Below, piece after piece: positions 1 to 64,000 of a DNA stretch of 64,000 nt (the first letter of the stretch is position 1; the number at the start of each line of letters is the position of its first letter). The position numbers were made by a program, and so were the translations under genes. The notes beneath the pieces were generated by a model. That model ran no database searches and was not told where the DNA came from. It saw only the letters and a program-made list of their open reading frames with translations. This DNA is from Octopus bimaculoides (taxonomy: Eukaryota): contig NC_068996.1 in the NCBI RefSeq assembly GCF_001194135.2, positions 49,474,577 through 49,538,576 of the forward strand, written 5' to 3'.

Positions 1-796
1 TATACATATACATCTCTCTTTCTCTCTCTCTGAAAGTATCTGTCATTACAGTATCGAAATGTGATTGTTTCAGCTAGTGGAATAGTTTCATTTTTAAAGT
101 GAAAGTATTTGACATGAGTGTTTTTGTTTCACTTTTGACACGTAATACTTAAATAGTGGAGGAGATATTATGTTGCCGTAGGCTCGAACTCTGCAAGAAG
201 TTTAAAAAAATTTTTGACTAAAACACAACTGGAACCCTAAGTAAAGCATCTGTAAAATTTGAATGAAATTGGTTGCGTAGTTCTTGAGTTTTAGGGATTC
301 ACACACACAGACAGACAGACAGACACACATTCTCATTTTTATATATATAGATATGTATGTATGTATGTATGTGTGTGTATCCTTGCCTTGACATCATGTG
401 ATAATTGTAAATGGAGATGGTTACCATACATGCTGTGTTGTTTGTTTTCAAGTCAGGGTTGGCAACAGGAAGGGCATCCAGTTGTAGTAAATCTGCCTCG
501 ATTAATTCCTCTGACCCATCCAAGCATGGAAAATTGGATGTTAAAATTATGGTGGTGACGATCATAATAATAATAATAATCCTTTCTACTATAGGCACAA
601 GGTCTGAAATTTTGGGGGAGGGTGCCAGTTGATCAGATCGACCCCAGTTTGCAACTGCTACTTATTTTATTGACTGCAAAAGGATGATAGGCAAAGTCGA
701 CCTTGGCAGAATTTGAACTCAGAATGTAAAGACAGGTGAAATACTGCTAAGCATTTCACCTGGCATGCTAATGATTCTGCCACTTACCCACCTTAG

Positions 797-833
<37 letters not shown>

Positions 834-1066
834 TGGTATGCACTGCTCTCTCACTCAATGATAATTATCATTTATTTATTGCCTACAAGGGACAAACAAG
901 GACAGACAAAGGGATTAAGTCGATTACATCAACCATCGTGCATAACTGGTACTTATTGAAATCAACCCCAAAAAGATGAAAGCCAAAGTTGACCTTGGCG
1001 GAATTTGAATTCAGAATGTAACAGCAGACAAAACACTGCTAACGATTCTACCAGCTCGCTGCCCTC

Positions 1067-1103
<37 letters not shown>

Positions 1104-1740
1104 CTAAAAGCCAAATCTGAACTATGAAAGCTTTTGTTTTATATTTCTTTCTTTTAAAAAACAAAAATAGTTTGTTGGCGAATTAAGTGATGAAATAGGA
1201 GAAAAGGAATTAGGTTAATTGTGCGTATTTATATATATATATATATATCAATATCAACTTTATAATTCTATATGTTCTGTGTGTGCATGTGCATGAGTGC
1301 TTGTAATGCAGAAGGATAAGAAATCATTGGACTTATAATCTGAAGTCATTATTGCTATCGTTACTGAACACTGCTGGATTTCTGTGTCCTGCATGTGTTG
1401 CCATATGGTTGAAGCACTAAAATACACAAAGTAGAAACAGATTCAACAAGGCAATTCCTCAGTGAATATCAATTTTAGCTGTCACTGAACAAATGTAAAT
1501 GTGATATTGCATTGCTATTATCTATGATAATATCAAATTGACTTTGTGGTTGCATAGATAGAGCTGTAGAATATATGTAAATTTTCTGTGAATTGAGTCA
1601 GTGGTCTAGCATAACTGGAGTAGAGAGAGCTTATCATTGATGGGATCATGAATGGTGATGTAGGGACTCTTACAAACCTAGCCAACTGATTGATTGATCA
1701 AATGATTAATCAAACATTTGATTAGTTAATTGACTTTTTG

Positions 1741-1934
1741 ACTTTTTTACTTGTTTCAGTCATTTGACTGCGGCCATGCTGGAGCACCGCCTTTAGTCGA
1801 GCAAATCAACCCAGGACTTATTCTTTGTAAGCCTACTACTTATTCTATCGGTCTCTTTTGCCGAACCGCTAAGTTATGGGGACATAAACACACCATCATC
1901 AGTTGTCAAGCGATGTTGTGGGGGACAAATATAT

Positions 1935-1971
<37 letters not shown>

Positions 1972-2133
1972 ATGGGCTTCTTTCAGTTTCCGTCTACCAA
2001 ATCCACTCACAAGGCTTTGGTCAGCCCGAGGCTATAGTAGAAGACACTTGCACGAGGTGCCACGCAGTGGGACTGAACCCGGAACCATGTGGTTGGTAAG
2101 CAAGCTACTTACCACACAGCCACTTCTACGCCT
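1741..2133 (-). mobile_element. tRNA-headed SINE family A (central TA/TG microsatellite)
   Basis: Consensus AGGCGCAGGAGTGGCTGTGTGGTAAG...GGTTCAGTCCCACTGCGTGGCACCTTGGGCAAGTGTC...(TA)n...ACTGAAACAAGTAAAA. About 25 copies or fragments occur in the window, and many N gaps abut their TA tracts. Confidence 0.9.
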
Positions 2134-2167
2134 ATTGGTTAAATGTTTAACCAATTGACAAATGAAA

Positions 2168-2520
2168 TCATCATCATCATCGTTTAATGTCTGCTTTCTA
2201 TGCTGACATGGGTTGGATGGTTTGACATGGAGCTGGCCAGCCGGGGAGCTGTCCAGACTCCAATTGTCTGTTGTGGATTGGTTTCTACAACTGGATGCCC
2301 TTCCTAATGCCAATAACTTCACAGAGTGTGCTGGGTACTTTTTACATGCCACCAGCACGGGGGCATTCACACAACACCTGAAAAGGACGAGCTTCCATGT
2401 ATGGAAGACAGTAATTTTACTTAGCTTGATACATCTTTTCAAGTACAGCTAATCACCACAACTCCTGGTCCCTTGTCATTTCCTCAATGAAGCCCAGCGT
2501 TTGAAGATCCTTCCTTGGTC
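2168..2520 (-). mobile_element. RTE-type LINE 3' fragment
   Basis: (CAT)n-CGTTTAATGTCTGCTTTC...CTGGATGCCCTTCCTAATGCCAA signature shared with the 3' end of the 20423-21972 element. Confidence 0.75.
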
Positions 2521-2569
2521 AGGCCCAGCATCCGAAGAAACAAAGAAGGGAAATAGAACCAATACATAT

Positions 2570-2985
2570 TCTTTACTCCTTACTCTTTTCAGTCATTTGA
2601 CTGTGGCCATGCTGGAGCACCGCCTTTAGTCGAGCAAATCGACCCAGGACTTATTCTTTGTAAGCCTAGTACTTATTCTATCAGTCTCTTTTTGCCGAAC
2701 CGCTAAGTTTCGGGGACATAAACACACCAGCATCGGTTGCCAAGCAGTGTTGGTGAGGACAAACACAAACACATACACACACACACATACACATATATAT
2801 TTCTATATATATATATATATAGGACGGGCTTCTCTCAGTTTCCGTCTACCAAATCCACTCACAAGATTTTGGTCAGCCCGAGGCTACAGTAGAAGACACT
2901 TGTCCAAGGTGTCACACAGTGGGACTGAACCCGGAACCATCTGCTTGGGAAGCAAGCTACTTACCACACAGCCACTCCTATGCCT
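2570..2985 (-). mobile_element. SINE family A
   Basis: Near-identical to 1741-2133. Confidence 0.9.
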
Positions 2986-4782
2986 CATGTTTATTATTGA
3001 CATAATGATTGTCCCAACATACATTAAAACATGTTTCAACACAACAGTTCACATCAAGAATCTTGCAAATCAAATACAAAAACAAAATATATGGTCATTT
3101 CATTGCTTTTATTATCGCTAATTAATGATCATGCAAAAGGCGTACAGGCCACACAATATATATTGGTTTCAAGTTTTGGCACAAGGCCAGCAGTTTCAGG
3201 GGAAAGAAGTAAATCAATTACATCAATCCCAGTGTTCAACCAGTGCTTATTTTATTGGCCACGAAAAGATGAAAGGTAATGCTGACCCTCAGACGAGATG
3301 CTGCTAAGCATTTTTCCCAGAATGCTAATGATGCTGTCTGCTCATCACCACACTATAATATTGTTTCTCTTGCAAGCTCACAAAGGAGCCTATCATACAA
3401 CCTATTCAAAACAGTAGCCAAATTTCCCCCAAATGCCCCATTATCATTGAAAAGGAAACATTGGCTGATAATGTTGTCTTGAGTTCCATGCACATGGGAT
3501 GTTTCAAGCTGGATTGCCTTTGGTCACAGATTTTTTGCTTGATGCGTGCAGACTCAATCAATGTCAATTGGGTTTCAGACGTTTTGGCACAACCATTCTA
3601 GTGTCGCTGATTCAACATTGACTTATTGACATCATGCATTTCAATGTTTCTCTCATCCTCTCTCTCTCTCTCTCTCTCTCTCTTTATGTGAGCATACTTC
3701 TCTTTATGAGGAGACAGAAAGTGTTTATGTCAATCATGTTCAAATATAGTCTCTTTCTCTTTCTCTCTGTATATATGTATGTGCATGTTTCTGCATACTC
3801 GTGTATGTGTGTGTACGTATATGTGCACACACTCGCCTTCAGCACCAAAATGTATCGCCACCAAAACAGGCTGAAAATCCAGTCAGCTGTGCCAAATTGT
3901 TTCATTCAACTGTTAACATCATTTGCATTTCTTTCTAAATAACAGGATAGTAATTCCTATGAATGTGATTTTATGAAAGAGATAATGCTCTTTGAGTTCC
4001 ATGTACATGTATTGAGCGTTTTTGAAAACCCTCCATGCAACAAAAGTCATTTGAATGAAAATAATTCTAGAAAATACTTTGTTTATTGAATTTTTTTTAA
4101 TGGTAGATATTTCATCTTTGGAAATGTTTTTCCATATAACATATATCTCTCTTTTAACATATTTCAGTCATTTGACTGCGGCCATGGTGGAGCACCACCT
4201 TTAGTCGAACAAATCGACCCCAGGATTTATTCTTTGCAAGCATAGTACTTATTGTATTGGTCTCTTTTTATATCCTACGCCTATATNNNNNNNNNNNNNN
4301 NNNNNNNNNNNNNNNNNNNNNNNNNNNNNNNNNNNNNNNNNNNNNNNNNNNNNNNNNNNNNNNNNNNNNNNNNNNNNNNNNNNNNNNNNNNNNNNNNNNN
4401 NNNNNNNNNNNNNNNNNNNNNNNNNNNNNNNNNNNNNNNNNTAAAGGGATGTCAGCATCCAAGTTCCCTGGTTTTATCCAGTGTGTCAGTGAAAAACCAA
4501 AGATGTTAGTTTCACATTGAAGAATAGAGGTATACTATTTTTTATGTATGAGAAAAAGAAAATGGAGAAATTGACATATAGACATCAATTTATTAGAACA
4601 TAATACAATTCTGAACAATATCAAACTCAGTGTCACCTACAATTGTTTCCATACCCAGTTAAATCAATTTGAGAAAATAAATTAAATTAAATTTCCATAT
4701 CATCAAATATCATTAATTGGCTATTTCATCAGGGGAAGAATTTGATAGAGAGGAGCCAGATTCTGATGTACTGTTTGATCCT

Positions 4783-4873
4783 TGATAGACTTAGAAATGT
4801 GCGTTTCAGCAACCAATGTATTTTAAAAACTGTTACTTCGGTGTATGTAAATGCAAATTTGTTTAATGTATTT
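4783..4873 (+). repeat. Inverted copy of the PLE 5' leader (inverted pLTR-like repeat; partner ~8967-9064)
   Basis: tgatagacttagaaatgtgcgtttcagcaaccaatgtattttaaaaactgttactt...gtaaatgcaaatttgtttaatgtatttgt matches the reverse complement of 8967-9064, apart from a T-run expansion and a few substitutions. Confidence 0.8.
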
Positions 4874-6010
4874 GTCTGCGTGCATGTGTAATGTGTTGAA
4901 AAACAAAACAAAATATCCATTAGCTTAGACGATATTTCGATACAATTACTTTAAACTAGAAGCTAAAAAACATTATTCCTAATTTACACTATTACTTATG
5001 ATAAATCAAAATATCATTAACAGTATTTAATCACTTAAGAAGTTTATTATAAGTCATCCAGCTGCAATCTAGAAACCATAGTTAAATAATAGAATATTAT
5101 TATTATTATTTTATTTTAAAAACCATATTTATGTACATGTAATATTTTAATATTTTCATTATGTATTTGTGTGTGTGTTAATGTGTTGAAAGCTACAAGA
5201 TGATCACGAATCAAAACTGTTTACTAATTATGATAACTGAATATTACATCAACATTTGTGTGCAATATATTTGTTTATGTAATATTGTGAACACATACAC
5301 ACAGGCTTAATTGAGGAAAGCACTAACGTTAGCAAATGAAAATTAATGAAATTAATAAAAATTAAAACCATTATTGAATTAATACGTAATATCTTTAACT
5401 TAAGTTTACCAATTATCTTTTAAAATATATTAATCACAGATTCAGAAGATACATGCTTAAATCAAAATCCTTTTAACCTTTATATAATACAGTTACCCGC
5501 AAATAAAACCTTATGTCAATATTTACCATTTATTTTATATTTTAATATTAATATGATATTTACTAAGAATTATCTAATCTTTATGGTTAAAATTGTTAGT
5601 ATATTAATCCTGAGATACCGTGTAAATTTATAGTCCTGGTAACTTTTATATTGTATATAATGGTAGTTTTTGAAAACATATTTATAGGCATGAACACAGG
5701 ATAACACCCCTTCCTTCTTGTGTTAAGAAGTAGAAGTCTACGTTAGGAATTTAAGATTTGATATAATTCTTCTATGCAAAGAAAACAAAAGGCATTGCCA
5801 ATTTTATAGACATTAGTTCTGCTTATTAATTCCCATTCCACAGTAAGCATTTTATTCTTGTCCTTTAAGTCCCAAATAAATTTACTAAGACTGGTATAAG
5901 ACAACTTATTTTTATTATTAAATGTGTAATTGTTATAAGCAATACATTTTTTGATATAGTTTTGCGTAGCACTGATGTAAAAGAAATTCTTACTTTCAGA
6001 ATCACTGCGG

Positions 6011-6047
<37 letters not shown>

Positions 6048-7541
6048 TAGTTATTAAATCAACAGTTATTTCCATCTTTGCAATCACAATATATATTTTT
6101 CTATTCATATTACTATTGTGATTTATATAATTAGATTCAGTATGATTGTTATTTACAGCGTTACTTCTATTCTTCAGGCTAAGATGGGACTTAAAGTGGG
6201 TTGTTTTCCCTTGTACATTTGAAGAATTATTTAATCATTTTTCACTAACCTTATTTCCTAGAGTATTATTGTTGCATTTAATCGGGTAATTATTTTTATA
6301 AAAATTTAATAATTTCCTTTCATTGAGGAAAGAAATAACCTGAGACATATTCTTCAAAATGGAAAAAGCGAGACAGAGGTAAAATGTTTGGAAAATAGTT
6401 TGTATAAAGATCCGACTAAATTGTTCTTAACTTGTTTAGCGAATGGAATAATGAGCCAAATAATATTATTCTTATCAGAAGGTACATTATAATTTTCAAA
6501 TTTTTTAATCTTACTATATTTATACAGGAATGTCTTTTAATTCTATTATTCCTATTACTAATTTCATGAGTATTATCTGATGTACGATGCAATAAATTGG
6601 TTTACATATTTTGCATAGCATTGTTATCTAAAAGACGTTTATTCTTTTCATTTTTCCTATCCTTATTTCTATTTCTATTAGAGCCTTTAAAATTATAGTT
6701 ACTATGAGTAACTCCTATGTTACTAGAGCCACCATGGTCGACATTTTGTGCATAATACTTTAACTTAAGGCTATACCCAGCTTTGCTGAGGGCCATATTA
6801 TAATAGTCAGCATTTTTGTTAAAAATATCCTTATTAGATGATAAATTAGATATTCTTCTAGAAATATTGTAAACTAAGAAATTTTTTACAGAACTGGGAT
6901 GATTACTTCCAATATTTATATACTTAAGATTGGAGTTAGGCTTGTGGAATGGTTCATAGTTGCCTGTAATGAGGTTTAGGTTAACATCTAGGAAGTTAAC
7001 CAATTCATGTTCATTTTCAATTGTTATGGAATGCCCAAAATTTTTTAAAAACCTTTAAAATTTCTTCTTGTACAGCTCTAATTTTCTACTTGATAGTTTT
7101 CTAATAGTAAAAAGGGCATCATCCCTATATAAACCTCCCACAAGTTCAGGAAAATCCCTTTCTAAGATAAATATAAATACCTGCTAAATGAGTAACTTGG
7201 GTAGAATATGTGGAACCCATAGCAATATTAAAGACATCACAACTATCTTTCTTAATCCAATACTGGTTTTCAAACTCTATAACTGTTTTTCTGGTAGCTA
7301 ATATGACATTAATTTCTCCCTTATTCAGATTCGGGTTGTTTCTCACAAACAAAAGGGCCTTGTTTAAAACTACTTGGTTAATCAAAGAATAATAACTATC
7401 AATATCTATTTGTATAAACTTGTTTCTACTTTTGTATTTAATGCTGTTAAACCAATTTATTACTTTGTGGATATTAGACCAAAGTTGTAACCTTATCTTT
7501 TCCTTAAGGAGCAGTATGTGCTTATCTAAAATAACCTTACT

Positions 7542-7571
7542 TAACCCTAACCCTAACCCTAAGCCTAACCC
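7542..7571 (-). repeat. Interstitial telomere-like (TTAGGG)n tract inside the PLE RT
   Basis: taaccctaaccctaaccctaagcctaaccc. Confidence 0.8.
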
Positions 7572-8226
7572 AAGTCAAATTTTCCTGGGCAAATCAATCT
7601 TACTTTAGGGTTTCCTTAAAAGTTGTCTTTATGATCCTTTAAAATAAACCTAGGTATTTTAGGAACAAAAGTTTCAGATATGTCATCCAAACTGTAATTC
7701 TCCATTATCTGTTTGGATATTAAGTTGGTAGTTCTAAATATTTTTTTTTTTAGTTATTTTGTAACTTTTAGTAATTTCTTTTTTTAATACTTCATGGTAA
7801 TAATTTATTTCCAGATTATACAAATTGCCAGTCTTGTCTGAGTGTACAATTATCCCGTTTTTCCTTTTAAGTTCCGATACAAAAGATTTAAGCTTCCTCA
7901 ATTGCTCATTTCCTCTGTGGGAGTATTTCTTAATTTTAACATTTTTAATAATTTTCCACAGTTCGTCCTCAAAGCTGGCAAGGTGACTATTTGGTGGTGG
8001 GTATTTTTTAGTCCTAAAAACTTTTAATAGTTGATCAGTCTCTTTGGTTTTGCTATTTATCTGTGTATCCATTTTCTTGTCAAAATAAAATGCCTTCCAG
8101 CTGAGTCTATGGATGAATTCAGCTGTTTTATGAATTAGATCCTCTATGTAGGTCCTCAGATGGAAGGCATTTTATTTTGACAAGAAAATGGATTCACAGA
8201 TAAATAGCAAAACCAAAGAGACTGAT

Positions 8227-8807
8227 TTGAAATCAAAATCGAACCAAATTCGACGTCTGGCACCCATGCCAACCTCTCCTTCATTGGACACTAAACTCTG
8301 CTTGCGAAGACCTGTTGGGGCAAGTGAAATTGAAATTGTAATTGAACCATATTCAATGACTGGCACCTGTGCCAGTGAAGCACTAACAGCACCATCTGAG
8401 TGTGATCATTGCCAGAGCAGATGCCTGGCTTCCGTGCTAGTGGCATGTAAATAGCACCTTTTGAGCGTGATCGTTACCAGCGTCGCCTTACTGGCACGTT
8501 AGAAAATTATTTGAGCGGGGTTGTTGCCAGTGCCACTGGACTGGCTCCTGTGCAGGTGGCACATAAAAAACACCATTTTGAGCATGGCCGTTGCCAGTAC
8601 TGTGTGACTGGCCCTCGTGCCAGTGGCATGTAAAAGCACCCACTACACTCTTGGAGTGGTTGGCGTTAGGAAGGGCATCCAGCTGTAGAAACTCTGCCAG
8701 ATCAGATTGGAGCCTGGTGCAGCCGTCCGGTTCACCAGTCCTCAGTCAAATCGTCCAACCTATGCTAGCATAGAAAGCGGACGTTAAACGATGATGATGA
8801 TGATGTA
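8227..8807 (+). mobile_element. RTE-type LINE 3' fragment inserted into the PLE ORF
   Basis: Matches the 3' UTR of the RTE at 20423-21000 and ends in ...GCGGACGTTAAACGATGATGATG. ATGTA lies at both junctions (8146-8150 and 8803-8807), and the PLE frame AEY|IEDL rejoins across the insert. Confidence 0.88.
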
Positions 8808-9065
8808 CTCCGCTTTAGGTGGAATTGGAATGTCCTTCATAGAAATGTCTACTTCAGTTTGCTCCATTTTATTGGTGGAAACAAATACTCATCTACTTCC
8901 GTAGTTGTTTAAATTTAATTAAATCAAGGCCATAAATCAAGGATATGAATTAAGGATATAAATCCACAAATGCATTAAACAAATTTGCATTTACACATAC
9001 ATAAGTAACAGTTTTTAAAATACATTGGTTGTTGAAAGGCACATTTCTAAAAAAAAGTCTATCAT

Positions 9066-9380
9066 AGGCGCAGGCGTGGCTGTGTGGTAAGTAGCTTGCT
9101 TACCAACCACATGGTTCTGGGTTCAGTCCCACTGCTTGGCACCTTGGGCAAGTGTCTTCTACTATAGCCTCGGGCCGACCAAAGCCTTGTGAGTGGATTT
9201 GGTAGACAGAAACTGAAAGAAGCCTGTCGTATATATATGTGTGTGTGTGTGTATATATGTTTGTGTGTCTGTGTTTGTCCCCCCAACATCACTTGACAAC
9301 CGATGCTGGTGTGTTTACATCCCTGTAACTTAGCAGTTCAGCAAAAAGAGACCGATAGAATAAGTACTAGGCTTACAAAG
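9066..9380 (+). mobile_element. SINE family A (runs into a gap), abutting the PLE 5' leader
   Basis: Begins AGGCGCAGGCGTGGCTGTGTGG immediately after the PLE inverted-repeat partner. Confidence 0.9.
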
Positions 9381-10410
9381 NNNNNNNNNNNNNNNNNNNN
9401 NNNNNNNNNNNNNNNNNNNNNNNNNNNNNNNNNNNNNNNNNNNNNNNNNNNNNNNNNNNNNNNNNNNNNNNNNNNNNNNNNNNNNNNNNNNNNNNNNNNN
9501 NNNNNNNNNNNNNNNNNNNNNNNNNNNNNNNNNNNNNNNNNNNNNNNNNNNNNNNNNNNNNNNNNNNNNNNNNNNNNNNNNNNNNNNNNNNNNNNNNNNN
9601 NNNNNNNNNNNNNNNNNNNNNNNNNNNNNNNNNNNNNNNNNNNNNNNNNNNNNNNNNNNNNNNNNNNNNNNNNNNNNNNNNNNNNNNNNNNNNNNNNNNN
9701 NNNNNNNNNNNNNNNNNNNNNNNNNNNNNNNNNNNNNNNNNNNNNNNNNNNNNNNNNNNNNNNNNNNNNNNNNNNNNNNNNNNNNNNNNNNNNNNNNNNN
9801 NNNNNNNNNNNNNNNNNNNNNNNNNNNNNNNNNNNNNNNNNNNNNNNNNNNNNNNNNNNNNNNNNNNNNNNNNNNNNNNNNNNNNNNNTATATAAGGGGC
9901 TTCTTTTATTTTCCTTCTAAATCCATTCACATAGCTTGGTTTGGCTTGAGGTTATAGTAGAAAACATTTACCCAAGATGCCATGCCATGGAATCAAACCC
10001 AAAACCACATGTCTTGGAAACACTTCTTAACTATACACCTAAGCCTGTGCTGTTTTGTTTTGTCTTTTTTTTTTGTTAAAAATTTTACATTTCATTACAT
10101 TTTGCATGGTTTCATTTATATCCATCATGACATATTAATTTCTAGATATGCACACACACGCAGAACAGGATTTGAGTATAACTTGGCACTTCTACATCGA
10201 AATTGAAGAGAGTAACACTCTTACCTACTGAGCCATTCGTTTAATGCGTATTAAAACATAAGTGTTACATTTTTTAAGGCTAATAGTCCAAAAGAATTTT
10301 AATGATATTGATGACTCATGTCAGACAGACAGGCATTTAAAGTGTGTACATTTCTAAAAATAGAAATACACATGTCTAGTGTATTGCAAATTAAAAGATT
10401 AAAATGACAG

Positions 10411-11275
10411 TTAATCCATTAACATTAAAACCAGCCATATCCAACCCAAACATTCTACATGTTTTATGTTCAGACTGACCAGATCCAGCCTCTCACACCT
10501 ACCTTACAATGCCTTTCTTAAAATATACAATCACATCCTTTAATTCTAAAACAATGTAAATAAAGAAGAATTACATTTGACAGAGTCATCTGAATGCTAA
10601 AGGATTAAATAGACTGGATGATCATGAGAACTGGTCAAACAGGGCTGACCTGGGGTTAAACAACAGCAACATATTCTGTTACAAGCCAATACCAGAACCT
10701 CTAAGTGGTTGCTCAACTTGCTAGACATAGCAGCCAGATCTTCAAATAATTCCTTACCATTTTAACCCTTTAGCATTNNNNNNNNNNTTTAAACCAGCCA
10801 TATCTGGCCTAAATATTCTACCTGTTTCATGTTCAAACTGACCAGATCCAGCCTCTCACACCTACCTTACAATGTCATTCTTAAAATATACAATCATATC
10901 CTTAAAATCTTGAAGCCATGAGATAAGGCATGATTAATTCCAAAACAATGAATAAAGAAGAATTACATTTGACAGAGTAAGATTTAATAGACTGAATTAT
11001 CATGAGAGCTGATCAAACAGGTTTGACCTGGGGTTAAACAACAGCAACATATTAATGTTACAAGCCAATGCCAGAACCTCATAGTGGTTGCTCAACTTGC
11101 TAGACATAGTAGCCAGATCTTCAAATAATTCCTTATCATTTTAACCCTTCAGCATTTAAACCAGCCATATCTGGCCTAAATATTCTACCTGTTTCATGTT
11201 CAAACTGACCAGATCCAGCCTCTCACACCTCCCCTACAATGTTTTTCTAAAATTATCCTTGAAATCTTGAAACAT
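10411..11275 (+). repeat. Tandem triplication (~350-380 bp unit) of a TTAA-flanked MITE plus flanking DNA
   Basis: Units start at 10411, 10762 and 11141 with TTAACCCTTTAGCATT-like ends, and unit 1 has AATGCTAAAGGATTAA. Units differ by many substitutions; the third is partial. Confidence 0.8.
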
Positions 11276-11770
11276 TACATTTAATATAATGAATCTGCAG
11301 ATCCTAAATCAATTTGGGTGGACGTTCTTAATATACTGCGTTTCGTGTCACTTTGAATAAACGAATACCCATCCTTGGAACTGTCTTTCTTATAAGCGTC
11401 AATTACTAGGGTCGATTCAATCAACTACCACCCCCACCCACTCCTAAAATTGCTGGACTTGTACCAAAATTGAAACAATTTCTGAAGACTTGCAAAATTA
11501 TTAGAATATTGAATAAAATGTCCTCCAGTTTTTCTTGTGGCATTTTATTGTTCAGAGTTCAAAAACCCATTAGGTCAACTATGCCTTTCATTTTTTCAGG
11601 GGTCAATGAAAGTACTAGTTAAATACTGGGGGTTAATGGTATCAACTTAACCCATCCTTCTGAAATTGCTAGACCTTAGGTGGTGAATTGACAGAATTGT
11701 TCAAGCATTGAAAAGAACAAAATTACTTTGTAGAATTTGTTCCTTGGCTATGATTACATATTATATTATT

Positions 11771-12061
11771 GACTATCGACACACAGTCTGTGTCCATATA
11801 GTGTTTGCAAGGGTGGTCATTGCTCCCATTTCCTGCCTTATATGATACTCTTCTATATACAAGATCAGTGACTGTGTGTCGCTTAAAGAATTATATATAG
11901 TGTTTGCGAATGGAGAAAGCTTTCATCAACAGCCAGTGATTGTCTCACACAGAGGATAACCACCCAGAAACCACGGTCTGTGAGTATCACGTAAGGCTGG
12001 AGACAGGAGCAATGACCTCCCTTGCAAACACTGTACAGACACAGACTGTGTGTCAATAGCC
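11771..12061. mobile_element. MITE-like fold-back element with 56-bp terminal inverted repeats
   Basis: 11771-11826 matches the reverse complement of 12006-12061 with about 6 mismatches; no TSD is evident. Confidence 0.5.
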
Positions 12062-12492
12062 AGCTGGAAACATAGTCCTTTATAGGACCACCACATTCTG
12101 TTGGCAAATAAACTTTACTATTCAGTACTGTTACTGTATATCTATCGCTGAGAGATTAAAAACAAGTTGTTTTTCTCTATATTATATATTGACTTCTAAA
12201 ATCTTCGACTGCATTAGTTTCACTGATTGCAAGCACAAAAAAAAAGAGCAAAAAAAGTGCATGTGTTGATGATAGTGGTATTGGTGGGAGAGTGGATGGG
12301 TGGGTGGAGGAAAGACTGCCCTACCCACACAATAGCCAAGGCGAAGATTAAGACCAAGAACAAAGTTGACAAGATACATCATAAAGTTTTCAATGCTATT
12401 GCAATTCTTGTTTCTGTAAACAATGGGTTTTTTTTTTTAATAATAAATGTGTGGCAGCAGCAGCAGCAGTAGCAGTAGTAGTAGTAAAGGTG

Positions 12493-12525
<33 letters not shown>

Positions 12526-13158
12526 TGATATATGTTTTTGTTTAATATTACCCTTTTTTTTTTTTTTTTCTTTCTGTAAAAACTGACCTACTTTTTTTAA
12601 ATAAATTAAGTCTTCTTCCTTTTCTGCAGTCTTGAATGGAAGCTTTTATTTCCACTTTCCATAAGAAGTTCCAATTGTTAATCAATTTAACTCAATTAAA
12701 TTGAATTCTTCAAAAACTATTAAACTGGATTGATTGAAGAACATATCTGTATGAATGTCTCTAAATCTATTTGAGAACTTGGAAGCCAAGGTCATGTGGA
12801 AGAATAACAAAACCAAAAGCAAGAATTGAAAATGTACAGGAACAAAAGTATTGTTCTTTTATGGGATTTCGGTTACTAGATTGTAGGGGCCATGCTGGAA
12901 CACCACCTTTAAGAGGGTTTCAGTCTGTCATATCTTTTAGCCTTCTATCTCTTTTTATTTGTTTCAGGCATTAGACTGTGGCCATGCTGGGGCACCACCT
13001 TGAAGAAGTTTTAGTCAAACTAATCGACCCCTGTACTTATTTTTCTGTTAAAACCTGGTTCTTATTCTGTCGGTCTGTTTTTGCCTAAGTGATAAGATAC
13101 ATGGTTGTAAACACACAAACACCAGTTGTCAAGCAGGGAAACTAACACAGATACATAA

Positions 13159-13202
<44 letters not shown>

Positions 13203-13203
<1 letters not shown>

Positions 13204-13363
13204 GACACAGGTGTGGCTATGTGGTAAGAAGCTTGCTTCCCAACCTCATGGTTCTGGATTCAGTTCCACTGCATGGCACCTTGGCCTAGTGTCTTCTACT
13301 ATAGCCTCGGGCCGACCAAAGCCTTGTGAGTGGATTTGGTAGGTGGAAACCGGAAGAAGCCTG

Positions 13364-13400
<37 letters not shown>

Positions 13401-13565
13401 TGTGTATATGATGGTGTGTTTATGTCCCTGTAACTTAGCAGTTTGGCAAAATTGATCAATAGAATAATTACTAGGCTTACAAATAAGTCCTGGGGTCAGT
13501 TTGTTCAACCAAGACAGTGCTCCAGCATGGCCACAGTCAAATGACTTAAACAAGTAAAATAATAA
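13203..13565 (+). mobile_element. SINE family A
   Basis: Head, (TG)n centre and tail match the family. Confidence 0.85.
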
Positions 13566-13790
13566 AAGAATATATATATACATCACGGGTTTCTTTCATT
13601 TTCCATCTATTGAATCCACTGACAAGGTTTAGTAGAAGACACTTGCCAGGTGCCATACACACAGTGGGACTGAACCCAGAACCATGTGATTGGGAAGCAG
13701 ACGTTTTACTACACAGCCACTCCTATGCCTATACCTCCATTTTATTCCTGTGTTTATACTTATTTATTTAGTAACCTCTGCTGAATGAAT

Positions 13791-13814
13791 GGTTAGGGTT
13801 AGGGTTAGGGTTAA
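13791..13814 (+). repeat. Interstitial (TTAGGG)n tract
   Basis: ggttagggttagggttagggttaa. Confidence 0.8.
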
Positions 13815-15131
13815 TCCTTTTGACATAAACAGATGATGCAATTTCAGTCACTGCTTATCATGGTTATAAACAAACAGAAGCAAACACACACACATACATA
13901 CTAGCCATATATGTGTATATTTGCTGTGTGTGTATGTGTATGTGCAGCTATGGCTGTTTGGTTATGAAGTCAGGTTCTGGACCATACAGTTTCTGGTCTT
14001 GTCTTGGTGTTGAACATTTGGCAAGTGTCATCTCCTACAAATCTGATTTAACTGAAAACTTGTAAGTGAATTTGGTGGATGGAAACTGAAAGACAAAGTG
14101 CATCCACGCGTGTGTGTGTGTGTGTCAAAGCTAGCCTTCTGCGTTGTTTCAGTCAAACACTGCTTAGAAAGCATTGGCCAACCTGAAGCAACTCAAGATA
14201 CTGTAGTCAAGACATTTGCTTAAGGTATTGTGCAGTGGGACTATCACAAAACAAACCGGTTTTAGATTGAACCGCTTAACCACATGGCAATATACATTAT
14301 TGATGCACTTAATATATTTAACCTTTTAGCATTTAGATTACTCTGTCAAATGTAATGCACAGGACCTGAAATTTTAGGGGAGGGGTATAGTCAATTACAT
14401 TGGCCCCAGTACTCAACTGGTACTTAATTTATTGACCCCAAAAGGGATGAAAGGCAAAGTTGACCTCAGCAGAATTTGAACTCACAATGTGAAGATGGGG
14501 AAAATGCCACTAAGTATTTTACCTGATGTGCTAATGATTCTCCCACCTCGCCACCTTAATAATAATCATCATCATCATCATCATCATCATCGTTTAACGT
14601 CCGCTTTCCATGCTAGCATGGGTTGGACGATTTGACTGAGGTCTGGTGAAACCAGATGGCTACACCAGGCTCCAATCTAATTTGGCAGAGTTTCTACAGC
14701 TGGTTCAAATTTTGGCACAGTTGGCCTCAACAGAATTTAAACTCAGAATGTAAAGAGTTAGAAGAATTACCATTAAGCATTTAGTATTATTTTAGTAATT
14801 TGAATTATTTATGAATAAAAGTTCTGTGGGACTTTATTGGAACCTTATTTGTTCATACACAACTGTGTATATTACCAATTATCCTGGTGATAAAGCATCA
14901 CAAATGTTAATCATCTAAAGTCAGCAGCAGCAGCAGCAGCAGTAGTAGTATGAGGAACTGCACTGTAATAATGCATCACTGCAACCACCATTTGTTGGTG
15001 ATTCTCTACTTTTCCTAGCAGAGGACACCTCTGCACCACTCACGCAACAACCCTCCAACCCATGGGTCTGTTTGGGTAGTCATTGCTGGTTAAGGGTTTT
15101 ACGAGGTCAGAGTGCAAATCATACTGGAACT

Positions 15132-16068
15132 TCTTTTAATCCCTTTTTACAACACACATTGGGTCTATTCTTTGATATACTGGTCTCCACGGATCACTAG
15201 AACAACATAAAATGAAGTTTAGAAGTAATGCATTTCTAAATCTCTCAGAGAGATTTATGCAGTAGCGATGCGATAAAGTAGTTGTATGCTGTCAACTTAA
15301 TGTGACAGTCCCCTGAAGGGAATAATACTACTGTTGGTTAGCCCTAGGAAGCTGCACCGCTTCCTGTCGGCCTTGACACATTTCCTGTGTACTTATGTTT
15401 GCAAGGGGGAGACAAGCACCTCCACCCAGCTAAGCCTGCATCCAGAGACATGTTTCTGAGTCTTTGCTTGTCATCAGTTCTATTTTTGAAATCAGTGAAT
15501 GTGTTCAATAGAATTATTATATGTTTACGAGAGCTTGACAGGCATCTCCAACTAGCAGGCCATTGCTGCTCCAGACTGATGATGAGCAAAGACTCAGAAA
15601 CATGTCTCTGGATGCAGGCTTAGCTGGGTGGAGGTGCTTGTCTCCCCCTTGTAAACATAAGGACACAGGAAATGTGTCAAGGCCGACAGGAAGCGGTGCA
15701 GCTTCCTAGGTCTAAACAACAGTAGTATTATTCCCTTCAGGGGACTGTCACATTAAGTTGACAGCATACAACTACTTCATCGTATCACTACTGCATAAAT
15801 CTCTCTGAGTGATTTAGAAATGTATTATTTCTAAACTTCATTTTATGTTCTAGTGATCCGTGGAGACCAGTATATCAAAGAATAGACCCAATGTGTGTTG
15901 TAAAAAGGGATTAAAAGAGGTGTGCTTGTCTCCCCCTTGTAAACAAAAGGACACAGGAAATGTGTCAAGGCTGACAGGAAGCGGTGCAGCTTCCTAGGTC
16001 TAACCAACAGTAGTATCATTCCCTTCAGGGGACTGTCACATTAAGTTGACAGCATACAACTACTTCAT
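15132..16068 (+). mobile_element. Fold-back non-autonomous element with a hammerhead ribozyme (PLE pLTR- or retrozyme-like)
   Basis: Inverted arms 15132-15478 and 15575-15918 (12 substitutions plus one 3-bp indel by my count), a 96-bp spacer, and a direct re-copy of 15634-15780 at 15922-16068. The hammerhead sits at the spacer/right-arm junction. Confidence 0.75.
15566..15617 (+). ncRNA. Minimal type I hammerhead ribozyme
   Basis: CTGC-TCCAGA (stem I), CTGATGA core, TGAG-caaaga-CTCA (stem II), GAAAC-AT-GTC (palindromic ACATGT stem III, GUC triplet, predicted cut after 15606), then TCTGGA-t-GCAG (stem I partner). Confidence 0.8.
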
Positions 16069-17183
16069 AAAATGAAGTGTTTAGCTCAATAACACATTCT
16101 ACTATCCAGTTTGGGAATCAAACCCACAATCTGGTGATCATGAATGCAACACCTTAACCACTAGGTTACACACCTCCACATCATCTAAAGCAATGGTTCT
16201 CAACCATATTTTTTTACGTTTGGTCCCCTTTGATTCTTATTTTGCTTAGATAGACTCTCCTAGCCATTCGATGTTTAAAAAAATCCTTTTGTATTTTTTT
16301 TATTATTAAATATTATAANNNNNNNNNNNNNNNNNNNNNNNNNNNNNNNNNNNNNNNNNNNNNNNNNNNNNNNNNNNNNNNNNNNNNNNNNNNNNNNNNN
16401 NNNNNNNNNNNNNNNNNNNNNNNNNNNNNNNNNNNNNNNNNNNNNNNNNNNNNNNNNNNNNNNNNNNNNNNNNNNNNNNNNNNNNNNNNNNNNNNNNNNN
16501 NNNNNNNNNNNNNNNNNNNNNNNNNNNNNNNNNNNNNNNNNNNNNNNNNNNNNNNNNNNNNNNNNNNNNNNNNNNNNNNNNNNNNNNNNNNNNNNNNNNN
16601 NNNNNNNNNNNNNNNNNNNNNNNNNNNNNNNNNNNNNNNNNNNNNNNNNNNNNNNNNNNNNNNNNNNNNNNNNNNNNNNNNNNNNNNNNNNNNNNNNNNN
16701 NNNNNNNNNNNNNNNNNNNNNNNNNNNNNNNNNNNNNNNNNNNNNNNNNNNNNNNNNNNNNNNNNNNNNNNNNNNNNNNNNNNNNNNNNNNNNNNNNNNN
16801 NNNNNNNNNNNNNNNNNNNNNNNNNNNNNNNNNNNNNNNNNNNNNNNNNNNNNNNNNNNNNNNNNNNNNNNNNNNNNNNNNNNNNNNNNNNNNNNNNNNN
16901 NNNNNNNNNNNNNNNNNNNNNNNNNNNNNNNNNNNNNNNNNNNNNNNNNNNNNNNNNNNNNNNNNNNNNNNNNNNNNNNNNNNNNNNNNNNNNNNNNNNN
17001 NNNNNNNNNNNNNNNNNNNNNNNNNNNNNNNNNNNNNNNNNNNNNNNNNNNNNNNNNNNNNNNNNNNNNNNNNNNNNNNNNNNNNNNNNNNNNNNNNNNN
17101 NNNNNNNNNNNNNNNNNNNNNNNNNNNNNNNNNNNNNNNNNNNNNNNNNNNNNNNNNNNNNNNNNNNNNNNNNNNNNNNNNNN

Positions 17184-17234
<51 letters not shown>

Positions 17235-18145
17235 CGATAGGCTTCTTTCAATTTCCGTCTACCAAACCCACTTGGCCTGAGGCTATAGTAGAAGACACTT
17301 GACAAGGTGCCACACAATGCGACTGAACCTGGAACCATGTTGTCGGTAAGCAAGCTACTTACCACACAGCCACTCCTGATATATATATATTTTTTATCTT
17401 TTCTTTTGTCTGGACTGCCCATGCTGGGACATTTGTCTTGAAGATTTTTAATGAAACTTACCATAGTAGTTAGTTTATTGGTGTTTTTTTCTTTTCTTTT
17501 TAAAGTCTGGTGCTTATTTCATTGGTCTCTCATTGTTCTACTTAGTTACAAGGATGTAAACAAACCAACACCAGCTGTCAAGCATGGGAGTAGTTTGACA
17601 AAGCAACAAACACACACACATATATATATATACACACACAATAGGCTTCCACACAGTTTGTCTTCCAAATTCATTCACAAGACATTGGCAACCATCTTTG
17701 TTCTAAAGGGTTAATGAAACCAGTGTGAACCCTAGAATATAACCAAAATGCATATCATATAGTATTCTTGTTGGAAGCATTCTAATGAACCACTTGAAGC
17801 CTGGCTTAAGAATGATTCTTGTAAATTTTTGTCTCATCATACGGTTGACACTGATGGAAACAGATTTTTTTTCTACCTCAGCTTTGTCGTAATGAATCTG
17901 ATAATACATGTGTAATATAAACGCATGTTTGTGTGCTTGTATTTATTTTCTATGAAGTTGTCTTTCTACTGTCATGGTAACAAATTAAGTGAAACAGATA
18001 ATCGTTAACAGTTAAGTCCTATCTCCCTGCTTTATTATCTCACATTGACATAAATATATTTATTGCAATCAGAGCTCCATTGCTCTCGACCGTTTCATCT
18101 CAGACGAACAATACATGTCGTACCATTTGTCTGTGTGTCATACTG

Positions 18146-18195
<50 letters not shown>

Positions 18196-18427
18196 AGGGA
18201 GAGAGAGAGGTTCATTAACTCCTGTCAAACCATCTGACTTCCGCCTGCTGATATAGAAAATAGTAATCAAATGATGATGATGATGACAAAATTATATTGA
18301 TAAATTCTTTGTTCCATATTCAGTTCCACAGTATGGCACTTTAAGCAAGTGTCTTCTACTATAGCCCTGCCCAACTGAAGTCTTGTGATTGAATTTGATA
18401 GATGGAAACTGAAAGAAGCCTGTCATA

Positions 18428-18641
18428 TGAGGAGGTCCTGAAAAGTTCCTGGCTTTAACAGTATGGTGAAAGGTCGAGTTGGAGGCTCAACCTTCCAAGT
18501 TCTTTTACTGGGCTTAAAAAAACTGAAGAACCGCTGTAATAAGTGTGTGAATCTGAGAGGGGAATATGTTAGATAAAATCATAATTAACTGGTCCTTTTG
18601 TATTTTCTTTTACCTAAAGCCAGGAACTTTTCAGTACCTCT
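18428..18641 (+). mobile_element. Mariner internal-deletion derivative nested in a SINE
   Basis: TIRs GAGGAGGTCCTGAAAAGTTCCTGGCTTTA / TAAAGCCAGGAACTTTTCAGTACCTCT with TA on both sides. Internal KKLKNRCNKCVNLRGEYVR* resembles the mariner transposase C-terminus (KCIxxxGxYVE). Confidence 0.8.
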
Positions 18642-18820
18642 TATATATGTGTGTGTGTGTGTATGCGTCTGTCCCCTATCAATGCTTGACAACTGGTGTT
18701 GGTTTGTTTACATTCCTGTAACTTAGCGATTTGGCAAAACAGAGATTAAACACCAGATTTTTTTTTAAAGCCTAAGTACCTTCGAGACAGTGCCCCAGCA
18801 TGACCACAATCAAACGATTG

Positions 18821-19575
18821 AAACAAGTAAAAGATAAAAGATATACTGGGATTGATTTGTTCAACTAAAACCCTTCAAGGTGGTGCCCCAGCATGGCCAC
18901 AGTGCAATGACTGAAACAAGTAAAAGATATATTGGGATTGAATTGTTCAANNNNNNNNNNNNNNNNNNNNNNNNNNNNNNNNNNNNNNNNNNNNNNNNNN
19001 NNNNNNNNNNNNNNNNNNNNNNNNNNNNNNNNNNNNNNNNNNNNNNNNNNNNNNNNNNNNNNNNNNNNNNNNNNNNNNNNNNNNNNNNNNNNNNNNNNNN
19101 NNNNNNNNNNNNNNNNNNNNNNNNNNNNNNNNNNNNNNNNNNNNNNNNNNNNNNNNNNNNNNNNNNNNNNNNNNNNNNNNNNNNNNNNNNNNNNNNNNNN
19201 NNNNNNNNNNNNNNNNNNNNNNNNNNNNNNNNNNNNNNNNNNNNNNNNNNNNNNNNNNNNNNNNNNNNNNNNNNNNNNNNNNNNNNNNNNNNNNNNNNNN
19301 NNNNNNNNNNNNNNNNNNNNNNNNNNNNNNNNNNNNNNNNNNNNNNNNNNNNNNNNNNNNNNNNNNNNNNNNNNNNNNNNNNNNNNNNNNNNNNNNNNNN
19401 NNNNNNNNNNNNNNNNNNNNNNNNNNNNNNNNNNNNNNNNNNNNNNNNNNNNNNNNNNNNNNNNNNNNNNNNNCGATTGAAACAAGTAAAAGATAAAAGA
19501 TATACTGGGATTGATTTGTTCAACTAAAACCCTTCAAGGTGGTGCCCCAGCATGGCCACAGTCCAATGACTGAAA
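18821..19575 (+). repeat. 93-bp tandem satellite derived from the SINE-A tail (spans a gap)
   Basis: Unit AGATATACTGGGATTGATTTGTTCAACTAAAACCCTTCAAGGTGGTGCCCCAGCATGGCCACAGT...GAAACAAGTAAAAGATAAA, period 93 (18821/18914), present on both sides of the gap. Confidence 0.75.
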
Positions 19576-20131
19576 TGATAAAAGATTGAAGATATTTTCA
19601 CAATTAATTTGTTACCATATCTCTCTCTTCGACAGAGATATGGTAACAAAAAGCAGTTAAACCAATACAGAAGTTCCTTTTTTTTATTTTTATTTTCTTT
19701 TATTTTCTTTCTAAATTTTCTTAACAGAAGACTATGTTTCCACGATATAATTTTCTTTTCTTCTGAGAAACAAAGTTAGTTGAATGACAGAACCCCATAG
19801 GAACAACGTAAATTACAAAATCAATCAAGTTCTGAAATGAACATGTATTGTATTGATTTGTATATGACTGAATTAGGCTGTGGTGGTGGTGGTGGTGGTG
19901 GTGGAGGAGGGGAGTGAGTGGAGGAATAAAGGTTGAACCAAGTGTTGGCTTGAAGTTTGTGATGATGCCAGCAATTCCAGTGTAACAGAAGATACCAAAG
20001 TAATGCCAGAGAGTAAATAAAAACAATGAGGTTAATTATATATTTTCTTTATATAATGTGTGTGTGCGTGTGTAGTGACTGCTTTTTTGTATAACAGCAG
20101 AACCATTGCTAGAAAGAATCATTCAAATGAG

Positions 20132-20335
20132 TTATTGATAATGCATTGTATGACTCTTGAGTCCGGTCAAAGATTTACACATTCTATTGCATAATGCACG
20201 ACAGTGCTGGCTGGCAGAGGGAACAGGTACCATAGTATGAATTCTTTTGACATGCTTTTTCAATCCTCCAGCTGAGAGGCACATCTTTCCACATATTGCA
20301 CATGTTCTGTTGTCAACAATAGCCAAATCACAATT
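20132..20335 (-). mobile_element. C-terminal C2H2-finger remnant of a second RTE-type LINE
   Basis: CAICGKMCLSAGGLKKHVKRIH and ALCNRMCKSLTGLKSHTMH followed by a stop. The CKSxxGLKSH pattern resembles RTE ORF ends, and there is no TGEKP linker. Confidence 0.6.
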
Positions 20336-20422
20336 TACACACACGCAAACACACATAAATACACATACACACATGCATATATACACACTTATGCACGTGT
20401 GTGTGTATGCGTGTTTATATAT

Positions 20423-21972
20423 ATCATCATCATCCTTGTCATCGTTTAACGTCCGCTTTCCATGTTGGCATGGGTTGGATGGATTGACTGAGGACTGGTG
20501 AGCCAGATTGGCTGCACCAGGCTCCAATCTGATCTGGCAGTTTCTACAGCTGGGTGCTTTTATGTGCCACCGGCACAAAGGCCAGTCAGGCAGTACTGGC
20601 AATGGCCACGCTCAAATGGTGTTTTTTGCGTGCTACCTGCACAAGAGCCAGTCCAGCAATGACTGGCAACGACCTTACTCGAATGTTTTGTTCACGTGCC
20701 ACCAGCACAAGTGCCAGTAAGGCGACACTGGTAACAATCACGCTCGAATGGTGCTTTTTATGTGCCACCAGCACGGGAGCCAGTCAGCAGCCCTTGCAAC
20801 GATCACGCTTGGATGGTGCCCTTAGTGCTCCTCTAGCACAGATGCCAGTCATGCAGTGCTATCATCAAATTTGATTTCGATTTCACTTGCCTGAATAGGT
20901 CTTCTCAAGCAGAGTTTAGTGTCAAATGAAGGAAAGTGGGATGGTTACACCCACTGGCATAGGCCACAGGTTATGGTCTCACTTGGCATGCCGGGTCTTC
21001 TCAAGCACAGCATATTTCCAAAGGTCTCAGTCACTAGTCATTACCTTGGTGAGGCCTAATGTTCGAAGGTCATGATTCACCACCTCATCCCATGTCTTCC
21101 TGGGTCTACCTCTTCCACAAGTTCCCTCTACTGCTAGGGCGTGACACTTTTTCACACAGCTATCCTCATCTATTCTCACCACATGACCATACCAGTGCAG
21201 TCGTCTCTCCTGCACACCACAACTGATGCTTCTTAGGTCCAACTTTTCTTTCAAGGTACTTACACTGTCAAGTATGCACACTGACATTACTCATCCATCG
21301 GTGCATACTGGCNNNNNNNNNNTGCTTCTTAGGTCCAACTTTTCTTTCAAGGTACTTACACTGTCAAGTATGCACACTGACATTACTCATCCATCGGTGC
21401 ATACTGGCTTCATTCCTTGCAAGCTTACACATGTCCTCAGCAGTCACGGCCCATGTTTCACTGCCATGTAGCATGGCTGTTCGCACATATGCATCGTATA
21501 ATCTACCTTTTACTCTGAGTGAGAGGCCCTTTATCACCAGCAGAGGTAAGTGCTCTCTAAACTTTGCCCAGGCTATTCTTATTCTAGCAGCTACACTTTC
21601 AGAGCACCCACCCCTGCTACTGACTTGGTCACCTAGGTAACAGAAGCTATCAACTACTTCTAGTTTTTCTCCCTGGAATGTGACAGAAGTTGTTCTCTGC
21701 ACATTTTCAGTGTTTATTGCTCCTGAACATCAGTCACATACAAAAACTGACTTCCTAGTTAACCTGCCTTTGATATTGCTGCACCTCTTATGTGTCCATA
21801 GCTTACACTGGATACATCTTATAGAGTTTCTACCTATGCCTTTTCAATAGATCGAGCAGGGCCATCTACCTGAAGGGGTTTGTGGTTTGTTTGCCTTCCT
21901 ACTTATTAAGACTTTGCTTATAGCTAAGTTGACTCTAAGGCCCTTCAATTCTAATCCTTGCTTCCACTTATA
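20423..21972 (-). mobile_element. 5'-truncated RTE-clade LINE (RT C-terminal half + 3' UTR), degenerate
   Basis: Minus translation: KWKQGLELKGLRVNLAISKVLI, a Cys-rich insert, LEVVDSFCYLGDQV...RIRIAWAKFRE...AMLHGSETWAV, RRLHWYGHVVR...GRGRPRKTWDEVV. The 3' UTR has ~65-bp subrepeats and a (GAT)n tail. Confidence 0.92.
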
Positions 21973-22174
21973 TTTTATGAATATTTTTTTTAATATTCAT
22001 ATGTGTCAATATGTATTAATATATGCATACACATTTTAAGTCAAAATTATAAATGTATGAGTATGGTTGCCTAATTTGAGTTTATATCTTAATTACCATA
22101 TATATATATATTATGGAGATGTAGTTGCATAGCAAGTGACCTGATCTAAGATCATGTGCTGGAACGAAAATAAT

Positions 22175-22460
22175 TTGCAGCGTGGAAGGTGTTTATAAGC
22201 CATTTAAGAAACACACAAAAAACATTAGATTCACTTGAACATTTAAATTTAATTTGCCAAAATATTTTCGTCGCTTTGAGACCGCGACCTGTTCACTGAC
22301 AAAATTCCGTGCTGCAGTACAGCATGGAATTTTGTCAGTGAACAGGTCGCGGTCTTAAAGCGATAAAAATATTTTGGCAAATAAAATTTAAATGTTCAAG
22401 TGAATCTAACGGTTTTTGTGTGTTATTTTTAATGGCTTATAAACACCTTCCACACTGCAA
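22175..22460. mobile_element. Palindromic fold-back element carrying a hammerhead in each arm
   Basis: Arms 22175-22314 and 22320-22460 are reverse complements (about 10 differences in 140 bp) around a 5-nt loop, CAGTA. Confidence 0.8.
22253..22303 (-). ncRNA. Minimal type I hammerhead ribozyme, G3:C8 core variant
   Basis: Minus strand: TTTGTCA (stem I), GTGAACA core, G, GTCGC-ggtctcaaa-GCGAC (stem II), GAAA-ATAT-TT (palindromic AATATT stem III, UUU triplet), TGGCAAA (stem I partner, one G:U). The right-arm copy has lost GAAA (gcgataaaa). Confidence 0.65.
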
Positions 22461-23413
22461 TTGTTTATATATATAGCAATNNNNNNNNNNNNNNNNNNNN
22501 NNNNNNNNNNNNNNNNNNNNNNNNNNNNNNNNNNNNNNNNNNNNNNNNNNNNNNNNNNNNNNNNNNNNNNNNNNNNNNNNNNNNNNNNNNNNNNNNNNNN
22601 NNNNNNNNNNNNNNNNNNNNNNNNNNNNNNNNNNNNNNNNNNNNNNNNNNNNNNNNNNNNNNNNNNNNNNNNNNNNNNNNNNNNNNNNNNNNNNNNNNNN
22701 NNNNNNNNNNNNNNNNNNNNNNNNNNNNNNNNNNNNNNNNNNNNNNNNNNNNNNNNNNNNNNNNNNNNNNNNNNNNNNNNNNNNNNNNNNNNNNNNNNNN
22801 NNNNNNNNNNNNNNNNNNNNNNNNNNNNNNNNNNNNNNNNNNNNNNNNNNNNNNNNNNNNNNNNNNNNNNNNNNNNNNNNNNNNNNNNNNNNNNNNNNNN
22901 NNNNNNNNNNNNNNNNNNNNNNNNNNNNNNNNNNNNNNNNNNNNNNNNNNNNNNNNNNNNNNNNNNNNNNNNNNNNNNNNNNNNNNNNNNNNNNNNNNNN
23001 NNNNNNNNNNNNNNNNNNNNNNNNNNNNNNNNNNNNNNNNNNNNNNNNNNNNNNNNNNNNNNNNNNNNNNNNNNNNNNNNNNNNNNNNNNNNNNNNNNNN
23101 NNNNNNNNNNNNNNNNNNNNNNNNNNNNNNNNNNNNNNNNNNNNNNNNNNNNNNNNNNNNNNNNNNNNNNNNNNNNNNNNNNNNNNNNNNNNNNNNNNNN
23201 NNNNNNNNNNNNNNNNNNNNNNNNNNNNNNNNNNNNNNNNNNNNNNNNNNNAGCATGAAACGTGCGTACTGCAATCACCTTTAAAATCCATGTTGCTTAT
23301 TTTGAATTTTTGATCACCTAGTTTTTTGGAATGGTTTTTGTATAATACCATAATACTATATTCTGGTGCCTAAACATAAGTACCATATTCAATCTTGAAT
23401 CTAAATCTAAACC

Positions 23414-23482
<69 letters not shown>

Positions 23483-23929
23483 TTTGTATATCTTCTGATA
23501 ATTATATCGTTAGAGTACCTCTGTGTTAGCAAGTGTATGCATGTTGTGTTTGTATGTTACAGAAGGATGAGCAACCGTTGTATTTGTGAACCTAGTTACT
23601 GTTATTGTCACAGCTACTGAACAATGCTCAATTCACATGTGTTGTCATGTGGTTGGTTAAACGCCAACACACAGCATTAAACAAGACAACTGCCTCACTG
23701 AATGAATCTCTCTCTCTCTCCCTCCCTCTTTCCCTCTCGCTTTCTATTTTCTTCTGTTGTTGAATGAATGTAAATTTGATATTCTTATCTCACAATAATA
23801 TCAAATTGACTTTCTGGCCGTGTAAATAGAATTGTGTAAAAATAAGTTGGGACTGTGATCTACTTTTGACTTCTGGGTCAAAAGAAAGACGTGAACACAG
23901 CATTCGTCTTCCTGTGTAAATAAGTGCGG

Positions 23930-23973
<44 letters not shown>

Positions 23974-26244
23974 GTGCGTTACCTGTGTAAACCTTGTCTT
24001 ACATTTTTTCTACCTGTTTCACTCATGATGGAATATCAATTTGAAGGATTTAGTTAAATAAACTGACTCTAGTTACTTTATTTATTTAAGTCTCGTACTT
24101 ATTATACCAGTTTCTTTTGCTGAAATCATTACATTTCAGGGACGTAAGCAAACCAACTCTGGCAGAAACGTTAGCACGCCGGGCGAAATGCTTAGCGGTA
24201 TTTCGTCTGTCTTTATGTTCTGAGTTCAAATTCCGCCGAGGTCGACTTTGCCTTTCATCTTTTCGGGGTCGATAAATTAAGTACCAGTTATGCACTAGGG
24301 ACAATGTAATCGACTTAATCCCTTTGTCTGTCCTTGTTTAGCCCCTTGTGGGCAATAAAGAAATAAGAAACACCATCGCTTGACAACTGGTGTTAGTGTG
24401 TTTGCATCCCCATAACCTAGCAGTTCAGCAAAAGAAACTGATAGAATAAGTACTAGGCCGAACACCAGCTTAATAACAGCAGTTATTTTACTAAATTCCT
24501 CATTTTTTTTTACTAAATTCTTCATTATTTTCACGACTAATTGAAACAAAGGTTGTGTATTCCAACACAAACACAGTTTGCTTAACAAAAAACCCTTCAA
24601 GGCAGTGCCCCCGCATGGCCGCAGTCTAATAACTAAAAGATAGAAGATAAAGTTGGGGCCGTATTGTATTGTTTTCTGAGGGTCGCACTGGTTCTGTTTC
24701 ATTTTGTTTTAATACTATTAGTCAACTAGTTAACTATCATATTGGATGACACCGTATTTTTTTTTTGTTTCTTTTTTAAATGTCTCAAAAAAATCTTCAA
24801 TACATTGAAAATCATGTTCAAAATTATAGCTATGTAATATTCAAAGTCACAGCTATGTTAAATGCTATAAATGCACTGAAACCATTTTTCTCTTGAATTG
24901 GGCTGCATCTAATATGCATATGAGTCTTTTGTGCCATTCAGATATGGTAATGGTAATTAATCAATTGCTTGATTAGTCATTTGATCCATCAATCACTTAG
25001 TTGATTGATCTAGTGATAAGTCAAACACTTGTTTAAAAAAGGTTGGGGGGACACACACACACGCGTATATGACGTGATTCTTTCAGTTTCCGTCTAGCAA
25101 ACCCACTCAAAAGGCTTTGGTCAGCCCTGGGCTACAGTAGAAGACACTTGCTTAAGATACCACACAGTGGGACTGAACACAAGATCATGTGGTTGGGAAG
25201 CAAATTTCTTAACTACACAACCACTCCTGCGTCCATAAATGCTTTGTTTGAAAAAAAAAAACGAAAGTGTATAAAAGAAATACAACTGCACAATGATAAA
25301 ACAAATTGTTGATGTTTTCCTTCTCTTTTGCAATAAAAGAGATAATATTTAATTTAATTATTAATAATGGATAATACAAACTGGATTAGAAATACTACCC
25401 TTATATAAAAGGCCAGTCTTCGGGTACATCTGCGTACTTCTAAATAATAAATTGTTCAAGGGAAATAACTACGTGCTTCCTAAATCGAGAAGTTTTCAGT
25501 ACAATTGTTATTTCATACCAAATTATATTTGAAATATCCTATTTGCACTGTTTGAGCAAGGATTCGTATAAAAATTACCAATTTTGTAAAGCTTAGAGCT
25601 TTAGCTTTGGTTGTATGCGTGTAGATTCTGCCAGCTCGCTTCCTTAATAATAATAGTGATAATAATAAAAGAATACAGGAGTCATTTCAACTTAACAATA
25701 GAGTAGTTTTAGGGATAATTAACAATTATTTAAATATTACATTAACTAGCTGTCTCTTGTGTACTTGCCAAAATACTTGAAAAGATATTTAGTCATTTTG
25801 TTATTATTATTTTTTTTTGTATGTGTGTGTGTGTGTATTTTGTCTTTTCCTCTCTATTCAATAATTTCTAATTATTTTTCAATACTGTTTCGTTTTTGTA
25901 TTTTGCTTAAGATGTTTGTTGTGAACTCGAGTGTTGAAACAAACTTTGCTGTGTCTTGGGAGGGTCATTATGCCAATGATAAATACATGCACTGGTTGCA
26001 TATTACTTTATATTTTATTTGTCATTTGATTAATTAACCAATTAACTCAGATGTCACTGAGTTCCATTTTTTATCATCATCATCATCATCATCATTATTA
26101 TATTTCACATTCTAGGGTCCAAATGCTACCAAGGTCGACTTTGATTTTCATCCTAAATAAGTACCAGTTGAGTACTGGGGATCAATGGAATCGACTTATC
26201 CCGTACCCACCAAAATTTCAGGCCTTGTGTCTAAAGAAGAAAGG

Positions 26245-26293
<49 letters not shown>

Positions 26294-27957
26294 GCGCCAT
26301 TTAGTCCGTCCATATGTTCTGAGCTCAACTTCCGCTGAAGTCGACTTTGCCTTTCATCCCATCAGGGTCGATAAAATAAGTACCAGTGAAACACTGGAGT
26401 TGATGTAATCGACTAGTCCCCTCCCCACAAAATTTCAGGCCTTGTGTCTTTAGTAAAAGGATTATTATTATTATTTAAACATAGACATGTGGCTGAGAAG
26501 CTGTTTTCATCCACAAATATGTGTAACCGTGTGTGTGTACAGGGGTGTGGGCCTCACAGCTTGACAATCGATATTGGTTTGTTTATCATCATCCGCTTTA
26601 ACGTCCGCTTTCCATGCTGGCATGGGTTGGACGGTTTGACTGAGGACTGGCAAGGCGGGAGGCTGCACCAGACTCCAGTCTGATCAGGCAAGGTTTCTAC
26701 AGCTGGATGCCCTTCCTAACGCCAACCACTCCGAGACTGCTTTTTACGTACCACTGGCATGGGGGCCAGTCAGGTAACACTGGCATCGATCACACACGAA
26801 TGGTGCGTTTTACGTGCCACCGGAACGGGACCAGTCAGGTGGCGTCTCTATAAATTCACAGTTAGACAAAAGGTATCCAAATAGATAAGCCCCAGACTTA
26901 AAATTAGTGTTGGTGTCCATTTTAACTTGATCTTTCCAAACAGTGCTACAACATGGCCACAACCCAGTGACTGAAACAAGTAAACAAATAAAAGAATCCA
27001 NNNNNNNNNNNNNNNNNNNNNNNNNNNNNNNNNNNNNNNNNNNNNNNNNNNNNNNNNNNNNNNNNNNNNNNNNNNNNNNNNNNNNNNNNNNNNNNNNNNN
27101 NNNNNNNNNNNNNNNNNNNNNNNNNNNNNNNNNNNNNNNNNNNNNNNNNNNNNNNNNNNNNNNNNNNNNNNNNNNNNNNNNNNNNNNNNNNNNNNNNNNN
27201 NNNNNNNNNNNNNNNNNNNNNNNNNNNNNNNNNNNNNNNNNNNNNNNNNNNNNNNNNNNNNNNNNNNNNNNNNNNNNNNNNNNNNNNNNNNNNNNNNNNN
27301 NNNNNNNNNNNNNNNNNNNNNNNNNNNNNNNNNNNNNNNNNNNNNNNNNNNNNNNNNNNNNNNNNNNNNNNNNNNNNNNNNNNNNNNNNNNNNNNNNNNN
27401 NNNNNNNNNNNNNNNNNNNNNNNNNNNNNNNNNNNNNNNNNNNNNNNNNNNNNNNNNNNNNNNNNNNNNNNNNNNNNNGGGTTGATATAATCAACTAGCC
27501 CCCTTCCCCCAAATTTTCAAGGCCTTGTGCCTAGAATAGAAATAATATTATTCGGAATCAAAAAAAAAAAATTGGCGAAACATTTTGTGGATTGTAGAAT
27601 TATAACCAGTTTATTGCAGATAAATTTTATAAACCAAATCTTATATGGACCGCTAAGGGTCGCGTTGGACCTCAGATGAGACCTACTGCTCTAGCCCTTT
27701 GCTGCCTGCACCCTGCTCTGTTGGAAGAATTTAGACCAGGTCTCTGGCCTGAAGATAACTTTATTCTCATTCTCCCCACACACACACACTTTCAACTCCC
27801 TCCCTCCTACTACTCTTGATTTTTTAAAATAAATTTCTTTTAATTGCTTAAAAAAATTCTCAGTCACCAAGTAGTACTTTCCCTTTGACTGTGAGTCTTA
27901 CTAAAGCATGGCATTTATGCCCAGTTGTGGCCAGAGATGGCTATTTATGGTAACTAG

Positions 27958-28445
27958 TTGACAAGGAGTGGCTGTGTGGTAAGAAGTTTACTTCCCAACT
28001 ACATGGTTCCGAGTTCAGCCCCACTGTGTGACACCTTCGGCAAGTGTCTACTACAATAGCATTGTGAGTGGATTTGGTACATAGAAACTGAAAGAAGCCC
28101 GTATGTGTGTGTTTTTGTGTATGTGTGTCTCTTTGTGTCTGTGTTTGTGTGTCTTTGAATATGTGTCTCTTTGTGTGTCTGTGTGTGTGTGTCTGTATTT
28201 GTGTATGTGTCTGTGTTTGTGTAAGTCTGTGTGTGTGTGTGTGTTCGAACCCAACTACCACTTGACAACCGGTGTTGGTGTGTTTACGTCCCCCGTAACT
28301 TAGTGGTTCAGTAACATACACTGATAGCATAAGTACTTGGCTTTAAAAAAATGTATTGGGGTCAATTCAATCAACTAAAATTCCTCAAAGCAGAGCTCCA
28401 GCATGGCCACAGTCAAATGACCGAAACAAGGAAAAAGATAGATGA
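27958..28445 (+). mobile_element. SINE family A with an expanded TG-rich centre
   Basis: Head and tail match; the centre is ~160 bp of degenerate (TG)n. Confidence 0.8.
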
Positions 28446-28624
28446 AAAAAAAAGAAGAGTTATATAGAGAAACAATAGGTGACCTGCGGTTTTATGGTAC
28501 TTGCATGTGTCCATACAATAATATAACATGCACGCCTGAAAACGTTAATAAGCCACACTTCATTGCATAATCTGTCGTGTGTGAACATCTTATGTATCTC
28601 CTGTAGATCTGTAGTTTCTTCCAG

Positions 28625-28656
28625 CATAACAGGCACGGTGACTGCACACAAGCAGG
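28625..28656 (+). CDS. Candidate 32-bp micro-exon
   Basis: gtagtttcttccag|CATAAC...AAGCAGG|gtgaat; the frame ITGTVTAHKQ ends in phase 1. Splice signals are the only support. Confidence 0.2.
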
Positions 28657-30029
28657 GTGAATCACCTCTTGCTTTGCAGTCAGTAGTTAACTGAGCAGTT
28701 ATCTAGATAAAAGAAAATAAATAGCACAAAAATATAAATTACGTCTCTTCCTCGCATCTGACAACACAAAACACATTTGAGGGTTTTTTTAAAAAAAAGG
28801 AGGCGGTGGGGAGAGAGTGACAAACACATTCAGTTAGTTACAAAGTGTATCACTAGCTGTCTTTGTGGTTTTGAAGTGCTACATCAAATTCGTGTGGTCG
28901 TTAAGCTAGCTTTGCAACATATGAATATACATGGTAAAGATTCATTCAATCATAATGCTAGCAGTTTGAAAAGAATGAAATATGGACAACATATTAACTG
29001 ACACAAATGAGAAGCTAGCTTATGTATAATATATGTATGCACTCGCGTGAATTAGTTAAACGTACTGTAACGATATTTAAACATTTTGATTGGTTATTAC
29101 AGCCGGAATAGTTCAATTAATTATATACCAGAGTGTTTATAGACACAGACATGGGTATTGTTTTTCATTCCTTTTTGTGGGGTTATTTTTTGTTATTATT
29201 TTTTTTTTTTGTAAAAAAAAGACTAGACTTTGTTTTTATTGGCAACATATTTCACAGGATGAAAAGAAAGAAAAAAAACATTAGTATAAAACAAAATTAC
29301 CAAGAAAAAACAACCCCCATAACTACCTCACCAAAGAAACAAACAAAAAAAAGAACAGGGTGGGGATTAAGCAACAGAAGATGAGGCGGGGGCAGGGAAT
29401 AATGGATTGTACATCCCTAAATAAATGGCGTGTTTAGCCGTGTCTTGCAGACATGATTGCAAAGGTGTTACCATGAAAAATGGCCAGCAACACTCTCTCC
29501 AGCAGTCATTCCACTTTGTGGAGCTTATTTCTCACACAGGCCATAGTTATCCTGATTTTGTGGAGGAAATCGGCAGTGCAGGGTCTGAGAACTTGACAAT
29601 GACCAAACACAAACTGATTATGTTCTTGTATTTGTGTATTTTTCTCTCTTCTGCGTTACGAGCTGCAATACTTGACTTATATTTCAAAGAAATTCCATAG
29701 CTTTCTCTCATCATACTTTTGTCTACTAAACTACTGTACTATTTTATAAACCCTATAATTCACAATGGATTCTTCCAGCAAGAGAAACATCAATATAACA
29801 AAACTAATTGAAGGGTAGAGAGCTGGCGGAATCATTAGCACGCCGGACAAAATTCTTACTGATATTTCAATCATCTTCATGTTCTGAGTTTAAATTCCAC
29901 CGAGGTCAACTTTGTCTTTCATCCCTTTCGGGGGTCAATAAAATAAGTACAGTTGAGTACTGGGCTCGATACAATCAACTTGCCTGCTCCCCAAAATTGC
30001 TGGCCTCGTGCCAAAATTTGAAATCATTA

Positions 30030-30387
30030 TTATTATAAAGCGAAAGTGGAGGTATTGTTTTCAGTTGTGTTTGTTTGTCCGTGGACAAGATATCTCCAGA
30101 ACCACTGGATGGATTTGGATGAAACTTTCAGGGATGTTTGGCCTCATGATTGGCATGAACTGATTAGATTTTGAGATCGATCTGGTACCGGACAAGGATT
30201 CTGGATTATTTTTTGAGTTTTTTCACTCAATTTTTGAGAGCGGTCGGGTTCATTTTTAGTATTCTCGTTTGTGAGAGCGTTCGAGTTTATTTCAGATATT
30301 CTCATTTTAAAAATCATCTCTGGCTAATCGTTGAGAGGACATAGGTGTTGCCTTGGTGGAGGTTTGCGCTCTCTGAGTGCTCATGTT
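30030..30387 (+). mobile_element. Non-autonomous Helitron/Helentron-like element
   Basis: 5' GGAGGTATTGTTTTC...GTTTGTTTGTCC...GGATGGATTTGGATGAAACTTTCAGG and 3' CCTTGGTGGAGGTTTGCGCTCTCTGAGTGCTC (subterminal motif plus GCGCTC/GAGTGC hairpin). This layout resembles Helentron-derived repeats, recalled from memory. Confidence 0.5.
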
Positions 30388-32122
30388 ATTATTATTGTTA
30401 AGGTCACGAGCAGGCAGAATTGTTAGCAGACTGCACGAAATGTCTAGTAGTATTTTGCCCATCACCATGTTGTGAGTTCAAACTTCGCTAAGGTCAATTT
30501 TGCCTTTCATCTTTTCAGTACCAGTGAAGGCTTTGTGCCTATAGTAAAATGGTTTATTATTGTTAAGACGGTGAGCTGATAGGAACATTAGCATGTCAGG
30601 TAAAATACTTAGTGGCATTTTGTTCAGCTTTACCTTTTGAGTTCAAATTCTGCCAAAATCAACATTTGCTTTCATCCTTTCAGGGTTAATAAAATAGGTA
30701 CCAGTTGAGTACTGGGTTGATGTAACCAACTTACATCCTCCCCTGAACTTGCTGGCTTTGTGTCAGGACTTGTAACAAGTATTATTATCAGTATTATAAT
30801 TGAGTGAGAGAGCAGTGCATGCCATCAGTGTGACACTGGGGTAAAATATACGAAGCCCATTATACCCATCATGACTACCCCTCTGATAAGAGTACACCAG
30901 GCACATGCATCACAAGCATATGTGCATGACATGGTGATCTCATATCAAGATAAACAGTGCATGACCTTGCAAGTGGGGCCCACTTAGAACTTTCTTCATG
31001 TTGAGTAGGCCATCCTGCTCAAAAAGTCCCTGAATAAGGTTTGTTTCAGGATGTTGAGCAAAACACCCATATTTCCAAAGGTGAATTATTCGAACTCCAA
31101 AGAATTCCTCTCAACACATGTCTATGATGCTCCCCCACCACTTCTGCTCGTGATCAGAGATGCACATATCGTCAGCCACCAAGGGACATGCTCAACTGGT
31201 TAAGGTCAAACAACTGACAAGCAAATCTGTGGTATTGAGCAAAATATTTGCTGTAGCCCATCTTTTATACCAAGACAAAACAATGTACATGATAACACTT
31301 CCAATCAATTAAGATCAGAAGCCATGAGAGCCACTGCCTGGTACTGCATCAGGGCATTTTCTTCTTCTTCTTCTTCCAATTCTTATTATTATTATCATCA
31401 TCATCATCATCATCATCATCATTATTATTATTTAGGCAGTGAGGTGGCAGAGTCATTATCATGCTGTGGGAAAATGCTTAGCAGCATTTCATCTATCATT
31501 ACATTCCTAGTTCAAATTCTGCCATGGTCAACTTTGCCTTTCATCCTTTCAGGATTAATAAAATAAATACCAAATGAGCACTGGACTCAATGCAGTTGAC
31601 ATACCTGCTTCTTCCCCAAAATACCAGCCTTGTACCAAAATTTGAAATCAATATAATATCACTGGTTACTTGCTGTACAAACTGATTGCAATTCTGTATT
31701 TGGCAATGAGTCTGTAAAGCATGATAGTTTTCATGTGACAAACATGGTGAACTTACCAGCAAGCTACTGGCTTTTTTCTGGAATTTATTGCAGAAATATA
31801 ACTGCCATACAATACAAATTAGTGCTATGGTCATCATCAGGTCTATAGTTAATCTTAAAATTCTTCATTTCAAGCTGGGAATTATCACTAAAGTTGGAAA
31901 ACCATTTTCTACAGGTAAAACCTTATTAAAATTAAGTATTTCAGCTTTTATGGAAACTTTTTGAAACCAAGATTATGCGTCAGTATGTAACCTTCTACTG
32001 AATAAGTAATATAATTTGTAGCCACATGGATTAAATGCCATTTAATGTTAAGGTTCAACAGGTTAATAAACATTGTAGCAGATATCTTTCTGTTCAATTT
32101 GATGAATTTACCGATATTAGCA

Positions 32123-32500
32123 GTCATCATCATCATCATCATCGTTTAACGTCCGCTTTCCATGCTAGCATGGGTTGGACGATTTGACTGAGGACTGGTG
32201 AAACTGGATGGCAACACCAGGCTCCAGTCTGATTTGGCAGAGTTTCTACAGCTGGATGCCCTTCCTAACGCCAACCACTCAGAGAGTGTAGTGGGTGCTT
32301 TTACGTGTCACCCGCACGAAAACGGCCACGCTCGAAATGGTGTCTTTTATGTGCCACCCGCACAAGCCAGTCCAGGGGCACTGGCAACGATCTCGCTCGA
32401 AAATCCTACAGGAGCCAGTCAGGCGGTACTGGCAACGGCCACGCTCAAAATGGTGCATCTCATGTGCCACCCGCACAAGAACCAGTCCAGGGGCACTAGT
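32123..32500 (-). mobile_element. RTE LINE 3' UTR fragment with tandem subrepeats
   Basis: (CAT)nCGTTTAACGTCCGCTTTCCATGCTAGCATGGG terminus plus repeated GCCAGTC...CTGGCAACG...GCTCGAAATGGTG units. Related fragments lie at ~14570-14705, 26585-26850, 43555-43990, 44598-44860, 53850-54100 and 60270-60505. Confidence 0.85.
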
Positions 32501-33219
32501 GAATCACATTATTCATGCATACATCTGATGTGTGAATGATGGCGAACTAGTTGAAGAGATGTTGTTTTGTGATAAAAAATCTAGTAACAATGGTGTTTGC
32601 AATGAACATCTCTGAAATATTATTCAAGAAATAAATGTAACATGGATCCAAATGGTTAAGAATTTCATTTTGCAACCATGAGGTTCCAGGTTTGATTCTA
32701 CTGAGATTTGGGCAAGTGCCTTTTAACATTACTTTGGATCAGCCCAAGCCTTGTGAGCAACCTTGGGTAGATGGAAACTGTACTGAAGCTTAATGAATGG
32801 ATTCTTGTAACTGTAATTTAAAAATACAGCCATGTCACACACTTTTTCACATTGATTCTGCCTGAGTATAACTTTAAGAATACACATATCTATGGTATAC
32901 TCAACCACTTATGTGAGCAAGTGATTCAGTTGATCAAAGAGCTAAAGTGTTTGGTGTTTGGAGCATAAATTCACATGAAATTTTGATGGAAGAAAGGTTT
33001 AATTTAGATCACTTTAAAACCAAAAGTTTATATAATAAAACCAGGGACAGTCTCAAGTTGGGTTGGTATCAAAAGGGTGAAACTGTACCCCAAAGACCAG
33101 CCTTCCTCTACAGGACCAATGTTGATGCTTACATACACAAACATCCTAAACCAGCAATTCTCAACCATGGCTCCCAGGGCCACATGCAACCCTCAAGCAT
33201 CTTTCTGAAGATCTTCCCT

Positions 33220-33665
33220 CATCATCATCATCATCATTGTTTAATGTACACTTCCCATGCTGGCATGGGTTGGACAGTTTGACATGGAGCTGTTCAGACT
33301 CCAACTGTCTGTTGTGGCTTGGTTTCTATGGCTGGATGCTGCCCTTCCTAATGCCAACCACTTTACAGAGTGTGCTGGGTGCTTCTTATGTGCCACTGGC
33401 ACCTGAAAGGACAAGCCTGTATGTGTGGAAAACAGGGATTTTACTTAGCTTGATGTGTCTTATCAAATACTGCAAATAACCACATCTCCTGGTCCCCTGT
33501 CATACCCTCTGTGAGGCCCAACATCCGAAGATCCTTTCTCACCACTTCATCCCAAGTCTTCCTGGGTCTACCCCTTTCAGACATACACTCTACTTCTTTG
33601 CACAGCTGTCCTCATTCATATGCATCACATGACCAAACCAACAGTCTTCTCTCTTGCACACAAAT
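33220..33665 (-). mobile_element. RTE-type LINE 3' fragment including the ORF end
   Basis: Minus translation GRPRKTWDEVVRKDLRMLGLTEGMTGDQEMW, followed by the 3' UTR and a (GAT)n tail. Confidence 0.8.
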
Positions 33666-33947
33666 ATTTTTCTTTGATGAACTTGTTTTCTACTTTTTTT
33701 TGATGTGGCTCTCTAAAAAAAACCAGGTTTGGGATCTGGCCTAGATATTAAAAATAATAATGAACTTATTGTATACAGTGCTCAGGTGCATTAAAATTCA
33801 TTAGAAAAAGTAAGCGAAACTACATGCACTGCACATGAATTATGCACAGGAAGTGAACTGTGAAAAAGTTTTCAAAAGTAAAAAAAAATCAGAGGTGGGG
33901 GGCATGAGGTGTACTGTTGGCAAATTTCAGGAAGCAGTGTCCTGACA

Positions 33948-34213
33948 GTGGAGGTGCAATGGCCCAGTGGTTAGGGCAGTGGACTCGCGGTCGTAGGATC
34001 ACGGCTTCAATTCCCTGCCGTACTCTTTCACCACAACTTTCTCTTACTCTTTCTTCCTGTTTCTGTTGTGCCTGTAATTCAAAGGCCAGCCTTGTCACAC
34101 TCCACATGTCTGTGGAGTGCTCAGCCACTTGCACGTTAATTTCACGAGCAGGCTGTTCCGTTGATCGGATCAACTGGAACCCTCATCGTTATAAACGACG
34201 GAGTGCCACAAAA
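33948..34213 (+). mobile_element. SINE family C with internal deletions
   Basis: Same head and tail as 34840-35222; 12-bp TSD AGTGTCCTGACA (33936-33947 / 34214-34225). Confidence 0.9.
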
Positions 34214-34225
34214 AGTGTCCTGACA

Positions 34226-34700
34226 ACTAACAGCCAATGTGGATAGTTTATTCCATGCTTCAGCAATTCTGAGTGTGAAAAAATATTTCTTTGTTGTCTT
34301 TTTTAAAATTTTTGTAAGCATGTCAACAAGTATTAGACATATAGAATTCAAAAAGGTGCCCAATGTTATTATTGGAAACATGGTGGATAATCTTGTGGTT
34401 GTCCACTAAGTTAGTTGCCAGACATCAGGGCTTTAATGAGTCCATGCACAGGGAAGCAAGACATTCAGAGCATGGTAGATACCTGATGGCAGGTAATCTT
34501 ATGGATGCACATATCTGAAGGTTTTGATAATCATTGTCCTAGACTGTATCCAAAAGAAAACCATCTGGTTGACTGGCAAAAACTCACTTGCTAACAGTCC
34601 AATACTTCCTACCCATGGATATACTGTCACCTATCACTCTCCTATTTTATCAGGTGTTAGTCTAGCATGCAGTCTACTGCAGTATCTGTAATCTATGCTG
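34226..34700 (-). mobile_element. CR1-like LINE 3' remnant
   Basis: Minus translation KYFFTLRIAEAWNKLSTLAVSCQDT resembles the CR1 C-terminal FFSxRVVxxWNxLP motif. It is interrupted by the SINE at 33948-34213. Confidence 0.65.
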
Positions 34701-34839
34701 TGTGAAATGATCTGATCTGGGTTCAAATTCAGTGTAGGGTTACAGTTATAGTTAGACTGCACAAAAAAAAAAGTTGTAGATAGATAGATAGACCACATGC
34801 TAAGTGGCACCATTTACTACAATGGTCTATACTCCTGTG

Positions 34840-35222
34840 TGGAGGCGCAATAGCCCAGTGGTTAGGGCAGCGGATTCGCGGTCATAGGATCGCGGTTTCG
34901 ATTCCCAGACCGGGCTTTGTGAGTGTTTATTGAGCGAAAACACCTAAAGCTCCACGAGGCTCTGGCAGGGGATGGTGGCGAACCCTGCTGTACTCTTTCA
35001 CCAAAAACTTTCTCTCACTCTTACTTCCTGTTTCTGTTGTACCTGTAATTCAAAGGGTCAGCCTTGTCACACTGTGTCACGCTGAATATCTCCGAGAACT
35101 ACGTTAAGGGTACACGTGTCTGTGGAGTGCTCAGCCACTTGCACGTTAATTTCACGAGCAGGCTGTTCCGTTGATCTGATCAACTGGAACCCTCGACGTC
35201 GTAAACGACGGAATGCCAACAA
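34840..35222 (+). mobile_element. tRNA-derived SINE family C, full length
   Basis: tRNA-like head with A box (TAGCCCAGTGG) and B box (GTTTCGATTCC), (AAC)n tail, and a 13-bp TSD CTATACTCCTGTG (34827-34839 / 35223-35235). Confidence 0.9.
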
Positions 35223-36299
35223 CTATACTCCTGTGAACTGACTAGTTGATACCACATCCTGGTACCTTGGACTCTTTTAGCAGAGTCCACTCTCTTGCAA
35301 ATAATTCAGTTAGTAGCATGGTAGTATTAACTGATATTATTCTGTCTAATTTTGTTGTCCTCTCTGTTATAATAATGTATTTTAATAGCTTCTTGTCGTA
35401 AATGTACGGTCAACCAACTAGAAAGTATCATATTTATGTGTCTGATACAAACAAAAAAGTATTAATTGTCGATAACACCAACATTCTATGATGATTTGAC
35501 TATTGGAGCGTTGTTAATAGCAATATGGAAACCAAAAGCGAATACAAAGCAATACAGAATGAGTGAAATAAACAATGAAACGATTAACCAAGCGTTAATC
35601 GTTTAAGCGCTTTTAAAAACGGCAGTGACAATTTGTACATCATTTCCATGACCTTTTGCTGTCTACTACAAAACAACACACCACTAATCATCACCTCGAT
35701 CAGAAGATGAGACCAAGAAAGACTTGGAAAGGAGCATGGAATTAGGAACATTTATGTTCTATGCTAAATATTAACATTTAGGAAATATGCGAAATCTTTC
35801 AATAGAAAATAATTAAACTTCGTATTTTCAATATAACAACACATACACGTACGCACGCGCACACGCACGTATGTACATCCCTATAGAATAGAATCGGAAA
35901 TTATCTACTGCTCAGAAACCATAATTTCTTTCGATTTGCACGTTTTAAGTAGCGTAGATTACGATTTTGCAAAACGAAAAAAGTCGATATTGAAAAATTA
36001 CATAAAAGGTTTTTTTTTTTAAAGTCTTTACGATCTTCAAACATGCAGATCAGAAGAAATTAAGGGCTTAAGCGCATTTGACAATTTCCGACTCTATTCT
36101 ATAGGAATACAGAGAGAGAGAGAGTGTGTAGAGTAGAAGTGTGAGTAGCTAGATGTATGGACACTTGTTATCGTTTACGTAGTGAGAGTGTATATGCGCA
36201 TGTGTACAAATAAATATAGATAGAAACGTGTGTGTGTATACATCATGTGTGTTTGCGCTTATATATGTATGTATGTGCGTATGCGTGACTGCATTTAAT

Positions 36300-36410
36300 T
36301 TTATATAGCCTCGGTGTATAAAATCGGAGTAACGATTATGTTATTTCTACCTAAATTTGCTAGACTAATCAGTTTATAGTAAATAAGATCGTAATAGTTT
36401 TTGGTAAGTC
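36300..36410 (+). promoter_or_regulatory. Possible promoter or first non-coding exon upstream of the 37682 exon
   Basis: TATAAAA at 36317, TCAGTT at 36369 and donor TTG|gtaagt at 36404, within a TE-poor stretch with retained CpGs (~35.4-37.7 kb). The TATA-Inr spacing is non-canonical. Confidence 0.2.
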
Positions 36411-36896
36411 ACTTCATAGAAGAGAGAAAGAGAGTAAGAGTCTAACGAAGTTGTTGTTTTTGGTTTGTTTGTTTGTTTTTTTCTCCTTTTTATTTATTTA
36501 TTAGAGTTTTTAAAGAAGTAGGTCACATCACATAGCTGAGTTTACTACTTTTATGCCTGCTTATATTTGCTTTTCAGTAACAACAAAATAGGGAAAATAT
36601 TACACGAAACTTTTCTCATTATTATTTACATTTGTTTTACGTAATATAACACACACACACACACGCCCTTATATACAATCGCGCACATGCACCTATTAAT
36701 GCATGCATATACATCCGATGCGTGCGATTTTGTACAGTAACGCATTCCTTTTTTAATATAAAAATAACTTTATCTGAAATAACACTTTGCAAATCTTGGC
36801 CACTGTGTGTGTGTGTTTCATTATTGGAATTATGGTAAATATTTGTTTTTGTTTATTTTTTTCTATTCTCAACACATTTGTTTACCCTCACGTGTG

Positions 36897-36942
<46 letters not shown>

Positions 36943-37681
36943 AATCAGGTGAGACTGGCTCGATCAAAATTGTAGATATATATATATATGTATATGTGTG
37001 TATATGCTTGCATGTCGTATGTCTTAATTTGAGATATTGTAGTTTTCTCTCTTTGTAACTATGAAAACAAAAATAGAAAGTTTCTAAATTGATTGGGGCC
37101 AAAAAATACCCCCCAAAACACGAAAGTAACCTTGTTTTTTTTTATGATAAAACTTCTGGAGCAAATATAAAAAAAAAGAGATGAGAAGGAAAAAAAAACA
37201 CGTAGAAACGAAAGATAAATTCGACACAGCTCTGTCCAGGAAGTAATTAAACATTTTTTTTTTTTGTAAAAAAAGACTGTCTAGTTACCGCAAAATGTAT
37301 AGTTTTGCAACAGTTTATTTGTCTAACTTAGAAAGGTTTAACTGAATAATCGTAAATAATAAGTAAAAGGAATGTTTCTGGACAAAACTTACTGGTGAAG
37401 CGGTTTTCTCTTACTTAAGTCGAGTATGTTTTTCCTTGGCACATTCCTGTTTGCATTTTTGGATTTGTAATCTCCTTTTAAACTTTTTTTTTCGGTTTTT
37501 GTGTTTGATTTTATTCTTACAAGACCATATCTGTGCTTGTGCGTATGTATGCATATATATATTATATAGATATAGATATATACGCGTGTATGAAGACGAA
37601 TTGATGTATATAAATTTCTTGCACTTTAAAAGTTTTTACTTCCGACAGCAGTTAAACTTCCTTTTTTTTTTTCTAATCTAG

Positions 37682-37900
37682 GGAATATTGGTCCTGCTGG
37701 GAATATTAGGTTGGCTGAAAATCCAAATTCCTCAACGAACTTTGACCTTTTTGATGGTGAAGGCAATGTGAACGATTCTTACAATATAGAAGCATTGTCT
37801 CCACACGTTTCCCTTCAGGAAACCCATGGGAATTTTGGCACAAATGTCAGTGAAACTAACGAAAGTGTAACTGCTGAATCGGATACTGTTGGAAGTTCAG
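37682..37900 (+). CDS. Internal coding exon (219 bp, phase 1-1) of an unidentified gene; Ser/Thr/Asn-rich low-complexity segment
   Basis: Acceptor tttttttttttctaatctag|GG and donor TTCAG|gtaaca. The frame is open across the exon: NIGPAGNIRLAENPNSSTNFDLFDGEGNVNDSYNIEALSPHVSLQETHGNFGTNVSETNESVTAESDTVGSS. Unique, non-repeat sequence with four N-x-S sequons. Confidence 0.72.
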
Positions 37901-38488
37901 GTAACAAATTAAAACCTTCTATTTTGATTGAACTGTTTTTTCTTAATTAGCACCGTGTTTATTAAACTGGAATTGTACTGTAAATTTTATTTTTTAAAAA
38001 ATAGATTAGACTACAAACTTAGGATATTAATAATAATAATAATCCTTTCTAACACAGCCTCAAATTTTGTGGGGGTGAGTTTCACAGTTACACCCCCTCC
38101 CCCAAGCGATAGTGCATAACTGGTACTTAATTTATCGACCCCGAAAATATGAAAGGCAAAGTCGACCTCGGCAGGATTTGAACTCAGAACGTGGTGACAG
38201 ACGAAATGCCGCTATGCATTTTGTCTGGTATGCTTACGATTCTGCCAGTTCGTCGCCTTAAGAACAATAATAATCTTTTCTACTGTTGGAACAAGGCCGG
38301 AAATCGGCACAATACTTGGACTAATCGATAATATTGATCCCTGTGCTCAACAGGTTCTTATTTTATCGACCTCGAAAAGATAATTGGTGAAGTCAACTTA
38401 AGCGGAATTTGAATTTCGAACATAGAGCCGGAAGAAATGCTGTTAAACATTCTGTCCGGCATAATAATGATTCTGCCAACTCACCACC

Positions 38489-38529
<41 letters not shown>

Positions 38530-38779
38530 CATAATCATAGTCGTTTCTTTATTATCCACTAAAAGTTTACAAAAAGACCGAGGACATTACAGAATGTGAT
38601 ACAATGTGGGATTTCTTGAAAGAGTAAACAGAAAAATAAAGAAACAATTATAACAATGGATAATTCCCCAAAAGAGAGAGAGAGATTTCTAAGGTGTACT
38701 AGTGGAAATCCCACAAAACCACAGTCAAATACTGAGGCAAGTGCCTTGTTTCTGTTGTTCTCATATCTACAAGTGCATG

Positions 38780-39420
38780 CTCAGAGTTGGCCCATTCACT
38801 CAAGTCATACTCACCATTCCACCTTTCAATGAATTTTCCAGAAAGCAGCACTTCCCTCTCCACCCTTCCTTTTCAAGTGAAACGCGAGAAAGTTAATGAG
38901 AGTTTGGCTAAAGGGGGGGAGGTGTATATCTTAAGCTCTTTCAGTCTGGCCACCATGCAAACCTCTTTTGTTAAGGCCAAAGGAGAGCAAATGGATGATG
39001 TTTATGGTGGGCTCAACAGATCTGTTCTACATGTAACAGCAACTCTTCGACATAAACTCATAAGTCAGTAATGCTTCATGTACTGGACAGGTGAGTGCAG
39101 AAGGGCTGCATCACTCTGCATGCACGTCAAGCGGGCCCAGTTTATGGCACTTCCATACCTCTAGAGTTTATCTCAAACTGGTACTGCCAGGCAAAGGATT
39201 TCTAGAAATTATCCATGTTCCCCAGCCCAAAAGTCCTCCAGAATAGACCAGCCAGTTGATTTTCATCAATGCCTAAAGTTTCCCTAAGAGCATTGTCATT
39301 CTTGCCCTTCACTAATGCTCTGTGGAACACCATGATGAAACTTCCACTAATCACACACAACCTGACTGTAAAGGGCTGTGAGCATTTGACAACATTCCAG
39401 ATGACCCTCAACAGCCTTCC
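38780..39420 (-). mobile_element. Tx1/L1-like LINE 3' remnant, heavily degenerate
   Basis: Frame-shifted fragments LRETLGIDENQLAGLFWRTFGLGNMDNF, TCMQSDAALLH (CCHC-knuckle-like), LINFLAFHLKRK and RVEREVLLSGKFIERW resemble L1/Tx1 C-termini (from memory). Confidence 0.55.
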
Positions 39421-40927
39421 CTCTATAAATATGATACTTTTTTTTTCTTTAATTGACTTGCGTTTTACTTTGTTGGTGCAGAGCCCCTAAAAAAAAATCC
39501 AGGTTTTGGATCTGGCCTGGATATCAAAAAGGTTGAGAACCACTGGTATAAACAGCACAGAATTCTACAGAATCACTACCAAGTAATACACTATATTCCC
39601 TACACAATCATCATACAATGAAATAACACACACCTTACATAGTATTTCACAGTTGACACCCAACACTATAACATCATTAGTCTGCATTTTACATAGTTGT
39701 CACCTTATAATATTAATTCAACCCACACAACATTTATTTTAACACAATTGCCACCCAACATTAAAACACACGCTGCCAATCACACAGCAGAAGCCAATAA
39801 CAACTCTATGTGTATTCTTATATGATTGACACCTGGTAAGGTGATACCAAGAACTCACACAGGTGCGAAACCATGTAGTGAGAAGCTTGCTTCCTAACCA
39901 CATGGTTCTGGGTTCAGTCCCACTGCGTGATACCTTGAGCAAATGTCTTCTCTATAGCCTCAGGCCAACCAAAGCTTTGTGAGTGGATTTGGTAGATGGA
40001 AACTGAAAGATGCCCATCATATATTTGTGTGTGTGTGTCTTTGTGCCTGCATTTGTCCTCCACCACCACTTGGCAACTGGTGTTGGTGTGTTTATATCCC
40101 TGTAACTTAGCAGTTTGGCAAGAGAGACCGATAGAATAAGTACCAGGCTTTAAAAAATGAGGGGGCCCTAGAGTCAATGCGTTCAACTAAAAATTTCTTC
40201 TGGGTGGTGCCAAAGCATGGCCACAGTCTGATAAGTAAAAATAACTCATGTTCACCTCATATGCATACTCTACTCATTCACTGAGCAGTGAAATGATATT
40301 AAACTCACATTACTGAGGAAATGACAATGGATCAGGAGATGTGGTGATTTGCTGTTATTTGATAAAATGCATCAGGCGAAGTAAAATCCCTGTCTTCCAC
40401 ACATACAGGTTTGTCCTTTCAGATGCCGGTACCACATAAAAAGCATTTGTACCAGTGCTGCATGAATGCACCCATGCCGGTGGCACCTACAAAGCACCGA
40501 GCACACTCTGTAAAGTGGTTGGCTTTAGGAAGAGTATCCAGCCATAGAAACCATGTTGGAGTCTGGACAGCTCCAAGTCAACCTGTCCAACCCATGCTAG
40601 CATGGAAAGCAAATGTTAAATGATGATGATGATGATGTTGATCACAGCAGGAATTAGTATTGAGGATGGTAGAAACATCTGGCCCAGAGTCACAGTGTCT
40701 GATTCGACAAAGCTCATGATGTTATGTGAGAGGTTTTTTTTTTTGCTACATTGATGGGTGGCTCTGGGTAACTCTGGTATCATGGTGGAAGGGGCCAGAG
40801 CACCTTCAGAGCTGCTCCACCACCTGATGAAACATTGAAGATTACATTCGGAAATGGGGTAAAACAGCACTCTCAGTGCACAGCTGTTTACCCTAAATAA
40901 TTATGCAACAGACGGCACACTAAAATA

Positions 40928-41289
40928 TGTTGTTGGCACTCCATCGCTTACAACATCGAGGGTTCCAGTTGATCCGATCAACGGAACAGCCTGCTCGTGA
41001 AATTAACGTGCAAGTGGCTAAGCACTCCACAGACACATGTACCCTTAACGTAGTTCTCGGGGATATTCAGTGTGACAAGGCTGACCCTTTGAAATACAGG
41101 CACAACAGAAACAGGGAGAAAGTTGTGGTGGAAGAGTACAGCAGGGTTCGCCACCATCCCCTGCCGGAGCCTCATGGAGCTTTAGGTGTTTTCGCTCAAT
41201 AAACACTCACAACACCCGGTCTGGGAATCGAAACCGCGATCTTATGACCGCGAGTCCGCTGCCCTAACCACTGGGCCATTGCGCCTCCA
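40928..41289 (-). mobile_element. SINE family C, full length
   Basis: Reverse complement of the same consensus; 12-bp TSD CACACTAAAATA (40916-40927 / 41290-41301). Confidence 0.9.
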
Positions 41290-41538
41290 CACACTAAAAT
41301 AACATAAGCATTAACAATATAAAATTCATCATCATCTTTATCATCATTTTGCCTCCACTTTCCATGCTGGCATAGGTTAAACAGTGACAAGATCTGACAC
41401 ATCAGAAAACCACATCATGCTATACTGCATTAGTTCTGGCTTGGTTTCTATAGCTGGATGCCCTTCTTAGTGCCAACCACTTTACACTGTGTACTGGATG
41501 ATCTTTTTGTGGTACCAGCACTTGCAAAGTCATCTTAA

Positions 41539-41750
41539 CTCTTTTGATATCAACCAACCTAGACCGCCCCAGGTTCTATGATGTAAACTTACTGTTCTAA
41601 AGTGGTCTAAAATTACAATTTTCCATCAAAATTTTACGTTAATTTGCTCCAAACTCCAGCTTAATAATGAGAAAGTCATTTGACGAAATACTTCAAAAAT
41701 TAATTGAAATAAAGGCAGCATATGTTGACCAAAATATGATAACAAAAGGG
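41539..41750. mobile_element. piggyBac-like MITE (TTAA target)
   Basis: TTAA-CTCTTTTGATATCA...TGATAACAAAAGGG-TTAA. A related copy lies at 55278-55490 and a partial one at ~24480-24580. Confidence 0.65.
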
Positions 41751-42577
41751 TTAAAAGACTGAGAAAGAGCCTCTTTACTCACCAACTCAAATGAGAATGA
41801 GAGAGAGATAGTGATTTTAGTTAAGGTAAGGTGGCGAGAGAAATGAAGGCTCATGGCTTAGTGGTTAGGGTGTTGGACTCGTGATTGTAAGATTGTGTAG
41901 TTTCATTTCCTGGACCGGGCAAGGCATTGTGTTCTTGAACAAAACACGTTGCTCCATTCCACTCGTGTGGTAAAGATGAGTAATCCTGTGATGGACTGAG
42001 GTCCTATCCAGGGAGGAATGTATACACAGGAAACCAGCGCTGTGCTCCTTCAAGGAGTAATGTAGACTGACAAAAGTGATGAGAGAGGATAGAGTATGAC
42101 AGAGAGAAACAGATTGTTGTGAGAGAGTAGCAGAGTAGACACTGTTGTTCTCTTTGCTGCCATTCTCTGATGTGGTATACACACAATTCTACACCACTAA
42201 TTAACCATATTGAGAATACACATGTATTCTGCTGTAGAGAACTGTAAGTGCTAGGCAATGCTACAGATATTCAATCTTGATCTTTGTTTGACACAAGATT
42301 GCAGCATCATCTCTTTGATGAAGCTGCAAGAAAACATGCCTCATACAACAACATCTCCTTGCTTTAGAAATCTCTGCAATGCCAACAGTCTCAGCACACA
42401 TACATATACATTTTCATCATCAGCCATAGGATACTGAGCCCTCCATGCAGATGCAAACACGTTTTCAAACACAATAGATGACCAGTGCCATCACAAGACT
42501 TACTGACTTATTGTTTGGGTGTCCCACGAGTCTCGGGGTTCAGTGCTAATCTATGTATGCTGTATTCTAGCTCTCAG

Positions 42578-42661
42578 TTCCAGTGCAGCAGATGGATCTT
42601 CTGGCTAGGAGAATGCATTCTTCTGCAAAAAGTGAAAAAGCAATCCATCTCACCAAATCAG
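42578..42661 (+). CDS. Candidate 84-bp phase 1-1 exon
   Basis: tgtattctagctctcag|TTCCAGTG...AAATCAG|gtgaaa; open frame PVQQMDLLARRMHSSAKSEKAIHLTKS, phase-compatible with the 37682-37900 exon. No recognised homology. Confidence 0.3.
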
Positions 42662-43087
42662 GTGAAAACTAAGAGAAAGCACAATTGTTAAGCAAATTGA
42701 CGGGCACTCCATTGGTTATGACAAGGGTTACAGTTGATACGGTCAGCGGAACAGCCTGCTCGGGAAATTGATGTGCAGGTGGCTGAGCATTTAACAAACA
42801 CGTTACTTACCTTTAACGTAGTTCTCATGACACAGAATGTGACAAGGTTGGCCCTTTGAAATACTCGTACAACCCATTTTTGCCAGCTGAGTGGACTGGA
42901 GCAATGTGAAATAAAGTGTCTTGCTCAAGGACACAACACACCACTGGGAATTGAACTCCAAGCATCTTATAAGGACCTAAGGTCCTGCAAGAAATAACAA
43001 GGATGGCTGGCATGGATCTCTCTCTCTCTCTCTCAGTACTGAGCCAGAAGGTCATGACTTGTCCTGGTTGATGTGTGTTCTAGTTAC

Positions 43088-43324
43088 CACTTCTTGTTCC
43101 TGCAGTACAGTGCCAACCATTTTGATTTCCATGGTGTCCATAACAAAGACATCCCATCTAGGAAAACAGTGACTGAATAGAAAGTGATGCTCCGTAGTGG
43201 GAGACACATAGTTTGGTTCTGCCACAGACAAGCTCTCTAGTCTCGGTAGCATGATAAAATGCTTCCAGTCCATTCTGTAAAGTTGGTAGTTGTAGAAAAG
43301 AGGATTCATCCACGAAATCCTTTT
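43088..43324 (-). CDS. Candidate 237-bp phase 0-0 exon
   Basis: aacaacag|AAAAGG...GAAGTG|gtaact; open for 79 aa, KRISWMNPLFYNYQLYRMDWKHFIMLPRLESLSVAEPNYVSPTTEHHFLFSHCFPRWDVFVMDTMEIKMVGTVLQEQEV. Weak pyrimidine tract and no recognised family. Confidence 0.3.
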
Positions 43325-44553
43325 CTGTTGTTATATGTATCAAATAATGAAGAATTTCAACATGCTCTGCTGGAATAGACTGGAATTATCAACACATGTC
43401 AGCATGGAAAGACAGATGTAAAATGGTTTGGTAGTGGTGATGGTGGGAGCGCCAGTGACAACAGGGGTAGGAGGATAGCAGTAGGGAGGGGGAAAAATGA
43501 ATTAAACTAATCCCAGCATTTGACAGAGCCTTGTTTCATTGATTCTCAGAAGCATCATCATCGTTTAATGTCTGCTTTCCATGCCAGCATGGGTTGGACG
43601 ATTTGACTGAGGACTGGTGAACCAGATGGCTACACCAGGCTCCAATCTGATTTGGCAGAGTTTCTACAGCTGGATGCCCTTCCTAATGCCAACCACTCAG
43701 AGAGTGTAGTGAGTGCTTTTACATGCCACCAGCACAAAAGCCAGTCAGGTGGTACTGGCAATGGCCACGCTCGAAATGGTGTCTTTTACGTACCACCTGC
43801 ACAGGAGCCAGTCCAGTAGCACTAGCAATGATCTCGCTCGAATGTCTTTACACATGCCACGGGCACAAGTGCCAAGAGGGTGACGTTGGTAACTATCATG
43901 CTCAAATGGTGCTATTTACATGCCCCCAGCACGGAAACCAGACAGCTGGTGCTCTGGCAACGATCACGCTCGGACGGTGCTCCACTGGTACAGGTTCCAA
44001 GCAAATAAAAAATATGATATATGATATTATCATGAATATGATAATGATAGTATCTTTTTGTAGCATGAAGTTGAGCTCGGTCAGCATATCCTATTTACAT
44101 ATAGACCCACATTGCAGAAATTTCACAGCAACATCTGTAGATGTTAATGTCTGATAATAGCGATTATCATGTTTTACAATTCACTTGCAAAATCCCTTTC
44201 TCAACATACACGTGCATCTCTCAACATGCAATGTGCATCTATGTGAGCGTACACATGTATTTTATATTTTTCCTATTAGTTTGCTCAAGACCAGTGTTTC
44301 TCAATCATTTTCTTCCAGTGGACCCAACTCATCCCTATTTTACTCTACTGGACCCTCTTTTTGAAAAATCCTATAATTTTTTTATTTTTTATAATTAGGT
44401 ACAGGTGTGGCTCTGTAGTAAGAAGCCTGCTTCCCAACCACATGGTTCCGGGTTCAACCACTGAATCTGCAATCATGTCTTCTGTTATAGCCCCAGATCA
44501 GCCAAAGCTTTGTGAGTGGATTTGGTAGACAAAAACTAAAGAAAAGCCTATTG

Positions 44554-44597
<44 letters not shown>

Positions 44598-47500
44598 CCG
44601 TTGGACTGGCTCCTGTGCAGGTGGCACGTAAAAACACCATTTGAGCGTGGCCGTTGCCAGTACCGCCAGACTGGCCCTTGTGCTGCTGGCACGTAAAAGC
44701 ACCCACTACACTCTTGGAGTGGTTGGCATTAAGAAGGGCATCCAGCTGTAGAAACTCTGCCAGATCAGATTGGAGCCTGTGTAGCCATCTGGTTCACCAG
44801 TCCTCAGTCAAATCATCCAACCCATACTAGCATGGAAAGCGGACGTTAAACGATGATGATGTAGAGAGAGAGAGGGGGGGGGATAAAGATCCTTCTTGAG
44901 TTATAGAGATTCACAGGGCAATTTTCACAGTTTCTGTGGCACATGTTTCCCCACTTAAACTGGATGGTTCTCTGTCGCAGGATTCCTCAATTTTGCCAGC
45001 TGAGTAGACCTGGAGCAATGTGTTGGTTTAAAAAAACTGCACATCACTCAGTCCAGGAATTGAAATCACAATCTTACAATCATGAGTCCAACACCGTAAC
45101 CACTAAGCCACATGCCTCTACATACATGTGTGTGTATGTGTGCATACCTGTGTATTTATGTGTCTTTTTGTGTGCGTCTCACATGACCGCTTGACAACTG
45201 GTGTTTGTTTGTTTACATCCCTGTAATTTAATGATTTGACAAAAGTGAAAGACTTAAAAAGTGAATACTAGGGTTGATTTGTTCAACTGAAAATTCTTCA
45301 AGGTGGTGCCCCAGAATGGCTGAAACAAGGAAAAGATAACAGATAAAACAATGTGGAATTATTTAGCCATTTTCAATAAGCTCAGACCCTTTTTAAAATT
45401 CTTCAAGTGGTTGAAAAAAATTTGAAATAATTCAAGTGATTGGAAGAATTCTTTAAAAATCCAAGAACTCTGTTGAACCATAATGGTGATTACAACTACT
45501 TTACTGTTTTAGCCTTTTGTTACCATATTTCTTTTGGAACCACATTGCCTCCATTTCTATTGATCTGAAAATGGTTAAAACTTTGTTTCCTTATCAAATG
45601 GTTCTGGGTTCAGCCCCACTGCATGGTATATTGGGCAAGAGTCTTTAACTATAGCCTTAGGCTGACCAAACACTTGTGAGTGTATTTCGTAGGCAGAAAG
45701 TGAATCAATCCAGTTGTGTGGAGTCTGGACAGCTTGCCAGCCCCATGTCAAACTGTCTAACTCATGCCAACTGGTGTTGGTTTGTTTATATCCCCATAGC
45801 TTAGTTCAGCAGAAAGAGAACAATAGAATAAGTACTAGGCTTGGAAAGAAATATGTTCTGCAGTTGCTTTGTTTGACTAAACCAATGGTCCTTAACTGGG
45901 TGTCCATATGGCCCTTGGTGGGGACCCATACAAGATTTTGTTGTTAAAATTTATCTGCAATAGATTGGTTATTCTGCTACAATAATGTTCTTAATTTTAT
46001 TTATGCAATTCATTATAATATTTAATTATAAAAATACAGTGGGATTATTTTTATAAAATAGGAATCAAGAGGGTTCATAGATCTATGTGTGGGGGTCTTT
46101 GTGTCTGTGTTTGGCCCCTCCCCTTCCCACTTGAAGACTGGTGTTGGTCTGTTTATGTCCCCCATAACTTAGCGGTTTGGCAAAAAAGAAAGATAAATGA
46201 TAGAATAAGTGCCAGGCTTTAAAAGAAAATAAAAAAGGTTGGGGTCAATTCATTTGACTAAAAATTCTTCAAGGTGGTACCCCAGCATGGCCACAGTCAA
46301 ATGACTGAAAATGGTAATTAGTAAATCTGGTAAAATAACTTTGACAGTTATTTTAATAATAAGCTAACGTTTTATTCTTTTACTTGTTTCAGTCATTTCA
46401 CTGTGGCCATGCTGGAGCACTGCCTTTAGTAGAACAAATCAACCCCAGGACTTATTCTGTCTGACTCTTTTGCCAAACTGTTAAGTTATGGGGATGTAAA
46501 CACAACATCGGTGTCAAGCGATGGTGAGGGGGCAAACACACACACACATGAATATATACATGTATGTGATGTCCTGTACCCAGATATGCATCTATATATA
46601 CATGTAGATGTAGGTATGTACATACATGTACGTATATATGCATATACTCACATATTATTTGTATTATTATTATTATTATATATATATATATANNNNNNNN
46701 NNNNNNNNNNNNNNNNNNNNNNNNNNNNNNNNNNNNNNNNNNNNNNNNNNNNNNNNNNNNNNNNNNNNNNNNNNNNNNNNNNNNNNNNNNNNNNNNNNNN
46801 NNNNNNNNNNNNNNNNNNNNNNNNNNNNNNNNNNNNNNNNNNNNNNNNNNNNNNNNNNNNNNNNNNNNNNNNNNNNNNNNNNNNNNNNNNNNNNNNNNNN
46901 NNNNNNNNNNNNNNNNNNNNNNNNNNNNNNNNNNNNNNNNNNNNNNNNNNNNNNNNNNNNNNNNNNNNNNNNNNNNNATATTTACCATAAAGGCATTACA
47001 AAAAGGGGACGAACAAGGACAGACAAACATAAAAGGGGTGAAGTAGCTGTATCCATTAAATATTTACAATTTTAAATACACAATAAAAATTGGATTATAT
47101 TTACAATGTTCGATTGAAGCATTGCTCATTACAGATGCAATTTGTAATGGCTTTCCTGAAGGATAGGCAACCGACCACCAGGGTAGACCCCTTGCTTTTT
47201 CTTTCCCTTGTTTTCACACAGCCACTCCTGCACCTGAACATAAATTAACAATAAAATTTAACTGTTGAAGGTTTTTACTTTAGGTCACTTTGTAAGAAGT
47301 TTGTATCATAGAGATGACCACCTTCCCCATCCCTCACCCCAGGTTGTTTGGAATGAATGGGGTCAATCCCTTATAACTAGTAACCAGGGCATACCACATG
47401 GAATGTCCTTCTTTAAATGATGATGATATATGAAATCTTTAAACCTTGGCTATGGCTGTAAGTTGTAGTTTCCTTATATATGAAACACTTTGTCCCTGCA

Positions 47501-47724
47501 AGTAATTAATATGTATTTATTGACGTTTTTCTTGGTTTTTATTGCCCATTGCTTTTGTTTTATTTTTTTCTTTCTCTCCTTTATTTTAGGTTTCTTTCAC
47601 TTTAATCTACTTCACCACCATTCCTCTCCTTCTTCTTCTTCTTCTTCTTCTTCTTCCCTCACTGTCCCATTGTAATGACCTTTGACCACAACTGCTGATA
47701 CCTACACATTCCATTTCACTCAAT

Positions 47725-47761
<37 letters not shown>

Positions 47762-48677
47762 CCTACCTGCCCTGCTTTCTTTACACACCTACATATTTCA
47801 CAGTATTGACCAACCCACATATATGCATACACATACATACACAAGCCTTGACTTCCATTACTTGCTCTTAAAGGGCNNNNNNNNNNNNNNNNNNNNNNNN
47901 NNNNNNNNNNNNNNNNNNNNNNNNNNNNNNNNNNNNNNNNNNNNNNNNNNNNNNNNNNNNNNNNNNNNNNNNNNNNNNNNNNNNNNNNNNNNNNNNNNNN
48001 NNNNNNNNNNNNNNNNNNNNNNNNNNNNNNNNNNNNNNNNNNNNNNNNNNNNNNNNNNNNNNNNNNNNNNNNNNNNNNNNNNNNNNNNNNNNNNNNNNNN
48101 NNNNNNNNNNNNNNNNNNNNNNNNNNNNNNNNNNNNNNNNNNNNNNNNNNNNNNNNNNNNNNNNNNNNNNNNNNNNNNNNNNNNNNNNNNNNNNNNNNNN
48201 NNNNNNNNNNNNNNNNNNNNNNNNNNNNNNNNNNNNNNNNNNNNNNNNNNNNNNNNNNNNNNNNNNNNNNNNNNNNNNNNNNNNNNNNNNNNNNNNNNNN
48301 NNNNNNNNNNNNNNNNNNNNNNNNNNNNNNNNNNNNNNNNNNNNNNNNNNNNNNNNNNNNNNNNNNNNNNNNNNNNNNNNNNNNNNNNNNNNNNNNNNNN
48401 NNNNNNNNNNNNNNNNNNNNNNNNNNNNNNNNNNNNNNNNNNNNNNNNNNNNNNNNNNNNNNNNNNNNNNNNNNNNNNNNNNNNNNNNNNNNNNNNNNNN
48501 ATATATATATATATACTCTTTACTCTCTTTCACTCTTTTACTTGTTTCAGTCATTTGACTGCGGCCATGCTGGAGCCCCACCTTTAGTCGAGCAAATCGA
48601 CCCCAGCACTTATTCTTTGTAAGCCTAGTACTTATTGTATCGGTCTCTTTTGCCGAACCGCTAAGTTACATACGTAT

Positions 48678-49055
48678 AGGTGCAAGTGTGACTGTGTGGT
48701 AAGAAGCTTGCTTCCCAACCACATGGTTCTGAGGCAGTCCCACTGTTTTGCACTTTGGGCAAGTGTCTTCTACTATCGCCTTGGGCCGACCAAAGCCCTG
48801 TGAGTGGACTTGGTAGATGGAAACTGAAAGAAGCCCGTCATATATGTATATATATGTGTGTCTGTGTTAGTCCCCCCAACATAGCTTGACAATCAATGTT
48901 GGTATGTTTACGTGCCCGTAACTTAGTGGTTTGGCAAAAGAGACTGATAGGATAAGTACTAGACTTACAAAGAATAAGTTCCTGGTTCGATTTGATTGAC
49001 TAAAGGCAGTGCTCCAGCGTGGCCGCAATCAAATGACAGAAAAACATAGATAAAA
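48678..49055 (+). mobile_element. SINE family A, adjacent to a minus-strand tail fragment at ~48520-48670
   Basis: Family consensus match. Confidence 0.85.
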
Positions 49056-49429
49056 GAATTAAGTATTTATGGAATTTTCATTTACTGTCGGGTGACACCT
49101 TGGGCAAGTGTCCTCTACTATAGCCTTGGGCCAGTCAAAGCTTTGTGAGTCGATTTGGTAGATGGAAACTGAAAGAAGCCCATCATGTGTATATATGTGT
49201 GTGTACATGTATATATATCTCTGTATATGTATAGATATCTGTGTGTGTCTGTGTTTGTAACCTGCACTACCGCTTGACAACCTGTGTTGGTGTGTTTGCG
49301 CCCATATAACTTAGCAGCTCAGCAAAAAGACCCTGATAGAATAGGTACTGAGGATCGATTTATTTGACTAAAAATTCAAGGTGGTGCCCCAGCATTGCCG
49401 CTGTCTAGTGGCTGAAACAAGTAAAAGAG

Positions 49430-49510
<81 letters not shown>

Positions 49511-49635
49511 TGCGTCTAACTCACTATTGACCCTTCCATCAACGCACACATGCAAACACACATACACACATGCAGTTACTTCCACATACATGCGCTGCCA
49601 CACATGCACAAGCTCATGCACACCGACCATCTTCA

Positions 49636-49880
49636 CACTCTGCTGTCCCAGAAAGTACTTTTCCTTCCTTCCTTCTACTTCCAGTCACTTCAGTAATGTA
49701 ACCACACGTGAACTGTTGGCCATTTTTTTCCCTCGTTTCTGTTTTATCTTTAGACTGTTTTCCCTATATTCAAAGAGGAGCTCTGCTCGAAATGTAAAAC
49801 AACTACTCTCTTCTTTTTCAGCATCTTATTAATATATTGCTTATGCTATGTCCTCACATGTTTGTTTTTTTCTTTTTCTG
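49636..49880 (+). repeat. PLE pLTR-like repeat with a decayed hammerhead (copy 1)
   Basis: ttCAAAGA-G-GAGC-tct-GCTC-GAAAtGTA-AAAC at 49767-49800. It is a diverged direct repeat of 50457-50710. Confidence 0.5.
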
Positions 49881-50456
49881 TGTTTTTTAAATTAGCTATA
49901 TTTATATATGTATATATATATATATATATATATNNNNNNNNNNNNNNNNNNNNNNNNNNNNNNNNNNNNNNNNNNNNNNNNNNNNNNNNNNNNNNNNNNN
50001 NNNNNNNNNNNNNNNNNNNNNNNNNNNNNNNNNNNNNNNNNNNNNNNNNNNNNNNNNNNNNNNNNNNNNNNNNNNNNNNNNNNNNNNNNNNNNNNNNNNN
50101 NNNNNNNNNNNNNNNNNNNNNNNNNNNNNNNNNNNNNNNNNNNNNNNNNNNNNNNNNNNNNNNNNNNNNNNNNNNNNNNNNNNNNNNNNNNNNNNNNNNN
50201 NNNNNNNNNNNNNNNNNNNNNNNNNNNNNNNNNNNNNNNNNNNNNNNNNNNNNNNNNNNNNNNNNNNNNNNNNNNNNNNNNNNNNNNNNNNNNNNNNNNN
50301 NNNNNNNNNNNNNNNNNNNNNNNNNNNNNNNNNNNNNNNNNNNNNNNNNNNNNNNNNNNNNNNNNNNNNNNNNNNNNNNNNNNNNNNNNNNNNNNNNNNN
50401 NNNNNNNNNNNNNNNNNNNNNNNNNNNNNNNNNNNNNNNNNAATTACCATTTTTGC

Positions 50457-50710
50457 ACTCTCCTGTTCCAGAAAGCATTTTCTCTTTTTTCCTACTTTCG
50501 GTCACTTACTTCAAAAATGTAACGACACATGATTGTTGGTGATTTTTTTTTTTTTCCTCCTTCATCTTGTACTTTCCTGTTTCTTGTTTCCAAAGAAGAT
50601 CTATGCTTGAAACGTAAAACTTCTACTCTTTTCCTTCTCTGTGCTTCTTATTAATACATTGCTTGTGCCATGTCCAAATGTTTAGTTGTTTTTTTTTTTC
50701 TTTTTCTTTG
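50457..50710 (+). repeat. PLE pLTR-like repeat with a decayed hammerhead (copy 2)
   Basis: GTTT-CCAAAGA-A-GATCtatGCTT-GAAACGTA-AAAC at 50586-50620: stem I GTTT/AAAC, ACGT palindrome, GUA triplet, mutated core. Confidence 0.5.
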
Positions 50711-51763
50711 TCTATTTGAATTGTGTTTGCATGTATGTATATATGTGTGTGTGTGTGCAGGAGTGACTGTAGTAAGAAGCTTGCTTCCCGACCACATGGT
50801 TCCGGGTTCAGTCCCTCTGCATGGCACCATGGGCAAGTGTCTTCTGCTATAGCCTTGGGCCAACCAAAGCCTTATGAGTGAATTTGGTACATGGAAACTG
50901 AAAAGAAGCCTGTCATATATATATATATATATATATATANNNNNNNNNNNNNNNNNNNNNNNNNNNNNNNNNNNNNNNNNNNNNNNNNNNNNNNNNNNNN
51001 NNNNNNNNNNNNNNNNNNNNNNNNNNNNNNNNNNNNNNNNNNNNNNNNNNNNNNNNNNNNNNNNNNNNNNNNNNNNNNNNNNNNNNNNNNNNNNNNNNNN
51101 NNNNNNNNNNNNNNNNNNNNNNNNNNNNNNNNNNNNNNNNNNNNNNNNNNNNNNNNNNNNNNNNNNNNNNNNNNNNNNNNNNNNNNNNNNNNNNNNNNNN
51201 NNNNNNNNNNNNNNNNNNNNNNNNNNNNNNNNNNNNNNNNNNNNNNNNNNNNNNNNNNNNNNNNNNNNNNNNNNNNNNNNNNNNNNNNNNNNNNNNNNNN
51301 NNNNNNNNNNNNNNNNNNNNNNNNNNNNNNNNNNNNNNNNNNNNNNNNNNNNNNNNNNNNNNNNNNNNNNNNNNNNNNNNNNNNNNNNNNNNNNNNNNNN
51401 NNNNNNNNNNNNNNNNNNNNNNNNNNNNNNNNNNNNNNNNNNNNNNNNNNNNNNNNNNNNNNNNNNNNNNNNNNNNNNNNNNNNNNNNNNNNNNNNNNNN
51501 NNNNNNNNNNNNNNNNNNNNNNNNNNNNNNNNNNNNNNNNNNNNNNNNNNNNNNNNNNNNNNNNNNNNNNNNNNNNNNNNNNNNNNNNNNNNNNNNNNNN
51601 NNNNNNNNNNNNNNNNNNNNNNNNNNNNNNNNNNNNNNNNNNNNNNNNNNNNNNNNNNNNNNNNNNNNNNNNNNNNNNNNNNNNNNNNNNNNNNNNNNNN
51701 NNNNNNNNNNNNNNNNNNNNNNNNNNNNNNNNNNNNNNNNNNNNNNNNNNNNNNNNNNNNNNN

Positions 51764-51795
<32 letters not shown>

Positions 51796-52440
51796 ATAAT
51801 AACAATAATCCTTATTTTAATGCATAGCTACATGTGTTTCCACAAATCACATGCCTCTTAGGATCATAGTCCGTATTCCTGGGTTGTTTCCAGCGTAGTC
51901 CATCGTATCCGTGGGTAACAGGTAGATCATCTTCGAGTCATTTCTTCAGGTGATATAGCATTAATGGATGTTTAACTGAGAGTTGTTTATCACAGAATGA
52001 ACCCCCAAAAAGTGGTTTATCGGTGAGCATCATTAGGTTGTAGCTGGCATAATGGAATTGGAGCTTCATTTTTTTTTTCTTTGCATATTCAAAACGTTTC
52101 CCGTTAACAAATTTAAAAGATATATATATATAAATTTAAATAATAATGGTAAAATATTGATATTAATTTGATTAATATCAACTTAAAACCAGTCGCCTAG
52201 CATATTGAAAAAATCTGAAGATTCAGAAAATTATATTACATACGTATAAGAGGAATGACCACTAGGTGGACTCCTAATATGCTAAATGTAGACCCTATAT
52301 GGTCTGATCACTAAGAAAAATTGAGAATAATTCTTCTTAGTGGTCAGACCATATGAGGGTCTACATTTAGCATATTAGGAGTCCACCTAGTGGTCATTCC
52401 TCTTATATGTGTATGTATATATATATATATATATATATAT

Positions 52441-52820
52441 AGGCACAGGAGTGACTGTGTGGTAAGTAGTTTGCTTACCAACCACATGGTTCCAGGTTCA
52501 GTCCCACTGCGTGGCACCTTGGGCAAGTGTCTTCTACTATAGCCTCGGGCTGACCAAAGCCTTGTGAGTGGATTTGGTAGAGGGAAACTGAAAGAAGCCC
52601 ATCGTATATATGTATATATATGTATGTATATGTTTGTGTGTCTGTGTTTGTCTCCCAGCATCGCTTGACAACTGATGCTGGTTCAGCAAAAAAGGGGCCG
52701 ATAGAATAAGTACTAAGCTTACAAAGAATAAGTGTTGGGGTCCATTTGCTTGACTAAAGGCGGTGCTCCAGCATGGCCACAATCAAATGACTGAAACAAG
52801 TAAAAGAGTAAGAGTAAAGA
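52441..52820 (+). mobile_element. SINE family A
   Basis: Family consensus match; the tail is (AAGAGTA)n. Confidence 0.9.
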
Positions 52821-55277
52821 GTAATATATATAGATAGATAAAACTTACTTGGAAAAGGATAAGAGAAAGGAAGAGAGAAAATGACAGTAAAAGGATAGAG
52901 TAGTGGAAGAAGAGGAGGTAAAAGAATAAGAGAAAGGCAAGGAGAAATGGAAGAAGAGAGAAAGACGAAAGAATAATTGGGAGAAGAGTCGTATCGGAGT
53001 TATTAAGATATATATACATATATATATTAGTTTATGTATATATTAATATTATCTCAGTTATTAAAACCTTTCATAATTTAAATACGTTAATAGTTACCAG
53101 AGGTAGCTCTTTGTGAAAGAGCTTTCATTTATTTTGAAACATGTGTAGGAATTAAAGGAACTTTTATTGACATGCGTTTTGCTCCATTTATTATTATTAT
53201 ATATATATATAATTAGAAGCAACAGGAGCATTATTAATACCAAACGATAATCATTATGTCTAACATGAAGTGGACGTGTTATTTATTTTGGTAAGGCCTC
53301 TTATAAAAGCAAACATATTGGCAGACGAGAATCATCTGGTTTGGGCTCCAGATCTGCCAGATCAACATGATTTTCACCTGCCTTGTCTCCTCAATGGCAG
53401 ACATCTGGTAGCAGTGTAACAGCTAAATTTCACTGTCAATGATATATATATATAGAATTTCTGTGTCTTTTCAGTCTCTGATGTCACAGAAGGCTCATTA
53501 AAAAATTATTATTAACGATAGAAGCAATATTAATAATGAAAGGCAATCTTTATGTCCTACTTAACTTGGATGTTTTGTTAGAATACTGCTTCTGGTACAA
53601 TTTATTATTTATTAAACTTTATTTTTCCTTGCAAACTTACCAGCTTACTCAATCTATCCAAGTCTCTGTACCACTTATATATCTCCTCCGTATAACTTGA
53701 CAGTTCACTCCCAACATATCCTCACTCTCTTCTCTCCCTCTCCTCCTCCTCGTCTTTTCCACCTGAAGTCGGCATCTATCTCCTCAGCTGCAAGGGCACC
53801 CACTCCTGTCCTTCTATCGTACTCTAACTCCTCATCATTTTCCTGAATACTAACCCGCTTCCTCCTTAGTCTTGCAAGTTATTTGCTGACCTTGCCTCGT
53901 GCTGGTACCACATGAAAAAAAGCACCCAGTACACTCTGCAAAATGGTTAACATTAGGAAGGGCATCCATTTGTAAAAACCACACCAAAACAGACAGTAGA
54001 ACTTGGCACAGTCTTCTTGCTTGCCAGCTTTTGTCTAACCATCCAACCCATGCCAACATGCAAATGATGTGTTAAATGGTGATGGTGATGATAATGATGA
54101 TGGTGTTTGACATCAGATTTTTAGCAAGTTATGTTTTTATTTTTTTGTTCCTACTTTTCGGCTTTTTTTTGTGTGTGTGTTTTTTTTTCTTTTTTCTACA
54201 TTTTACTTTACAGTGCTTCACTTCATCTTGGCTAGGGGCGGAATGTAGGTGAAAATATCAGACTCTCCATGGAAATGTCAATAAAGCTGATCACTTGCTG
54301 ATACAAACTCGTTATATACATACTCGTGAAAAGGTCAATTAAGCTGATTAATTACCAATACTTACTTCTGGTCATGAAAGGTCAAGTTCATACACTTTAT
54401 TGACTTCTATTTCTGCATGAATGTGTGTGTGTGAAATGGTTTGATCAAGGGATAACACATCGTGTCCATGCTCCTTGTAGACTCTCCAAGAGCCATAAGA
54501 GGATGGGCTGTGTTTCCCTTGATCAAGCATAAAGAGTTGATGGCTACAGGAAAAACATGAGCATGGAAGGAATTCCAAAGAGATGATATTCCAGAGAGTT
54601 AAGGATTAATTAGGTACAGTGGTTAGTGTGGCAGGCAGGGGTTGTAGAGGGGTGGAAATAAGGATGCCACAAAGAGAAGAAGAGGTGGATCTGAACTGAA
54701 ACTCAGGTTCAGGTCATCCAGCTTTGTGTGAGGGGAAGGGGCCATTGCAGTAACAATAGAAGAGGCAAAACAAGGGGCCAGATTGAGTTTTGGGCCACAG
54801 ATATGGGGAGGAGGGGTGCTGACTTCATGAAAATCAGCTAAATAGCATTGTTGTTGTTGTTTTTTATTGTGTAGTCTATAATGTCTGTATGATTAATAGC
54901 AGAAATATCTCTCCATCTGCTCCACACCTGTCTACTATTCCTGAGAGGGTCTTGGGGGGGGGGGTAGAGTTCTCAGGCCCCTCCTCTGCAGGGTCCTATC
55001 AAAAGCAATCAAAATACTTCTCGATTGGATTCCCAAATGCAACTAACAGAGACTATGGATGTTATCCACCCACTTGGAACCTTGATACACACCTGTGCCT
55101 GCACCTATAGCCCATTATTTACTATTTTGCATTTATTCCTAAATGCTTTCATTTAGTAGGAACATACTTTCATTCTTTTGATCGGGGGACCACCTACTTT
55201 TGACAAAGATATTTCCATTTTCTATATGGAAACACCGAAACATATTATGGTCAACAATGTTATCATAATGTCTTTAA

Positions 55278-55490
55278 CCTTTTTGATACCAACCCATCTT
55301 CAGTTCTATGCTACAAACTTCCTGTTTAAAACTGATCTTAATTAAAATCAGCCATCAAAATTTCATGTTAAATCATTTTCCAAAGATAACTTTAATACTG
55401 ACACAGTTAATTTACTAAATTTTTCATTATTTTCACAATTAATCAAAATAAAAGTAGTGCTTTTTTCAAGAAAATATGGTAACAAAAGGA
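55278..55490. mobile_element. piggyBac-like MITE (TTAA target)
   Basis: TTAA-CCTTTTTGATACC...GGTAACAAAAGGA-TTAA; the interior is similar to 41539-41750. Confidence 0.65.
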
Positions 55491-55856
55491 TTAATGGTTC
55501 AGTGGAATGAACCAGAAACCACANNNNNNNNNNNNNNNNNNNNNNNNNNNNNNNNNNNNNNNNNNNNNNNNNNNNNNNNNNNNNNNNNNNNNNNNNNNNN
55601 NNNNNNNNNNNNNNNNNNNNNNNNNNNNNNNNNNNNNNNNNNNNNNNNNNNNNNNNNNNNNNNNNAAAATTTCAATGTTCTTTTTAAAACAAAAAAAATC
55701 CTTTACATACCTTAATTTTCCCATTTTTGACATTTCTGAATTAGATGCATTAAACATACAATGCTGCAGGGGAAAAAAATCCAGTGGAATAATTAGAAAG
55801 GAAAAAAAAAGGAATTTGCAAAAGATTCTAAATAAGATTTATATCACAATCTGTAT

Positions 55857-56195
55857 AAGGCACATGGCTCAGTGGTTAGAGTATCGGGTTCACAATCACG
55901 AGGTAGTGAGTTTGATTCCCAGACTGGGCTGTGTGTTGTGTTCTTGAGCAAGACACCTTATTTCACATTGCTCCATTTCATTCAGCTGTAGAAATGAGTT
56001 GCGATGTCACAGGTGCCAAGCTGTATCGGCCCCTTTGCCTTTCCCTTGGACAACATTGGTGGTATCGAGAGGGGAGGCTAGTATGCATGGGCAACTGCTG
56101 GTCTTCCATAAACAACCTTGACCAGACTTGTACCTAACTTTCTATGTGCAATCCCATGATCAGTTATGACCGAAGGGGGGTCTTTACCCTTTGTA
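55857..56195 (+). mobile_element. tRNA-headed SINE family D
   Basis: GGCACATGGCTCAGTGGTTAGAG...GTTTGATTCCC head, then TTCTTGAGCAAGACACCTTATTTCAC. A minus-strand relative lies at ~57313-57628, with fragments at 41850-42050, 42830-42965 and 44940-45120. Confidence 0.8.
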
Positions 56196-56579
56196 TCTTA
56201 GTTAATGTGAATCTATGCAGAAAGCCACAAAACTGGATTTTCATCTTGAGAAAGCATTTCATATAGACATATGATGCTAAACAGTACAAGAGTTTATCAG
56301 AAGCAGGCACAAAAACATCCAACAGTAGCAGTGGAAATATTAACGAACCAATACTGCTTCTATCACTATAATAATGAATTTTTACCCAGCCCACCAACTA
56401 TTTACAACACCAGTGATTTGTTAATCACTTTTTCCTATATCAGAGGAAGCTAAATCTGTCTAAGTATGCCATTGCAAGTGGATAAATGCTATTGATGATG
56501 TGCAAAGACGCAGAAATCCAGACTTAACAATTCTATTGCCAGTACTGGATGTTAAGATATACAGAATGATACATGTCTC

Positions 56580-56764
56580 TTATCGTTTACTTGTTTCACT
56601 CATTGCACTGTGGCCATGCTGGGGCACCACCTTGAAGGGTTTTAGTTGAACAAATCAATCCCAGTATATCTTTTATCTTTTACTTGTTTCACTCATTGGA
56701 CTGTGACCATGCTGGGGCACCACCTTGAAGGGTTTTAGTTGAACAAATCAATCCCAGTATATCT
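56580..56764 (-). repeat. 93-bp tandem satellite, same unit in inverse orientation (runs into a gap)
   Basis: Period 93 (56591/56684); nearly identical to the 18.8-19.6 kb unit. Confidence 0.8.
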
Positions 56765-57625
56765 NNNNNNNNNNNNNNNNNNNNNNNNNNNNNNNNNNNN
56801 NNNNNNNNNNNNNNNNNNNNNNNNNNNNNNNNNNNNNNNNNNNNNNNNNNNNNNNNNNNNNNNNNNNNNNNNNNNNNNNNNNNNNNNNNNNNNNNNNNNN
56901 NNNNNNNNNNNNNNNNNNNNNNNNNNNNNNNNNNNNNNNNNNNNNNNNNNNNNNNNNNNNNNNNNNNNNNNNNNNNNNNNNNNNNNNNNNNNNNNNNNNN
57001 NNNNNNNNNNNNNNNNNNNNNNNNNNNNNNNNNNNNNNNNNNNNNNNNNNNNNNNNNNNNNNNNNNNNNNNNNNNNNNNNNNNNNNNNNNNNNNNNNNNN
57101 NNNNNNNNNNNNNNNNNNNNNNNNNNNNNNNNNNNNNNNNNNNNNNNNNNNNNNNNNNNNNNNNNNNNNNNNNNNNNNNNNNNNNNNNNNNNNNNNNNNN
57201 NNNNNNNNNNNNNNNNNNNNNNNNNNNNNNNNNNNNNNNNNNNNNNNNNNNNNNNNNNNNNNNNNNNNNNNNNNNNNNNNNNNNNNNNNNNNNNNNNNNN
57301 NNNNNNNNNNNNTATAAAAGACCTTCTTTGGTCATGAATGACCATGGGATTGCACCTAGAAAGTTACCCTCCCAAGCACAAGTCCAGGCAAGGTTGTTTA
57401 TGCAAGACCAGCAGTCGCCCATGCATACCAGCCTCCTCCCTACATACCACTGATGTTATCCAAGGGAACGGTAAAGGCTAATACAGCTTGGCACCAGTGA
57501 TGTCACAACTCATTTTTACAGCTGAGTGAACTGAAGCAACATGAAATAATAAAGTGTCTTACTCAAGAACACAACATGCAGCCCTGTCCGAGATTCGAAC
57601 TCACAACCTCACGATCGTAAGCTCA

Positions 57626-57698
57626 CCCTAACCCTAACCCTAACCCATGCTANNNNNNNNNNACGATCGTAAGCTCACCCTAACCCTAACCCTAACCC
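57626..57698 (-). repeat. Interstitial (TTAGGG)n tract joining a SINE head to an RTE 3' end (duplicated across a 10-N gap)
   Basis: aagctca-ccctaaccctaaccctaaccc-atgctagcatggaaagcggacg. Confidence 0.75.
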
Positions 57699-58133
57699 AT
57701 GCTAGCATGGAAAGCGGACGTTAAACGATGATGATGATGATGATGACATAATAATTTAATTTTAGATTTAAATTTGAAATTTAAACTGAGTTTTGAATAT
57801 GTCCCATGTAGTATGCTGGCAAAGCACGTTCACTGCTTACGGCTGCCTGGAGTCATCCACAGTAATTGGACAATAATCACTGGATCTATGTTAAGAATTC
57901 CACTGTGCACATTGAGTATAGTAGAAACAGTTGATACAAAAGACAGAATATACCGGAAACTTTATTTATCACAATGGTCATTTCGACACATTCCATACTG
58001 CTCTTTCACGGGTGGGAAACTATACAATGAACTCCAATGTATCCTGCAGTGCAGAAGCATCTTTTCACTGCAGGGTACATAAAGTTTCCTGTATATTCTG
58101 AGTTCCATATGAATTTTTTCTATTATATATCTA

Positions 58134-58174
<41 letters not shown>

Positions 58175-58176
<2 letters not shown>

Positions 58177-58820
58177 ATGAGAACAACTGTGTGAAAAAGT
58201 GGCACACCCTAACAGTAGAGGGGACCTGTGGAAGAGGTAGACCTGGGATGTGGTGGTGAAGCATGATCTTCGAACATCGACCCTCATGGAGGCGATGACA
58301 AGTGACAGGTCTTTGCAGATATCCTGTGCTTGAGAAGACCCGGCAAGCCAAGTGAGACTGTATGTAACCATGGCCTATGCCAGTGTTGCATAACTGACCC
58401 ATTTAAGAGCACCCTTCAATCATTGGGCAATAAACTGTGCTTGCAAAGACTTGTTGAGTTGCGTGAAGTCATTGATGCCAGTACTGCCTAACTGCACACG
58501 TGCCGGTGGCATGTAAAAAGCACCATTCGAGCATGGACATTGCCAATGCTGCCTGACTGGCTCCTGTGCTGGTAGCACATAAAAAGCACCATTCAAGCAT
58601 GGTCGATGCCAGTACCACCTGACTGGCCCTTGTGCCGGTGGCACATAAAAAGCATCCACTACACTGTTGGAGTGGTTGGCATTAGGAAGGGCATCCAACT
58701 GTAGAAACTCTGCCAGATCAGATTGGAGTCTGGTGCAGCCTTCTAGCTTACTAGTCCTCAGTCAAACCATCCAACCCATGCCAGCATGGAAAGCGGACGT
58801 TAAATGACGATGATGGTGAT
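58175..58820 (+). mobile_element. RTE LINE 3' fragment (ORF end + UTR)
   Basis: MDENNCVKKWHTLTVEGTCGRGRP...WDVVVKHDLRT parallels the C-terminus at 21027-21200, and the fragment ends GCATGGAAAGCGGACGTTAAATGACGATGATG. Confidence 0.85.
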
Positions 58821-59267
58821 GGTGTGTGTGTGGCTGCATCTTCAAGACTGGAATGGTATTGTGTTATTTCCTTTCACAGTTAGTATAAAAAGGAACACAT
58901 ATCTTTTTCAAATAATATACTCATTATATTGAAAATAAGAAATTTACTCCTAATTACAATGATTATCATGTTATTTAGCTGCATGCTGTATTTCTGTGGC
59001 AACACCAAGTATTTTAGTACCGATTCAAAAAATAAACATAATTTTCTATCAGAAGAATTAAGAAATGCAAGAGACTGTAAAATAATAATTTCATGTTATT
59101 TCAGGTGAAATAATAATTTCTTTTTTTTTTTGTTTAGAGGTTGGACTTTAAATAGACAAAGCTATAAATGATAACATGTAAATATCAAGTAAAAAAAAAT
59201 CCTTTTAATTGAAAAAGTTGAAGGTTGCCCATGACATAAACAATATATGTTTGTATATGTTTGTATA

Positions 59268-59302
<35 letters not shown>

Positions 59303-59305
<3 letters not shown>

Positions 59306-59507
59306 AGCGCCAGGTGAAATGCTTAGCGGTATTTCGTTTGCCGTTACGTTCTGAGTTCAAATTCCGCCGAGGTCGACTTTGCCTTTCATCCTTTCGGGGT
59401 CGATAAATAAAGTACCAGTTACGCACTGGGGTTGATGTAATCGACTTAATCCCTTTGTCTGTCCTTGTTTGTCCCCTCTGTTTAGCCCCTTGTGGGCAAT
59501 AAAGAAA
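59303..59507 (+). mobile_element. SINE family B
   Basis: GAAATGCTTAGCGGTATTTCG...GAGTTCAAATTCCGCCGAGGTCGACTTTGCCTTTCATCCTTTCGGGGTCGATAAA..GTACCAG; the central block recalls the Meta/MESC SINE domain (from memory). Other copies lie at ~585-795, 870-1070, 14360-14560, 24159-24368, 26300-26460, 29807-30035, 30410-30780, 31435-31650 and 38040-38490. Confidence 0.85.
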
Positions 59508-61655
59508 TATATATATATATATATATATCATCNNNNNNNNNNNNNNNNNNNNNNNNNNNNNNNNNNNNNNNNNNNNNNNNNNNNNNNNNNNNNNNNNNNN
59601 NNNNNNNNNNNNNNNNNNNNNNNNNNNNNNNNNNNNNNNNNNNNNNNNNNNNNNNNNNNNNNNNNNNNNNNNNNNNNNNNNNNNNNNNNNNNNNNNNNNN
59701 NNNNNNNNNNNNNNNNNNNNNNNNNNNNNNNNNNNNNNNNNNNNNNNNNNNNNNNNNNNNNNNNNNNNNNNNNNNNNNNNNNNNNNNNNNNNNNNNNNNN
59801 NNNNNNNNNNNNNNNNNNNNNNNNNNNNNNNNNNNNNNNNNNNNNNNNNNNNNNNNNNNNNNNNNNNNNNNNNNNNNNNNNNNNNNNNNNNNNNNNNNNN
59901 NNNNNNNNNNNNNNNNNNNNNNNNNNNATATATATGACTGGCTGCTTTCAGTTTCCATCTACCAGATCCACTCACAAGGCTTTAATCAGCCCGAGGCTAT
60001 AGTAGAAGAAACTCACCCAAGGTGCCACGCAGTAGGACTGAACCCAGAACCATGTGGTTGGTTAGCAAACTACTTACCACAGAGTCACTCATATAATATA
60101 TTGCTTATGTAACAGGTGTGGCTGTATGGTTAAGAGGTTTGCTTCCCAACCACATGGTTTTCCATGTTCAGTTCCACTGCATATCACCTTGGGCAAGTGT
60201 CTTCTAATGTAGCTTCTGGCCAACCAAACCCTTGTAAATGGATTTAGTAGATGGCAAATGAAAGAAGCCCAGGCACCCATGCCAATGGCACATAAAAAGC
60301 ACCTATTACACTCTTGGAGTGGTAGCATTAGGAAGGGCATCCAGCTATAGAAGCAATACCAAATGAGACTGGAACGTGGTTCAGGTGAACCAGGTTCCAG
60401 TCTCATTTGGCATTGTTTCTATAGCTGGATGCCCCCCAGCTTACCAGTTCCAGTGAAACCGTCTGGCCCATGCCAGCATGGAAAGCAGACATTAAATGAT
60501 GATGATAGGTATATATGTACAGGTATGGAGGGGCGAACGGGAAAAATAGAATTCAAAACATGAGTATATGTATGTTATGAATATTTAGCAGAAGCAACAG
60601 AGTGACTCAAAGTCTGAGAGTTTAGTGTATAGCCACTTATCAAACTGTTTGGTAAGTGTCAATGCATGAAACTCTTGGACTTTGAATCACTGTTACTTCT
60701 GCTAAATGTTAATAAAAACTTGTGTGGTATATGTGTGTGTGTGTACATATATCTGTGTCTTTGTGCTTGTCCCTTGTGGCTTGTCACCTTGTGTTGATGT
60801 GTTTACATCCCCATAACTTAGCAGTTTGGCAAAAGAGACCAATAGAATAAGTGCCAGGCTTTAAAAAATAAGAACTGAGGTTAATACATTTGACTAAAAT
60901 TTTTCAAGGTCGTGCCCCCCACATGGCTGCAGTCTAACTGAGATCTAGTCAACACAGCCAGTTATGTTAGCTGTGCAAATTACACACACACACACATAAT
61001 TTCTTTTAACAGTGAAACTCAAAATAGACAAAGCTATAAAAAATAGCTTGAAAATATTGGGTTGACGTGAAAGGCTGCCCAACTTTATCTACTTTGAGTC
61101 CAGCCTTAGAAAAAGACAAAAGAAATTATAATCTTGGATCCTTTCTGTTGCAGTCTCACCGATTCTGAAATTAAGTAAAAATTTTCAGATTTCAGTTGAT
61201 TCATACTTTTCTATAGAATTTTAACTTAATTTTATCATTATAAATACATCTAAGATACTGTCTACTGTCATCTTGTCCGCTTTCGGTATTTGCATATATA
61301 TGCATATTCAGACAGATAAGGGGTGGGGGAAAAAGCAGATTTTGTGATTACTGTTAATGTAGCAACAGACCCAAGTACAAAATCGAACCGGAAGTTTATA
61401 ATCTGTCTCCCTGAGTTATGGAATGTCAATTACAAAACTAGCATATGATGATGATGGCGGGGGCCTTGAAGAAAAAGAGAATAAGACATCATCTGTTGTT
61501 GTCTGCGTGTTTAACCATAAACTTAAAATGTGGGAAGTAGGCGATATGAATTGTTTTATAATACTCCGCCTAGTTATTGAGTTATCTTTTCGTAATTTAA
61601 CCATGTCAATATAGATGATATACATACACTCGCACACATGCATATGTGTGTGTAT

Positions 61656-62020
61656 GGCGCAGGCGTGGCTGTATGGTAACTAGCTGGCTTACCAACCACA
61701 TGGTTCCAGGTTCAGTCCCACTGCGTGACACCTTGGGCAAGTGTCTTCTACTCTAGCCTCGGGCTAACCAAAGCCTTGTGAGTGGATTTAGTTGACGGAA
61801 GCTGAAAGAAGCTCGTCGTATATTCTCAGGCGTCCTCGACATCTAAACATCTGTCCCCCCACCACCACCACCATCGCTTGACAACGGATGCTGGTGTGTC
61901 TACGTCCCCGTACGTTAGCAGTTCGGCAAAAGACCGATAGAATAAGTACTAGGCTTACAGAGAATAAAAGTTGTTGCGTACTAATACCGAAAGATCGCCC
62001 GGCCATGCTGGAGTACTGCC
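61656..62020 (+). mobile_element. SINE family A (CpG-retaining), facing minus-strand fragments at ~62040-62550
   Basis: Family consensus match. Confidence 0.85.
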
Positions 62021-62131
62021 TTTATTCTAACAAACGGTCCCTAAGACTTATTCTATCGATTGTCAAGCGATGTTAGGAGGACGACGACAAACACAAACAT
62101 GCATAGGAGGACGACGACAAACACAAACATG

Positions 62132-62172
<41 letters not shown>

Positions 62173-62876
62173 GACGCACTTCTTTTAAGTTTCCGCCTAC
62201 CAAGGCCGTCTATAAAGTTAAGTGCATATAGGTGCGAAACATTGGTCACTCTATATACATATTCTTTTACTCTTTTATTTTCTGTAAGCCTAGTACTTAT
62301 TCTATCGGTCTTTTGCCGAACTACTAACGTATGGGGACGTAGACATACCAGCATCCGTTGTCAAGCGATGGTGAGGTGGGGGACAAACATATATATATAT
62401 ATATATTATACGACGGGCTTATTTCAGTTTCTGTCGACCAAATCCACTCACAAGGCCCTGGTCTGCTCGAGGCTATAGTAGTAGACATTCACCCAAGAAA
62501 CCATGTGGTTGATAAGCAAGCTGCTTACCACACAGCCAGCCACTCCTGCGCGTTGTTTCGTTGTCCCCTTTTTGTATCACCTAACTGTCTGGATGTTTTG
62601 CGTTTATATATATATAATACGCATCCGAAAGAGCTACTAATAGTTTTATGCTACTTGAGCAGGCATAAAATACGTCATGTATCTTAAAAGCTGAAAGATT
62701 GCTTTAATATACATGCCGTATTTTATAAATACGCCTGTTCAAGTATCGTAAAACCATGGAATTATTAGCTCTTTCGGTTGTGTATTAAATTGGTATTTAT
62801 CTATAACTGGAGTACCATTTTTGTTATTCTATCCCTATTAAATTCGTAAACTCAATTTGTTTCTCTCTCTCTGTAA

Positions 62877-62927
<51 letters not shown>

Positions 62928-63538
62928 ATATAAAGATAGGCTTAATTTAATAATACAATAAAACAACAGGATCCGGGTACATGGAGATATTCTGCCTCAG
63001 CAAAACGTAATAATGCATAATTTTTGTCCCACTGTTTGGGCTCGTTTTTAAACTAAATTTATATCCGTAGAAACGCAACAAAGTCTGCGCGTAACAGTTT
63101 TGTGTCTTAGTAATAAAAAAAAACGTGAATACTATTAAAAAACATTCACAGCTGTCGAAAAAGTATTTTTTGTTGTGCTATTTAAACGATGCAAAGTATT
63201 TTTCGATTTCTTCTTGCTCGATATGAAGATGCGTTGTTTGGTAAAGTAGGGTTTTTTTTCTAAATATAAATGCTGTCTTGTTTCAAATTCACACCGGTCG
63301 TTATTGTTTATCCCATGTTAATTCCGATTTTATTAACCTACGGTTTTTAGTAAGTTGAACGACTTCGTAGAGGCTCCATCGTTTCGCTCCTATAATTCGC
63401 TCCATTTATTAGTATTTAGTACTAGATAATCGTGGACTGTTCAGAAGACCCTTATTTTTATTTTGCCATGCATTAAGGGATTCAAGATGAGTCCAGACAA
63501 AAAAAAACTTACAAACGTTTATGCACGACCTCCTAGAT

Positions 63539-63740
63539 CAGTGGCTCTCAACCTGAGTCCGTTTAAGATTTTGTTGTTAAAAATTTATCTGCAATAAACT
63601 TGTTACAATTCCTAATACAATTTCTAAAAATATAATAGGTTTTTTTTTTTAAACATCGAATAACTATGGGGGTCCATCTGCGTAAAACAGGAATCAAAGA
63701 GGTCCGAGGGTAACAAAACAAAAATGGTTGAGAAACACTG
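63539..63740. mobile_element. hAT-like MITE
   Basis: TIRs CAGTGGCTCTCAACC / GGTTGAGAAACACTG; related interior at ~45890-46085 and lone ends at ~16192, 39530 and 44292. No clean 8-bp TSD. Confidence 0.55.
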
Positions 63741-64000
63741 GTGTGGATTGTGGCGGTTACGCGAAACTCTTGAGCAACAGTTTGCTGTGGTTTTTAAGTT
63801 TCAAGTTTCAATAAAACTTGATTGATTGAAGTTTTGCCTGATCAAGGCCCGTAACTTGCAATTGACTGCCCTGAAAACAATCCCTATGACAAGTCTATGC
63901 AAGATGTATCAATTTTACATCACAGTTTAAAAATACTGTTGCCATTGGTTACAAGTTTCCAGCAGGTCAATCACTACTAGTTCATTGCACTTCTAATGGC

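What the first reader, a model, noticed from the sequence alone, without database searches (positions are those of the whole stretch)
15132..16068. Fold-back element with an intact minimal hammerhead ribozyme at its turn
Seen: ~345-bp inverted arms (~96% identical), a 96-bp spacer and a 147-bp partial tandem re-copy. A full type I hammerhead spans the spacer/right-arm junction (stem I TCCAGA/TCTGGA plus CTGC/GCAG, CUGAUGA, 4-bp stem II, GAAAC-AU-GUC). The left arm stops just upstream of the core and so lacks proper stem I; its caag versus the right arm's tgag implies an ancestral CpG. Known: Penelope-like element pLTRs and metazoan retrozymes carry minimal type I hammerheads with palindromic stem III that cleave as dimers, and PLE insertions show inverted and partial-tandem ends. 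Inferred: a non-autonomous, self-cleaving cephalopod retroelement mobilised by a PLE RT, whose transcript would also form long dsRNA.
Basis: partly seen in the sequence, partly recalled or inferred. Interest (0 to 1): 0.85.

Follow-up and report, generated by a model that had tools for sequence, protein, structure and literature searches.

The report
Hammerhead-bearing short retroposon in fold-back arrangement
The fold-back is real and carries a genuine but sub-consensus hammerhead ribozyme motif; it is one decaying copy of a roughly 440-base non-coding retroposon family of an already known kind (Penelope-related, retrozyme-like), so it is a nice example rather than a new type of element.

Summary
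Arms 15129-15478 and 15575-15921 are 95.4% identical. A 96-nt stretch separates them, and 15922-16068 is a 147-nt partial re-copy of 15634-15780. One complete type I hammerhead motif lies at 15570-15612 (+), with the predicted cut after 15606.

New findings:
- The "spacer" is not filler. Its right 55 nt form a long imperfect helix I, so the core caps a ~140-nt hairpin.
- The window holds a second, older copy at 11852-12250 with its own upstream inverted arm (11770-11850), and a third relic at 56398-56580.
- The copies share a 5' start, and the full copies share an A-rich 3' end. This defines a ~443-nt unit with no ORF.
- Helix I covaries between the young and old copies: 7 two-sided changes in 32 comparable pairs.

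Weaknesses:
- The motif scores half of Rfam's threshold and has U10.1-A11.1 instead of G-C.
- Its minimal palindromic helix III would need a partner, and no partner exists at this locus.
- It would be buried in a 350-bp hairpin if the whole locus were transcribed.
- The older copies have dead cores.

Cleavage, PLE mobilisation, genome-wide copy number and the cephalopod origin could not be tested.

Verdict: a new member of a known kind, of modest interest.

The parts
15479..15921 (+). Full unit of the young copy (~443 nt, no ORF): 5' leader, hammerhead hairpin, body, A-rich 3' end ...AAAAGAGGT
   Evidence: Homologous over its whole length to 11852-12250 (nhmmer; alignments). The 5' start is shared with 56398. 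The 3' end is shared by both arms and by the old copy.
15479..15519 (+).
   Evidence: Conserved in the old copy (11851-11895) and in the third relic (56398-).
15520..15575 (+). 5' strand of a long imperfect helix I
   Evidence: About 75% complementary to 15607-15660: score 44 against 26.6 +/- 4.0 in shuffles, with 2 of 1000 reaching it. It is paired in the MFE fold.
15576..15606 (+). Hammerhead core: CUGAUGA, helix II UGAG/CUCA with loop CAAAGA, GAAA, palindromic helix III ACAUGU, C17. Predicted cut at 15606/15607.
   Evidence: Sequence. Descriptor scan. Hammerhead_HH9 at 25.9 bits, E 5.4e-5, in a 91-nt search.
15607..15659 (+). 3' strand of helix I
   Evidence: Covaries with the old copy.
15129..15478 (-). 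Inverted copy of the unit's 3' 347 nt. It is truncated 1 nt 5' of CUGAUGA, so it has a core but no helix I.
15922..16068 (+). Partial direct re-copy of 15634-15780, lacking the ribozyme. It is joined at GAG/GTG microhomology.
   Evidence: A three-way comparison gives L-specific 4, R-specific 1 and T-specific 3 differences.
11852..12250 (+). Older, diverged copy of the same unit. Its core is decayed: CAGAGGA, a 4-nt deletion in helix II, GAAAC and GUC kept. Helix I is CUCACA/UGUGAG.
   Evidence: nhmmer E 2.2e-7. Alignments. Hairpin fold at z -3.7. No Rfam hit.
11770..11850 (-). Inverted partial copy that abuts the 5' end of the older unit
   Evidence: 81 nt, 85% complementary to 11982-12062. 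No further arm lies upstream.
56398..56580 (+). Third, rearranged relic: the shared 5' start, GCCATTGC, and core UUGAUGA-UGUG-CAAAGA-CGCA-GAAAU. Another repeat follows at about 56581.
   Evidence: nhmmer E 0.012. blastn gives 24 nt at 92% on the core. Alignment. Sequence. Weak evidence.

Best explanation
The locus is a decaying insertion of a short (~443 nt), non-coding, hammerhead-bearing retroposon family. The family is of the PLE-pLTR / non-LTR-retrozyme kind.

Structure of the unit: a 41-nt leader; a ~140-nt hairpin whose apex is a type I hammerhead; a ~260-nt body; and an A-rich 3' end (AAAAGARGT).

How the master elements would work (inferred). The ribozyme would cut the transcript after GUC, as a dimer through the palindromic ACAUGU helix III. 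This trims multimeric or read-through RNA before reverse transcription by an enzyme supplied in trans, most likely a Penelope-like RT/GIY-YIG protein.

How the fold-back arose (inferred). The inverted 350-nt arm and the 147-nt re-copy were made during integration by template switching. The three 'b' segments are about equally diverged, and the joints show microhomology. This is the complex inverted/partial-tandem layout described for PLE-type insertions.

Status of this copy. At this locus the ribozyme is almost certainly a relic. There is one complete motif with no partner, the closing pair is U10.1-A11.1, and a read-through transcript would bury it in a 350-bp duplex.

Shown: the anatomy, the family membership of three copies, the shared ends, and helix I covariation. 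Inferred: cleavage, dimerisation, the mobilising enzyme, and the integration mechanism.
For: - Repeat geometry.
- Complete core and helices, unique in the window; 0 strict hits in 1500 random sequences.
- Full-length alignment to Hammerhead_HH9.
- The hairpin 15515-15665 folds at -68.4 kcal/mol, z -7.8. The old copy's hairpin has z -3.7.
- Of 32 comparable helix I pairs, 23 are the same, 7 are changed on both sides and 2 on one side. By fixed register, three compensatory pairs fall within the 6 bp next to the core.
- The plus strand folds better than the minus strand (-68.4 vs -54.4), with 5 G.U pairs.
- The second and third copies share the 5' leader, and the second shares the 3' end.
- No ORF or protein relative in any frame.
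- The old copy also has an inverted piece abutting its 5' end.
- A PLE-like RT/GIY-YIG remnant lies in the same window at 5743-8072(-).
- Literature. HHRs sit in PLE repeats, and dual motifs 100-700 bp apart on opposite strands have been reported (PMC4209133). PLE insertions show 5' truncation, partial tandems and an adjacent inverted copy (PMC8557442). Non-LTR retrozymes derive from pLTRs and occur as monomers (bioRxiv 10.64898/2026.07.22.740005).
Against: - The motif scores below Rfam's gathering threshold.
- G10.1-C11.1, called highly conserved in PMC4209133, is U-A here.
- The older copies have mutated cores (U4>A plus a helix II deletion; C3>U), so there is no evidence of selection on the core after insertion.
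- Helix I complementarity could be kept by DNA-level palindrome regeneration rather than by RNA selection. The G.U versus A.C bias is 8:3, which is not significant.
- No RT ORF is linked to the element, and it shares no sequence with the PLE or LINE remnants in the window.
- The tandem piece lacks the ribozyme, unlike true retrozyme arrays.
- The old copy's inverted arm lacks the 3' terminus expected of a PLE-style inverted copy.
- The A-rich 3' end would also fit LINE-mediated retroposition.
- No target-site duplication was found.
- Only three copies, all from one window, could be compared.
Confidence: 0.6

Rival explanations
1. These are 5'-truncated 3' ends (the pLTR/3'UTR region) of an ordinary autonomous Penelope-like element, laid down head-to-head with a partial tandem. 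There is no separate non-autonomous family.
For: The inverted, truncated and partial-tandem layout is the published hallmark of PLE insertions, and the HHR lies near PLE 3' ends (PMC8557442; PMC4209133). The left arm is truncated inside the ribozyme.
Against: Three copies begin at the same 5' sequence, TCTAT..ATCAGTGA. This is not expected from random 5' truncation. No coding remnant lies upstream of any copy. The ribozyme has the 6-bp/4-bp canonical architecture rather than the long-helix-II min-HHR described for most metazoan PLEs.
Confidence: 0.18
2. The transposing unit is itself a fold-back. The master carries both arms, its RNA is a long hairpin, and copies are 5'-truncated from the outside.
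For: Both full copies have an inverted arm joined to the same leader. The old copy keeps only the inner 81 nt of its arm and lacks the outer part, as 5' truncation of a fold-back would give.
Against: In the young locus the left arm, the right arm and the re-copy are about equally diverged (4, 1 and 3 private changes). This fits creation in one event. The inner ends of the two arms differ: one stops at the core edge, the other 3 nt past the cut site. The third relic has no arm. A 350-bp perfect hairpin RNA is a poor RT template (my own knowledge).
Confidence: 0.12
3. It is a LINE-mobilised SINE-like repeat, or a chimera with the adjacent tRNA-SINE. The hammerhead-like motif has no role, and its complementarity is a by-product of an internal palindrome.
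For: The 3' end is A-rich. LINE RT-like fragments and many SINEs are in the window. A tRNA-derived SINE head with A and B boxes abuts the element at 16066-16190(-). The motif is below the Rfam threshold, and the cores of the older copies are decayed.
Against: All 13 core positions, three helices and a palindromic helix III together did not occur in 1500 random windows. Compensatory changes sit directly against the core. The unit has no B box. It shares no sequence with other SINE or LINE copies in the window.
Confidence: 0.08
4. It is a DNA-level event: a foldback/MITE-type DNA transposon with long terminal inverted repeats, or a replication-based inverted duplication.
For: The arms are long and near-perfect.
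Against: No target-site duplication of 6 nt or more was found. The structure is asymmetric, with a one-sided re-copy. The old copy has full right-hand sequence but only an 81-nt left arm. The A-rich end is oriented.
Confidence: 0.03

Closest known systems
Non-LTR retrozymes of metazoans (Cervera & de la Pena 2020, PMC7229834; Li, Clavereau & Pollet 2026 preprint 10.64898/2026.07.22.740005)
   Same: - Short unit (443 nt), low GC (42%) and non-coding.
- Type I hammerhead with 6-bp helix I, 4-bp helix II and a very short palindromic helix III that implies dimeric action.
- Occurs as dispersed monomers.
- Proposed dependence on PLE machinery.
   Different: - There is no head-to-tail array in which every unit has a ribozyme. 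The only tandem piece here lacks it.
- The closing pair of helix II is U-A.
- Helix I extends to about 55 bp.
- An inverted partial copy abuts the 5' end in both full copies.
- circRNA is untested.
Minimal hammerheads in Penelope-like element pLTRs (Cervera & de la Pena 2014, PMC4209133) and complex PLE insertions (Craig et al. 2021, PMC8557442)
   Same: - The ribozyme sits in a repeat that occurs in inverted and partial-tandem arrangements.
- 'Dual' motifs on opposite strands about 100 bp apart are reported there.
- Helix III is palindromic.
- Most genomic copies are solo and truncated.
   Different: - No RT/GIY-YIG ORF is attached.
- Helix II is 4 bp rather than 6-8 bp.
- There is no unpaired nucleotide before a G10.1-C11.1 pair.
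- The unit has a defined 5' end.
Schistosoma Sm-alpha, newt satellite 2 and cricket pDo500 hammerhead repeats (cited in PMC4209133 and PMC2837043)
   Same: Short, abundant, non-coding genomic repeats with type I hammerheads. Some act as dimers.
   Different: Those are tandem satellites or pol III SINE-like units. This unit has no B box and no regular tandem.

Membership tests
Hammerhead ribozyme, type I | Conserved core CUGANGA ... GAAA ... UH, in type I order, with helix I open | tested here: met
   15576-15606 read directly. Descriptor hit. Core columns all match in the HH9 alignment.
Hammerhead ribozyme, type I | Helices I and II formed and supported by covariation | tested here: inconclusive
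   Helix I has 7 two-sided changes in 32 pairs against the old copy. That rests on only two sequences, and a DNA palindrome could mimic it. Helix II is 4 bp here, broken in the left arm and in the old copy, and kept with a U.G pair in the third relic.
Hammerhead ribozyme, type I | G10.1-C11.1 closing pair of helix II | tested here: not met
   U15583-A15596. The pair is described as highly conserved in PMC4209133. Compensated exceptions exist in crickets (PMC2837043).
Hammerhead ribozyme, type I | Reaches the Rfam gathering score | tested here: not met
   No hit at gathering thresholds. HH9 scores 25.9 bits against 52.
Hammerhead ribozyme, type I | Self-cleavage after H17 | not testable with these tools
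   Needs in vitro transcription of monomer and dimer constructs.
Non-LTR retrozyme | Head-to-tail tandem units, each with a hammerhead | tested here: not met
   Only 15922-16068 is tandem, and it starts 27 nt after the cut site, so it has no ribozyme. Monomeric derivatives are, however, recognised in the 2026 preprint.
Non-LTR retrozyme | Short, low-GC, non-coding unit | tested here: met
   443 nt and GC 0.42. No ORF longer than 81 aa, and no protein relatives.
Non-LTR retrozyme | Expressed as circular RNA | not testable with these tools
   No transcriptome data are available here.
Penelope-like element | ORF with RT and GIY-YIG endonuclease | tested here: not met
   None in or next to any of the three copies. 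An unrelated PLE-like remnant lies 7 kb away.
Penelope-like element | Insertion layout: 5' truncation, partial tandem, adjacent inverted copy | tested here: met
   compared with the description in PMC8557442.
tRNA-derived SINE | Internal pol III A and B boxes in the unit | tested here: not met
   There is only an A-box-like 11-mer with 1 mismatch at 15621-15631, and no B box. The true A/B pair belongs to the neighbouring SINE at 16114-16168(-).
Foldback/MITE DNA transposon | Terminal inverted repeats flanked by a target-site duplication | tested here: not met
   No shared k-mer of 6 nt or more at the flanks. The structure is asymmetric.
MIR7533 microRNA precursor (Rfam RF04209) | Reaches the family's gathering score | tested here: not met
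   95.9 bits against 230. The match is driven only by the long hairpin.

The most novel reading that the evidence does not exclude
The family may be a hairpin-driven retroposon. In that reading, the long helix I that carries the hammerhead at its apex promotes snap-back or template switching during reverse transcription. New insertions would then regularly acquire an inverted partner and become sources of long dsRNA, which could feed endo-siRNA pathways or serve as ADAR substrates. Helix I of the ribozyme may itself have arisen in this way.
Probability: 0.12. Interest if true: 0.6.

Novelty: new member of a known kind. Interest (0 to 1): 0.3.

Why it matters
If confirmed genome-wide, this family would add a molluscan, probably cephalopod, lineage to the hammerhead-bearing, PLE-dependent short retroposons. 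It would provide a family with a defined unit, an unusually long helix I and a recurrent inverted partner. That combination is useful material for asking how PLE-type integration makes inverted copies, and whether such loci feed dsRNA pathways. By itself this locus is a decayed copy, and it does not change current understanding.

Tried and rejected
1. Fishing for other copies through the protein database, using translations of the arms. A 48-aa ORF across the ribozyme found nothing. A 560-aa chimera of all open segments in six frames also found nothing.
2. Exact look-ups of window ORFs to identify the source genome. Searches were all 'not on record'. The organism therefore remains unverified.
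3. Exact and degenerate hammerhead patterns in the metagenome, viral and prokaryote collections. Searches gave 0 hits. One search gave four loci with no helix I, which are irrelevant.
4. Supplements of PMC8557442 for cephalopod PLE consensus sequences. None are held.
5. Looking for the parent PLE in the window. The RT/GIY-YIG-like remnant at 5743-8072(-) shares no sequence with the unit. Its 3' region has no Rfam hammerhead. A hand-read HHR-like motif in the pLTR-like repeat of its relative L001 got no Rfam support either, so I do not rely on it.
6. Insertion into the neighbouring SINE. The left flank does not continue the SINE, so this is rejected.
7. MIR7533. This is a generic hairpin match.
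8. An RNA-editing signature between the arms. Five T>C changes against one C>T are too few to interpret.
9. The two copies 3.6 kb apart as the two pLTRs of one PLE. This is rejected. They are about 25-35% diverged while the young arms differ by 4.6%, and there is no ORF between them.

Full report
**The observation**

The region was read directly. The repeat finder and blastn confirm two inverted arms, 15129-15478 and 15575-15921. The alignment is 350 nt at 95.4% identity, with 13 substitutions and one 3-nt indel. The arms are 96 nt apart. A direct partial re-copy at 15922-16068 matches 15634-15780 (147 nt, 97.3%).

On the plus strand the sequence reads UCCAGA / CUGAUGA / UGAG-CAAAGA-CUCA / GAAA / C-AU-G / UC | UCUGGA, followed by a bulged U and CUGC/GCAG pairing. 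This is the order and core of a type I hammerhead, with the cut predicted after C15606. The left arm carries the same core on the minus strand but ends 1 nt before CUGAUGA. It has nothing to form helix I and no Rfam signal.

**Is the motif more than chance?**

I wrote a min-HHR descriptor requiring helix I of at least 5 bp, helix II of at least 3 bp, and a palindromic insert between A15.1 and U16.1.
- It finds exactly this one site in the window.
- It finds none in 1500 random 57-kb sequences of the same dinucleotide make-up. A relaxed version gave 9 hits in 1500.

Rfam is less generous.
- Nothing reaches gathering thresholds in the window.
- In a 1.2-kb search the only hit is MIR7533, at 95.9 bits against a threshold of 230. 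That is a generic long-hairpin match.
- In a 91-nt search the motif aligns end to end with Hammerhead_HH9 at 25.9 bits against 52, E 5.4e-5. All core columns match. Helix III is deleted, and U-A stands where the model has G-C.

Cervera & de la Pena (PMC4209133) list G10.1-C11.1 as highly conserved, so 'intact' overstates the case.

**The spacer is part of the element**

The right 55 nt of the 'spacer' (15520-15574) are about 75% complementary to 15607-15660. The local score is 44 against 26.6 +/- 4.0 in shuffles, and 2 of 1000 shuffles reach it.

Positions 15515-15665 fold into one long hairpin with the catalytic core at its apex.
- The free energy is -68.4 kcal/mol, z -7.8.
- The plus strand folds better than the minus strand (-54.4), and it uses 5 G.U pairs.

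**More family members in the window**

The first blastn pass found no other copy. nhmmer did.
- An older copy lies at 11852-12250 on the plus strand. It aligns to the unit over its whole length at roughly 65-75% identity.
- A weak third relic lies at 56398-56580. It has E 0.012, a 24-nt 92% match on the core, and shares the leader and a GCCATTGC block.
- All three start with TCTAT(T/A)T..A(T/C)CAGTGA.
- The two arms of the young locus and the old copy all end in AAAAGA(G/A)GT or an A-rich equivalent. The sequences diverge beyond that point.
- Together these define a ~443-nt unit. It has no ORF longer than 81 aa and no protein relatives in any frame.

The old copy folds into the same long hairpin (z -3.7). 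It also has an inverted piece abutting its leader: 11770-11850 against 11982-12062, 81 nt at 85%. No further arm lies upstream.

**Covariation and decay**

The 6 bp next to the core are UCCAGA/UCUGGA in the young copy and CUCACA/UGUGAG in the old copy. All six pairs are kept, and three are changed on both sides.

Over the whole helix, 32 comparable pairs give 23 unchanged, 7 changed on both sides and 2 changed on one side.

There are three cautions.
- Only two sequences are compared.
- A DNA-level process that regenerates the palindrome would give the same pattern.
- The bias of G.U over A.C mismatches on the plus strand is 8:3 across both copies, which is not significant.

The cores of the older copies are dead.
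- The old copy has CAGAGGA (U4>A) and a 4-nt deletion in helix II, and it gets no Rfam hit.
- The third relic has UUGAUGA and a rearranged 3' half.

This is what neutral decay after insertion predicts. It says nothing for or against function in the master elements.

**The CpG inference**

The right arm has TG and the left arm has CA at 15583-4. That is the classical two-way decay of a CpG. CpG o/e is 0.26 in the element and 0.42 in the window.

The other copies have TG and TA, which is compatible but not decisive. A CG ancestor would put C.A at the 10.1-11.1 position. In that case the 4-bp helix II of the right arm could be an accident of decay.

**How the fold-back arose**

Among the three 'b' segments, the private differences are 4 (left arm), 1 (right arm) and 3 (re-copy). 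This fits one event. The re-copy joins at GAG/GTG microhomology. No target duplication of 6 nt or more was found.

Published work describes this layout.
- Craig et al. (PMC8557442) describe PLE-type insertions as 5'-truncated, in partial tandems, and often with an inverted 5'-truncated copy against the 5' end.
- Cervera & de la Pena report dual min-HHRs 100-700 bp apart on opposite strands.
- A 2026 preprint (10.64898/2026.07.22.740005) derives animal non-LTR retrozymes from PLE pLTRs and recognises monomeric derivatives.
- The hammerhead here has the 'canonical metazoan' 6-bp/4-bp architecture with a short palindromic helix III. The literature associates that architecture with dimeric action.

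**What this locus would do**

A transcript of the whole locus folds into a ~350-bp duplex at -700 kcal/mol, which absorbs the ribozyme. There is only one complete motif, so no cis dimer can form. The 75-nt motif alone is not unusually stable (z -0.15). I conclude that this copy's ribozyme is a relic. The dsRNA potential is real but untested.

**The mobilising enzyme**

The window holds a frameshifted RT/GIY-YIG-like remnant at 5743-8072(-), with DKT-G, YRDD, FLDV..SNHP and C..C..E motifs.
- It matches ~700-aa proteins at E down to 7e-62. Their sequences show the same motifs, although Pfam gives no hit for them.
- It shares no sequence with the unit.

PLE mobilisation therefore remains an inference. 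The A-rich 3' end would also suit a LINE.

**Limits**

No eukaryotic genome collection was available. Pattern scans of the metagenome, viral and prokaryote collections found nothing relevant. Look-ups of window ORFs gave no source record. Copy number, consensus, linkage to an RT and the cephalopod origin are therefore untested. For context, the giant squid genome paper reports 235 Hammerhead_1 matches and Penelope elements (PMC6962438), so hammerheads in cephalopod genomes are not new.

**Verdict**

This is a new member of a known kind, most likely an inactive copy. Interest is modest: 0.3.

Noticed in passing
window 5743-8072 (-): A frameshifted remnant of an RT plus GIY-YIG-like ORF with DKTG, YRDD, FLDV..SNHP and C.LC..E motifs. 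It matches ~700-aa proteins from marine metagenome and transcript contigs (E down to 7e-62, 31-41% identity). Pfam gives no hit for those proteins. It is likely a Penelope-like element, and it is unrelated in sequence to the hammerhead unit.
   Followed up: partly
window 16066-16190 (-): A tRNA-derived SINE head with an A box (16168-16158) and a B box (16124-16114). It abuts the end of the 147-nt re-copy with CAT microhomology. Its 3' part is missing and is not found on the other side of the fold-back. Related heads lie at 55871-55963 (-) and 45056-45123 (+).
   Followed up: partly
window 15400-15653 (-): Rfam MIR7533 matches the fold-back at 95.9 bits (threshold 230). This is an example of long-hairpin miRNA models matching any inverted repeat.
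   Followed up: yes
window 16319-17183 and 15 other N runs: The window holds 6656 N in 16 gaps. One 865-nt gap starts only 250 nt to the right of the element, so its right-hand context is incomplete. Complex inverted or tandem insertions are known to break short-read assemblies.
   Followed up: no
window 11541-11653, with at least 9 other places (e.g. 59348-59452, 24212-24321, 14404-14483): An abundant short repeat. One copy lies just upstream of the old hammerhead copy and may have removed the outer part of its inverted arm.
   Followed up: no
window 56581-56760 (+): Two tandem copies of another abundant repeat (TTACTTGTTTCACTCATTG.ACTGTG.CCATGCTGGGGCACCACCTTGAAGGG) follow the third hammerhead relic. 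The same repeat recurs across the window.
   Followed up: no
window 15129-15921, arm differences: Of 9 transitions between the arms, 5 are T (right arm) against C (left arm), and only 1 goes the other way. This is too few to tell whether it means anything, for example an edited RNA template.
   Followed up: partly
window 20132-20602 (-) and 21364-21702 (-): One ORF has a C2H2 zinc-finger hit (zf-met, E 2e-5). A 112-aa ORF looks like the C-terminal part of a LINE RT, but it has no Pfam hit.
   Followed up: partly
L001 1-93 and 2402-2492: The closest relative of the window's PLE-like ORF (a Tara metagenome scaffold) carries a direct repeat on both sides of the ORF, like a pLTR. A hand-read hammerhead-like core there (CUGAAGA...GAAAC) received no Rfam support.
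   Followed up: partly

What the first reader, a model, noticed from the sequence alone, without database searches (positions are those of the whole stretch)
22175..22460. Second fold-back family whose hammerhead has a compensatory G3:C8 core
Seen: a 140-bp-arm palindrome with a 5-nt loop. About 11 nt from the turn, the minus strand reads TTTGTCA-GTGAACA-G-GTCGC...GCGAC-GAAA-ATAT-TT-TGGCAAA. The core GUGAACA differs from CUGANGA at exactly positions 3 and 8. Known: C3-G8 is a tertiary Watson-Crick pair, and swapped pairs can retain activity. Inferred: the double change is covariation under selection. Standard CTGANGA motif scans would miss this ribozyme. The mirror copy is broken at a CpG (GACG to GATA). 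Its sequence is unrelated to the 15-kb element but the architecture is the same.
Basis: partly seen in the sequence, partly recalled or inferred. Interest (0 to 1): 0.82.

Follow-up and report, generated by a model that had tools for sequence, protein, structure and literature searches.

The report
Decayed fold-back repeat with swapped-core hammerhead
A 286-base palindrome in what is probably an octopus genome looks like a dead, head-to-head insertion of a Penelope-type retroelement end, and it carries a small hammerhead ribozyme motif whose core C3-G8 pair is swapped to G3-C8; this is a modest new twist on a known kind of element, seen here in only one decaying copy.

Summary
Arms 22175-22314 and 22320-22460 form a ~92% palindrome around a 5-nt turn. 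The minus strand 22303->22253 reads as a type-I minimal hammerhead with every invariant core base except C3 and G8, which are G and C. It also has three traits that mark Penelope-like-element (PLE) hammerheads: an unpaired base between A9 and 10.1, a G10.1-C11.1 pair, and a palindromic loop 3 (AUAU). A motif this good occurred in 1 of 3,358 simulated windows. The mirror copy lost C11.1 and G12 at a CpG.

The fold-back sits between two (TA)n runs, with both motifs reading outward. That matches published PLE insertions, which often carry an inverted 5'-truncated copy and prefer (TA)n targets.

Limits:
- There is one copy in the window and none in any searchable collection, so neither a "family" nor "selection" is shown.
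- The arms differ by about 7%, half of it CpG decay, and the ribozyme region is not spared.
- Rfam gives no hammerhead match.
- The dimer helix III is weak (all A-U).
- Natural 3-8 covariation (U3-A8) is already known, and an engineered C3G/G8C double mutant of a PLE hammerhead cleaves partially.

Verdict: a plausible natural G3:C8 variant of a known ribozyme and element type, unproven. Interest is moderate to low.

The parts
22175..22314 (-). Left arm. Read outward on the minus strand, it is one 5'-truncated copy of the ~140-nt 3' end of the source element.
   Evidence: Inverted-repeat pairs I1 and I2, self-BLAST at 91-92%, arm alignment.
22315..22319 (.). 5-nt turn (CAGTA) between the arms, the junction of the two truncated copies.
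22320..22460 (+). Right arm, the second copy, read outward on the plus strand.
22253..22303 (-). Intact minimal type-I hammerhead-like motif with a G3:C8 core.
- Helix I: 22303-22297 pairs with 22259-22253 (7 bp, one G-U).
- Core GUGAACA: 22296-22290, with G3 at 22296 and C8 at 22291.
- Unpaired G: 22289.
- Helix II: 22288-22284 pairs with 22274-22270 (5 bp, G10.1-C11.1).
- Loop II: 22283-22275.
- G12 A13 A14 A15.1: 22269-22266.
- Loop 3 AUAU: 22265-22262.
- U16.1 at 22261 and U17 at 22260.
- Predicted cleavage lies between 22260 and 22259.
   Evidence: Sequence. Descriptor scan. The minimum-free-energy fold forms helices I and II at -13.2 kcal/mol, z = -2.14. Chance estimate.
22331..22381 (+). 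Mirror copy of the motif, inactivated. C11.1 became U (22364) and G12 became A (22365) at a CpG, and there is one loop-II transition (22356).
   Evidence: It fails the descriptor.
22098..22111 (.). Left (TA)n run, the presumed left half of the microsatellite target.
   Evidence: A random interval has (TA)n on both sides with probability about 0.003.
22112..22174 (.). 63 nt of unique sequence between the left (TA)n and the palindrome. It is a possible one-sided PLE 'tail', which is inferred and not shown.
   Evidence: unique within the window. PLE tails of 30-40 bp, often at one end only, are described in PMC8557442.
22466..22475 (.). Right (TA)n run, 5 nt beyond the right arm. A 771-N assembly gap follows at 22481.

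Best explanation
The palindrome is a dead, head-to-head double copy of the last ~140 nt of a hammerhead-bearing retroelement. The source was either a Penelope-like element (PLE) end or a short non-autonomous element mobilised by PLE machinery. It inserted into a (TA)n microsatellite in an octopus-like genome.

Each arm, read outward, is the sense strand and carries a PLE-type minimal type-I hammerhead. The source RNA already had G at core position 3 and C at position 8, so the C3-G8 Watson-Crick pair of the active site is kept in swapped form.

In the source element's transcript the motif would have cut after U17. It most likely worked as a dimer, through the self-complementary A15.1-AUAU-U16.1 stretch, or with help from the element's protein, and it would have trimmed the retroelement RNA at a reduced rate.

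The near-perfect symmetry of the two arms suggests the reverse transcriptase snapped back onto its own cDNA. Alternatively both target strands were primed.

At this locus nothing is functional. The right copy lost G12, both arms decay at CpGs, and any read-through transcript would fold into a 140-bp hairpin that buries the ribozyme.

Shown: the anatomy, the improbability by chance, the decay, and the (TA)n flanks. Inferred: PLE origin, catalysis, the dimer mode, and the snap-back mechanism.
For: - All invariant hammerhead positions except 3 and 8 are present, in type-I order.
- The three PLE-specific traits are present: an unpaired base between 9 and 10.1, G10.1-C11.1, and a palindromic loop 3.
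- A motif this good occurred in 1 of 3,358 simulated windows.
- Helices I and II form in the minimum-free-energy fold of the motif alone and of the whole arm.
- Both arms share G3 and C8.
- If two random core hits were responsible, they would have to fall on exactly these two positions and stay complementary. My estimate of that is about 1 in 700.
- The C3G/G8C double mutant of the Anolis Poseidon PLE hammerhead partially restores cleavage (PMC11167929).
- PLE insertions often have an inverted 5'-truncated copy abutting the 5' end, a one-sided tail, and (TA)n targets (PMC8557442). Dual minimal hammerheads 100-700 bp apart on opposite strands were seen in Schistosoma.
- (TA)n lies on both sides, with chance about 0.003.
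- The same window holds a second hammerhead-bearing inverted/tandem element and degenerate PLE-like reading frames.
- The best protein relatives of a neighbouring LINE fragment are from Octopus bimaculoides. Octopus genomes carry PLEs (PMC13282606).
Against: - There is only one locus: none elsewhere in the window, and none in metagenome contigs, viral contigs or the protein collection.
- No PLE reading frame is adjacent, and no sequence similarity links it to the PLE-like remnant at 5.7-8.1 kb.
- Rfam gives no hammerhead match even at E<=10.
- The dimer helix III is all A-U, about -2 kcal/mol against -6 for the 15-kb motif.
- G3 can wobble-pair with U17 in the predicted fold. This resembles the C3-G17 trap discussed in PMC3884650.
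- Helix II is 5 bp, shorter than the 6-8 bp described for PLE minimal hammerheads.
- The candidate 'tail' is 63 nt, not 30-40.
- The motif is no better conserved than the rest of the arms.
- PLE minimal hammerheads cleave poorly in vitro even with canonical cores.
Confidence: 0.55

Rival explanations
1. Chance look-alike. The palindrome is a fold-back DNA transposon (MITE) or a local inverted duplication, and its resemblance to a hammerhead is accidental.
For: - The element is entirely palindromic with a tiny loop, as fold-back MITEs are.
- There is no adjacent retroelement gene.
- Rfam sees no hammerhead.
- About 5% of simulated windows contain some motif with a Watson-Crick 3-8 pair under a relaxed descriptor.
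- A genome of gigabase size would hold some chance hits.
Against: - The full feature set occurred in 0.03% of simulated windows.
- I found no convincing target-site duplication at any boundary choice, reading the flanks.
- The outward sense orientation and the (TA)n flanks fit PLE insertions.
- A second, unrelated hammerhead fold-back lies 7 kb away.
Confidence: 0.2
2. The motif is derived from a real hammerhead but was already a crippled pseudo-ribozyme. G3 and C8 arose in a non-functional lineage, or the hammerhead is dispensable, so the swap was never selected.
For: - In vitro, PLE insertion does not need hammerhead cleavage, and no reads end at the cleavage site in Anolis RNA-seq (PMC11167929).
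- Some very successful PLE clades lack canonical hammerheads (PMC8557442).
- The helix III palindrome is weak.
- A G3-U17 wobble is possible.
Against: - Two transversions that hit exactly the two paired core positions and restore complementarity are unlikely without selection.
- All 11 other invariant bases and both helices are intact in the left arm.
Confidence: 0.15
3. The relevant feature is the long hairpin itself. If transcribed, the 140-bp duplex would feed small-RNA or RNA-editing pathways, and the ribozyme-like motif is irrelevant.
For: - The predicted hairpin is -205 kcal/mol.
- Rfam long-hairpin microRNA models match weakly: MIR8562 at 80.5 bits and MIR6140 at 76.3 bits.
Against: - Those scores are far below the gathering thresholds (211 and 140) and come from plant families. 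They reflect a generic hairpin shape.
- The arms are diverging through uncompensated changes.
- There is no expression evidence.
Confidence: 0.06
4. Assembly artefact. The palindrome is a false inverted join next to the 771-N gap.
For: - The right arm ends 20 nt before a gap.
- PLE-type inverted structures are known to trouble short-read assemblies.
Against: Artefactual inverted joins are normally identical copies. Here the arms differ at 10 sites plus an indel, five of them CpG transitions.
Confidence: 0.03

Closest known systems
Minimal type-I hammerheads of Penelope-like elements (Cervera and de la Pena 2014, PMC4209133)
   Same: - Type-I order of helices.
- Helix III reduced to A15.1-U16.1 with a palindromic loop.
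- An unpaired base between A9 and 10.1, and a G10.1-C11.1 pair.
- No defined loop 1.
- Occurrence as dispersed single or paired opposite-strand motifs.
- A precedent for covariation at core positions 3 and 8 (U3-A8, about 1,300 hits in Schistosoma mansoni).
   Different: - The 3-8 pair is G-C rather than C-G or U-A.
- Helix I is longer (7 bp against 4-5) and helix II shorter (5 bp against 6-8).
- There is no adjacent PLE reading frame.
- Only one locus is available.
Engineered C3G/G8C double mutants (Martick and Scott 2006, as cited in PMC11167929; Anolis Poseidon PLE hammerhead in that paper)
   Same: Same swapped core pair, in one case in a genuine PLE hammerhead, with partial rescue of cleavage.
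   Different: - Those are laboratory mutants, whereas this would be a natural sequence.
- The Poseidon ribozyme cleaved only when the PLE protein was present.
- Nothing is known about the activity of the octopus motif.
PLE insertion structures with an inverted 5'-truncated copy, a tail and (TA)n targets (Craig et al. 2021, PMC8557442)
   Same: - Head-to-head inverted copies reading outward to a common 3' end.
- Extra sequence on one side only.
- (TA)n on both sides.
   Different: - Both copies are truncated at almost the same point, giving a hairpin-like palindrome with no full-length unit attached.
- The candidate tail is 63 nt rather than 30-40.
- The (TA)n preference is documented for the Naiad and Neptune clades, and Naiads lack canonical hammerheads.
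The 15-kb element of the same window (15129-16068), a retrozyme- or pLTR-like repeat with an HH9-like hammerhead
   Same: - Inverted arms with the hammerhead near the inner end, reading outward.
- Helix III of one base pair with a palindromic loop (CAUG).
   Different: - Unrelated sequence.
- Canonical CUGAUGA core.
- 4-bp helix II with loop CAAAGA.
- Rfam HH9 match of 25.9 bits.
- ~350-nt arms, a 96-nt spacer, unequal truncation and a trailing direct partial copy at 288-nt spacing.

Membership tests
Hammerhead ribozyme (Rfam clan CL00010, type I) | Three helices around a junction in the order helix I 5' strand, core, helix II hairpin, GAAA, helix III, H17, helix I 3' strand | tested here: met
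   Helix I is 7 bp and helix II is 5 bp. Helix III is a single A-U pair plus loop AUAU. Helices I and II form in the minimum-free-energy fold.
Hammerhead ribozyme (Rfam clan CL00010, type I) | Invariant core C3 U4 G5 A6 N7 G8 A9 ... G12 A13 A14 A15.1 ... U16.1 H17 | tested here: not met
   Eleven of the 13 core positions match, counting N7 and H17 among them. C3 is G (22296) and G8 is C (22291). The two changes keep Watson-Crick complementarity.
Hammerhead ribozyme (Rfam clan CL00010, type I) | Match to an Rfam hammerhead covariance model | tested here: not met
   No hammerhead hit at gathering score, and none at E<=10 on 481-nt or 82-nt slices. As a positive control, the 15-kb hammerhead scores 25.9 bits against HH9, E = 6e-5, which is itself below the gathering score of 52.
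Hammerhead ribozyme (Rfam clan CL00010, type I) | Site-specific self-cleavage after position 17 | not testable with these tools
   This needs in vitro transcription and cleavage assays. The only indirect support is the partial activity of C3G/G8C mutants in the literature.
PLE-type minimal hammerhead (Cervera and de la Pena 2014) | [quoted passage not shown] | tested here: met
   G at 22289. The feature is listed in PMC4209133.
PLE-type minimal hammerhead (Cervera and de la Pena 2014) | Conserved G10.1-C11.1 pair | tested here: met
   G at 22288 pairs with C at 22270 in the left arm. In the right arm C11.1 decayed to U.
PLE-type minimal hammerhead (Cervera and de la Pena 2014) | Palindromic positions 15.2-16.2 or loop 3, allowing a dimeric helix III | tested here: met
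   A-AUAU-U is self-complementary, but the duplex is weak at about -2 kcal/mol.
PLE-type minimal hammerhead (Cervera and de la Pena 2014) | Location in the terminal repeat of an element encoding reverse transcriptase and a GIY-YIG endonuclease | tested here: not met
   No such reading frame adjoins the palindrome. The PLE-like frames at 5.7-8.1 kb are unrelated in sequence. The paper notes that most motifs occur as isolated copies of truncated PLEs.
PLE-type minimal hammerhead (Cervera and de la Pena 2014) | Many genomic copies forming consensus families with compensatory changes in the helices | not testable with these tools
   There is one locus in the window, the host genome is not searchable here, and pattern and protein searches elsewhere found nothing related.
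PLE insertion architecture (Craig et al. 2021) | An inverted 5'-truncated copy abutting the 5' end, with both copies running to the element's 3' end | tested here: met
   The arms read outward in the hammerhead sense orientation and end at the same sequence...CCACRCTGCAA.
PLE insertion architecture (Craig et al. 2021) | Microsatellite, often (TA)n, target and a 30-40 bp tail at one end | tested here: inconclusive
   (TA)n lies on both sides, with chance about 0.003. However, the one-sided extra sequence is 63 nt long and its origin is unknown.
MITE or fold-back DNA transposon | Terminal inverted repeats flanked by a target-site duplication, with many uniform copies | tested here: inconclusive
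   The inverted repeats are present, but I found no convincing duplication at any boundary choice (at best ATT/ATT in AT-rich flanks). Copy uniformity is not testable, since there is a single copy.
MicroRNA or hairpin RNA gene | Match to a curated precursor family at its gathering score | tested here: not met
   MIR8562 scores 80.5 against a threshold of 211 and MIR6140 scores 76.3 against 140. Both are plant families matched as a generic long hairpin.

The most novel reading that the evidence does not exclude
Octopus genomes harbour a lineage of PLE-associated or retrozyme-like hammerheads fixed for a G3:C8 core. The U at position 17 would avoid the strong G3-C17 mispairing trap. Such ribozymes would be active but invisible to every CUGANGA-based descriptor and to Rfam. 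In its strongest form, swapped-core motifs of this kind would be the 'missing' ribozymes of (TA)n-targeting PLE clades that are reported to lack canonical hammerheads.
Probability: 0.2. Interest if true: 0.6.

Novelty: new variant of a known kind. Interest (0 to 1): 0.38.

Why it matters
If a whole family proves to be fixed for G3:C8 and cleaves, it would be the first natural example of the fully swapped 3-8 pair. Only U3-A8 was reported as natural in the papers I could read. It would also give in vivo evolutionary support for the tertiary C3-G8 pair of the active hammerhead structure.

It would show that hammerhead censuses built on the CUGANGA box, and Rfam models, undercount ribozymes in retroelement-rich invertebrate genomes.

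As it stands, it is a single decayed copy. It mainly illustrates known PLE insertion anatomy in an octopus-like genome.

Tried and rejected
- **Rfam.** I searched the whole window at gathering score and at E<=10, and small slices too. There was no hammerhead at 22 kb. The only hits there were generic long-hairpin matches to plant microRNA families far below threshold, which I rejected as meaningless.
- **More copies in the window.** BLAST with word size 7 found none. The flanks are also unique.
- **More copies elsewhere.**
  - An exact 18-mer in viral contigs gave 0 hits.
  - A degenerate pattern that left positions 3, 7, 8 and 9 free gave 109 metagenome and 5 viral matches. BLAST against the fetched loci gave only two 30-nt chance-level matches to the arm.
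  - The 43-aa reading frame across the palindrome has no relative among 5.8 billion proteins.
- **Reaching the host genome.** The window's LINE reading frame is not on record as a called gene. Long ENA contigs carrying a 52%-identical LINE protein belong to a different organism, with GC 33%, CpG observed/expected 0.27, and only a 52-nt match at ~82% identity to the window.
- **Target-site duplication** for hAT, Tc1/mariner or PIF-type ends. None was convincing.
- **A canonical-core reading** in another register or on the other strand. None exists.
- **Hammerheads in the PLE-like remnant at 4.8-9.05 kb.** Even a descriptor relaxed to 3-bp stems found none.
- **Literature.** Supplements of the two key PLE papers are not held. 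Lunse et al. 2017, which may list further core variants, is not held either.

Full report
**What is there**

The window is AT-rich (GC 37.7%) and CpG-depleted (observed/expected 0.42). It is a gap-ridden draft assembly. A LINE reverse-transcriptase fragment just upstream of the finding (21364-21702, minus strand) has its best named relatives in Octopus bimaculoides, at 71% and 87% identity. The host is therefore most likely that octopus or a close relative.

At 22175-22460 there is a genuine palindrome. The arms are 22175-22314 and 22320-22460, around a 5-nt turn CAGTA. Aligned to each other, the arms differ at 10 positions plus one indel. Five of the ten substitutions are CpG to TpG or CpA changes. 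These differences argue against an assembly artefact and for an old insertion that is decaying neutrally. On the octopus time scale given in PMC13282606, the roughly 3.7% per-arm divergence would be about 10 million years. That figure is my extrapolation.

**The motif**

Read on the minus strand from 22303 to 22253, the left arm gives: UUUGUCA | GUGAACA | G | GUCGC GGUCUCAAA GCGAC | GAAA | AUAU | U U | UGGCAAA. This is the type-I hammerhead order.
- Helix I has 7 bp, one of them G-U.
- The core has U4 G5 A6 A9 G12 A13 A14 A15.1 U16.1 U17 all in place.
- Helix II has 5 bp and starts with G10.1-C11.1.
- Only positions 3 and 8 depart from consensus. They are G and C instead of C and G.

The isolated 51-mer and the whole arm both fold with helices I and II in the minimum-free-energy structure (-13.2 kcal/mol, z = -2.14).

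The right-arm copy (22331-22381) reads GCGAU-AAAA instead of GCGAC-GAAA.

**Is it more than chance?**

I wrote a relaxed descriptor with these rules:
- any base at positions 3, 7 and 8;
- an optional unpaired base after A9;
- helix II of at least 4 bp and helix I of at least 5 bp;
- loop 3 of 0-8 nt.

In the real window it returns three hits: the canonical hammerhead at 15570-15612, this motif, and an AT-rich hit at 55411-55452 whose positions 3 and 8 cannot pair. Relaxing both stems to 3 bp adds only one weak A3:U8 hit, at 21009-21045.

The results for 3,358 first-order Markov simulations of the window were:

| Feature set | Simulated windows with a hit |
|---|---|
| Any motif with a Watson-Crick 3-8 pair | 5.4% |
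| Plus a palindromic loop 3 (empty loop counted) | 0.57% |
| With a non-empty palindromic loop 3 | 0.09% |
| As good as observed | 0.03% (1 window) |

A Markov model underestimates real-genome oddities, so I take the chance probability as roughly one in a thousand, not as an exact value.

**Why it looks like a Penelope-type hammerhead**

Cervera and de la Pena (PMC4209133) list features that emerged from PLE minimal hammerheads without being part of their search descriptor. [quoted passage not shown] All three are present here.

The same paper reports pairs of minimal hammerheads 100-700 bp apart on opposite strands, and a natural core covariation, U3-A8, in about 1,300 Schistosoma motifs. Perreault et al. 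had already seen U3-A8 in other natural hammerheads (PMC3088659).

Craig et al. (PMC8557442) describe PLE insertions as heavily 5'-truncated. They often have an inverted 5'-truncated copy at the 5' end, a 30-40 bp tail at one end only, and a bias for microsatellite targets, (TA)n in some clades.

Here both arms read outward in the ribozyme's sense orientation and end at the same sequence. (TA)n runs lie on both sides (22098-22111 and 22466-22475), which a random interval in this window shows with probability about 0.003. On the left side only, 63 nt of unique sequence separates the (TA)n from the palindrome.

The window also contains a second hammerhead-bearing inverted/tandem element at 15129-16068. 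Its ribozyme matches Rfam HH9 at 25.9 bits. Degenerate PLE-like reading frames lie at 5.7-8.1 kb.

**Could a G3:C8 core work?**

In the Anolis Poseidon PLE, the single mutants C3G and G8C abolish hammerhead cleavage, and the double mutant partly restores it (PMC11167929). This agrees with the C3-G8 pair of the full-length crystal structure, which that paper cites. So partial activity is plausible.

Several points argue against strong activity:
- The self-complementary helix III stretch is all A-U, about -2 kcal/mol against -6 for the 15-kb motif.
- The predicted fold extends helix I with a G3-U17 wobble. This recalls the inactive C3-G17 trap discussed by the Hammann group, who noted that a G3-C8 variant was more active with G17 than with the natural C17 (PMC3884650). 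A U at position 17 is at least a weaker trap than C would be.
- PLE minimal hammerheads cleave poorly in vitro even with a normal core.
- The Poseidon ribozyme needed its protein.

**What is not shown**

- There is no second copy in the window.
- None turned up in viral or metagenome contigs or through the protein collection.
- I could not reach the host genome.
- The two arms descend from one insertion, so their shared G3 and C8 is one observation, not two.
- At this locus the motif is not protected. It has 3 differences in 51 nt, against 7 plus an indel in the remaining 89 nt.
- A transcript through both arms would form a -205 kcal/mol hairpin that hides the ribozyme.
- Rfam does not recognise the motif at any threshold.

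The argument for selection is indirect. Two transversions landing on exactly the two paired core positions and restoring complementarity, while every other invariant base and both helices stay intact, would be very unlikely in a drifting pseudo-ribozyme.

**Mechanism I commit to**

A hammerhead-bearing PLE end, or a PLE-mobilised short element, was reverse-transcribed at a nicked (TA)n site. About 140 nt in, the enzyme switched onto its own product, or the second target strand was primed as well. That produced two outward-facing copies joined head to head.

The near-identical truncation point of the two arms favours the snap-back version. The 15-kb element, with a 96-nt spacer and unequal truncation, looks more like two separate copies.

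The ribozyme belonged to the source RNA, where it would have trimmed the transcript after U17. The inserted copy is a fossil. I give this 0.55. The rivals are:
- a chance look-alike in a fold-back DNA element, 0.2;
- a real but unselected, crippled core, 0.15;
- a hairpin-RNA locus, 0.06;
- an assembly artefact, 0.03.

**Verdict**

This is a plausible natural G3:C8 variant of a known ribozyme in a known kind of retroelement scar. Natural covariation at these positions and the activity of the engineered swap are already published. The evidence here is a single decaying copy, so interest is moderate to low (0.38). The decisive test, a genome-wide consensus in octopus assemblies followed by cleavage assays with revertants, is easy to run but outside these tools.

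Noticed in passing
window 15129-16068: Complex hammerhead-bearing repeat. Inverted arms 15129-15478 and 15575-15921 are 96-99% complementary with a 96-nt spacer. A 5'-truncated direct copy follows at 15922-16068, at 288-nt spacing. The hammerhead at 15555-15629 (+) has a canonical CUGAUGA core and matches Rfam HH9 at 25.9 bits, below the gathering score of 52. The left-arm mirror copy is truncated inside the ribozyme and lacks the 5' strand of helix I. It looks like a retrozyme or PLE terminal-repeat arrangement.
   Followed up: partly
window 4791-9050: Degenerate PLE-like reading frames on the minus strand: a DKTG-motif N-terminal region at 7734-8072, reverse-transcriptase-like pieces at 7146-7385 and 6602-7003, and a possible C-terminal endonuclease piece at 5743-6108. 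They are bounded by 85-nt inverted repeats (4791-4875 and 8966-9050, 92%). The 5' end is duplicated head to head (8034-8105 and 8155-8226, 97%). Pfam gave no significant hit, and my descriptor found no hammerhead.
   Followed up: partly
window 21364-21702 (-): LINE reverse-transcriptase C-terminal fragment. The best named relatives are Octopus bimaculoides proteins at 71% and 87% identity, which points to the host organism. A C2H2 zinc-finger-like reading frame lies at 20132-20602 (-).
   Followed up: partly
window about 1.8-2.4 kb, 2.9 kb, 9.1 kb, 17.3 kb, 51 kb, 59.9 kb: Recurring peptide strings in mechanical reading frames (for example SGCVVSSLLTNHMVPGSVPLRG and ARGYSRRHL.EVPRSGTEPGTMWLVSKLLTTQPL) indicate many copies of a repeat, possibly a tRNA-derived SINE. 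Several assembly gaps are flanked by (TA)n.
   Followed up: no
window 21009-21045 (-) and 55411-55452 (-): Two weak descriptor hits. The first has A3:U8 with 3- and 4-bp stems. The second is AT-rich with non-pairing U3 and U8. Both are probably chance and are useful as a picture of the false-positive background.
   Followed up: partly
L115-L117 (ENA long-read metagenome assemblies ERZ25067570, ERZ25878469, ERZ25067561): Megabase-scale contigs in 'metagenome' assemblies carry LINE genes 52% identical to the window's fragment. With GC 33% and CpG observed/expected 0.27, they are evidently host DNA of some other animal, not microbes.
   Followed up: no
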